Assembly (NCBI RefSeq): GCF_036971445.1
Contig: NC_091482.1
Location: 2,728,001 to 2,792,000 of the forward strand
Length of the DNA: 64,000 nt
Direction of reading: 5' to 3'
Origin: Narcine bancroftii
Taxonomy: Eukaryota
Of the stretch, positions 1 through 64,000 are shown one piece after another (positions within the stretch are counted from its first letter, which is position 1; every line of letters starts with the position of its first letter). The translations under genes were made by a program, and so were the position numbers. A model generated the notes under the pieces. The model was not told the origin of the DNA. It worked only from the letters and a program-made list of their open reading frames with translations, and searched no databases.

Positions 1-88
1 AATGGTTGAGAATGGGTGCTCTAGTACACTGTCTTTCCCAATTGCAGCTGTGTATCTAACTCCAACTGTTTTACATTTTTTTCAGCTT

Positions 89-333
89 TTCAGATACAAC
101 ATCCCTTCTCTTCAGATAGAACATCCCTTCTCTTCAGATACAACATCCCTTCTCTTCAGATACAACATCCCTTCTCTTCAGATACAACATCCCTTCTCTT
201 CAGATACAACATCCCTTCTCTTCAGATACAACATCCCTTCTCTTCAGATACAACATCCCTTCTCTTCAGATACAACATCCCTTCTCTTCAGATACAACAT
301 CCCTTCTCTTCAGATACAACATCCCTTCTCTTC
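89..333. repeat. 22-bp tandem minisatellite (TTCAGATACAACATCCCTTCTC), ~11 copies, in a FLOT2 intron
   Basis: Near-perfect head-to-tail copies read directly from the sequence; they explain the repetitive ORF at 2..361. Confidence 0.95.
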
Positions 334-1369
334 TGGACATGAAAGAGGGGAAGAGCAGTAGCTGTTTCTTAAGTAATTTGAAATCCTATGTTTAGAGCAA
401 CAGCACAAGAAAATCGGGGTAGGAGCAGGGCACTGGGTCTTGCTTCCTCTTCTGTGCCAGTTTTCCCACTGCCATCAACTCTCCAGCTATGTCTACCCCC
501 ACCTTAAAGACTTCCGGTAGATCGAGCTTCTGGCTTTGGGGAGGGGAGGGTACATTGCTTGCACCTCTTTTTCGAATGAGCAGGTCTTTGGGGGTTACCA
601 TTGGGTGAAAACATCACAAGATCTGCCCTGGCATGCCCTCAGTAAGGTCACCCTTCATCCTTCCAAACTCCACACAAACTATCCATCCTCTCTCATCTCA
701 ACAATTGTCCTGCAGAATCTCCTTTGAAATGTCTCCAATGCTACATCTTTTTAGGAAAGGGAACCAAAACTGCACAGAATTCCAGGTGTGGCCTCACTGA
801 TAGCCTCTCCAACTGAAATAAAGCCTCCCTGTTGCTGAACACCAACCCACCCTCTTGCATTGAAGGCCATTAAACAATTCCCCAACTTCCTGTTGGAGCT
901 GCCTGCCGGTTTTTTGTGATCCATACAAAACACTCAGATCCCTCTGAACTTTACTCATCTGCAGTCACTCTCCATTACGAGAGTCTCCCTCTTGATGCAC
1001 CTTGACACGCGTCCCCACAATTAACTCCATTTGCCATGGTTTTGCCCGATTGTATATTGTGTTGTAAAATGACACAAAACACACGTGCCCTTTCACTGAG
1101 AGCAGGAGCCTTTACCCTGTGCCCTGCCCATCATTTACCCCAAATATTTGTGAGATCTTGCTGAGAGCAAGAAGGTTTCCCGTTGGATCGTGTTGGAGTT
1201 GAGATCTGGAGCTCGGGTTGCCAATGGGTTGAGTCTGTGCAGTTGCAGAGGCTGCGGGAGTGCTGGAGATGAATCAACAGACACTCAGTGACCCTGAAGG
1301 GACTTGCTTCTCTTTCTCTCTTGCTGCAAGGGATGCTGGACTATACTAATGGCAGCTCTTTGTGACAGG

Positions 1370-1815
1370 GACCTCCCAGTGGCCAACCATTTCAGTTCTG
1401 CATGCCACTCCCATACTCACATGTCTGTCCTTGGCCTCATACTATCCCACCGAGATCACCTCTAAATTGGTGGAATAGTACCTGATTTTCTCCAGCTGGA
1501 TGGCATTAACATCGACACCTCCCTTCCCTTTGCCCTGTCTTCTTTCCCTCAGCTCTCCACCCCCTTTTCTCACTCTATTCACCAAGCCATTCCTCCTCCT
1601 CGTTCGCTGCTGTGCCCTCCCTCCCTTCTCTACCTATTACCTTCTGCCTTTGCTACTGTGCTCCTCCCCTTACCTTTTTATTCAGATGACTGATGACATT
1701 TTTCCATACCTTGATGAAGGGCTCAAGCCTGAAATGTCTGTTCTGCATCTTTATCTTCGCTATATAAAGGACATGGTTTGACCTGCTGAGTTTCGCCGGC
1801 ATTGTGTTTTTACTT
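1370..1815 (+). mobile_element. Penelope-like (GIY-YIG) retroelement 3' fragment
   Basis: CCAGTGGCCAACCATTTCA ... AAATTGGTGGAATAGTACCTGATTTT ... GATGGCATTAACATCGAC, then a pyrimidine tract and a CCTTGATGAAGGGCTCAAGCC ... GACCTGCTGAG tail. The same module recurs about 8 times in the window. Confidence 0.6.
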
Positions 1816-2003
1816 TAAAGTATATCTTGTGTGTGACATTTTAATGCATTGTTATGTGATGAAAAAGGGTACCTTAAACCTTGTGTGAGCTACTGCACAG
1901 TTCCCACATTAGATCAATGGTCATGTGTTGAAGACTGTGTAACGTCAGGGCATCCAGTGGCAGTGGAAGGTGCTGAGAACATACTCATGTCCTGTCTCTG
2001 CAG

Positions 2004-2187
2004 AGTGAAGCAAGTGCTGATCGCCCAGGCACAAGCTGAAAAGATCCGCAAGATTGGAGAGGCTGAGGCTTCTTCCATTGCGGCCATTGGGAAAGCGGAC
2101 GCAGAGAGAATGCGACTGAAGGCTGCGGGTTATCGGCAGTATGGAGAAGCAGCCAAGATGGCGATGGTGCTGGATTCCCTGCCCAAG
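2004..2187 (+). CDS. FLOT2: Flotillin-2, third-last coding exon (184 nt)
   Basis: Acceptor ctgcAG and donor GTaacc. Encodes VKQVLIAQAQAEKIRKIGEAEASSIAAIGKADAERMRLKAAGYRQYGEAAKMAMVLDSLPK, the flotillin EA-rich coiled coil, close to vertebrate FLOT2. Confidence 0.95.
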
Positions 2188-2469
2188 GTAACCTGACTAA
2201 TTTCATTCTCACATTTTCCAAGGAATATTAGGTTTAGTAAAGATTTGGGAGCAAATGTGGGTGTGGGACTTGACCAGAATATCCAGTTGGGATTGAGGGC
2301 CTATTTCCTGCTGTGTGGCCATTCAGCTAGTGTGGAGTGGAGCAGGAAAAAAGACTATACTGACTGTAGAGATTGAGAGAGTTGCAACTGTCCCAGTGTG
2401 TGCATGCACAGGTGGAGGGGTAGCGTTTCTGAGTTGTCAGTGGTGCGGAGAAAGAGAAAGGTGGTGGGA

Positions 2470-2980
2470 ACGATTCCTCCAGCTACTGCAGCTCTAACAT
2501 CCGGGCCCACAAGGACCTTGCACTGCCAGACTGAGACCGCCCACAAATTGGAGGAACAATGCATCATATTCCAACTGGCTACCCTCTGACCGGATGGCAT
2601 TAACCTCGCCTTCTCCAGTTTCCATTAGCCATCACCCCCATCTATCCTTTTGTCTCCTTTCCTCCAGCTCTATGTGTCTCTCTTCCCTTTCCCCCAATTC
2701 TGCATTCAAAGAGCAAAGACCCCCTTCCCAATCAATTCCCACCTTTTCTCGTCCTCCTTTCCATATCCAATTAAACCCTGTTGGTCTGTATTCCTCTCCC
2801 TGTCCTTTCTGTCCTTCTCTCCAGCCTTTTAATTCAGGCTCCTTCCTGCATTTCACTCATACCTTGAAGAAGAGCTCAGGCCAAAAGCGTTGGTAATATA
2901 TCTTTCCCTCGCATGGACTCTGTGGAACTGGCTGAGTTCCTCCAGTGTGTTTACTAATATCACAGCATTGGCAGACTTTC
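2470..2980 (+). mobile_element. Penelope-like (GIY-YIG) retroelement 3' fragment
   Basis: Translates to HCQTETAHKLEEQCIIFQLATL*PDGINLAFS, the typical C-terminus of these elements, followed by the shared tail. Confidence 0.65.
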
Positions 2981-3395
2981 ATGCGTTTGAAAAGGGAGAG
3001 CGAGAAAAAAGCAGGCAAGCAACAGAGAAAAGGGATCAGCAAGAAGAGCTGGTGTATGCTCAATACTCCGAAAGTCTGCTTTTTTTCCTTCCTCATCCAC
3101 AGTCAGAACGTGGATTTCTGAGTGGTCTCTGGCAGCACCTGCACGTGATCTGGGTTGGTGTTGAATGAGCACAGTTGGCGTGGGATGCGCGTAGTTGGAA
3201 TTCCTTGGATTAGTTTGAATTCTGTGTGTGAACCTCGCTAATCTGGGCACCCATCCCCAGGTGAGCTCGGACTTTGTTGCCTATGGGCCTGGCACTTTGC
3301 ACAGAGATAGTGAGGCCAAGCCTTAAGAAGAGGGTTGCTCAGTGGAGTGACAGAGAAATGGGGACAGGCCATGGCGTTGTCGCATTTGCCCACAG

Positions 3396-3596
3396 TTAAG
3401 TTTATTGTCATCTGATTGTCCAACGAAACAGCATTCCCCAGTCCTCGGTGCAAAACATGAGACACACAACTGGTCATAACATAGATGAAAATGCAGGACA
3501 AGTATTTTATTGATTAAAAATAAATAAATATTGTTTTTGTATCAATGAGAGTCTCGGATGGTTCGTTCCTTTGGTCATTTCAGCATTCTCACTGCC
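3396..3596 (-). mobile_element. 3' end of a Rex1/Babar-like non-LTR element abutting a FLOT2 splice acceptor
   Basis: Matches copies at ~45340-45545 and ~54655-54890 (AAGTTTATTGTCATCTGATTG ... GAGAGTCTCGGATGGTT ... ATTCTCACTGC). At 45.5 kb this sequence continues into the element's coding region. Confidence 0.75.
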
Positions 3597-3610
3597 CCCT
3601 CTATCCGCAG

Positions 3611-3760
3611 ATCGCTGCACAGGTAGCAGCTCCACTTGCCAAGACAGACGAAATTGTGATCCTCGGAGGAGATGGCAGCCGTGTAACAACGGAGGTCACT
3701 CGTTTACTGGCAGAGGTGCCTGCATCTGTCCAAGCTCTCACAGGGATTGATCTATCAAAG
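3611..3760 (+). CDS. FLOT2: Flotillin-2, penultimate coding exon (150 nt)
   Basis: Acceptor ccgcAG and donor GTcagt, phase 0-0. Encodes IAAQVAAPLAKTDEIVILGGDGSRVTTEVTRLLAEVPASVQALTGIDLSK. Confidence 0.95.
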
Positions 3761-4922
3761 GTCAGTGCCACCTTTCTACAGGCCTACTTGCTGTCAGTGC
3801 GCCTGCTAACTCTGTATGTTGGCTGTTTGTCAATTGTTGCAAGCGTTGCACTCAATGGGAGGCCTTTCAGCCCATCCAGTTTGTGCTAGCCACATTTAAG
3901 AATAATTTAGCCCCAACCTCTTCCCATTGTACGACAAATTATTTTCTTTTTGATACTTAGCAAATGACTTTTGGAATGATACAACTGAATGTGCCCCCAC
4001 CACCACCCTTCACTGCACAGGCTCTGCTGTTCCATGCAGAACATTTCCAGTCTTCATCCTGACTGCAATAACAATGTTAATAATATCTTCTGCATCCTTT
4101 CCAAAGCTTTTGTTCCTTTCATAAAATGTGGCACCTAGAATTTGACACAGTTCTCCAGATGTAACCATAAAAGTTCATCTTTCCTCTTGTACACCTTGTC
4201 TCCAATTAATAAGGCAAGATTACTATATCCTTTCTCAACCACTCTCTTAACCTGCCTTACCACTCTCAATCCACAATATAACTTCTACTTCACCATGTTC
4301 TTGTCTCTCTTTTAGTATCAAGTCCTTCACTTATGTTGCCTCTTTCTTCGGACAAAGACGTAACCTTTCACATCGCTCAGCATTAAACTTCAGCTGCCAC
4401 CTATTTGCCCTCCCCACAGGGTTAAACAAGGAAGTTTGCAGATGCTGGGGTCAAATGCAAGACACAGCAGTGCTGGAGAAACTGCAGGTCACGCAGCATC
4501 CATAGGAAATAAAGGTCTCATGCCCGAGATGGTGGTTATTATTTACAGCCTCTGGATGCTGCGTGACCTGCTGAGTTTGTCCAGCACTGCTGTGTATTAC
4601 CCTCCTCACAACCAGTATTTCTGTCCACCTCACAGTTGGTAAAACCCCATCTGCACATTTGGAAATGGTCCAGGTCATTGATATAAAGGACCCCAGTGGT
4701 CCAGTACTGACTCCTGGGAAAGCTCCACCTTCGTTCCTTGTTTGACATGGTAAATTTTCTATCCATGCATTTTATTCCATGGCTTTCAGACTGGCAAGAA
4801 TGTAACATAAGATGTTGTCAATCACCTTCTGAAAGTTCATATAGCCATTACATGGAATTCCTTCATCCATTTCATAGGAGTAGAAATGGGTTATTCAGCC
4901 CATTGAGCCTGCCCTGCCATTT

Positions 4923-5398
4923 TACCATATATGCCCTTGAATCAGATGATCCTTAAAATTTTCACCTTAAAATGGGGTTGTCCTATACACCAGGTCTAAA
5001 ATTCTTCCGATGATGACGAAGTCTCAACACCGCCACCATCTTTGATGCAAGCTTGTGCGTACCCCGTTAGTTATTTGTGAAGTCTCAGCGCTCCTCCACG
5101 GGGTCCATCCACTCCGCCCAACTGCTGTTGGCTCTAGACAGTCTTTAAATGGGCTGTTAAAGGAGACAACAGTGGTTTTATTTTAAAAAATCCAAATAAA
5201 ATTTCAACCTTTAAATGATCATTTGTTATTAAAATTATTATTATTAAAATTAAAATTTGCTTTTAACAGCATCCTCTGGTTGGCGGGAAGTGCCAGGTTT
5301 TTGGAGGTGTGGGATTCATATTATTCAAAGGGTATAGCTCAAAACTAACATTTTAGGAGAAAATTCCAAGGTTGTCCTATACAAAGACATATATGGTA
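4923..5398. mobile_element. Tc1/mariner-pogo-type MITE
   Basis: Ends TA-CCATATATG ... CATATATGG-TA, with an internal repeated GGTTGTCCTATAC. Related degenerate copies at ~51820-52270 and ~21080-21195. Confidence 0.55.
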
Positions 5399-6109
5399 AT
5401 CATGAGCTGATCGTTTCTCCACTGCCCAGCTTTCTTGAACCCTGGCTAATCAAGAACTTATCAATCCCTGTCTTAAATACCCCCCAATGACCTGGCCTCC
5501 ACAACTGCCTGTGGCAGCAAATTTCACAGATTTGCCACCCTCTGTGGTAAAGAAATTCCTCTGCATCTCTGTTCCAAGTGGACTCCCTTCAATCCTGAAG
5601 TTGTGCCTTTTTGTCCTGGACTCTCCCTCCATGGAAACAATCTTTCAACATTTACTTTGTCCATGCCTTTCAACATTCCTGTTGTACTTGTCAGAGAATT
5701 CCAGGTTACTTGGATATCATTTGTAATAAAGTTGTGCTGATGGTTACATGGTTGTGGTTTTATTGAGGAATTATACCGTGTTCTTGAATCAAAGAACTAG
5801 TCCAAAGGAAGCTTTGGTTAGGTGAACAAAAAAATGAGACTTTTACTTAAATGTGTTGTGGCTCCCGAGGGACTGTAGTGCCCGTACTGAGAACCATCTC
5901 GAGGTTCAGACAGAGCAGCTTTTTGAAACAAGTGAAATGTGTGGAAATTCTCAGCAGGTCCAGCAGCATCTGTGGAGAGAGAGAGAGAGATCGGAGTAAT
6001 ATTTCAAATTGACTTGACTGACCTGCTGAGAATTTCCACATTCTCTGCTTTATATTCACATTTTGCTTTCTTGAGCAGATTTTTCACTTTAAGAGGCTGT
6101 CCTTTCAAT

Positions 6110-6340
6110 TTAGACATACAGCATGGTAACAGGCCCTTTCTGGTCCACGAGCACTTGCAGCCCAATTCCACCCAATTGACCTACATCATCAGTACGTTTT
6201 TTGAAATGTGGAGGAAACCGGAGCACTCAGAGGAAACTCTCACATACACGGGGAGAACATACAAACTCCTTACAGACAGCGCTGGATTTGAACCACAGTC
6301 AAGAGGTGACTGTAACAGCATTTGCTAACCGTGTCACCCT
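6110..6340 (-). mobile_element. tRNA-derived V-SINE (HE1-like)
   Basis: Reverse complement of the SINE core: GGAGAACATACAAACTCCTTACAGACAGC, GGATTTGAACC (B-box), CTGTAACAGC ... GCTAACCGTG. Confidence 0.75.
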
Positions 6341-6476
6341 GTAAAACCACTGCTGCACATTGAGTGTTCCTAGCACAGTGGTCTCTGACACCTACATCTT
6401 CCACCTAGCTCTGATCGCTGCAGGTTCTAGCTAGATGTGACTCCTCTCTCAATCTTGCCTTGTCTTTCTTTCCCAG

Positions 6477-6515
6477 GTCCCTCTGATCCACAGTTTAACC
6501 AACGCGAAGGCTTGA
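6477..6515 (+). CDS. FLOT2: Flotillin-2, terminal coding exon (VPLIHSLTNAKA*)
   Basis: Polypyrimidine tract plus cccAG acceptor, phase 0. Twelve residues then TGA, the same length as the human terminal IPLIKKATGVQV. Confidence 0.85.
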   Translation, partial: VPLIHSLTNAKA

Positions 6516-9500
6516 TCCACAAAGAGCCGCATCAAACATCGGGTGTTCTCCCACAGAAAATACTCCTCCACAGATCTGCACCTCAGAATACTTGTTTAAG
6601 GATCTCCTTTTCTACGAATAATTCGTCTGACTTTTTTAATTTTCTTTATTGGTTTTCTTTTAAACCTCTGGTGCCTTAATTTAATCTGGTTCAGAATATA
6701 GTGTTTTTTCCCCAGATAATCCAAACTTTCAATCATTGATTTTCATTTGCTGATGTTCATACTTTATCAGAGAAGTCCATGTTTGCAGGATTCTCACCAG
6801 GGTGAGTTGTTGGAGCAAAGACCAAATCAACCTTGGGGAATGGTGGCTCTTTGAAACTTTCTGTTCTTCCTTTCTCTTGATTTCATCGCCAATATCAATC
6901 CTAACCTGGTGCTCTTCATGGTGGGACGGAAAGCTACACTACAGCCCAATGTAATCTAGAAGAACAGCTCCTCACATTCCACCTGGGCAGTCAACAGCCC
7001 AATGGTGCAAAAGAATTTTCTAATACAGTAAGCAAATCCTCTCTCTTCTGTATCACTTCCCCCCCCCATTCCCCCTTTTTTTTAATCCCCTGTCCATTTT
7101 CATTCTTCCCCCCCCCCCCCCACACAATGCTCTTCTCCTTGGTTTCACCCTCTATTTCCCCTCTTCTGTTCTTTTCCCCCTCCCCTGTCCCCATTGGTTT
7201 CATCTGGTCTCTCTGTGTCATCATTCTCTCAGGGTTCAGCATTGGCAACCTTTGGCTTCTAATTCTCCCCACCCCCCCCTACCCTTTGTGATTCATCTTT
7301 CTCCCCCTGACCCTTTGGTTTTTATGGCTCTCTCTTCCTTTGCCCATCATGCTTCACTTGCACCTGGTTCACCAATCCCACTGTCCTTCCAACCTTGTCC
7401 TCTTTTCACTGACTTCTACATCTCTCCAATCTCGATGAAGGGCTTCGGCCAAAACGTCAGCTAGTCTTTTTCTCCCACTGATGGTGCTTGACCTGCTGAC
7501 TCCCTCCACCCTATTGTTTGTCTGGCTCCAAATTCCAGCATGGCAAAGGGCCATTTGGCCCATCATTCCTATACTCGTGGAGTATCTGAACTTGTTTCCA
7601 CCAGACTTCAGAGGGTACAAACTTTGTTAATTTTAAGCAAGTTCTTCGAACGTTCCACCATCTCCCTGACAAATCCTGCAACACAGCCAGAGACCAGGCA
7701 AAGACTGAGCAGTCCTGAAAGAGTTGGTTGCTCCAACTCGTTTCCTAGTGAGTGCTTCAGGATAAGGGAGATTGAGTGGCTGATGTGTAGAGGATGTTGT
7801 TTGAACATTCAGCTGTTATGGACATTTGGTCAGATGCGAGCTCATGTGCATTCACATTGAAAGTCACTGGGGAGTCCGGTCCAGGGTACACAACGGCAAC
7901 AATAATGTTTTTAAGGAAGAGCGGATGCAAACAAGGAATCTTCAGGTGCTGGAGAACTGGAAAAATACACCAGTTCTGGAGGAACTTGATGGCTTTCCAT
8001 GGGTCTGAGTGACCTGCTAAGTTTCTCCAGTATTGTGTTTTTACTTCAGTGGTGGTGTCTGCAGACTTTCCTGTTTTATTCCTCCAGCATTTTGTGTATT
8101 TTGATTAAGAAGAGCAATTTCTTGATCTCAGCTCTTAAATGCCCCATGTATTGCGTACATGACCAAACCTTGTGCATGATTCAGTGTGGTCTCCAATGGA
8201 GCTAACTACAAAAATATCCTCGACTCACCAGCACTGATCAACATACACCATCGCAGGGTTTTTTTGGTCAAGTACCCATTCGCTGCAGCGTAAGACTTCA
8301 GGTACATTTGGACATTGTATAATGTGTATGTCAATAAACTCAACATCGTACATCTCTTTACACCTCTGCTGTGGACATATATCCAGCACAGGTGATGGGT
8401 TCCTGCCTGTTAACTAGGGAACTTAGGTTGCAAGGAGCTGCAAATGCTATCTCTCTCCAACTGAGTAGACCAGCAAAAACATTCACCCCTGCACCCTCAG
8501 CATCCTTACTGGCCCCTTGCGCTCAGCATCTGGGGAGCAGTCAGGGCCCCTGAGTTGAGATTGACCAGGGCTCCACCGCTGCCTTTGCAGAGACCATATT
8601 GAAACTGGAGTGAACCGCGCAGTGCGTCGGTGACGTACTCTCCTCCCAGCCTGGAGTGAAACCGCGCAGCTCAGTTTCAATGGCTAAGGAATGTTGACAA
8701 TCTCTTTGGGTTTTTTTCCCCCATCTTAGGAAGTCTTGGAAAGGATCCTAAAGAAATGGGTGGTTCTCACTCCCAGATGTAGAAACTCCCACACTGCACC
8801 CGGACAGTGTTTCTTCAATTTACCAGGAGTCTTAAATCCCTGATGAAAGTCAGGTAGTCGCTCAGCTTGTATTCAATGCATGCCCTGCCTGCATCAAAAA
8901 AATACACGCCTTTATTTAAAATATCCTGTTGCCCACGAATGAACTCTGCTACTGTTGAGAGTGCTGTGCAAGGTGGACATAATAATTCCACTCCCCAAGG
9001 GATTCTCATCAAGAGTGGCTGGTCTCGAGCCGAGAGATGGTTCCACTTTCTCCTCGATGGCTGGAACTGCAGCCTCTCTCCTGTGGGTGAGTGGGTCCAA
9101 CAAGTCATCCCTTTCTTACAAATTGTTCCCGAAATACTCGCCTTAAATCTGCATCTTGTCCATGAAGGAGAGAAAATGGTCTTGAAACCTACATGGTGGC
9201 CTTTCCTTTCATTCTCGTGTGTTTTCCAATCTCCTGTGCCATAGGGGGTTAACGTCATCAAGCTGCCTCTTGGCTCTAACTTGGTTTGCTGCAAAGTTTG
9301 GGGACTCCTTGCAGTCCCTCCAAGGTGTGTGGTGCTGGATGTGGGCTCTTCAAAGTGCACAGTGCAAAGTGTGTTTGCTTCACCCTCTCTTCCCTCCCCA
9401 CCCGCGGGAAGGTCCAGACCTGCTTTGCCCCTGCAGTTAGGCGTCAAATGAGTGCCGATCCCACCACTGCTGCTGAGCCAATGGAATGCTGTTAACTGGA

Positions 9501-9650
9501 CCGTGGCCTGTACAACCAGCCACGCTTTTATAATGCGTTGACAATGTAAACTTTTTAAAATTAATTTTACCGCATTTCTTTCCTGCCAAAAATAAGTTTG
9601 ATTTATTACAAATTTGTCTGTAAAAAATGAATTAAAATTTCTGTGTTGAA
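6516..9650 (+). other. FLOT2: Probable long FLOT2 3' UTR (ATTAAA ~9631; further AATAAA ~10565)
   Basis: Mostly unique sequence after the stop codon, ending in an AU-rich block with ATTAAA. The 3' end is inferred, not observed. Confidence 0.4.
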
Positions 9651-11999
9651 AACTTTAAAATCAGTAGAAAGAGGAGCGAATGTGGTATGTATAATATGTA
9701 CTCAATATTACTTCTATAGAATTAGTGGTGCAATTATGTATACAGTAATTGTCCGTGTAACCTGTTTTTGAAAGTGATATGCATCCATGGTAATCACCAC
9801 TCAATGAAGTATGATAAATACTGGCACGTCAGCCTAAAATCTTTGTCTTTTATTACATCGTATACCAGCAGCAATAGAAATTCACCAAGACAGTGTTGCT
9901 CTTTTTCTTATTGCAAATATACGTGCGTGTGTGTGTTTACCCAAAACATTACAGCTTAGGCACCTTTCTGGAGAATAATTCTAAAGTTCAGTCTTGAAAA
10001 TCCTGTGTTGAAACGCAGACTCTTAAACTGAAGCCCAGAAGAAATCATGAAGGAGGTAGGTGAGATTGAGTGCCCAGACAGATGAAAACTTGTCGAGTTT
10101 CTTACTGAGATATATCCTTTTAGATGAACGGTTGTCACAGCTCTCCTTTTCCTTGCATAGGGGAAACGAAATATGCAACTTCCATGATGCTTTCACAACC
10201 CAGGTACAGGTCAGTCGAAGAGACCCTTACTTTGGTCATGGTAGGGTTCAATAATTCTCCTGACAGGGAGAATCAGCTGAATTGTCCATTTCACACTGAG
10301 TCACTCCATCTTGGTGTCCCATGAGATGGCTGGTGGTCAATAATAATGCTGTTCCTCCAGTGTCCCACTCACTTGAATCTCTCACCACCTGTGTCCCTGG
10401 ATAAAGCAACACATGTTCTTTCAAGAATCAACTTTGTGTCCAGTCTGTACTAATTGTTGCCACCCAGTCTCTCCACAACTGTGAATGGTTGCAGCCGGTA
10501 CTAGCCCTTAAAGTGATACTCACACTAAATGAAATGGGAGCTCGTAATAACTTCATTCTTGCACAATAAAGCAAACTGCAGGGCAGGTGGCTTCCAGAGT
10601 CATCCAGATATACCATAGGAAAAGGCCCTTTGCCCCAACCCTTTTGTGCTAGCTATTCCCTACCTATGCCCTGCGTTTGGTCCTCACCTCTAAACTGTTC
10701 CCATTGTAGGAAAAAAAACCTAGTAGTTGTAAATTTCCTACTCACTGCTGCATGTACTGTGTGGAACTTCAGCCAAAAAGTACCATTCATCTAGACTGCT
10801 GAGTTTAAATGAATTAATACTTCCCAGGACCACTTGATCTCTATTGGCCAATCAGCTTGCTGCTGATCTAAGCTCTTCAAATCCAACTGCCAGAGTCGCC
10901 TGACTCCAATTGCCAGGTTCAGCCTTTAGATAAGATCCCTGTTGAAGTCTGCTACACTATCGATGTACTGATCCAAATGCCCTATAAACTGAAAGTAAAA
11001 ACATGAAGCTGGAGAAATTCAGCTGTTCAAAGATGAAGATGCATCACCAATGCTTCAGGGCTTGAGCACTTCAAGGTAAGACAGTTAAGCTAATTGTCTC
11101 CATTTCTACCTCTTCCTCTGGCATATGCTTTCACACACCCACTCTTTCTCTGTGGAAATTCTTGCCCCTCTCGTCTCCTTTAAAACTTTCCCCTCTAAGC
11201 CTAAACCTATGCCATATGGTCTTATGACTCCCCTAACCACGGGAAAAGATTGACACTTCACCTCATCTCTACCCTGGAGTAGGCCATTCAGCCCTTCCAG
11301 TGTGCTGCACTATTCAGCCCTATTTGTTGCTTTCTCTCCTTACCTCTTGATCCCTTGAGCCTGAAGGGCTCAGTGGCGGGGCATGGGGTCTGAGTGTGGG
11401 GGAAGCGACCGGTAAGGGGGATGGTGACAGGACCGGGATTGGATGCGAGGGTGTGGTGACGGCACAGGACAGGTGTGGGGGGGGGGGGAGTGACCAAATG
11501 CGATGGGGGTGATGATGGGGCATAGGGACCAGTTGTGGGGGAGGAGTGACTGGATGCAAGGGTGGGAGGTAGTAGTGACAGGGCACACTGACTGGGTGAG
11601 GGGTGGGGAGTGACCAAATGCGAGAGGAGGGAGGTGAAAAGGAGCAGGCAGGGACTGGGTTTGGGGGGGGGGGGGGTGGAGGAGGTGTGCAGTGACCACA
11701 GGACAGGAGTGCTCGTTGGGTGTGGGGACTGATCATGGGAACAGTGATGGGGCATTAAAGGGTGGCGTGCCTGCCCGGTTGGTGGTGGGGGGAGGGGGTA
11801 AAGGACCATCAGCCTCTGGATGCATTTATTCACTGCGGCAGCCCTTTGCCCAGCTGTATGAATGTTAGAGTTGAACTGTTAGGCTACTTACAGAAGAACC
11901 CGCCTCACTGTACATTACAACAGGACACAAACTTGGGTGGAAAAGAAACAGATGGAGTTCAGTCTGAATAAGTGTGAGGTGAGGGGTTAATGGGCGAAT

Positions 12000-14900
12000 A
12001 CTTTAAAAAATATATATTTTTCATTTCTTATAAATATACATAGTAAAATATTCAAAAGCACAATAAATTAAACTTTTATATACAAACCCCCCCCCCAATA
12101 TAAATCCACACACCATCAAGAACTCACTTTTATACTATCTATAAAAGATCATGTCTGTTTATATTGTAACATCTGTTATTATAATTGGGCCCCTAAATTG
12201 TCCAAATATGGCTGCCATTATCTTGATAAATGTGTCGGAGTGTTTTGTAGATTGTATGTAATTTTCTTCATAGGTATACAACTATTCATCGTGGTATGAG
12301 TAAGGGAGAACCAGACTTCCAAGTAGTTGCAAAACACTTAACCACTGCTAGAGCTACTTTGACAAAATACATTTGGAATTTAGTTAACTTATTTCAATAA
12401 AATTACCCAAAAAGATAAAACTCCAGGTCGTCTGTGAAGGCCACCCGTTATCCTTGTTAACATTTCCGCTATATCCTGCCAAAAAGACTTCACCTTCACA
12501 GACAACCACATAGTATGTAAAAACGTTCCTGTTTCAATCCCACATCTAAAACACATCACCGCTAGTTCAGATTTTTACCTATGTAACTTCTGTGGCGTAA
12601 GATATAATTGATGTAGGAAGTTATACTGAACCAATCAATTTCTTGCATTGATAATTGATGTCATAATATTCAAACACCAATCAAACCAGCATTTTTCTGA
12701 TATTACAACACCTAAGTTCGACTCCCATCTCGACCTTTGTAAACCTGGTTTTGCACTTTCACTCTGGGGATATAAATTTGGGTGTATTCCCCAGCCAGAT
12801 AGTTCATTTCATTTCAGGTGGGACCAACGCTGGCCCCCATCTTTCTCTCAGGAACTATCTTAGCTGGAGAAAACAGAAGAAAGTCCCATTAGTTACTCCA
12901 TATTTCTGATTTAGTTGATCAAAAGACACAAGAATCTCCTCTGTGTAGAAGTCTTCAATGTAATTCCTTTGTCATACATGGAGTTTAATATTCTGTTACC
13001 TATATTCACAGGCAACAACACATTCTTACATAATACAGGTACACAATCCTTTATCCGGAACCCTTGGGGGACAGTGTGTTCTGAATTTCGGATTTTTCTG
13101 GATTTCGGAAAGCCCACCCGAATTGTGCTGCCTATCCACCCCCACCCCCTTCCAGTCACCCTGCCGCCTCCCCCAACCCCCCTCGCCTGCCCAATTCACG
13201 CTGCTGGTCTCTCAGCTGCCCGACTCGCACTGCCAGTCTCCCCCACCCGCCCGCCCGAATCACGCTGCTGGTCTCTCGCCCACTTGACTCGCGCTGCTGC
13301 TTCTCTCCCCACTTGCTGGATTTTAGATGTCCGGATAAAGGATCGTGTACCTGTAGTGCTCTTAATGATATCCCTGCTTTTTTCCCCAATGCATTCATTG
13401 ATTTTTTTGCCACACTCTAATCACATGAATTAATATAGGATTATCTGTCCTTTTATTAATTTAACACTTCACTTATAGATAAAATACTTCACTGCCCCCT
13501 CTTTCATTGAATATAATCCCATTCAAATCCAAGAAAGGGGGAGGGGCTGCCTACCTCAAAGAAAAATGAAAGAATATGGCCTGTACTGACAAATAATACC
13601 TCCTAAAATCTGGTATCCTAAATTATCCTAGTTTATAATCCCACGTTAATTTTTCCAGTGAAATTCTATTGGAATTTCCCAATACAATTATATAATTATT
13701 TAGAGAATTTTTTTCGGGTAAGAAATAGGCAGCGATTGAAAAAGATCATGTAATCTTGGCATCACTTTCATTTTGACACAGTTAACCCTTCCAATCAAAA
13801 TAATTGGCAAGTCTTTCCATTTGTGCGTATCCTTCTCTGACTTCCCCAACAGGGGAGTATAATTTGCACAAGTTTTGTAGGTTATTATCAATCATGATTC
13901 CTAAGTGTATAATTCCATCTACTTTCTTTTTAAATCGACTTTCTTTTTGGTATTTTCATAATCAAAATTCGTCAATGGCATTATCTCACTTTTATCCGTA
14001 TTAATTTTATAACGTGAAACTCTTCCATATTTTTCCAGTGTTCTTTGTAATTTCTCCAGAGACTTAGTCGGGCCTGATAAATATAGTAGCACATCACAGC
14101 AAATAGGCTGATTTTACATTCTTCTCATCCAACTTTGATGCCTTTAATATCTGGATTTCTCCTTATAATCTCTGCCAGCGGTTCAGTCGGAAAAATGAAA
14201 AGCGCTGGGAAGAGGGGACACCCTTGTCTACTCAATCTACTCAGAAAACCACTGACATTTGACTATTAGTTATAATTTTGGCTGTGGCTTATGAGATAAT
14301 TTTTTTTATCTCAAATTATAAATATTCTACGTATTCCAAAGTTCTCCAATGTGTTAAATAAGAAAGGCCATTGTAAGTGGTTGAATGCCTTTTCAGCGTA
14401 GAGGGAAACCTTCCAGCTTGGTCAATCGATATATCTTGCACTATTACTGGTACATTTTTATTAATTAGAATCGCTACTCCTCTCGCCTTTGAACTTGCTC
14501 CACCATCCTCATTTTTAAAATTTAGCAGGTTCAAATTTAGTAAGGTGTTTCCTGCAGGAAAACTACATTGGCTTTTAGTTTTTAAAGTGTGCCAAGACCC
14601 TTAACTTTTTCACCGGCCCATTTAGCCCATTAATGTTCAGACTAGTAAACTTTAACTTTCTATCCATACCAGTTTTTAAACAAATATTGTTCAACAATAA
14701 AACCTTTTTGATTATTCAAATAACACAGTGATCTTTCCCCTTTTTTAAAAAAAAAATTCCCCTGCTCTTATGGTGAAATAAACAAGAAATCCCAGAAGCC
14801 CATGGAAAAAGCCCACGAAATCTTCCGAGAAAGAACTCTTCCCTTTAGTGCCATCTCGTAGAACTGCACCTCTCCCAGTGCCATTATCCCCCTTAGACCG

Positions 14901-15430
14901 GACTCTCCACCCTTCTTCTATTTTTACCAAGTTCTTGCTCTTTCTTGAGCTCTCGTACAAATTTCCATAACTTTGAACAATAAATACAAGACAGTCCAAA
15001 AATACACTCGGCCTTTAATATCTTTAATCTTTTCATAATCTTTGTAAAAATTCTTCCCTACTCTTGATAAAACGTCGATTGTCATCTGTTACTTCAACCC
15101 TGAGAATCGCAGGACATATCTTTGAGTATTTTATGTTCTTTGACTGCAATTGCCTTTTCACATCGTTGAACTCTTTCCTTTGCTTAATCAGAGTTGGGCT
15201 AAAGTCGTGAAAGAATAACTCCTTTCTGCCGTCAATCTCAAGTAGGCCGTTGTGTTGCTTTGAGTAACCAACTGCTTCTCCCAAAACCATTTCCCGTTCC
15301 TGGTTACTCAAAAATCTAACCAGGACCGGCCTTGGTTGCTAGACAGATCTTCTGAGTCAGAAAGTCTGATTTGTAGTTTTCTGTTGAAATTATTTTCTCC
15401 TAACACTCATGGCATTCACATTTCAAAGAA
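12000..15430 (-). mobile_element. Internally deleted, degenerate LINE-1 (fish-type L1) with ORF1 and ORF2 remnants
   Basis: ORF1 C-terminus at 15033-15311 (FFHDFSPTLIKQRKEFNDVKRQLQSKNIKYSKICPAILRV). ORF2 start MDRKLKFTSLNINGLNGP at ~14667. Endonuclease SSKARGVAILINKN. RT motifs AEKAF..LQWPFLF, RQGCPL.P, GRVNCVKMKVMPRL. C-terminal CFRCG...GTFLH zinc knuckle at ~12500-12560. Confidence 0.85.
13036..13353. mobile_element. Tigger/pogo-like MITE inserted in the L1
   Basis: TIRs CAGGTACACAATCCTTTATCCGG / CCGGATAAAGGATCGTGTACCTG, with TA on both sides. Confidence 0.85.
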
Positions 15431-15454
15431 GCTCACTGGATAATGATCAGGTAC

Positions 15455-16030
15455 CTAAGAGGAACAGAGGGATCTTGGGCTCCAAATCCATACATCTCTC
15501 AATCTTGCTGCGCAGGTTGACAGGATAGTTAAGAAGGCCTATGAGATGCTAGGCTTCATTAGTCGGGGGATTGAGTTCAAGAGTTGAGAGGTCATGTTGC
15601 ATCTCTATTGGGGAGTCTGCACTTAGAATATTCTGTTCAGTTCTGGTCACCTCTCTGAAGGACGTGGAAGCTATGAAGAGGGTGCAGAGGAAATTTACCA
15701 GGATATTGCCTGGATTGGAAAATAAGTCTTGTGTGGCAAGGTTAACAGAGCTGGGACTTTTCACTTTGGAGTGAAGAAGGACATGAGGTGACAATACAAG
15801 TCTACAAGGCATAGATAGGATGGACAACCAGCACCTGTTTCCCAGGGCAGGATGAGCAAACACCAGGGGATGTGTACAAAATGAAGAGAGGGAAATTTAG
15901 GGGAGACGTCAGGGATCAGTTTTACACAGAGTTGTGGGGGCCTGGGATGCTTTGCCAGGGGTGGTGGTGGTAGTGGTGGCTGAAAAATTAGGGGCATTTC
16001 AGAGACTCTTAAGACAGTCACATGGATGAA
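15455..16030 (+). mobile_element. CR1 LINE 3' fragment
   Basis: EEQRDLG motif, then KDVEAMKRVQRKFTRILPGLENKSCVARLTELGLFTLE (CR1 ORF2 C-terminus). Confidence 0.85.
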
Positions 16031-17799
16031 TAAATGTGTATTCAGAGGATGTTGAGTTTGTTTGGGAGTCCTTGGCAAGAGCAGGGTTTCCAACATTTTT
16101 AAATTTTGAAATTTAGCACAATAACAGGAGCCCAAATACCTCCATTAACCTTCAACCCACTCTCCCAGATCCCCTTTCATCTCACAAAAGGATGAGTGGG
16201 ACTGTGACCTTTGCTGACACCACAGTGAGAGCGACACACCTCTATCAGTTTAAGTCGAGACGCTGCTGCTTGACAAACCTGGGCCAACAGTGTCCCCTGG
16301 AGTTGGCAAGGTGGCAGTACAAGTACAAGGTCGGGGAGATTTCAGATTTATTGTCATGACACCACAGGCAACCCTGAGATCCTTTTTCCTGTGGCGAGGC
16401 AGAATTACCCCCTAAATTAAAATTTGTAATTTAGACAAACAGCAGAGGAACAGGCCATTTTGGCCACCCAATTAACCTATACCCTACACCCTCGAATAGA
16501 GGGAGGAAACCCACAAATTCCTTACAGACAGAGCAGGATTCGAACCCCCGTCTTGATTGCTGGCGCTGTAACATTACGCTACTTGCTACACCAACCTTGC
16601 TGCCCTGGTAGTGCAAGAAAGAGACTTCTTGAAGATTGACATTTAAATTCAAAATCAGGTTTATTTTCTTGATGTGTCATGAAATTTGTTGTGTGGAACA
16701 AGGTGAAAAATCACTAAAAATTACATAAGACATTGGAGTACAAATAGGCTATTCAGCCCACTGATCCATTTCCCCATTGCCCGGCCTCTTCCCATAACCT
16801 TTGATGCCCAGGGTCATTAAGAACCTATCAATCTCTACGTTAAATATTCCCAGTGACCCGGCCTCCACAACTGTCTGTGGCAACAAATTCCACAGATTCA
16901 CCATCCTCTGGCTGAAGAAATTCCTCATCATCTCTGTTCCAAGCGGATGCCCTCTTGTCCCAAACTCTCTCTCCGTGGGGAAACAACCTTTCTACATCTA
17001 CTCTGCCACACCACCCAGCACACGCTCTGTTCTCGCTGCTGCCATCAGGAAAGAGGTATCGGCGCCACAAGACTTGCACCACCAGGTTCAGGAACATCCA
17101 CTACCTCCCCATCCCACATTCTCCCCCCCCCCCACCATTAGACTCCTCACAACAAACTCAATCAGGGACATTTGTGCACTTTATTGATTTTCTTTGCTCT
17201 CTGAATTGCACAGTCAGTTTGTTTACATTTGTTACCTGTTTACATTTCTTTATTTGTTTACATGTATATGTTGAGTCACTTTTTTGCACTACCGTTAGGT
17301 GGTAATTCTGCCTCTCCCACAGGGAAAGAATCTCAGGGTTGTATGTGATGTCACATGTATTCTGTCAATAAATCTGAAATATGAACAACTACATAAATGA
17401 ATAATTACTATTTACATATATGTATTTCTTAATATATAAAATTTTTGGAGCAAAATATGTATGCCAGAGTAAAAGCGTGCCAGTAATATTTTTTTTCATG
17501 TCTTGCAGCTCTCAAACATATGAAGTTTATTGTATGTGCTTCTTGCATTGAGTAAGTTTGGCCCTGCTGTATTCCAACCTTCATACTGTTGTCTGAGATC
17601 TTGCCCAGGGTCACTCAGAAGGACACCAGTAATTATTAGGCTGGGATATCTGAAGATTTAGCCATGATCTTCCAGTTGAGAGGTTTTAGACAAATTAAAT
17701 AAATTTCATCAACATTAAACCTTCAGAAGGGATTAGATCACCAAGGTACATCTGCTCAGTTAGAAAAGCTCCCTCCTCAGTTGCAGCTGACTCACCACA

Positions 17800-18300
17800 G
17801 CACTAATACTTGAGTATTGTGTTCACTTCTGGTCATCTCATTACAGGAAGGATGTGGAAGCTGTGGAAAGGGTGCAGAGGAGATTGACCAGGATGTTGCC
17901 TGGATTGGAAAATAAATCTTATGAGGAAAGGTTAGTAGAGCTGGGACTTTTCTCCCTGCAGCGTAGAAGGATAAGAGGAGTCTTAATAGGCTACAAGATT
18001 CTGAGAGGCATAGATAGGGTGGGCAGCCAGCACCTTTTTCCCAGGGTGGGAATAGCAAACACCGGAGGACGTCTGTACAAAGAGAAGGGAGAGAAGTTTA
18101 GGGGAGAGTTGTGGGGGCCTGGAATGCCTTGCCAGGGATGGTGGTGGAGGCTGAACTATTACAGGCATTTAAGAGACTCTTAGACAAGCAGATGGATGGA
18201 AGAAAAATAGAGGGTTCCAGGGTGGGGAGGGTTTAGGTTTTTTTGGTAGGAATATATTGCACAACATCGAGGGCCAAAGGGCCTCAACTGCTCTGTTACG
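17800..18300 (+). mobile_element. CR1 LINE 3' fragment
   Basis: VERVQRRLTRMLPGLENKSYEERLVELGLFSLQRRRIRG..YKILRGIDRV. Confidence 0.9.
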
Positions 18301-19759
18301 TTCTACGCCCCCGTCCTACTGAACTCAGGAGCAGTGTCACCACCACCTTGTAAAGTTGCTTCAATGCTCCCCTATGTACCCCTTGCAGTAAAGGCCAACC
18401 ATCTCCTCTACCTGTATGCGAATATCTTATGTCCTGGTTTCTTCTTCCCACATTTTTCACACATTCAGTTTGAATAAAGAAATGTTTATGTGCCTTCCTT
18501 ACAAACCTCACATTACATCCAAGGGCTTGGTATTACCTTATTTTTAGAACCTTAGAACATTACAGAACAGAAACGAGCCCTTTGGCCCTTCTAGTCTGTG
18601 ACAAACTGTTATTCTGTCACATCCTATTAACCTGCGCCCAGACCATTTCCATCCAAGTACCTCTCTAAATTTTCCTCAAAACATCAACAATGGTCAGAAA
18701 TGAAGCTGGTGCTAACTCCATTAAATAAAGGAAACTTAAGAAAGGAAACATCACAAACCTTATCCAAAATTACAGCGATTTCTCCTGTAAAAATTAATAC
18801 TTTCCTTATATTCCAACTGGACAGCTTCAACCAGACCGTATTAATGTTGATTTCCACTTGCTCTCTTTCCCTCATCCCTCTCTCTCCCCTCCTCCAGCTT
18901 CACACCCCTTTCCCTTCCTCCTGTCAGAGAGTATTGTTCTCAGCCCCATCACCTCAGCTCCTTTCTCTTATTCCCCCTCCCACCTGGTCACCCGTGCTTC
19001 TTCCCCCCCCCACCTTTTTAATCCAGCCGTCCGCCTGATTTTCATCACCCCCAACAAAGGGGCTGGGGTCCAAAACGTCGACCGCTTTTCGCTTTCCAGT
19101 GAGACCTGTTGAGTTTCTCCAGCACTACCTCTGGATGACAAACTTTTTACCCTCTCACCTATCCTATCCATATCCCTCTGTGTGTTCTCATAGCCCCTGT
19201 GCACTGATGCCTGTGCCTGGAACAGATTTGGGCAACAGAGCACAGGATCCCTTTGTCCAAGTCATTGGTATCGAATCTGCATCAGCCATTCCCAGAGGGA
19301 GCCACAGCACATTTCAGTAAAGGCCTTGGGTTTTTTTTCACCTCATAAACATTTTTAATTTTTTTTTAATGCAGTCGGTAGGAGAGAAGTCCAGAAGAAG
19401 CCAAACCTCACAGGGAAGAGGGCCCACAAATTTTGAGCAGAGTCCTGGGGAGGGGACTGTAGCCAAAAAAAAAGGTTGAGAATGGTTGGTATAGATTGTG
19501 AATAGTTGGCTCCCCAGCACCGATTTCTGAACGGACAATGAACCACAGACACTACCTCGATTTCTCTTATTTTTCCAATAATTTATTTGTTTTTCAATGT
19601 AATGTTTACAGCAATATTTGCACTTGATGCTGCCATAAAGCAACAAATTTTGTGATTGATCGCTGTGGACAAGGAGGGAAAAGTAAAGGAGAATAAATCT
19701 TCACAAATTAACCTCCAACCTCCACCTGCTGAAAACCTCAAGGAAAATCACCACAATCT

Positions 19760-19900
19760 CAACCCAATATTAATGAGAAGATTCTAGAAACTAATCCTCT
19801 CGCAGTAGCAATTATCCTAAATGGGTAGTGATAAAGATTACACCCTAGGGACCAAGGCCAACTCATAGGGCTAAGCTGTTTCACATTTATAAAGGGTTTA
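19760..19900 (+). promoter_or_regulatory. Photoreceptor/pineal-type proximal promoter of pinopsin
   Basis: CRX/OTX-type K50 homeodomain sites CTAATCC (19791-19797), AGATTA (19835-19840) and CTAAGCT (~19871-19877). TATAAA at 19888-19893, about 95 nt before the ATG. Confidence 0.7.
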
Positions 19901-19987
19901 CAATCTCCCTGAGATCTCGACCGGGGAAATGGGCAGCTGAGACAGTTGCTCTGAGTCTGAAGGACGAACCTGGCGGATTTGAATGTG

Positions 19988-20325
19988 ATGGGGCTTCCTC
20001 CAGCTTCTCCTGCCTTCTACAATAGAACCGTTGGTGCTTTCAGTGGCCCTCAATGGCCGTACTTTGCCTCAAAGAGCACCTACATGGCTGTGGCCACTCT
20101 GATGGGTGTGGTGGTCCTCCTTTGTGAATGGCCTGGTCATCCTGGTGTCCATCAGGTACAAGAGACTTCGCTCACCCCTCAACTACATCCTGGTGAACCT
20201 GGCTGTGGCCAACCTGATGGTCACTGTCTTTGACAGCACCATCAGCTTCTCCAATAACCTCCACGGTTACTTCACCCTGGGGGAGGCCATATGTCAGTTC
20301 GAAGGCTTCATGGTGTCTCTGACAG
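19988..20325 (+). pseudogene. OPNP: Pinopsin exon 1 (frameshift at ~20117)
   Basis: First frame reads MGLPPASPAFYNRTVGAFSGPQWPYFASKSTYMAVATLMGVVV. The opsin continues in another frame as SFVNGLVILVSIRYKRLRSPLNYILVNLAVANL...CQFEGFMVSLT(G). Donor G|GTGGG. Confidence 0.9.
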
Positions 20326-20721
20326 GTGGGTGCTCCTAAGCTTTGGCTTGTCGCTGTGTGGGGATCTGCCCCTTCTGAGGTTCGTAATCTTGTGGGAGAG
20401 TTAGCTGAGGGATCCTGGTCTGAGCAGGAAGGAACTGTTTGGTCTCCCAGCCCTGTTCCATCATACATTAGGGTTAGGGTTAGGGTTGCCCAGGTCAACC
20501 ATCTGTTCCATTCCCATTCAACCATGTTTGGCACATGTTCCTGAAAGAGTGTGGAGGTGGGGCTAATCAGAGGGTTCTCTGGGGTGGTCATGTCTAAAGC
20601 AAGAAGGTCACGCGCCATCCTGATTGTCAGGTCGTCGGTCCTTCACATCCCTGGGTCTGGACCTGGAACTCTCTCCTTGCCCCGCAGCACCTTCACCAGG
20701 AGAAAGGCAGCGATCCCTATG

Positions 20722-20930
20722 GGTGGCACAGTTAGTGTAGCGGTTAGCCTAACACTATTACAGCACCAGCTACCCAGGTTAGAACTCGTCACTGTCTGTC
20801 AGGAGTTTGTACGCTCTCCCTGTATCTGTGTGGGTTTCTTCCCACCCTTCAAAACGTACCAGGGGTGTAGGTTAATTGGGTGTAATAGGGCACCATGGGG
20901 TCGTGGACCAAGAGGGCCTGTTACTGCGCT
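20722..20930 (+). mobile_element. tRNA-derived V-SINE (HE1-like) in pinopsin intron 1
   Basis: GGTGGCACAGTTAGTGTAGCGGTTAGC head and CTGTCTGTCAGGAGTTTGTACGCTCTCCC...GTGGGTTTC core. Other copies at ~16430-16600, 25100-25290, 35930-36090, 38190-38455, 39235-39470 and 58300-58500. Confidence 0.8.
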
Positions 20931-21423
20931 GCATTCATCATACATACTTGTGTAATAGTCCATCCCGTGTCAACTTCCCCATTTTGGCCCCGACCGCCCG
21001 TCCATCCAAGTTCCCCACACCCTGAATACAGACTCACCACCTGGTCCCGACCATCTGAACACTTGATGCCTCGAACGACGCAGGTACTCACCACGGTCAA
21101 AAGTATGAGTGGTGTAAAAATAGACACACCCCATCCCCCCCCCCCCGCAAATTTGACCCAAAAAACTCAACTATTACACGAGTATATGTGGTGTATGTGA
21201 CTTTATGTCTCCTGCCTTCTCAGGCATGGTCTAACTATGGTGCCCAGATCCTGTGAATGACACCTCCCCCGAGCTGCGGTATCATGAGCTGGAAGGGCCA
21301 ACGGCCTCATCCTGTCAGAGAGAGAGAAAGAGAAGGGGGGGGGGGGTTGGTTTCTGATTAGGACTTGGTCAGGCCGGCATTGGCTCTGGAGACTAAGATG
21401 TATGCTGTGTCCTTCCCGGCAAG

Positions 21424-21606
21424 GTATCGTGGGGCTCTGGCCTCTGGCCATCTTGGCCTTTGAGCGGTACATCGTGATCTGCAAACCCATGGGGAACTTC
21501 CGCTTCCAGCAGCAGCACGCCCTCGGGGGCTGTCTCTTTACCTGGCTCTGGTCGCTGGCCTGGTCCTCTCCACCCCTGTTCGGATGGTGCAGCTATGTCC
21601 CTGAGG
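21424..21606 (+). pseudogene. OPNP: Pinopsin exon 2
   Basis: (G)IVGLWPLAILAFERYIVICKPMGNFRFQQQHALGGCLFTWLWSLAWSSPPLFGWCSYVPE(G), with the ERY motif; AG/GT boundaries. Confidence 0.92.
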
Positions 21607-21914
21607 GTAAGTCTAGGTGCGACGCTTGGGAGGGACCCTCCCCTGCACCACACGTCCCTCGACAACTCCCGCAGGGGACACTGCTGGTCGGTGTCCTCTT
21701 GATTGTCTCACCACCTTCAGCTTCAACCTCCTTCCCTCAACACCCATGGGCAAACTTGTCTTGTATCCCCACAATCACCATCTTTGTAATCATTTTGTAC
21801 ATAACTCCAGCACATAACCACCCTGTTTCTTTCCCCCTACCTCAGCTGGTTCGACTGGTCCATTCTCCCATTGGTTTCCCCCTTCCTTGTTTCCATCCAT
21901 CACCTCAAAGACCA

Positions 21915-22755
21915 TTAGACACAGGAGCAAAAATAGGCTATTCGGCCCATCGAGTCTGCCCATCATTCAGTCATGAACTGATCCATTTCCCCACTCAGCC
22001 TCACTGCCCGGCCTTAAGTCTCTGCCTTAAATACCCACAATGACCCAGCCTCCACAACCACCTGTGGCAACAAATTCCACAGATTGGCTGAAGAAATCCT
22101 CCGCATCCCTGTTTTAAGCAGATGCCCCTCAATCCTGAAGTTGTACCCTCTTGTCCTAGACTCTCCCACCATGGGAAACAACCTTTCTCCATCGACTCTG
22201 TAAATGCCTTTCAACATTCAAAATGTTTCAATGAGATTCCCTCCCTCATTCTCCTAAATTCCAATGAGTTCAGGCCAAGAGCCATCCAACGCTCCTCGTA
22301 TGATAACCCTTTCATTCCTGAAATCATCCTTGTGAACCCTCTCCAATGTCAGCACATCCTTTCTCAAATAACGAGCCCAAAACTGATCACAATTCTCCGT
22401 GAGGACTCACTAGTGCCTTATAAAACCTTAGCATCAAATCCCTGCTTCTGTATTCTATTCCTCTTGAATTGAACTCCACAATCGCATTTGCCTTCTTCGC
22501 CTCCGACTCAACCTGCAAGTTTTCCTGCAGGCCGTCCTGGATGAGGACTCCCAGGTCCCTTTGCATCTGGGTATTTTCAATTTTATCCCCATTTAAAAAA
22601 TAGTCTGCCCGTTTATTTTTTCTACCAAAGTGCACGACTGTCCAGTTTCCATTATTATATTTCACTTGCCACTTTACCCAGCCTCCTGATCTGTCTAAGA
22701 CCTTCTGCAGCCTCTGAGTTTCTTCTCTACCTAACTTTGTATCATCTGCCCTTGT
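21915..22755 (-). mobile_element. CR1 LINE fragment in pinopsin intron 2
   Basis: Minus-strand LQKVLDR..W..KWQVKYN...VVHFGRKNKRADYFLNG...QRDLGVLI...KKANA...RGIEYRSRDLMLRFYKALV. Confidence 0.85.
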
Positions 22756-23148
22756 TGCTCTCTCCATCCTGCCCTCCTCCTCCCCTGTATTCACCCTGCT
22801 CCTGCCAGCTCGTGCCTCATCCCTACCCCTCACCTCTTTATTACCCTCGACACTTGAGATCTCGACCCAGAGTGTCAACCTGCCTCCACAGCCGCAGCCT
22901 GACAGCTGTTCATTTTTCACCGTTTCCTCATGATATCTGGACAGATTCATTAATGATGGTATCACATTTACAGCCCTGGTACCTGGGTTGATAATCTGCT
23001 GCCTACCAAACCCTTTCACTTTGGTAACAACCCCTGAGAGATCATCTCTCACCTCGTGACCAGCCTGCTCTCTCCTGCCAGGTCTGCTCTTTCTTTGTGG
23101 CTCCATTTCTTCATGGATTCGGCTAAGTTATTCCCTTCCCTCAACGCC

Positions 23149-23289
23149 NNNNNNNNNNNNNNNNNNNNNNNNNNNNNNNNNNNNNNNNNNNNNNNNNNNN
23201 NNNNNNNNNNNNNNNNNNNNNNNNNNNNNNNNNNNNNNNNNNNNNNNNNNNNNNNNNNNNNNNNNNNNNNNNNNNNNNNNNNNNNNNNN
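23149..23289. other. Assembly gap (141 N) in pinopsin intron 2
   Basis: Run of N, ending 69 nt upstream of exon 3. Confidence 1.
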
Positions 23290-23358
23290 ATTTCCTGTTA
23301 TAGTACTGATGTGCAATTTGCTTTCATCGCTCAGGCGAGTTTCCTTTCTACTCCCCAG

Positions 23359-23504
23359 GGCTGCGGACGTCTTGTGGGCCCAACTGGTACACAGGTGGGA
23401 CCAACAACAACACCTACGTGGTCACACTGTTTGTCACCTGCTTCCTGATGCCCCTCAGCCTGATCGTCTTCTCCTACGCCAGCTTGCTAGTGGTCCTGCG
23501 AGCT
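23359..23504 (+). pseudogene. OPNP: Pinopsin exon 3
   Basis: (G)LRTSCGPNWYTGGTNNNTYVVTLFVTCFLMPLSLIVFSYASLLVVLRA; acceptor cccAG, donor GTGAGT. Not shown in this frame by the ORF track. Confidence 0.92.
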
Positions 23505-24172
23505 GTGAGTACAGTCAATCGTCCTGTTCCAGTGATCCATGCTCTACCGTTCTGTTTATGTGGACCCTCATCCTGAGTCAGCTGTAAAATGGGGGGGGGG
23601 GGGGTATACACCCCAGTATTTGTGGTAGTCTCTGGGTTAACAAGAACAAACTCAACCTCATTGGTCTGAAGCCAGTAAACCCCAGAGGGTGAGGGTACAA
23701 GTCCAGCCAAGGCAGGTTCAGAGCCTGATAACTGATCACAGGATGGAGTACGTGGCCACCTCCCTGCATTATTGAGATAGTTCACTGGTGTTCCTTGGGG
23801 CCACCGTGATTCCAGTCACACAGTCGTGTGTGCAGTGAGCTCCGAGTGTGACTGGAAGAGAGAGTGGAGAAAGTCACGGAGCAGAGCTGGGACTTCAGAA
23901 GTAGGAATTTTACCCCCGAGCAAACATTCTTTGATGTGGATTAATGCCATGTTTATCACTGTATTTAGTTTTCAACCCTAATGCAGTTGGTGTAGTAGTT
24001 GTATCACCACAGAATTGTGACCACTCATTTTAGGTCACACTTCAACCTCTGCCAACACCAGATCTGGAAGACCACCAGACACAAAGGACACTGTGAGCTC
24101 CCTCCACAGGGAGAAGTCCTCAGGAAAGGAGCAGAGGTCAGCTGGGGTGGATCTCTCTTGTTAACAGTGTAG

Positions 24173-35345: not shown

Positions 35346-36709
35346 CTCATCTTGTTAAGCAGTTGTTGTGATTTGATAGATTAAACCAAGGTAGAACTTG
35401 CATGGTGAATGGTAGGATCCTGGAGAGGACTGTAGAAAAGAGGGACTTGTGGCTCTAGATCCATAGATCCATGAAAGTGGTGAAGGCAGGGAGATGGTAA
35501 CTTTTTCATAGAAAGGGTGATGGGTTTCTAGTGTGAGGTGGTGGGATCGGGTACAGTTGTAAAGTTTAAAAGTCATTTGGACAGACATTCATTTGAATAG
35601 AAAAGATTTAGGAGAATTTTAGACTTGCATAAAGCACGGTAACAGGCCCTTTCGGCCCACATGCCCATGCCACCCAATTACACCCAATCGGCCTACAGAC
35701 CCTGATACATTTTCTTTTGAATTTTGAATTTATTTTTTTTCAAAAATTATACATTGTGATATTTTTAATATACAATATATTTAATAGTTTTTTTCTCACA
35801 AGCTCAACAAATAAAACAGTCCCTCCCTTACCCCCCCACCCTTACATTTAGATCTATTCACCGTCAGAGCTTGCATATATTTTAAGTATATAGAGTACAG
35901 TTGGGGAAACTGTTTCTCAGGTACATTTTCGAACGGTGGAAAGAAACTGTTGTTGGTGGGGGGGGGGGGGAACCCACACAGACATGGGGGGAACGAACAA
36001 ACTCCTTACAGACAGCGCTGTATTTGAACCTCGATCTTGATTGCTGGCACTTTCTCAGTGTTGCACTCACTGATACACTAACCATGCTGCCCTAATGGCA
36101 AATGGCCTCTGTCTCACCCTTCCAAAACTCTCCTCTTCAAACTTTCCCTGTAGTAACTTGCCTCAGTCCTAATGACGAATTTTGGCTCGAAATATCTCCC
36201 AGTGATATGGCTTGACCCGCTTAGTTCCTCCAGCAGATTGTGTTTGGCTTCAGATGCCAGTACTTGCCGTCAATGAGACTAGTTCAGCAAGTCACCTTGG
36301 AGCGACCAAGGTTCCCTGCTGCACAGCTGCACAACTGTGACACGATGAACAGGAAGGACCTGTTTCCCTGGTGGAGTCATCACGGACAAGCCTGACTGCT
36401 ACCATTCAGAGAATAGTTTGCAGTGAGGGCAGAAACCTCAACATTTATAAATAATTGAATGAACATTTGATGACTTCAGGGCCGAGGCTGCACTCTTAAA
36501 AACTACGTGATGGAAGCAACATAAACCTCTGTTTCTTCCTGATGTTGGCAGCCAGGGTCAAATAGTCAATATACTACATATCTATGATTCTGTGAATGAG
36601 ATAGAACCATAGAACGTTGCAGAACAGAAATGAGCCCTTTGGGTCTCCTTGTCCATGCCAAACTAATATTCTCCCTGACCTGCATCCCCAACCTTAGCCT
36701 TCCCATACA

Positions 36710-36895
36710 AGGGTATACAGTACTGGTGGGGATGTGTCTGTCACTGTTTAACACCACGTTGCAGTAGGGGACAGGTCTGTCCCTGTTTAACACTAGGGTA
36801 CAGTACTGATGGGGACAGGTCTATCACTGTTTAACACCAGGGTACATTACTAGTGGGGATGGGTCTGTCACGGTGTAACATTGGGGTACAGTACC
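36710..36895. repeat. ~43-bp degenerate minisatellite (GGGTACAGTACTGGTGGGGACAGGTCTGTCACTGTTTAACACT-like), ~4-5 copies
   Basis: Repeated CAGTACTG.TGGGGA..GGTCT.TCACTGTTTAACAC units. Confidence 0.75.
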
Positions 36896-37141
36896 CCACT
36901 TGCCCAACTAGACTGGTGACCTCAGCTGTTAAAATCTGAGCCCAGTGTTTGGTGGAACCTGTTCATAACTCTGTGTGACGTACACTTTCTCGTGTCCTTG
37001 TTCTATCTTTGGGATCAAGGATTGGGACCTGTTCTGAAGTCACTGCCTAGTTAACACAAGGGTTAGGGTTTGGGGGGTTGGCCAGTGGCCTTTGTGTACA
37101 CCCGACAACTCCACCTCACTGTTCTTTGCTCTGCTTTGCAG

Positions 37142-37388
37142 CTGACTGGCCAAAGACCCTGACTGGATTGCCCAGCACGTCTGGCACCACTGCCAGCGTG
37201 GTGATCATCTGCCGGGACAAGATGTATGTGGCACATGTGGGCGACTCTGGTGTGGTGCTGGGGGCACAGGGCAGCCCACCCCTAGGCCAGGGTCAGAGCG
37301 AGGGACCCGTCCACGCCCTGGAGGTGACGCAGGATCACAAGCCAGAGCTCCCCAAGGAGAAGAAGCGGATCGAGGGACTGGGAGGGAG
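37142..37388 (+). CDS. PPM1D: PPM1D exon 2
   Basis: (P)[22 protein letters not shown]...[13 protein letters not shown]...[21 protein letters not shown]; acceptor ttgcAG, donor GTAAGT. Confidence 0.97.
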
Positions 37389-37411
37389 GTAAGTTCGGGG
37401 TGAGGAGCTGA

Positions 37412-37774
<363 letters not shown>

Positions 37775-40354
37775 TGATGGGATGAATGTTGGGAGTTGGA
37801 GATTTGTGCCTGCTGGATGTTGCGCGAGTTGATATGTATAAATGTACTTGCTGCAGATACACACAATGTTATTAACTACTATTGTGTAAATTAAATTAGC
37901 ATAATACACTCTAAGACTGTAAAAGGATAATTAAATTAATACTCGCAGTTGCAGTTAATGCAAGTGATGTTTAGGTAGTGCAGATATGGTAGTTTCTGGT
38001 TTGGGTAGTGTGGAGAGATTTAGATGGCAGCTTGCTGTTGGATTTAAATCTCTTTGCAAACTTGGAGGTACTGGACTGCATGGTGAACCTCTGGAATTTG
38101 CTACCATGGGTGGCTGTGGAGTCCAAGTTGTTGGGTGTGTTTAAGGCAGAGATTGATGGGTATCGGTATAGTCAAAGGTTATTTTTACATTTTTAATTTA
38201 AACAAAAATAGACAGAGCACAGGAAACTGGCCCTTTTTCCCACGAGCCTGTGCTGCCCCATTACACCTATTGACCTACAATCCCTGGTAATTTTTTTTTT
38301 GAACAATGGGAGGAAGCCGGAGCATCTGGAGAAAACGCACACACATAAGGGGAGAACGTACAAACTCCTTACAGAGAGCGCAGGATTTGAACCCCTGTCT
38401 TGATCCCAAGGCACTCTAACGGCGTTGCGCTAACTGCTAGAGTAAACGTGCCACCCTTATGGGGAGAAGGCAAGGGAGTGGGGCTGAATGAGAGAATTGA
38501 TTAGCTCATGATGGAATAGCAGAATGGACTCGACAGACCAAATGGCCTATTGCTCCGATATCTAATGGTATCAGCGAGAACGTTGTGATCAGGGTGAGGG
38601 AGATGTTTTATGATGTTGGCTGCCTTCTTGAGGCAGCATTTCATGTAGATGTTTTCAGTAAACGGGAGGTCGGAGCCAGTGATGGGCCTCAACTAGGTTT
38701 ACTACTTTCTGAATCCTTTGATGTTCTGAACACCTGAGTTTCCAAAGCAGGCCGTGATCCAACCAATCGGTATACGTGCCACAGTTCACCTACAGAAGTT
38801 CAATAGGAATTCTTTTACAACCCAACTTCCCCCAGAATCAGAAACACCACTCTCCAGCACCTCTTGCCGTGAAGACAAGAGTACGGAAACAGGCCCTTCG
38901 GCCCAGTGTCTGTTCTCCTATTGTACCCCTCTAAGCTGTTCCCATCTACTTGCATGGGCAGTCAGACTGTTGGTGGGAGTGACCCTTCTCACCTGACGAT
39001 GAATGAGGCTAACTGCCTGGCTCACAGGCTGGGGGGGGGGGGTGTGGGAGCAGGCATTTCTCCCCCTCGCTTATGTTGTCCTTGTGGCAGGTGGGGGGGT
39101 GGAGGGATGCCACAGTGTCACTCTGACCTTGTCCATCCCTTCATTGGCCTGGGTAACACCATGTAGTGCCAACCCTGTGACCCTCTTGCAGCTGGAACAT
39201 CCAGTGCATTATCTATTGTCATATCCCACTATGTGGGGGTGGCATAGTTAGCCCAACGCCTTTACAGTCCCATCAGTGGACTGGGATTCGAATCCCACAC
39301 TGTCTGTAAGGAGTTTGTACATTCTCCCCATTTCTGCATGGGTTTCCTCCCGGGGCTCTGGTTTCTTCCCACCCTTCAAAATGTACTGGATTGTAACGTA
39401 ATTGGGGAGCATGGACTCATGGGCCAGAAGGCCCTGTGACCCTGTAACTGTGCTTATGTCTGAAATTTAAATAGACATGCCCCAAAATTGTTGCTTGCTG
39501 CAGCCACACGGGTACGTAGGGTGCACCAGCTTCTCTTAAGTTACTGAGACCTCAGCACCAATATGAGTGATGTAAAATCTTGCAACCAGGAAAGGACCTG
39601 TTTTCAGTGAAACACAAAGTCTGCAGATGCTGTGATTGTAGTTTAAATAAAAACAGAAAAATGATCTATCAGTGTCCATAGGAGGTAAAGATATATTACC
39701 AGCATTTCAGGCCTAAGGCCCTACTCAAGGTATAAGTAAAAAGCAGGCAGGCATCTGAATTAAAATGCTGGGAGGAGGAAAGAAAGAGCAGGAGAGGAGA
39801 TAATTGGACATAGATGGAAGGATAAGAGAGGAAAGGCGAGAACATCCATACATCTCTTTTCCTCGAGCTGTTTCTCTCTCTTCCCTTTTCCATCTGTCTC
39901 CCTTTCCACCAACCCTACATTCACGGAACCACCTTCTCTCTGATCAATTCTTACCTTTTTCTCTCCTATTCAAGTCCAATTCTGACCCTTTGCCTGTTGG
40001 TCTGTGCTCTTTGCCCCACTCTTTCTTTCCTTTACCCCAGCCTTTTAATTCAGGCACCGGCCTGCTTTTTACTCAAACTTTGAAGGGCTCTGGCCCGGAA
40101 CGTTGGTAATACATCTTTACGTCCCATGAGACCGGCTGAGTTTCTCCAGCATTTCTCCGTCTTTACCAAGGACCTGTTTATGGGTACTTTCTGTTTCTAA
40201 TTAGCCACCAAAATTTCTGCCCACCACGGGTACGGGGATGTACTAACAGCATGTTCCAATGGGCTGAGCTGCAGGTTGGGTTGGGTTTGGTGATGAGGAG
40301 GGGGCTATGTCCCAGTTGTTGGCCTGACCGATCCCTTCTTGTCTTCTCTTGCAG

Positions 40355-40545
40355 GAGATCTGTGGAGTTACGATTTTTACAGTGGCAAGTTTGTGGTCTC
40401 GCCAGAACCAGACACAAGCGTCCACACCATCAACTGCCGAGACCACAAGTACATCATTCTTGGCAGTGATGGGCTGTGGAACATGATCCCTGCCCAGGAC
40501 GCAGTCACCATCTGCCACGACAACGAGGACAGGAGGCGATTACTG
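40355..40545 (+). CDS. PPM1D: PPM1D exon 4
   Basis: (G)[63 protein letters not shown]; AG/GT boundaries. Confidence 0.97.
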
Positions 40546-40725
40546 GTGAGATACTGGGCCCCTCTCCCCACCCACCACATCCTTGACCTGCCCCACAGAA
40601 CTGCATCTTCTCGGTCAACCTCGATAATGAGTTTGTCATACACATTGCACAATGTACATCTGCATCAAAATACTTGCATGCTGCAGCCGAACAGGTGCTT
40701 TGTCAAAATAATAACTGCAATTACA

Positions 40726-41041
40726 CAGTAAAACCCCTGGTATCTGGCACTGTTCGCTTGAGATTCTGTGTTGCATGATGGCGAGACTCGCCAATTTTAA
40801 TGCTTTGGACGCCATGTCCCTGTTTTTCGGGACTACCAACAAGTATATATACTCTGTGTTCCAGTTTTCTGGGACTGGTTTTATACCTAACCCACCACCT
40901 GGTTCATACTGTAGTTTACCCATGGACCCAACCATTGGCTGTACTTTAATACTGTAAAAGTTTACCCATAGTTTCAGTCCAGAGTATTTTCCTTGATGTT
41001 TTTACCAGTTGCTTCAATTCTGAATAACAGGGGTTTTACTG
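40726..41041. mobile_element. Tigger-like MITE in PPM1D intron 4
   Basis: TIRs CAGTAAAACCCCTG / CAGGGGTTTTACTG. Confidence 0.7.
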
Positions 41042-41625
41042 TCATTGAATTAAAAAGAGACAATAAGTACGAGATTTGAGATGGGACATAAAACTTGAGA
41101 GCACAAGACCCAAAAGTAAAAATGAATCACCACTCTTCACCAGTCATAATTGGTTATTCAAGTTCAGGTTTATTGGGGCAAGGTGCACGGATCAAGGTTG
41201 TTTTGCAAGCAGTCCAGTTAGACATCTTGAACATAGTACAGCAAGTAAGACACAGTACTAAAGAGTTATAGAGAGAGAGATCAGCTGGGAAAGAGCAAAG
41301 GGAAAACATAATTTTACCATATTGGGGTTCATTCAAGAGTCTGATAATGGCAGGAAAGAAATTCGTGCGAGGGAGGCTTTATGGTGGGGGGGGGGGGGAT
41401 GGAAGGAAGTGTGTCTGCTATGGGAAGAAGTCATGTTATGTTGGACATTCTTCAGAGGCAGTGGGAGTCCTTGAATCTGGTGGTGCATAACACTGGTTCT
41501 GGAGGGTGGGGTTGAAGAGAGTGTGGCTGGCGTGGGGGGTGCAGAGCCTCTGGTGTGGCGCTTGCTGCGGCGGGAGCTCATTGGGACTGTGGGCACCCAG
41601 CTAACATGGTTTTGTCTTCCGGCAG

Positions 41626-41865
41626 GAGGAGCCAGGATCCACAAGTGCTAGGCTACTGGTGAACCGGGCACTGGGCCGGTGGCGCCAGCGCATGCTGAGG
41701 GCAGACAACACCAGCGCCATGGTGATCTGCATTGACCCGCCCAGCCGCAGCTGCAGCCCGCTCTGTGCCGAGGAGCTGCGGCTTAAGCTGACTGGTGGCC
41801 CTGCGGGCCAGGCCAAAGAGTGCTGGCTGCAGCCACCGATGCCTTGCAACTCGCCGCAGCCCAAG
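41626..41865 (+). CDS. PPM1D: PPM1D exon 5
   Basis: EEPGSTSARLLVNRALGRWRQRMLRADNTSAMVICIDPP...SPQPK; acceptor ggcAG. Donor AAG|GTACAC inferred from phase and length (240 nt). Confidence 0.88.
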
Positions 41866-42783
41866 GTACACCAGGGAGAGCCTTGCAATGGCACCTTCTC
41901 GCCCTCCCCTGGGCACCTGAGCCATTCTGCAGTTCCCTTCCTTGTCATTCCCCTCTTCCCTTCCCTGAACATCAGTCCCTTTCCCCTGTCCATCTGAACC
42001 ATCCTCTGCTCCCACCCCTCTTTAAATGTCTGTCCCCTTCCCCCACCTACCTCATCCCTGAACTGTCCATCCCCTCCCACCCTCATACTACATCCCATCC
42101 CCTCTCCATTTCTCTGAACCGTCCATGCCCCCTTCCCTGAAATGTCTATCCCCTCCCCCAACTCACCCCCCCTTCCCCACCCCTGAACTGTCCAATCCCT
42201 TCTCCCATCCTGTTCCCAACCTGAACTGTCTTTTCCAATCACCCTTCCCCACTCTCTCCATCCCCTCCCTGTCCGATTCATTGCCCCCCCCAACCCAGAA
42301 CACACCGTTGTGGTTGAGGCAATGGGTTGGGTGGCACAAGCTCCCTGGAGATGACAACCTTCTGTAGCAGCAGTTCCTGCTGGGTGCAGGCACTGCAAAT
42401 ATGAGTACAGAAGATGCCCCCACCCCACTGAGAACGAGCTGCCTGGCCCGGCCCTCAGTACAACCAGGCTGGGCTGTGCTCCTCTTTCCCCTCCCCTTTT
42501 CCCTGCTCCCACCCCATCCCCACCTGTCTGAGCTTGAGTCCTGGGAGGATAAAGCACCTCAAGCTGCTGATTCTGAGGGTTCGTGATGACCAGGGTCCTC
42601 ACTGGTTCACTTGGTAGGAGGTGGGGGAAAATCCTCAGTGCCTCTCGTTTGGGGGGGGGGGGTGGGGGAAGCAGGTGCTGGGGACGGGTACCTGCCAGTT
42701 TCCTTGCAGGCACCCTAGGGTGGCAGCCAGACGGGATGCTGGATATTCCCCTGTTTCTGAATTTCCCTATCCTCTCCTGACAG

Positions 42784-43215
42784 GCTGCTGACGAGATGTC
42801 CCCAACTTGGTTTTGCTCCGGTTTCGTCCCTGTGCTGGCGAGGAGAGAGCCCTGGAGTGGCAGGAGCCCGCCGGCTGAGGTTGCCATGGCCACAGAGAAC
42901 TTGGGAGGGCCAGCAACCCAGGCTGGGGACCGACGGAGGGGACCCTGGACGATGCGGCCTGGCTGGGATGGGGTCGGCGTTGGACTGAAGCGGACGCTGG
43001 AGGAGCTGAACGGGGCAGCCCCCTCCTCGGCCAAGAGACTGAAGGCAAGGGGGGGGCGAGGCAGTGCCGGAGGGGGCCCAGCCGGGACAAATCCTGGGGC
43101 CCCACCCAGGCGCAGGAACACAGACAAACAGGTGACACGGAGGAGCCTGAGGGGACAGCGCCGGCTGAGGAACGCTCTACTCCCCCAGCACAGGAAGACT
43201 ATCTGCGTGTGCTAA
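42784..43215 (+). CDS. PPM1D: PPM1D exon 6 (C-terminal regulatory tail)
   Basis: gacAG acceptor, then AADEMSP...GLKRTLEE...TRRSLRGQRRLRNALLPQHRKTICVC*, matching the human LKRTLEE and HRKTVCVC terminus. Confidence 0.9.
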   Translation, partial: AADEMSPTWFCSGFVPVLARREPWSGRSPPAEVAMATENLGGPATQAGDRRRGPWTMRPGWDGVGVGLKRTLEELNGAAPSSAKRLKARGGRGSAGGGPAGTNPGAPPRRRNTDKQVTRRSLRGQRRLRNALLPQHRKTICVC

Positions 43216-45060
43216 TGGAGGAGGGGGGCACATTGCTCTGGGTGGGGAAGGGAGGGGGGGATCGAGGCCTCGGGCTAAGGAAATAATTATTTTAAAAATC
43301 TGTAAAGAGAATGGAAAATGAGCATCTGCGTTTGACTTGGAGCGCCGCTGTGAGTACTGTTCACTCAGTTATCGTGCAAGGTTCCCTCTCTGGCCCGACT
43401 CCCAGTCAGCCGCTCACCCACAGTCACCAGGGAACATTGTCACCCCCCCACCCCCTCCCCCTGAAGTTTGGGAGGTGCATCGATCTGAGTGTCCAGGTTT
43501 GGTCTCTTTCCCCTCATTAGCCTCTTTGGTTGAGCCTGGAGATGAGGGTAGAGGTACCCCCTCTCTTCCACCACCACCCCCCCCCCACCCCCACAAAAAA
43601 AATTGTTGCCAGCTACTTTCATCGTCTATGTGATTGGAACCAATACTGGGTTCTTTTCATGCTGGTCTGAACTGTTCTCTGGGAGTCCCCACCTGCCATT
43701 AGCTGTGGCAACTCTGGCCAAATTGTGTGGTCTATCAGTGAGAGGGTGGATGGAGGAGTGGAGTGGGGCTGCAGACCAGGTCAGACTGGCCTCATCTCCA
43801 CCTCCCACCTCCTTTTGCCAACCCCAGCCTTCTGATGAATCTGTTTTAACTCCTTTCTGCTTTTGCTTTTGTTTATTTTTAAGGTTGGAAATTTATACAG
43901 GAAGCAAATAATCTCAGCACAGAGAATAGATGTTTTAAATCAGTTTCCCAAGGGTCTTGGAGCCATTTTATTCCCGTATTAAGGCAGGCACTATTCGCCC
44001 TTCCTTTGTTTGAGAGACCTGCTGTCTGGGATTTCTTTTTTAACCAGTTGTGATTTTCTTTGGTCGGATGTTCTCATCAGGAGTACTTGTCCATTCACGC
44101 AGATGTTCCAAACCAATATACAGATATATCTTTTTGTTAAGCTGGCGCTGTGTGTGTGCATGTTTACATACTCTGTAGGTGTCCATGTGTGCGTGCCTGC
44201 ATGTTCCTGTGATGTCTATGCTTTTGTGTGTGTCTCCCCACCTTCTCCTGTATGTGTGTGTGTACTTTTGTGTTCCTGTGTGTGTATCTGTATACTCCTG
44301 AGTGTGTGTGCCTCTTTTTCACAAGTGTCTGCGCACGCTTATGTGCGTGCTGCACACTTAGGTGCATGTGCGCGCTTGTGGGGGGGGAGGTGTGCGTGTG
44401 CGTGCCTTCAGTAAACGAGTGCTCAGGAACTTTGGTGTGGCTCCTACACAGATCCGGCACGAGGACCACAGACCCGTCTTCTAGGTACCTTGGCCATTGG
44501 CTGCTGTGCAGCCTTTCTGTTTGACCCCTGCTCCTTCCTAACTGACCAATCACTGGCCAGCCTTTTAAAATGTATTTGCATGTTTTTAAGTGCAAAAGGT
44601 GACCTGCTCGGTGGAGGGGGGGGGGGGGGGGGTGAGGGTGGGGGGGAGAGAGAGTGAGCAATGTGTCTGTCTGTAAAAAAAAAAATCACCACCTCTCGAT
44701 GTACTCATCCTGAAAGCACCAAACAGTCTGATTTCTTCGTGACCCAACTGAGTTCCGGAGAGGCCGAATGGCCTCCTGTTCTTAACCCTGAGCTTGTAAT
44801 TAATTCAGGGTGATGAAGAAATTAATCTTGTGGGTCTCGCCTCGTCCACTTGCTAAATCCTCCTTTATCACTGTGGGATCTTCACTCACAACCCCCTAAT
44901 ACCTGATGGTGCTGCTACAATTACAGATGGAGTTTTACTAATTTTGTATTAATATATATATGTGTATAGATATATATATTTGAAAGCTCTCGTTTCCAAG
45001 TATTAGTCCCTTGTTACTCCACTGTTTTGCTAAATAAAATGATGGCTCTTATCAATACCC
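43216..45060 (+). other. PPM1D: PPM1D 3' UTR (AATAAA 45033-45038), containing a degenerate (TG)n block at ~44148-44410
   Basis: Follows the stop codon; canonical poly(A) signal after an AU-rich block. Confidence 0.6.
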
Positions 45061-45334
45061 ATGTGTCCTCATCCTGTTGCCAGTGGGTTTCCTTCTGACG
45101 TGCGGGAAGCTGGGCTGCCTCTTTAGAGAGGGAGAGTGTGTGTCGTGGCCAGCTGGGGACCGATGGAGCCTTGGATGAGGTGAGTGCAGGGATTCACTGC
45201 CACCCCTTCCATCCCTGCTATGTCCATTTCACTTCCTCTCCTTTCCCCCAAATCACTGGATTCCTGTTGTTCTCATGAGCTGCCCTGTTCGATGGAACAC
45301 CCTCTGTCTCCGTTTTCCCCCCCCCCACCCCATC

Positions 45335-45945
45335 CTATTTCAATTTAAGTTTATTGTCATCTGATTGCACAAGTGCAACCCGAGGAAACAGCGTTCTTAG
45401 TGCAAAACATGCAGACGTAACCAGACAAACAATATATATGCAGGACAGGTATTCATATGTACAAAATAATATTGTTTTGTAAATATGAGAGTCTCGGATG
45501 GTTCGTGTAAGCTGTTCCTTTGGTCGTTCAGGATTCTCACTGCGGGTGGGAAGAAGCTGTTCCTCAGCCTGGTGGTGCTGGCTCTGATCCTCCTGCATCT
45601 CTTTTCCAATGGGAGCAGCTGAAAGATGCTGTCTACAGGGTGGAAGGGGGGCCTTAATGACTGAGTGCCCTCTTCAGACAATGATCCTGGTAGATCACAT
45701 TGATTGGAGGGTGGGTGATTCCAGTGATCCACTCTGCCACTCTTATGGTCCTGTGGATTGACCTCCGTTCCATTTCTCTGCAGCAACTGTACCACACTGG
45801 CCAGGACACTCTTGACCAAGCTCCAATAGAAGGTTGACATGATAGTGGCAGGTAACCTTGCCCATTTTTGTCTTCTCAGGAAGCACTGTGGTGCCTTCTT
45901 GACAAGTGAGGAGATGTGTGTCCATGATAGGTCTCTAAGTGACCA
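45335..45945 (-). mobile_element. Rex1/Babar-like non-LTR element 3' fragment
   Basis: Minus strand reads DLSWTHISSLVKKA...FYWSLVKSVL...HPVDSIFQLLPLEKRCRRIRASTTRLRNSFFPPAVRILN. Confidence 0.8.
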
Positions 45946-47189
45946 CTGCAGAGTTGCTGATGTGTTGGGGTGCCACCCTGACAATAATAGCAAGTTTATC
46001 ATCTGGCTGAACATATACAACCAGACGAACCAGCATTTCTCTGGACCACAGTGCTCACACACAATACTCAGCACATAATAATGACATAAATGCATAAAAA
46101 ATATAAAATGTGTAAATGTTTTGGAATATACTAGTTTTATTTATAAGAGAACCAAGGTCACGGATGCAGTTCATCAATCTCACAGCCTGTGGAATGAAGC
46201 TATTTCCCAGCCTGGCAGTCCTGATTTTGATGCTCCTGTACCTCCTTCTTGATGGCAGTGGGTCAAAGATCCTGTGTGATAGTTGGTATGAGTCCTCAAT
46301 AAAATTCCTTGAGCCCTATTTTGAGCAATGCTCCCAGTGAATCTCCTCAGTAGAGGAAAGGGCCACTTTAATGATTCTTTGTATTGACGATTGCTTGCCC
46401 TGCCTCAGACCTACCTTGGGCGCTGATGGCATGGAGTTTGCATGTTCTCCCTGTGGGATTCCACTGAATGCTCTGAGACTGAAGATAACAGGTCCATGCT
46501 CCAATCTCCTGCTGTGTTTGTGGCTTTTGCTTATCCCTCAGTTCAAAGTTACTGAAACAAATGATCTGTCTGCTATCACCCTGCAGTTTCTGGGAGTTTT
46601 CTTAGTGAGTTGATCTTTTAACCAATGTCTGCAGATCCAGGTTCAAGTGCAATACACAAACGTGTTTTGGGCCTGGGCCCTTCGCAAGGTAGAAGCAAAA
46701 ACGGGCAGGTGTCTGAATAAAAAGGTTGGGGGGGTGGAGCGGTTGAATGTACAAAGGTCACACTGCTGAATTGCATTATTGAGGCTTGTAAAATAATGAT
46801 CAACATGAGTTAGAAATATTGAAGAATAAATGTAGTCCTGAACAGTCCTGTGTTCCCTGGGGCTGTGGTCCATTGATATAAATGTCCGGAATTTGGATTT
46901 GCTTTGGAAACTTTCAATTGTAACAGAGCACTGAGAAAATTAAGTGGATGGTGAATTGAATTGAATGGTCAAGAGGAAATGGTGGAGGTGGTATTTCTGT
47001 TAACCCCCTCCCCTGGAGAGGTTTGTACATGAGGGCAGAGACATGTCAGCAAGGGGTTTGGTGATCTGTAATTCCACCACTCGGTCACCAGGGGTCATCC
47101 TGGTGACCTTGTCTCTAAAGCAGTCCAGATCTGCACTCCAGCCTTCCAGGTTGGTCTTGCAGAGAGAAAAGACCTCTTCGTGCACATTA

Positions 47190-47520
47190 AAGCTGTCTTA
47201 TCCTCACACTGCTGGTGTGGTTATTGTCAGGACAAGGGGTACGGTGCAGAATTGAAGTGGTTGGCCATTGGCCATCCCTGTCACTGCTGTGGTCAGAGCA
47301 AAGATGCTCAGCGAAGCGATCTCCCAGTCTTCGCACCGTCTCTCTAATGTGGAGGAGGCCATGACGGGAGCACAGGATACAGTCAATCACCCTGGCGGGT
47401 CCACAAGTATTGTTGGGTGTTTAAAGGCGTGTTTGGGAGGAGGTGTGGGGGCATGTGGCAATTCCTGCCGCCGCCGCAGGGGAAGGGATGAGTGGACGAG
47501 GAAGTCACAGAGGGATGGTC
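47190..47520 (-). mobile_element. Penelope-like GIY-YIG endonuclease fragment
   Basis: IDCILCSRHGLLHIRETVRRLGDRFAEHL, a degenerate C..C...YIGET.R.L..RF.EH motif. Confidence 0.75.
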
Positions 47521-47719
47521 CTGATGGAAGAATTGAGATGAACCACCTTGCTCAATGACCCGAAGGTGCAAGAACTGTTTTAATTGCAATTGCAACGATG
47601 GCCTGCACTCCATCACAAGCACCTTTCTGTAATTTAAAACAAGCTGGTCTTTGCACGTTTCCAGCCTTGACCCGTGTGACCCCCTGCCTGTTTCCAACAT
47701 CCTCCGCTTCTTGCTCAAT

Positions 47720-48235
47720 TGGATCAGGTCAAGGACGGCCATTTGGATGATTGACAGCCGGCGCGGGGCAAGGCTGCCACGTGCGCCATGTCCCGCCCCT
47801 GTCACGTGAGCCAGTGGGCGGGGCCGACACCGTTGATTGACGGCAGCCCCGGCGAGAGGTTGCTGAAAGACTCGCGAGGACTCGATGTAAACAAAACGAG
47901 GAGTCATCACGGGGCAGAGTCGGGCGTTTCTCCCCACGCCGTCGAGACGTGGCCTTTCCTCGATGGAGAAGGCGGAAAGGTGCATTGAGTGGAGATCGCT
48001 GAGGGGAAACGAAGGCCCGGCTTCTGTGGCGACACCGAGAAAGGCCCGCCCACATGACGCCGATTGGTAGATCGCCGTCAGCCAGAGAGTCGATCTGTCA
48101 TCCGATTGGTTGCAGCGGCTGTCGTTCAAGCGGAGTCCCGGTCGGTGGCGGCCGTCGAGTGAAGCCGCTGAGGAGATCGCGGGTTCGTGACCCATTTTCT
48201 TTGAACGTGATTCCCGGTGTGTTGTGTGGAATGGC
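47720..48235 (+). promoter_or_regulatory. CpG-island promoter / probable non-coding exon 1 of BCAS3
   Basis: CpG-rich. TGATTGACAG at 47748-47757, CACGTG at 47778, GTCACGTGAG at 47801, TGTAAACA at 47886, ATTGG at 48063 and 48105. It is the only CpG island between PPM1D and the BCAS3 ATG exon. Confidence 0.7.
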
Positions 48236-48244
48236 ACACCGCTT

Positions 48245-49075
48245 GGGGAGGGGGGACATGGGGGACATGGAGGGAAAGGGGGCACGAGGGGGGGACATGG
48301 GGGACACGAGGGGGGGACGGGGGGATATGGGGGGAAAGGGGGTACATGGAGGGAAAGGGGGGGAGAGGGGGTGGGGACATGGGGAAAGGGGACAGGGGAG
48401 GGGACAGGGGAGGGTGAGGGGGAGGGGACTGGGGGTAAAGGGGCTGGGAGAGGGGAAAAGAGGAGGGCGGAGGGGACTGGGGGAAAGGGGATGGGAGGGG
48501 GAGGTGACGGGGGAAGGGGAGGGGACTGGGGGGAAAGAGGAGGGCGGAGGGGACTGGGAGGGAAAGAGGGGCGAGGGAAAGAGGGGCGAGGGAAAGAGGG
48601 GCGAGGGAAAGAGGGGCGAGGGAAAGAGGGGCGAGGGAAAGAGGGGCGAGGGAAAGAGGGGCGAGGGAAAGAGGGGCGAGGGAAAGAGGGGCGAGGGAAA
48701 GAGGGGCGAGGGAAAGAGGGGCGAGGGAAAGAGGGGCGAGGGAAAGAGGGGCGAGGGAAAGAGGGACGAGGGAAAGAGGGAACGAGGGAAAGAGGGGCGG
48801 GGGAGGGGAGGGGCGGGGGAGGGGAGGGGCGGGGGAGGGGAGGGGCGGGGGAGGGGAGGGGCGGGGGAGGGGAGGGGCGGGGGAGGGGAGGGGCGGGGGA
48901 GGGGAGGGGCGGGGGAGGGGAGGGGCGGGGGAGGGGAGGGGCGGGGGAGGGGCGGGGGAGGGGCGAGGGAGGGGGGAGGGAGGGGGGAGGGGCGAGGGAG
49001 GGGGGAGGGAGGGGGGAGGGAGGGGGGAGGGAGGGGCGAGGGAGGGGCGAGGGAGGGGACGGAGGGGCGAGGGTG
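48245..49075 (+). repeat. ~830-bp purine/G-rich tract with (GAGGGAAAGAGGGGC)~16 and (GGGGAGGGGAGGGGCG)~10
   Basis: Read directly from the sequence; it generates the low-complexity ORFs at 48054-49369. Confidence 0.95.
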
Positions 49076-49924
49076 CCCAGGGCTTGGCTCTCGTACCATC
49101 GGGAAGCCCACTGCCTTTGGCCGGTTCAGGGGTTCAGCCCGCCAGGGTATGGGGGGGGTATGGCCAGGTCCCACTGGAGCAGGGTAAACTGGTTCCCCCT
49201 CAGCATGCTTCGTGTGGCCGCGGTTGGCCCCTGCCCCTCGTCACTTCGGGCTACACAAGAGGCTGGATGGAGGTGCTGGAGGGACTCGGTGAGCTGGGAT
49301 GAAGGCCATTTTTCTCCCACTGATGGTGCTCAACCGGTATCAGATTTTCCTCACCAATCTCTTGATTAACACTTCATTTTCTGTCCGGGGGCTCTTCAGC
49401 TCGATGGCATTAACATCGACTTCTCTGGTTTCTGCTAACATACTATCTGTTCCCCTTCCCTCTCCATTCACAGAGCCATCCTCCCTCCTCCCTCCCTCCC
49501 TTGCTTGCTGCTTATCCACCTTTGGTCCCTTTGGGACCGTGCTTCTCCTCCTGGCCTTTTTATTTGAACACCTGCTGATACCTTGCTCGTACCTTGATGA
49601 AGGGCTCAAGCCCAAACGTTGGTGATGTATCTTTGCTGTATAAAATACACTGTTTGACTTGCTAGGTTTTCCACAGTGTCTACAAACTTTTGTGTAAGCC
49701 TCTTTTATTGATATACCTTTCTAAATATCTTTGGAATATTAGTTGTCCCCTGGTTTACCCCTTGTACGATGCACCCATTATCCTGTGTGTGGATAGGGTA
49801 CCATAACACATAGGAGCAGAAATATGCTCCAATTAATAAAAATAAACCTCTTTCTGACCACCTGGGTCCCCAGTCATCTGACCTTTCACACCAACCTACC
49901 ATGCAGGGCCTTGCTAAAGTCCAC

Positions 49925-50985
49925 ATAAGACCATACAAGCCCATCGAGTCTGTCCTGCTATTCAATTATGAGCTGATTCATTTTCCCACAGCCCCACTCC
50001 CCTGCTGTCTCCCCATAACTTTGATGCTCTGGCTAATCAAGAGTCTACCTTAAATAGACCCCTCAACATCCATAGATTTACCACCTTCTATCAAAGGAAG
50101 TTCCTATGCACCTTTGTTCTAGTTGGACACCCTTCAATCCTGAAGTTGTGCCCTCTTGTCCTAGACTCTTTCATCAGGGGAAACAACATTTCTATATCTA
50201 CTCTGTCCACGCCTTTCAACATTCAAAATGTTTTAATGATATCTCCTACTCATTCTCCTAAATTCCAATGAGTACAGGCCAAGAACAGTCAAATATTTCT
50301 TGTACGCCCTTCTCGTCACTTTTTAAATCTTTCTTCTCTCATCTTAAATCTGTGCACTGGAGTTTTTACATTCCCTGAGGAAAAGCTTATAACTATTAAC
50401 TTTATCTATGGCCCTCATGACTTTACAAACTTCTATAAGCTCTCCCCTTAGCGTGCTTTGCTCCTTGGAGAAAAGTCCCAGCCTCTCCATCCTCCTGAAC
50501 ACCCAAGCCCACCATTCCTGTCAACATTCACTGAATCTTTGCTGCACCTTCTTCAGATTAATGATATCATTCTTATAGTTGCATGACCAGAACTGTATAC
50601 AAAACTCTCAAGTGTGATCTCATTAACATCCTGTACAGTTGTAACATGGCGTCCTTGCTGCTTTACTTCATGTCCAGAGTGATGAAGGCGAATATTCCAA
50701 TATTTTCTTCACCACTCTGTCTACTTTTATCACCACTTTCATGGAACAATGTACCTGTTTGCCCATTTTCTTTGTTCTATCTTACTCCTCAGGCCTTGCC
50801 ATTCACTGTGGAAATCCAGTCCTGGTTTAACCTATTAAATTGCAATACCTTGCATTTGGCTAAGTTAAATGCCATCTGCCATTCTTGGGCCAATTGTCTC
50901 AGTTCATCTATCCTGCTATAATCTTCGATAACCTTCTTCACTCTCTGCTGCACCACCAATTTTGGTGTCATCCACAAACTTATTA
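49925..50985 (-). mobile_element. CR1 LINE fragments
   Basis: Minus strand reads ANKFVDDTKIGG and LAQEWQMAFNLAKCKVLQF; includes a CR1 3' tail. Confidence 0.75.
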
Positions 50986-51208
50986 GCCAAGGCTGCTCTC
51001 TCCTTGTGGTGCTCTCCTGGGATAGCACTGGGTAGAAGGACAGAGCTGTACTCTCCCTGGGGCTCTCTCCTAGGATGGCGCTGCACCCTCTCTGTGGATC
51101 TAATCTTGTTAATCAAGCATGATAATAACATGGAATATCAAATTCAATTTTACTTTGTGTTGCTGATAATGCACTACAGAACGATGGCAAAATCTTTATC
51201 TTCTAAAA

Positions 51209-51420
51209 CAGGGCTTCCCAACCTGGGGTACATGTACCCTCAGTTCAGGGGGGTACATTGGGTCTGAGAGAATAACCACTACTGTACAATACATGGTGTA
51301 ATCTGCAGTCAGATTGCACAATGTCATGTTTTTTTTTAAATCCTTAATTTTTAGGGTGACATGGGAACCTATAAAAATGCCTAAGGGGTACAGAGGAACA
51401 AAAAGGTTGGGAACCCCCTG
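51209..51420. mobile_element. hAT-type MITE with perfect 8-bp TSD
   Basis: TTCTAAAA | CAGGGCTTCCCAACC ... GGTTGGGAACCCCCTG | TTCTAAAA. Confidence 0.9.
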
Positions 51421-52759
51421 TTCTAAAATAAGGGAAAGGCGCAGGAATAGGATGCTGCTTCAATCTAGAATGCAAATTTATCTTGTGTTGGTGCAAATCA
51501 TTAAGAAGCTTAGTATGTATAAGAAAAGGCTTTACCTGTTGAGCCAATTCAGTCCTGGCACCACATGAAATATACTCCTATTATGGATTCTATTCTAACC
51601 ACTGAAATAATGGAGAAAAATGTTATTGTCTTTGAGGATGAATGCAGATATGAACAGTATCTTCAGTTTGAGCTTGCTCTGTTATTGAGTTAGACCACAG
51701 ACAATAGTTATTTCGACTCCATTTACCTATCTTAGTTTCATATTACTCAATGTTCTTGAACATTTCACTCTCATTATTAACATCACTCATTGTACCAGTG
51801 ATTAGCATATATGCCATTGTTTAGGATAACTCTGTATAGGACAAACCCAGATTTTCCACCTAAAATGTATGTTTTGGGCTATAGTCTTTGTATAAGATGC
51901 CCCCCCCCCACCCCAAACAAAAAATCTGGCACCAGAGGATGCTTTTAAAAGAAAATCACAAAATTTTAATCCCAAATTACCCTGTAAAGGTTTTAATTTT
52001 ATTAGCATATTTTAAAATAAACAATCATCGGCTCCTGTAACAGGCTGTTTAAAGCCTGCACAGAGGCGACAGCAGTCGGACTGGGCAGATGGACCCGTGG
52101 AGGACCGCTGAGATGTAATTGATAACAGGATATGCGCAAGATTGTGTCGGAGCCAGCAGGAAGATGGCAGTGGTGGTGAGACTGTTGTCAGTTCAGATTT
52201 TATACTTGGTGTATAAGATAACCCCTGATTTTGAGGTGACATTTTTAAAATTTGAGGATGGTCCAATATGCCGGCTTATGGGGACTTGTGCATTGGAGAA
52301 AGAATTCCTGATTTCCAATATTCTTTTGTGTTTTTTTTCTGAATTCCCTTTAAGTGATCTGACTTTGATTTTGAGAAAATTTTATTTTGAATTCCAATTT
52401 GTTTTTGCTTAATACTGCATTATTTACCTCGCTGGACAATTTTCCCATTATAAAGACTTGAGTCTAAATTTACACTGGAAATTGCCTCTGCAATTAGTTC
52501 AGCCTATAATTATACTTTCCTGCCAAGAGTGACGCTGTAGTTCATCAGGTTTACACTGCAAAAGAATCTGGTGTTAAATCTGCTGCATTTTGCTTTAGTT
52601 ACTGTTTTAAATTGTATCAGTGTTGACAAAATAAGGATAGAATGTGTGGATTTAAAATTGGATTCCAGTGCCTCAGTAGGGGAGGTCCTTAATGAATACT
52701 TCAGTGTTCACCGGGGAGAGGGACCATGTCAAGCTTAAGGAAGGGGAAGATTTGGAGCT

Positions 52760-53065
52760 TCCATGATGGTGGGTAGTATAAAGGAAGGGGATGAGCCAGC
52801 GAACAGGATGGAGATTGAAAACTTGGCTAAATGGTGCACCAACAGCAACTTTGCACTCAATGTCATCAAAACTAAGGAGCTGATTGTTGACTTCAGGAAA
52901 GGAAAGCCAGAGGTTTACAATCCAGTGATCACTGGGGGATCAGAGGTGGAGACGGTGAGCAAATTTAGGTTTTTCCTGGACCCAGCGCACCAATGGCATC
53001 TTGAAGAAAGCACGTCAACGCCTCTATTTCCTCACGAGTTTGCAGAGATTTGGTACGACATCTGA
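52760..53065 (+). mobile_element. Rex1/Babar-like RT fragment
   Basis: EIENLAKWCTNSNFALNVIKTKELIVDFRK. Confidence 0.8.
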
Positions 53066-53789
53066 AATGCTGCTTTCTAAAGAGTCTTAAATCTTTTTTT
53101 TAATTTAATCTGTCTTTTAATTTCACAAGAGGCATAGAAACCTCACCAAAGTTTCCTCAACTGGGGGTGTTCTGTCCGTTACTAGGACCCTGAACCAGTC
53201 TGTTGTTGCTCCCCCAGAGTCTGCAACACCTTGAGGCTGCTTCTGAACATGGGCGCTGCCATCTTGGGTCCAGACCCTGCGGTTCCCCCATATCCTTCTC
53301 ACTATCAACAACCACAGCTTTTATGTCATTTGTAAACTTGCTAATCATATTTCGTATGTGATATGGAGCTTCTAGAATGTTCTGGACCAGTAGTGATCCC
53401 TGTAGGCAGAGAGCACTCCATTGTTCCTGATGATGCCATATAGATGGAAAGGTTTGGCAGTGTCAGGTGGTGAGTTGCGGGTTGTAGGATAATCAGGCTC
53501 TGATTAACTCTATCCGCTTGTAAGTGGTCCTGGGAATTAATGGTCAAACGGCCTTTAAAATACCTAGTGTGAAAGGAAAATCTTCTCAATGCTGGCATCA
53601 GATGACATCATCTCATGCCAGACATTGACTGCCTTGACCCCTAGTACAATCCCCGGCATCTGAAGATGCCGATGTTGCAATCAGGCAAGTGTGAAACAGG
53701 CAATTGCATTGTGTGATTGAAATGACCTAAGATTTGCATGAGTGCAGGAACGTGAAGGAAGAAAAGATTAAAATGAAGGTATAGACTTT

Positions 53790-54201
53790 GCCGTGGGAAA
53801 GTCGCAGTGGGGGGAAGAGAGAGAGAGAGGAAATAAATAGCAATAGCGGACAATTTTTAAACTGCTTGGGGAAGTTGGTAACACTATTGCACACAATCTA
53901 TAAAGATCGTGGGAAAAAATGATGATGGACCTGACTTCCCAGAATGCTGTGTGGCAGAGAAACCCCTCCATGAGTGCCCTGTGCATACAACCGTGCACAC
54001 AGCTTTTTCTCTGCCACATGAAATTCTGGAAAGGCAGGTCCACCATCGCTTTTTCCCCCACAGTATTTATAAATTATATGCAATAGTGCTACCAGCTTTC
54101 CCACGGTGTATAAATTGTGTGCTACCACAGCACTACCAACTTTCCCAAGCTGTTTAAAAATTGTCCGCTCTTGCTATTTATGGCTAGTGCATTCCCACGG
54201 C
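53790..54201. repeat. ~410-bp imperfect palindrome (foldback element)
   Basis: ATAAATAGCAATAGCGGACAATTTTTAAACTGCTTGGGGAAGTTGGTA (from 53833) pairs with TACCAACTTTCCCAAGCTGTTTAAAAATTGTCCGCTCTTGCTATTTAT (to 54181). Inner blocks also pair. Confidence 0.85.
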
Positions 54202-56189
54202 CCCTTATAAAGGTTTAACATCAGCAAAACAATAAGGGCTGAAGGGCTCATAAAGCTTAATTATGTTATAATTATGTATGATTAATTTTGTTCAAATATA
54301 AGATCATAAAACATTGATCAGGATTTAGGGCAGGTTCACCATTGCTCGATGAGTCACAATGTCACTGGTAGAAGGTAGAACAGTCCTAACCCTGGGGATG
54401 GCTCCTTGCATTCAGTATCACAGTTAGGAGTGGTCAAGTGTGAAAGGCCAAACCCCCATTCCTATCCCAGGACTGATTGGCTGATTTAGTGGGACGCAAA
54501 TGTGAATGGGGCTTCTCAGCAATGGTATTCATACAGTTGGTGGTTGAACTTCTGGTCAGTGGTGATTCCCCAGGATGTTGATGATGGGGGCTTTGTGATG
54601 GTTTTCATCTGCACCCTTGTTTTGCACCTCTCAGCTCATCATTGAATGCATGTCAAGTTTATTATTATCTGATTATACAATTAGAACCCGAGGAAACAGT
54701 GTTCTCCGGTCCTCGGTATTACACATACATACAGACAAACAATACATATGTAGGACAAGTATTTCATTTTTACATACAAAAAGATAAATATTGTTTAATG
54801 AATACGAGAGTCTCAGATGGTTAGTGTGAGCATTCTTTGGTCGTTCAGCATTCTCACTGCCTGTGGCAAGAAGCTGTTCCTCAGCCTGGTGCAACAATAC
54901 TGGCTATGATACTCCTGTGTGGACATTTTGCTTTGCTTAGAAATTGCACATGGCATCACAGTGTTTAACCTTGGGGTGGAAGGAAGATCTTTGAAGCGGA
55001 TGATAGTAGTTAAGTCATGGAACTTCTGCAGTGATATCCTGGAGCTGAAATGATTGATCACCAACACCCCTAATAACTACTTCTGTTTGAGTGAGTATGG
55101 AATCAACCATTGGAGTAGGGAGCTTGTGATGCCCACTGTCTTCATTTTTATATAGGCTTCTCGATGCTACACTTAGTCAAAATCTTTATTTATGTTGAGA
55201 ATAGTCCCTCTCAGCTAATGATTGAAAGAAAATCAATCAGGTCACTCTCTTACCGACACGAGTGCTATGCAGACCTCGCTATGCTTTGTAGCTTCGACTC
55301 TCTTGAAAAACTCTACTGCTTTTGCATTATCAACATTTAAAGAGATTTCATACATTGATGGACTGAATGTTACTGAGGTGAAATGTTCAATTGCAGATGC
55401 AGGAATCTGGAGCGAAAAATAATCTGCTGGAGGAACTCGGCATCAATGGAAGGAAATGAATTGCCAATGTTTCAGGTCTTGATGAAGGGTCCCTACCTGA
55501 AATGTCAACAATTTTTTTTTATTTCACTGATACTGACGGACCTGCTGAATTCCTCCAGCACATTGTTTTGTTTATTATTGAGTTGAGCTTCAGTGGTGTG
55601 CAAAGTAATTTCAAGTTCTGTACATTATTCTCCATCTTACCCTAGAAAGGTATTAGTTTCCTGTTATATAGAAGATACTGCTGTGTCCCAGAATGTTGAT
55701 GCTTTCATGAAATTAAATTTATGGTTTTGAATGAGAGAGAATTGCACTCACTCTGATCTAAGAGTGAATGACTTTCTTCAAACCACTAATTTTTCAATGA
55801 AACCTCAGGCCCATTTGTGTTTTCATAAATGTATTGATTATTGACTTACTGTGCATATCCTGGTTAATATAGATGAATTCCTATTCATTATTTATGTAAC
55901 TTTTATTGAAATAAATATTGATTGTGGTAGATGTATTGAATAACCTTTCTTAATGCACACAGCACAATAGATTCTACATATTCTAGCTATTAGTACAGTA
56001 ATGGATACTCTATTTTGTGATATTAATGATTAGAATTGTGCAAGTCTCTTGATTATTGCATGAAAGCAGTTGGAGAAAGCTCTTATCAAACTAACTTTAT
56101 AAGTAAAATCCAGGGTTTTGGTACATCTTGGCACCAGCATATATCCAGCTTTCCCCCCCCCCCCCCTGTTAAAATAAGATACTCTGTAT

Positions 56190-58285
56190 CTATACCCCTC
56201 ATAATCATAAACCTCTGTCAAGTCTCCCCTCTTTCTTCTTTGTTCCAATGAGTAACTGTTTAACCTTTCCCAGTAACTCAACTCCTGAAGACCCAGCAAC
56301 ATCTTAGTAAATCTTCTCTGCACTCTCATTCTTATTGATATCTTCCCTGTTGCTGGGCGAACAGAACTGCACACAATATTCCAAGGGTGGACTCATCAAT
56401 GACTTGAATAACTTCAACATAACAGCCCAACTTTGATACTCAATACTTTGATTTATAAAGGCTAAGACACCCAAAAGGTTTTTTTACAACCCTGTTCACA
56501 TGCAACATCACCTTCAGGGAAAAAGTATATGTATTCTCAGATCTCTGTTCCTCCGCACTCCTCAATGGCCTACCATTTACTGTGTACATCCTACCCTGAT
56601 TTGCTCTTCCAAAGTGCAACACCTCACACTCATCTGCATTAAATTCCATCAGCCATTTACTGGCCCAATTTCCCAGCTGGTCCAGGTCCTTCTGCAAGCC
56701 CTGAAAATCCTCCTCACTGTCCACGACGCCTCCCATCTTTGTGTCATCAGCAAACTTGCTGATCCAGTTCACCTCGTTATCATCCAGGTCAATAGTTTTC
56801 AACCTCTTTCTTTCCACTCACAAACCATTTTAAGTAATCCCTCTGCCATTGGTGTTCTGTAATTACTAGGATTGCTTAAGGTGGGATGTGAGTGGAAAGG
56901 GTAGGTTGAGAATCACTGCTCGAGACCCAATTGTTACTGAAATATTTTGCTTGAGAAAAATTGTCAAGGCCCATTTCCTTTGGAGTTATGAAACCGTGCA
57001 CATAACGAGTCAATGAGGTACGATTAAAACAGTGGTTTTCAAACTTTTTCTTTCCACCCACATACCACCTTAAGCAATCCCTTACTAATCAGAGAGCACC
57101 TATAGCATAGGGAATACTTAAAATGGTGTGTGAGTGGAAAGAAAAAGGTTGAGAACCATTGATCTAGGTCATTTATATAGATAACAAATAATAATGGTCC
57201 AAAAAAAAAATCCCTTGATACAGACCAACAGTCTGAGAAGCAACTGTCCACAATGACTTTCTGTTTTCTTCCACCAAGCCATTTTCAAATTTAGTTTGCA
57301 ACCTCTCTATGTGTACCTAGTGTCGTAACCTTCTGAACCAATCTCTCGTGTGGAACCTTGTTAAAATCCATACGAACAACATCCATGGCCTTTCCCTCAT
57401 CAACTTTCTTGGTAACTTCCTCAAAAAACTCTCCAAGATTTGTTAAATATGATCTACCACGCATAAATTCATGCTGACTTTCCTTAATCAGGTGATGACA
57501 GTCAGGATATATAGATATTCTATCTCAGAAATCCTTCAAATAATTTACATACTACTGACGTCAGGCTCATTGGCCTATAATTGCTTTTGGAACCCTTCTT
57601 AAACAGGCAAGACAACATGTGCTATTCTCCAATCCTCCGTCACCTCCTCCGTGACTAAGGACGTTTTGAATGTATCCGCTGGGGCCCTGCAATTTCGGCA
57701 CTTGTCTCCCTCAAGGTGCGGGGGAATATCATATCCGGTCCAGGGGATTTGTCTACCTTTGTTTGTTGCAAGGCAGCAAGCACCTCCTTATCGTTAAACT
57801 CCATATTTTCCACGACACTTCTGTTTGTTTCCCTTCCTTCCTTATTCACTATGCCAATTTCCTGCGTAAATACTAATGCAAAAAAATTGTTCAAGATTGC
57901 TCCCATTTCACAAGGTTCTACACGTAGATGACAGCTCTGATTTTATAGGGGTCCAATTTTGACTCTTACTATCCTTTCACTTTTAATAGACTTGTAGAAA
58001 CCCTTGGAGTTTCCTTCACATTATCTGCCAAAACACTTTCATGTCTTCTTTTTGGCTTCCTAATTTACTTCTTAATTATTCTCTAACATTTTCTATACTC
58101 TGCAAATAGCTCATTTGCTCCTTGTTGCCTATATCACATATAGCCCCCTTCTTTACCAAGTCTCCAATATCCCTTGAAAACCAAAGTTCCCTATGTCTGC
58201 TAATTTTACCCTTATTCCTGGCAGGAACATGCAATCGCTGTGGTCTCAAAATTTCATCCTTGAAGGCCTTCCACCTACTGGATTC
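56190..58285 (-). mobile_element. Long CR1 LINE ORF2 fragment, interrupted by a hAT element
   Basis: Minus strand reads ILNNFFALVFTQE, KVDKSPGPDMIFPRTLRE, GPLLFVIYINDLD, ISKFADDTKMGG, WLMEFNADECEVLHFGR and RVQRRFTKML. Confidence 0.9.
56790..57161. mobile_element. Composite palindromic hAT-type non-autonomous element
   Basis: 8-bp TSD ATCCAGGT / ATCTAGGT. Two mutually inverted ~130-bp units (56790-56918 and 57030-57161), each with its own CA(A/G)T(A/G)GTT(T/C)TCAA TIRs, flank a 111-bp spacer. Confidence 0.85.
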
Positions 58286-59682
58286 ATCCTTGCCAGAAAA
58301 TAACATTCCATTTTGGCCCACAGGCCCGTGCTGCCCATTTATACCCAATTAACCTGCAACCCCCAGTACTTTTCAAACGGAAACCAGACCCCTTGGGGAA
58401 AACCCCCACAGACGTGGGGAGACCATACCAACTCCAGAGATTCAAACCCCTGACCTGATCGCTGGCACTGTAACACCATTGCACTAACCGCACCACCCCA
58501 ATGAGGTTGGTTGGTATGAGGTGAGTTATGGCAGCATGTAGCAATAATGAGACCCTCTAAGTAAGGTGGGAATGAACTTTTACCCTCCTCAACATACTCC
58601 TTCATATGCTAATACCAATATTGTACACTGATCTTCTGAGCATCACCTGTGTTAACTCTTGCACAAAATACTCCTTAATATACCCCAGCTAATATTATAC
58701 TTTGATATGCTGAGCTATGTAGCATTTCCAACATCTAATAAAAATCTTGCACAAGCATTCTTTTTGCAAGTTTGATGTGAATCAAATCAATACCATCTCA
58801 GGTAATCGACAAACCATCATATAACTCTTTCAGTAGAGTTCATATGGATTTTTGCATAGCAATTTTCAAAGATTGAGGTTAATATTCTCCCCAACATTAC
58901 TAATCTACCAATAACCTTGTCTCTCCCGGGGAGAAACAAATTGAGTATGCTTCTGATATAAAATTTCATTATTCATCATCCTAAATTGCATTTCAAATTG
59001 GTGTGGGCTTACAAAAAGGAAAAGCCTTTATGTTGGCTCTGAAAGTAGAGATTGAGACCAAATGGCTCATATGGAAAATAAAACAATATTGCCCTAATTC
59101 TTTTATGAAGTTCGAATTGAATTGTGTTGTTGGGGACATCTTAATTTGTGTGAAGATAACGTTCCCTCTGTCCCTACTCCAACTTTATTTATGATCACAT
59201 GCAAGGCAAGTTAGGTAAGAAGTTCAGGGAATATTTTTGTCTGAGTCTGTGGCTAAATGCTTTTTTAAAATTTTTATTTTTATTTTTCACACTCTGAACC
59301 ATACTAACCAAAATACACAAAAAAATTTTCCTCTTGAATATATAGTGTCATTTTCTCCCCTTTTCCCCTCTCCCCTCCCTCCTTCACCCCACCTCTCCAC
59401 CCACTCAACGTTCAACCTATATGATACATTAAACCCATTAAACAATGTCATCACACAATGAAAATAAACAAGAAATTTGTGTCTTCTACTTTTACACACT
59501 GGTCATTTCATCCATTTTTGAGGTGTACATGATTACAATTATGAAATATTTCATTGCCTGGGAAGTGCTTTTGGGACATCATGACGTTAAGAATGATGTT
59601 TGTTCTATATGTAGGTTTTTTTCTTGATTTGAGATTAAACTAACAGTTTGGGTTCTTTTAAATTTTGTAGTGAAGGGAAGCT

Positions 59683-59753
59683 ATGGCTACAGACTCTCCA
59701 CGTCGTTCCAGCCGCTGTTCTGGGGGAATAATGGTCCGACATCAGGCAGTCAC
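59683..59753 (+). CDS. BCAS3: BCAS3 first coding exon (exon 59671-59753)
   Basis: ttttgtAG acceptor; [23 protein letters not shown](T) versus human [28 protein letters not shown]; phase-2 donor AC|GTAAGG. PPM1D-BCAS3 adjacency matches human. Confidence 0.9.
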
Positions 59754-60744
59754 GTAAGGAATTTGTTTATGTGAATTGTTTCACCAAACACATTTGCTGC
59801 TTAAGAGAAGTGTTGGTTTTGCTTTAAAGTTTTAAGATTGCGGAACACTTCATTGAATGTTCTTGTTTTGATTAAGTGTTGTTCAAAAGCAAATGCAGAG
59901 AATGCTGGAAAACTCCCAACAGACAACAGTTAACATTTCAGATTGATGACCTTTCATCAAAATTAGGAAATTAGAATTCCAGCATGCAGAAAGGTGGTGT
60001 GAGTGTGTGTAAGTTATAGAAATAATGTTGGAATTTGTCATTACAGCATTGCACAGAAAATAATTAAGAGACAGGGCAGAGACAACATGGATTTATAAAA
60101 CTTAAATTGTGTTTCATAACGTTATAGTTCTTTGAGACTGCAGCCATATTTGGTCCAGAGCATTCTATGCTTTGGCAATTCCAGAACACATCCTGGTATT
60201 ACAGTACTTCCCTCCACCACTATCACAGGCTGTGTGCTGTAGAATGTAATGCCACTTTTTTTTTTCCAAATCCCCTTTAACTTCTCAAATCCATGCTCAT
60301 TAGATTCACATATCTCCATATGGGGGAAAATGTTTCTCACTCTCCACATTATCTTTTTCATCCTAATTTTGAATACCTCTATCAGGTCCCCCCTAGCCTC
60401 TTTGGCTCCAAGAGAAACAAACTCAGCCTATTCTTCCCCTCATTAAAGTGTAAAACTTTATCCCATGCAACATCCTGATAAATCTACTTTTCCTCCTCTC
60501 TAGTAGGTCATGATAGGAACTGTACACAATACTCCAGCTGTGGTCTGGTAAAGGTTTACCATGCTCTATGATCAGTATCCCAAATGGCATCTTTACCTTC
60601 TTATCTATCCTGTATCATGAGATATGACAAGTGCTTGTTAAATACATAAGCACGATGCAGCTACACAAACAATGAGAATAAATTGCCACACAAGAATGAA
60701 CAAAGATAATAAATGTGAAATAGATAGATAAATAATGACAAAAT

Positions 60745-61800
60745 CACCATCTACAAATTTGCTGACGATACCATGGTAGGGGGTTGTATAAAGGAAGGGA
60801 ATGAGTTAGCATGCAGGATGGAGATCGAAAACTTGGCTGAATGGTGCACCAACAGCAGCCTTGCACTCAATGCCACCAAAACTAAGGAGCTGATTGTTGG
60901 CTTCAGGAAAGGAAAGCTAGAGGTTTTCAATCCTGTGATCATTGGGGGATCAGAGGTGTAGAGGGTGAGCAATTTTAAATTCTTGGGAGTCACTATCTTG
61001 GAGGATCTTTCCTGGACTCAACACACCAATAGCATCCTGAAGAAAGCACGTCAGCACCTCTACTTCCCCAGGAGTCAGTGGAGGTTTCGTATGACACCAG
61101 AAATCCTGGCAAATTTCTTCAATTATCTGAAAAATTTTAAATCCGAAACAAATCTGAAATCCTCATTTATCCAAAATTTCTTTGGAGCCGAACTGACCAG
61201 GGACCTTGGGCTCCTGGGGGGACGTCAGGCTCCTGGCAGGAGTGGGCCTCGGTGGGAAGATGTTGGTGATCGGCGGCAGCCAGCATTTTTTTTTGTGAGA
61301 ATTAAACATTATTTTAATTCTTTAAAAACCTTCCCTTCTTGTTTGTTGTTGTGATTTGCTATTGCTACTGGGCTGTTTAAAAAAAAAAAAAGGACCAGTT
61401 CTCCGAAAAAACCGTATATCTGACATAGACCCGAGTTGTACTGTGCATCTACAGGGAACACTGCTGTTGGAGAGCAGCAGCAATCACCAAGGACCCACCC
61501 CACCCAGCACATACTCTGTTCTCGCTGCTGCCATCAGACTCCTCAACAACCAACTCAATCAGGGACCATTTAAGGACTCTTTCTTGTGCACTTCATCGAT
61601 TTTCTTTTTGTTCTCTCTGTATTGTACTACAGTTTGTTTACATTCATTATCTGTTTACAGTTCTTTGTTTACATGTTTACGCTGTGTACAGTTTTTGTCT
61701 GCACTACAAATTAGTGGTAATTCTGCCTTGCCTGCAGGAAAAAAGAATCTCAGGATTGTATGTGATGCCATGTTTGGACTCTAACAATAAATCTGAAATC
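60745..61800 (+). mobile_element. Rex1/Babar-like non-LTR element fragment (interrupted)
   Basis: IYKFADDT..G.I..GNE..CRMEIENLAEWC...KTKELIVGFRK...FKFLGVTILEDLSWTQHTNSILKKARQHLYF; 3' tail AATAAATCTGAAATCTGAA. Confidence 0.8.
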
Positions 61801-63594
61801 TGAAAATACTCCCATTTGCAGTTAGTGAAAAAAATGTGATGTTGCAAGAGTGCAAACAGATTTCTGATGTTCCAGGAAGAGTGCTAGTAATAGGAGCTTC
61901 AAGAGCATGTTCCTGAAGCAACAAGGGTCAGACCTTGGCTTCTCTGCCTCCTTCTTGAAGGTAGCATCAACAGGAGAGTGTGACTCGGGCAATGGAGGGT
62001 GCTCTTTATGACGTTGACTGCCTTACTGAGGCAGTCAATGAAGGGGAGGTCAGTACTGTGATGAATTTGACTAGGTTAGACACTATTTGTAGCTGTCTGT
62101 TTCTTGGGCAGTCTAGTTTCTAAACCAGGCTGTAATGCAACCAGTCATTCTGCTTTCTAATTGTGGAGAAGCACAAAAACTGCAGATGCTGGACTCTTGA
62201 ATGAATGAATGAAGAGAGGTTGGAGGAACGGCAGGTCAGTCAGTATCCATGGAGAGAAATGGTCAAATCATTGTTTTGGGTTGGGGCTCTTTGTTGAGAC
62301 TAAACGAGAAAGGGGAGATAGCAAGTATAAACAGAATGCTGTGGAGATGCTAAGAGGTGATAGGATACTGGACAAGGGAAGGTGGGAGATGTGGTGAGAC
62401 AGGTGGAGGAAGAGACCACAAGGAGGAGGGGAGGTGGTGGTGGTGGGATGAGGAAAGTAGAATGGGAGCAGGTGAAGGATGGATGGAAACAGTAGAACTG
62501 TATTGGAGTAGGTGGGTATCTAAACCTGTGAGAACCCAAAATTCATGTCATTATGTTCTTTGTTGTTCCTCATGTTTACATTTGGCCTCACCCTGGCAAT
62601 GGATGAACCCATGATTGTGTAGGAATGAAGACCTATCCTTCTTTGCTCTCTGCCTCTTCCCCTATCACTTCTCAGATTCTTTCTCGTCTACCCTCTCACC
62701 TGTTAGTTTTTGCTCCTAACCCTTTTCCTCCTCCCTCTCCTGATGTTTTATTTCTGGCATCTGCTTGAATTTCAACGTTCCTGATGAAGAGCTCAGGCCC
62801 AAAACATTGACTGCCTTTTACCTCCTATGGATGCTGCATCATCTGCTGAGTTTCTCGAGCACTTTTGTGCAATCCATGAAATAAATCCCTTTGGCCTCGA
62901 GGTGGTGCCTTCTACAGTTTTAACACTTCTGAATTCTGAAACTGTCCAGACTTTGCTGGCTTAATTTTGCTTTCCCGTTTTATCTCCTCTACCCAAATAG
63001 CATGTCCTCTGTGAGTCAGTGTGACCAAGCAAATCCAGTTCCACGATAGTGAAGGCAATGTCAATAATTTGCTCAGCAAATACAGTCCTACATGGATCTC
63101 TATTCATCATGCAACAACTCACACCAAACTCTGCACAAAGCAGATTATAGCCACTCAGGCTCGATGCAAGCCATCTACATGTGTCATATTTATTTTGGGA
63201 ATGAAGACTATATTCAGTAAAACTCCAGTTCTCTGAAATTTAAGCAACTGGCAACTGCAAGTAACCGGCTTAAAAAAATAGAAGAGCATAAGTAAATAAA
63301 TAATAAAAATGTATGAATAAATAAATCTTTAAACAAAAGTTTAAAACTGTACAAGTAAATGTTCTCTGAAGTAACACATAAACCTTTGGTGAAGATGAGA
63401 GCAAATATTCAGCCAGTGGAGTGCCTTGGTCGTGTTTTGCTTGGAGCAGCTGTTTGAATAAAGTTGTGTTTGAATAAAATGGCATTGCCCAGGATGAAGA
63501 GCTGGTTGATGCCATTTGGCTGTTGGGGTGACTCTCTTAAAGTATCTCCTTATTCCTGTTTAGTAAGAGTCTTTTATTAAGTGTATTAGTAAGT

Positions 63595-64000
63595 CTTTGG
63601 AGACTACACAAAAGAGTCTGGAAAAACAACCACCTGAAGAAACACACAAAGATCAGCGTGTACAGAGCCGTTGTCATACCCACGCTCCTGTTCGGCTCCG
63701 AATCATGGGTCCTCTACCGGCATCACCTTCGGCTCCTATAACGGTTCCATCAGCGCTGTCTCCGTTCCATCCTCAACATTCATTGGAATGACTTCATCAC
63801 CAACATCGAAGTACTCGAGCTGGCAGAGTCCGCAAGCATCGAATCCATGCTGCTGAAGATCCAACTGTGCTGGGTGGGTCACATCTCCAGAATGGAGGAC
63901 CATCGCCTTCCCAAGATCGTGTTCTATGGCGAGCTCTCCACTGGCCACTGAGACAGAGGTGCCCCAAAGAAGAGGTACAAGGACTGCTTAAAGAAATCTC
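63595..64000 (+). mobile_element. RTE-clade LINE, 5'-truncated, running off the window edge
   Basis: Frame from 63601: RLHKRVWKNNHLKKHTKISVYRAVVIPTLLFGSESWVLYRHHLRLL*RFHQRCLRSILNIHWNDFITNIEVLE...QLCWVGHISRMEDHRLPKIVFYGELSTGH*DRGAPKKRYKDCLKKS. Confidence 0.88.

Follow-up and report, generated by a model that had tools for sequence, protein, structure and literature searches.

A frameshifted pinopsin in the electric ray Narcine bancroftii: a likely unitary pseudogene in a genome with apparent losses of other non-visual opsins

The stretch of DNA analysed here, hereafter the window, spans 64,000 nucleotides of the Narcine bancroftii genome (C29:2728001-2792000) and carries on its forward strand an opsin gene of five exons, the layout of pinopsin, with all of the introns bounded by GT-AG and situated at the ciliary-opsin positions. 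The coding part of exon 1 (19988-20325, 338 nt) begins with the ATG at 19988 and is followed by a GT donor after 20325. Exon 2 (21424-21606, 183 nt) has intact AG and GT signals and encodes the ERY motif along with the substitutions S127P, D145N and T168S; exon 3 (23359-23504, 146 nt) is intact and encodes C187; exon 4 (24757-24996, 240 nt), likewise intact, encodes the retinal-binding K296 and the NPxxY motif; and the coding part of exon 5 (28008-28142), which extends up to the original stop, carries C322W and a short in-frame loss in the tail. All the splice sites are intact, exons 2-5 are undamaged in frame, and the read-through translation of the gene retains the Schiff-base lysine K296, the counterion E113, C110-C187 and ERY. 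A motif scan of the upstream region (19792-19893, forward strand) located TAATCC of the Crx/Otx type at 19792, TAAGCT at 19872 and TATAAA at 19888, which we take to be putative promoter elements of the gene. Intron 3 contains a 52-bp minisatellite (24173-24631; 8.8 copies, 97% matches). The neighbouring genes include a PP2C/PPM1D-like gene (PF00481) at 32307-43212 and, at 1837-3886, the 3' exons of what is presumably a flotillin-2-like gene, for which there is no Pfam hit.

The best matches to the exon 1 read-through query are all pinopsins, with those of the batoids ranked first. The protein joined from the exons shares 85% identity with the sawfish pinopsin over 314 columns, as against 56% or less per exon to the sawfish VA opsin, and in a pinopsin-only tree it groups inside the batoid clade with support values of 99/97. 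The alignment comprised 18 chondrichthyan sequences (eight from batoids and ten from sharks and chimaera) and five from bony vertebrates. These sequence comparisons support the assignment of the gene as a pinopsin ortholog rather than RH1, RH2, LWS or VA opsin. A batoid-wide substitution, D83N, was also observed in the alignment, Asn being present at rhodopsin position 83 in all nine batoid pinopsins, that of the window included, and Asp in the sharks and chimaera.

The reading frame of exon 1 is broken in the first transmembrane helix (TM1), where a single orphan base, the C at 20117, replaces three codons, a net deletion of 8 nt. The initial annotation had proposed a deletion of about this size, outside any homopolymer, from a comparison with chicken pinopsin; the bases that it quoted are found at 20102-20132, the chicken sequence reads as described, the alignment of the batoid, shark and chimaera orthologs bears out the deletion, and the lesion does not lie within a homopolymer. 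The three residues are present in 17 of the 17 chondrichthyan pinopsins that cover the column, the remaining sequence being a short shark model that leaves it uncovered, and the frame encoding TM1-TM3 picks up again one base beyond the orphan C. Translation from the ATG at 19988 runs for 81 residues to a premature TGA at 20231-20233. This stop depends on the A allele of an A/G variant at 20233, where, in the old frame, A replaces the conserved Gly90 (rhodopsin numbering) with Asp and G retains the ancestral Gly. With G, the stop of the broken frame shifts to a TAA at 20255-20257; the stop at 20233 reported earlier thus holds for the A allele and not for the other. In the old frame this substitution is G90D, a change known from human rhodopsin as a night-blindness mutation.

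The spliced coding sequence measures 1042 nt, i.e. 3n+1, and the frameshift is therefore not compensated elsewhere in it. Two upstream ATGs lie in the frame that would rescue the gene, one at 19929 (followed by TGA after three codons) and the other at 19983 (closed by a stop). The initial annotation had seen only the latter. The same frame also has a TGA at 20100-20102, and upstream starts therefore cannot rescue pinopsin. The first ATG in the transmembrane frame past the lesion, at 20217-20219, falls in the middle of TM2 and would give a product of 270 residues lacking TM1 and half of TM2. Three ways of rescuing the gene, through an ATG further upstream, through a second indel that compensates the first and through a cryptic intron, were considered and rejected, none of these being workable. 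A functional pinopsin is expected to have a single open frame with seven transmembrane helices, and the present frame stops after 81 residues.

Eight public sequencing runs match the locus, and contigs from four of them (X4, X5, X6 and X7) were aligned to positions 19600-21750. Run X5 represents sample S1, possibly the source of the assembly, X4 represents S2 and X6 represents S3, the last two samples being from one study. The frameshift is real and not an assembly error, because the contigs of all four runs cross 20117 with no gaps; all of the 103 sampled words are, in addition, present in three further runs. The initial annotation had suggested that the raw reads be examined for the missing bases, and it is the lesion that these contigs carry. 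At position 20233, X5 and X6 have G, whereas X4, like the window, has A, and every contig with either letter also carries the deletion. One heterozygous animal could account for this pattern across S1, S2 and S3; the deletion has thus been seen in three samples of the same species, possibly from one individual. Run X7, labelled "organism B", was rejected as evidence from a second species and is left out of the count of samples: its pieces identical to the locus occur at a depth of about 2.7 and look like carry-over, and a different contig of that run, at a depth of 61 and 89% alike, aligns from 20122, just past the lesion.

Runs X4 and X6 are tentatively taken to derive from RNA, none of the listed runs being recorded as such, and splicing was read from the geometry of the contigs, not from their letters. 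In X4, the end of record 1 (20327) and the start of record 2 (20298) are placed as they would be if the sequence branched into intron 1 and exon 2, both of which begin with GT. In record 8 of X4 (1202 nt), positions 27-212 map onto 21422-21607. Judged by length, its first 30 letters correspond to the end of exon 1, and the other 991 to exons 3 and 4 together with 605 nt of exon 5 and UTR. Exon 2 is represented by exon-bounded contigs in both X4 and X6, and intron 2 is uncovered in these two runs and covered in the DNA run X5. This geometry suggests that the pinopsin RNA is still spliced; the contigs give no expression level. Within 19500-19987, run X4 also covers 390 nt or more on the upstream side of the TATA-like box, and within 20326-20819 it covers the 5' part of intron 1, intron 2 being left uncovered, which suggests an upstream start, read-through or retention of intron 1.

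Searches of the one 3.33-Gb assembly with exon 1 (9 matches among 82 scored candidates) and exon 4 (21 among 97) as queries yielded no second pinopsin copy, the next opsin matches after this locus being LWS, RH1 and RH2; the search for an intact second copy recommended in the initial annotation thus returns one pinopsin locus in this assembly. The protein encoded at this locus differs at 13 of the 198 columns that are invariant in the other chondrichthyans (F88V, G90D, S127P, D145N, T168S, S202T, R245Q, V250M, V258M, V282R, A288T, K311Q and C322W), the same count being 0-1 for the eight batoids and not more than seven for any of the 18 chondrichthyans. Close relatives shield each other in such a count, and a matched six-taxon control was therefore run, in which the changes private to this ray number 24 of 244 in pinopsin vs two of 260 in RH1. 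The end branch measures 0.19 for pinopsin (0.22 in a larger tree) vs 0.029 for RH1. Relative-rate tests are significant for pinopsin in five of six trios and find this lineage faster for RH1 in none of the six; the contrast in rate between the two genes is significant in four of the six (the two remaining trios giving p 0.09 and 0.26), the trios sharing taxa and hence not being independent. Across the 349 codons there is only one inactivating lesion. Simulations with assumed mutation and indel rates give about 8-16 such amino acid changes together with 1.4-4 lesions at 0.02-0.04 neutral substitutions per site, and one lesion is therefore unremarkable; its probability under neutrality in the same simulation is about 0.2-0.5 at d 0.025-0.03. 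These protein-level measures support a relaxation of selection on pinopsin and a decay specific to this gene. Placed against the timescale of electric-ray origin, the decay is probably old enough for the accumulated change and far younger than the group itself. The identity of the gene, the reality of the lesion and its interpretation as a lineage-specific loss, all put forward in the initial annotation, are thus upheld by the 99/97 tree, the reads, the relaxed selection and the single copy found; the cause proposed there is not.

The other opsins of the genome were surveyed as well. Queries with the VA opsins of salmon (135 of 265 candidates scored), goose (106 of 314) and sawfish (108 of 356) detected no VA-opsin ortholog in this assembly, the best opsin exons being those of pinopsin, LWS, RH1, RH2 and melanopsin, all at 56% or less. 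Proteins named as VA opsin are on record from sawfish, maskray, two devil rays and two skates, and none is named for Narcine among the best 120 of the 214 VA-opsin matches listed. The interval between STK32 and DPYSL (C22:3610001-3910000), which we take to be the VA-opsin site in the relatives and which is given little weight for this reason, is gap-free (no N) and contains no opsin trace, with the pinopsin exons serving as the positive control; the paralogous locus on C21 (100 kb) contains nothing significant for VA opsin. An Opn3-like gene at C9:30574900-30603300 (reverse strand) shows five lesions in the assembly: its frame switches twice in exon 1 and once more in exon 3, and in-frame stops occur in exon 2 (TGA) and exon 4; the label Opn3 is an interpretation of an unnamed reference protein, for which ESM Atlas gave no name. 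TMT opsin is represented in the assembly by exon 1 alone (C21:82128743-82129042, reverse strand), which carries odd substitutions and reaches 58% against a TMT opsin named as such, no further TMT exons being found genome-wide at an E-value of 1e-13 or in about 208 kb downstream. The absence of VA and TMT sequences is drawn from one assembly in which the best candidates were scored.

The visual opsins present a different picture, RH2 (354 aa) and LWS (367 aa) being complete and RH1 having D83 and A292, which are not the blue-shifting states. Exon 1 of the rhodopsin gene in this genome is 100% identical to a rhodopsin named for Narcine bancroftii, which places the genome in this electric ray. 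At C17:71600545-71601970 (reverse strand) there are also remnants resembling RH2, decayed and with their exons fused, which may represent a retrocopy. The exons found for melanopsin and peropsin, and two Opn5-like exons, are open. As for melatonin synthesis, AANAT has three open exons (C24:32581670-32590340), and the exons located for ASMT, which are not the full set, are open. Alongside this AANAT, which from its motifs we take to be of the vertebrate type, there is an exon of a second, presumably AANAT-like, acetyltransferase at C11:63798103-63798393. Several non-visual light-sensor genes have thus apparently been lost in this ray, the colour-vision genes being intact. The initial annotation, whose proposed loss of pinopsin is supported, overlooked this wider pattern.

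The above observations are best explained, with good confidence, by the single pinopsin gene of this electric ray, frameshifted in exon 1, being a unitary pseudogene left by relaxed selection. It is probably still transcribed and spliced but would make no photopigment. Its RNA would yield a peptide of 81 or 89 residues, and the stop, separated from the first exon junction by an estimated 92 or 68 nt, would make it a likely target of nonsense-mediated decay. Selection was likely relaxed since extraocular ciliary photoreception, in the pineal and the brain, regressed in the lineage. Such a regression may have proceeded in steps, with VA opsin disappearing along with most of TMT, Opn3 falling into heavy decay and pinopsin being struck most recently, and the melatonin rhythm would then be set via the eye (melanopsin, rods and cones), as in mammals and crocodilians. 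On balance, though with considerable reserve, we favour the view that the whole ciliary extraocular set has been lost (pinopsin frameshifted, VA opsin deleted, Opn3 decayed and TMT reduced to one exon), with two cone opsins and melatonin synthesis kept, leaving a mammal-like, light-blind pineal and brain. This would match, at the level of the genome, an old anatomical claim that electric rays are without a pineal organ; no report of pineal absence in Torpedo was found in the literature searched. The cause of the loss is less certain than the status of the gene as a pseudogene under relaxed selection.

Narcine buries itself in sand and feeds at night, which would agree with the benthic or dim-light lifestyle that the initial annotation offered as the cause, and the pinopsin losses known elsewhere include those of low-light, fossorial caecilians (PMC12836464). 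A general adaptation of this kind, as opposed to a specific regression of extraocular photoreception, is nevertheless unlikely to account for the pseudogene. The explanation is weak because benthic, cone-less and deep-sea relatives retain pinopsin: skates, stingrays and sawfish have full or nearly full annotated pinopsins, and the available texts report its retention in the cone-less little skate (10.1101/2025.07.30.667746) and in a deep-sea chimaera (PMC12952989). The intact LWS and RH2 genes and the RH1 that is not blue-shifted, all in the same genome, also speak against it. The lifestyle cause is thus not supported as stated, and a regression of extraocular photoreception appears to fit better.

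Less probable still is a null allele confined to one animal or population, other members of the species carrying functional pinopsin alleles. The small number of samples, possibly from one individual, the tendency of contigs to drop minor variants and the presence of a single lesion in the gene are compatible with it, but the A and G alleles segregate at 20233 and yet the deletion is found in every contig, and the twelve further changes at invariant sites together with the long branch indicate a long relaxation, not a fresh allele. It is very improbable that the locus still functions, be it because translation restarts at Met 20217, because ribosomes shift frame by +1, because exon 1 contains a cryptic splice or because the transcript acts as a non-coding RNA. 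The apparently spliced RNA in two samples and the retention of exons 2-5, the splice sites, K296 and the promoter motifs would favour such a function; re-initiation, however, drops TM1 and half of TM2, each of the seven GT-AG candidates that restore the frame and measure 60 nt or more would delete much or all of TM1, record 1 of X4 is continuous through exon 1, damaging changes (S127P, V282R and C322W) occur downstream as well, and a single lesion is within the neutral expectation given above. An assembly error, for which nothing speaks except that any assembly may contain false indels, has a negligible chance in view of the gap-free contigs from separate runs and samples, the 103 words in three more runs and the non-homopolymeric site.

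If the likely pseudogene status and the wider loss hold, a ray without pinopsin, VA opsin, Opn3 and TMT would repeat, independently of mammals, their change from light detection by the pineal itself to timing governed by the eye. This change would have happened without the loss of cone vision, and would help to tell apart two causes, a "nocturnal bottleneck" and "pineal regression". The different degrees of decay (one lesion in pinopsin, five in Opn3, a TMT relic and no VA opsin) would offer an order of events.

The loss of pinopsin is a known kind of event, with pseudogenes described in crocodilians, grouse and palaeognath birds and losses in mammals, snakes, most teleosts and caecilians in the available text of PMC11893379 and PMC12836464. 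Automatic annotation may already flag the present locus. We found no published report of pinopsin loss in a cartilaginous fish, electric rays and Narcine included, in the sources within the search, which did not extend to subscription journals; the name "Narcine" is absent from the accessible supplement of PMC11893379, and the chondrichthyan rows inspected in its table S1C all (7/7) have both pinopsin and VA opsin.

Compared with the pinopsins of other batoids (Pristis pectinata XP_051891212.1 and Leucoraja erinacea XP_055513692.1), the gene shares the five-exon layout, K296, E113, ERY and N83, and differs from them in the TM1 frameshift, the 13 changes at invariant sites and an end branch several times longer. 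A close known parallel in kind is the crocodilian pinopsin, a unitary pseudogene of the same gene in animals reported to retain AANAT and ASMT, as the ray appears to do; crocodilians, however, keep VA opsin, of which none was found in the ray (PMC11893379, as far as available). The other known pseudogenes and losses concern birds, crocodilians, mammals, snakes, teleosts and caecilians, whereas the present case is that of a cartilaginous fish. As in mammals, no working VA opsin, pinopsin, parapinopsin or parietopsin was found in the ray genome, and exons of melanopsin, peropsin and Opn5-like genes are present; unlike mammals, the ray keeps RH2, and it has apparently lost Opn3, a gene retained by most mammals according to the available text of PMC5800076. 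In the data accessible from PMC11893379, VA opsin is lost or broken in only three of 249 non-mammals, and the bird Tinamus guttatus is without VA opsin and pinopsin as well as parapinopsin and parietopsin, such that the absence of all four non-visual opsins is rare but not unique outside the mammals.
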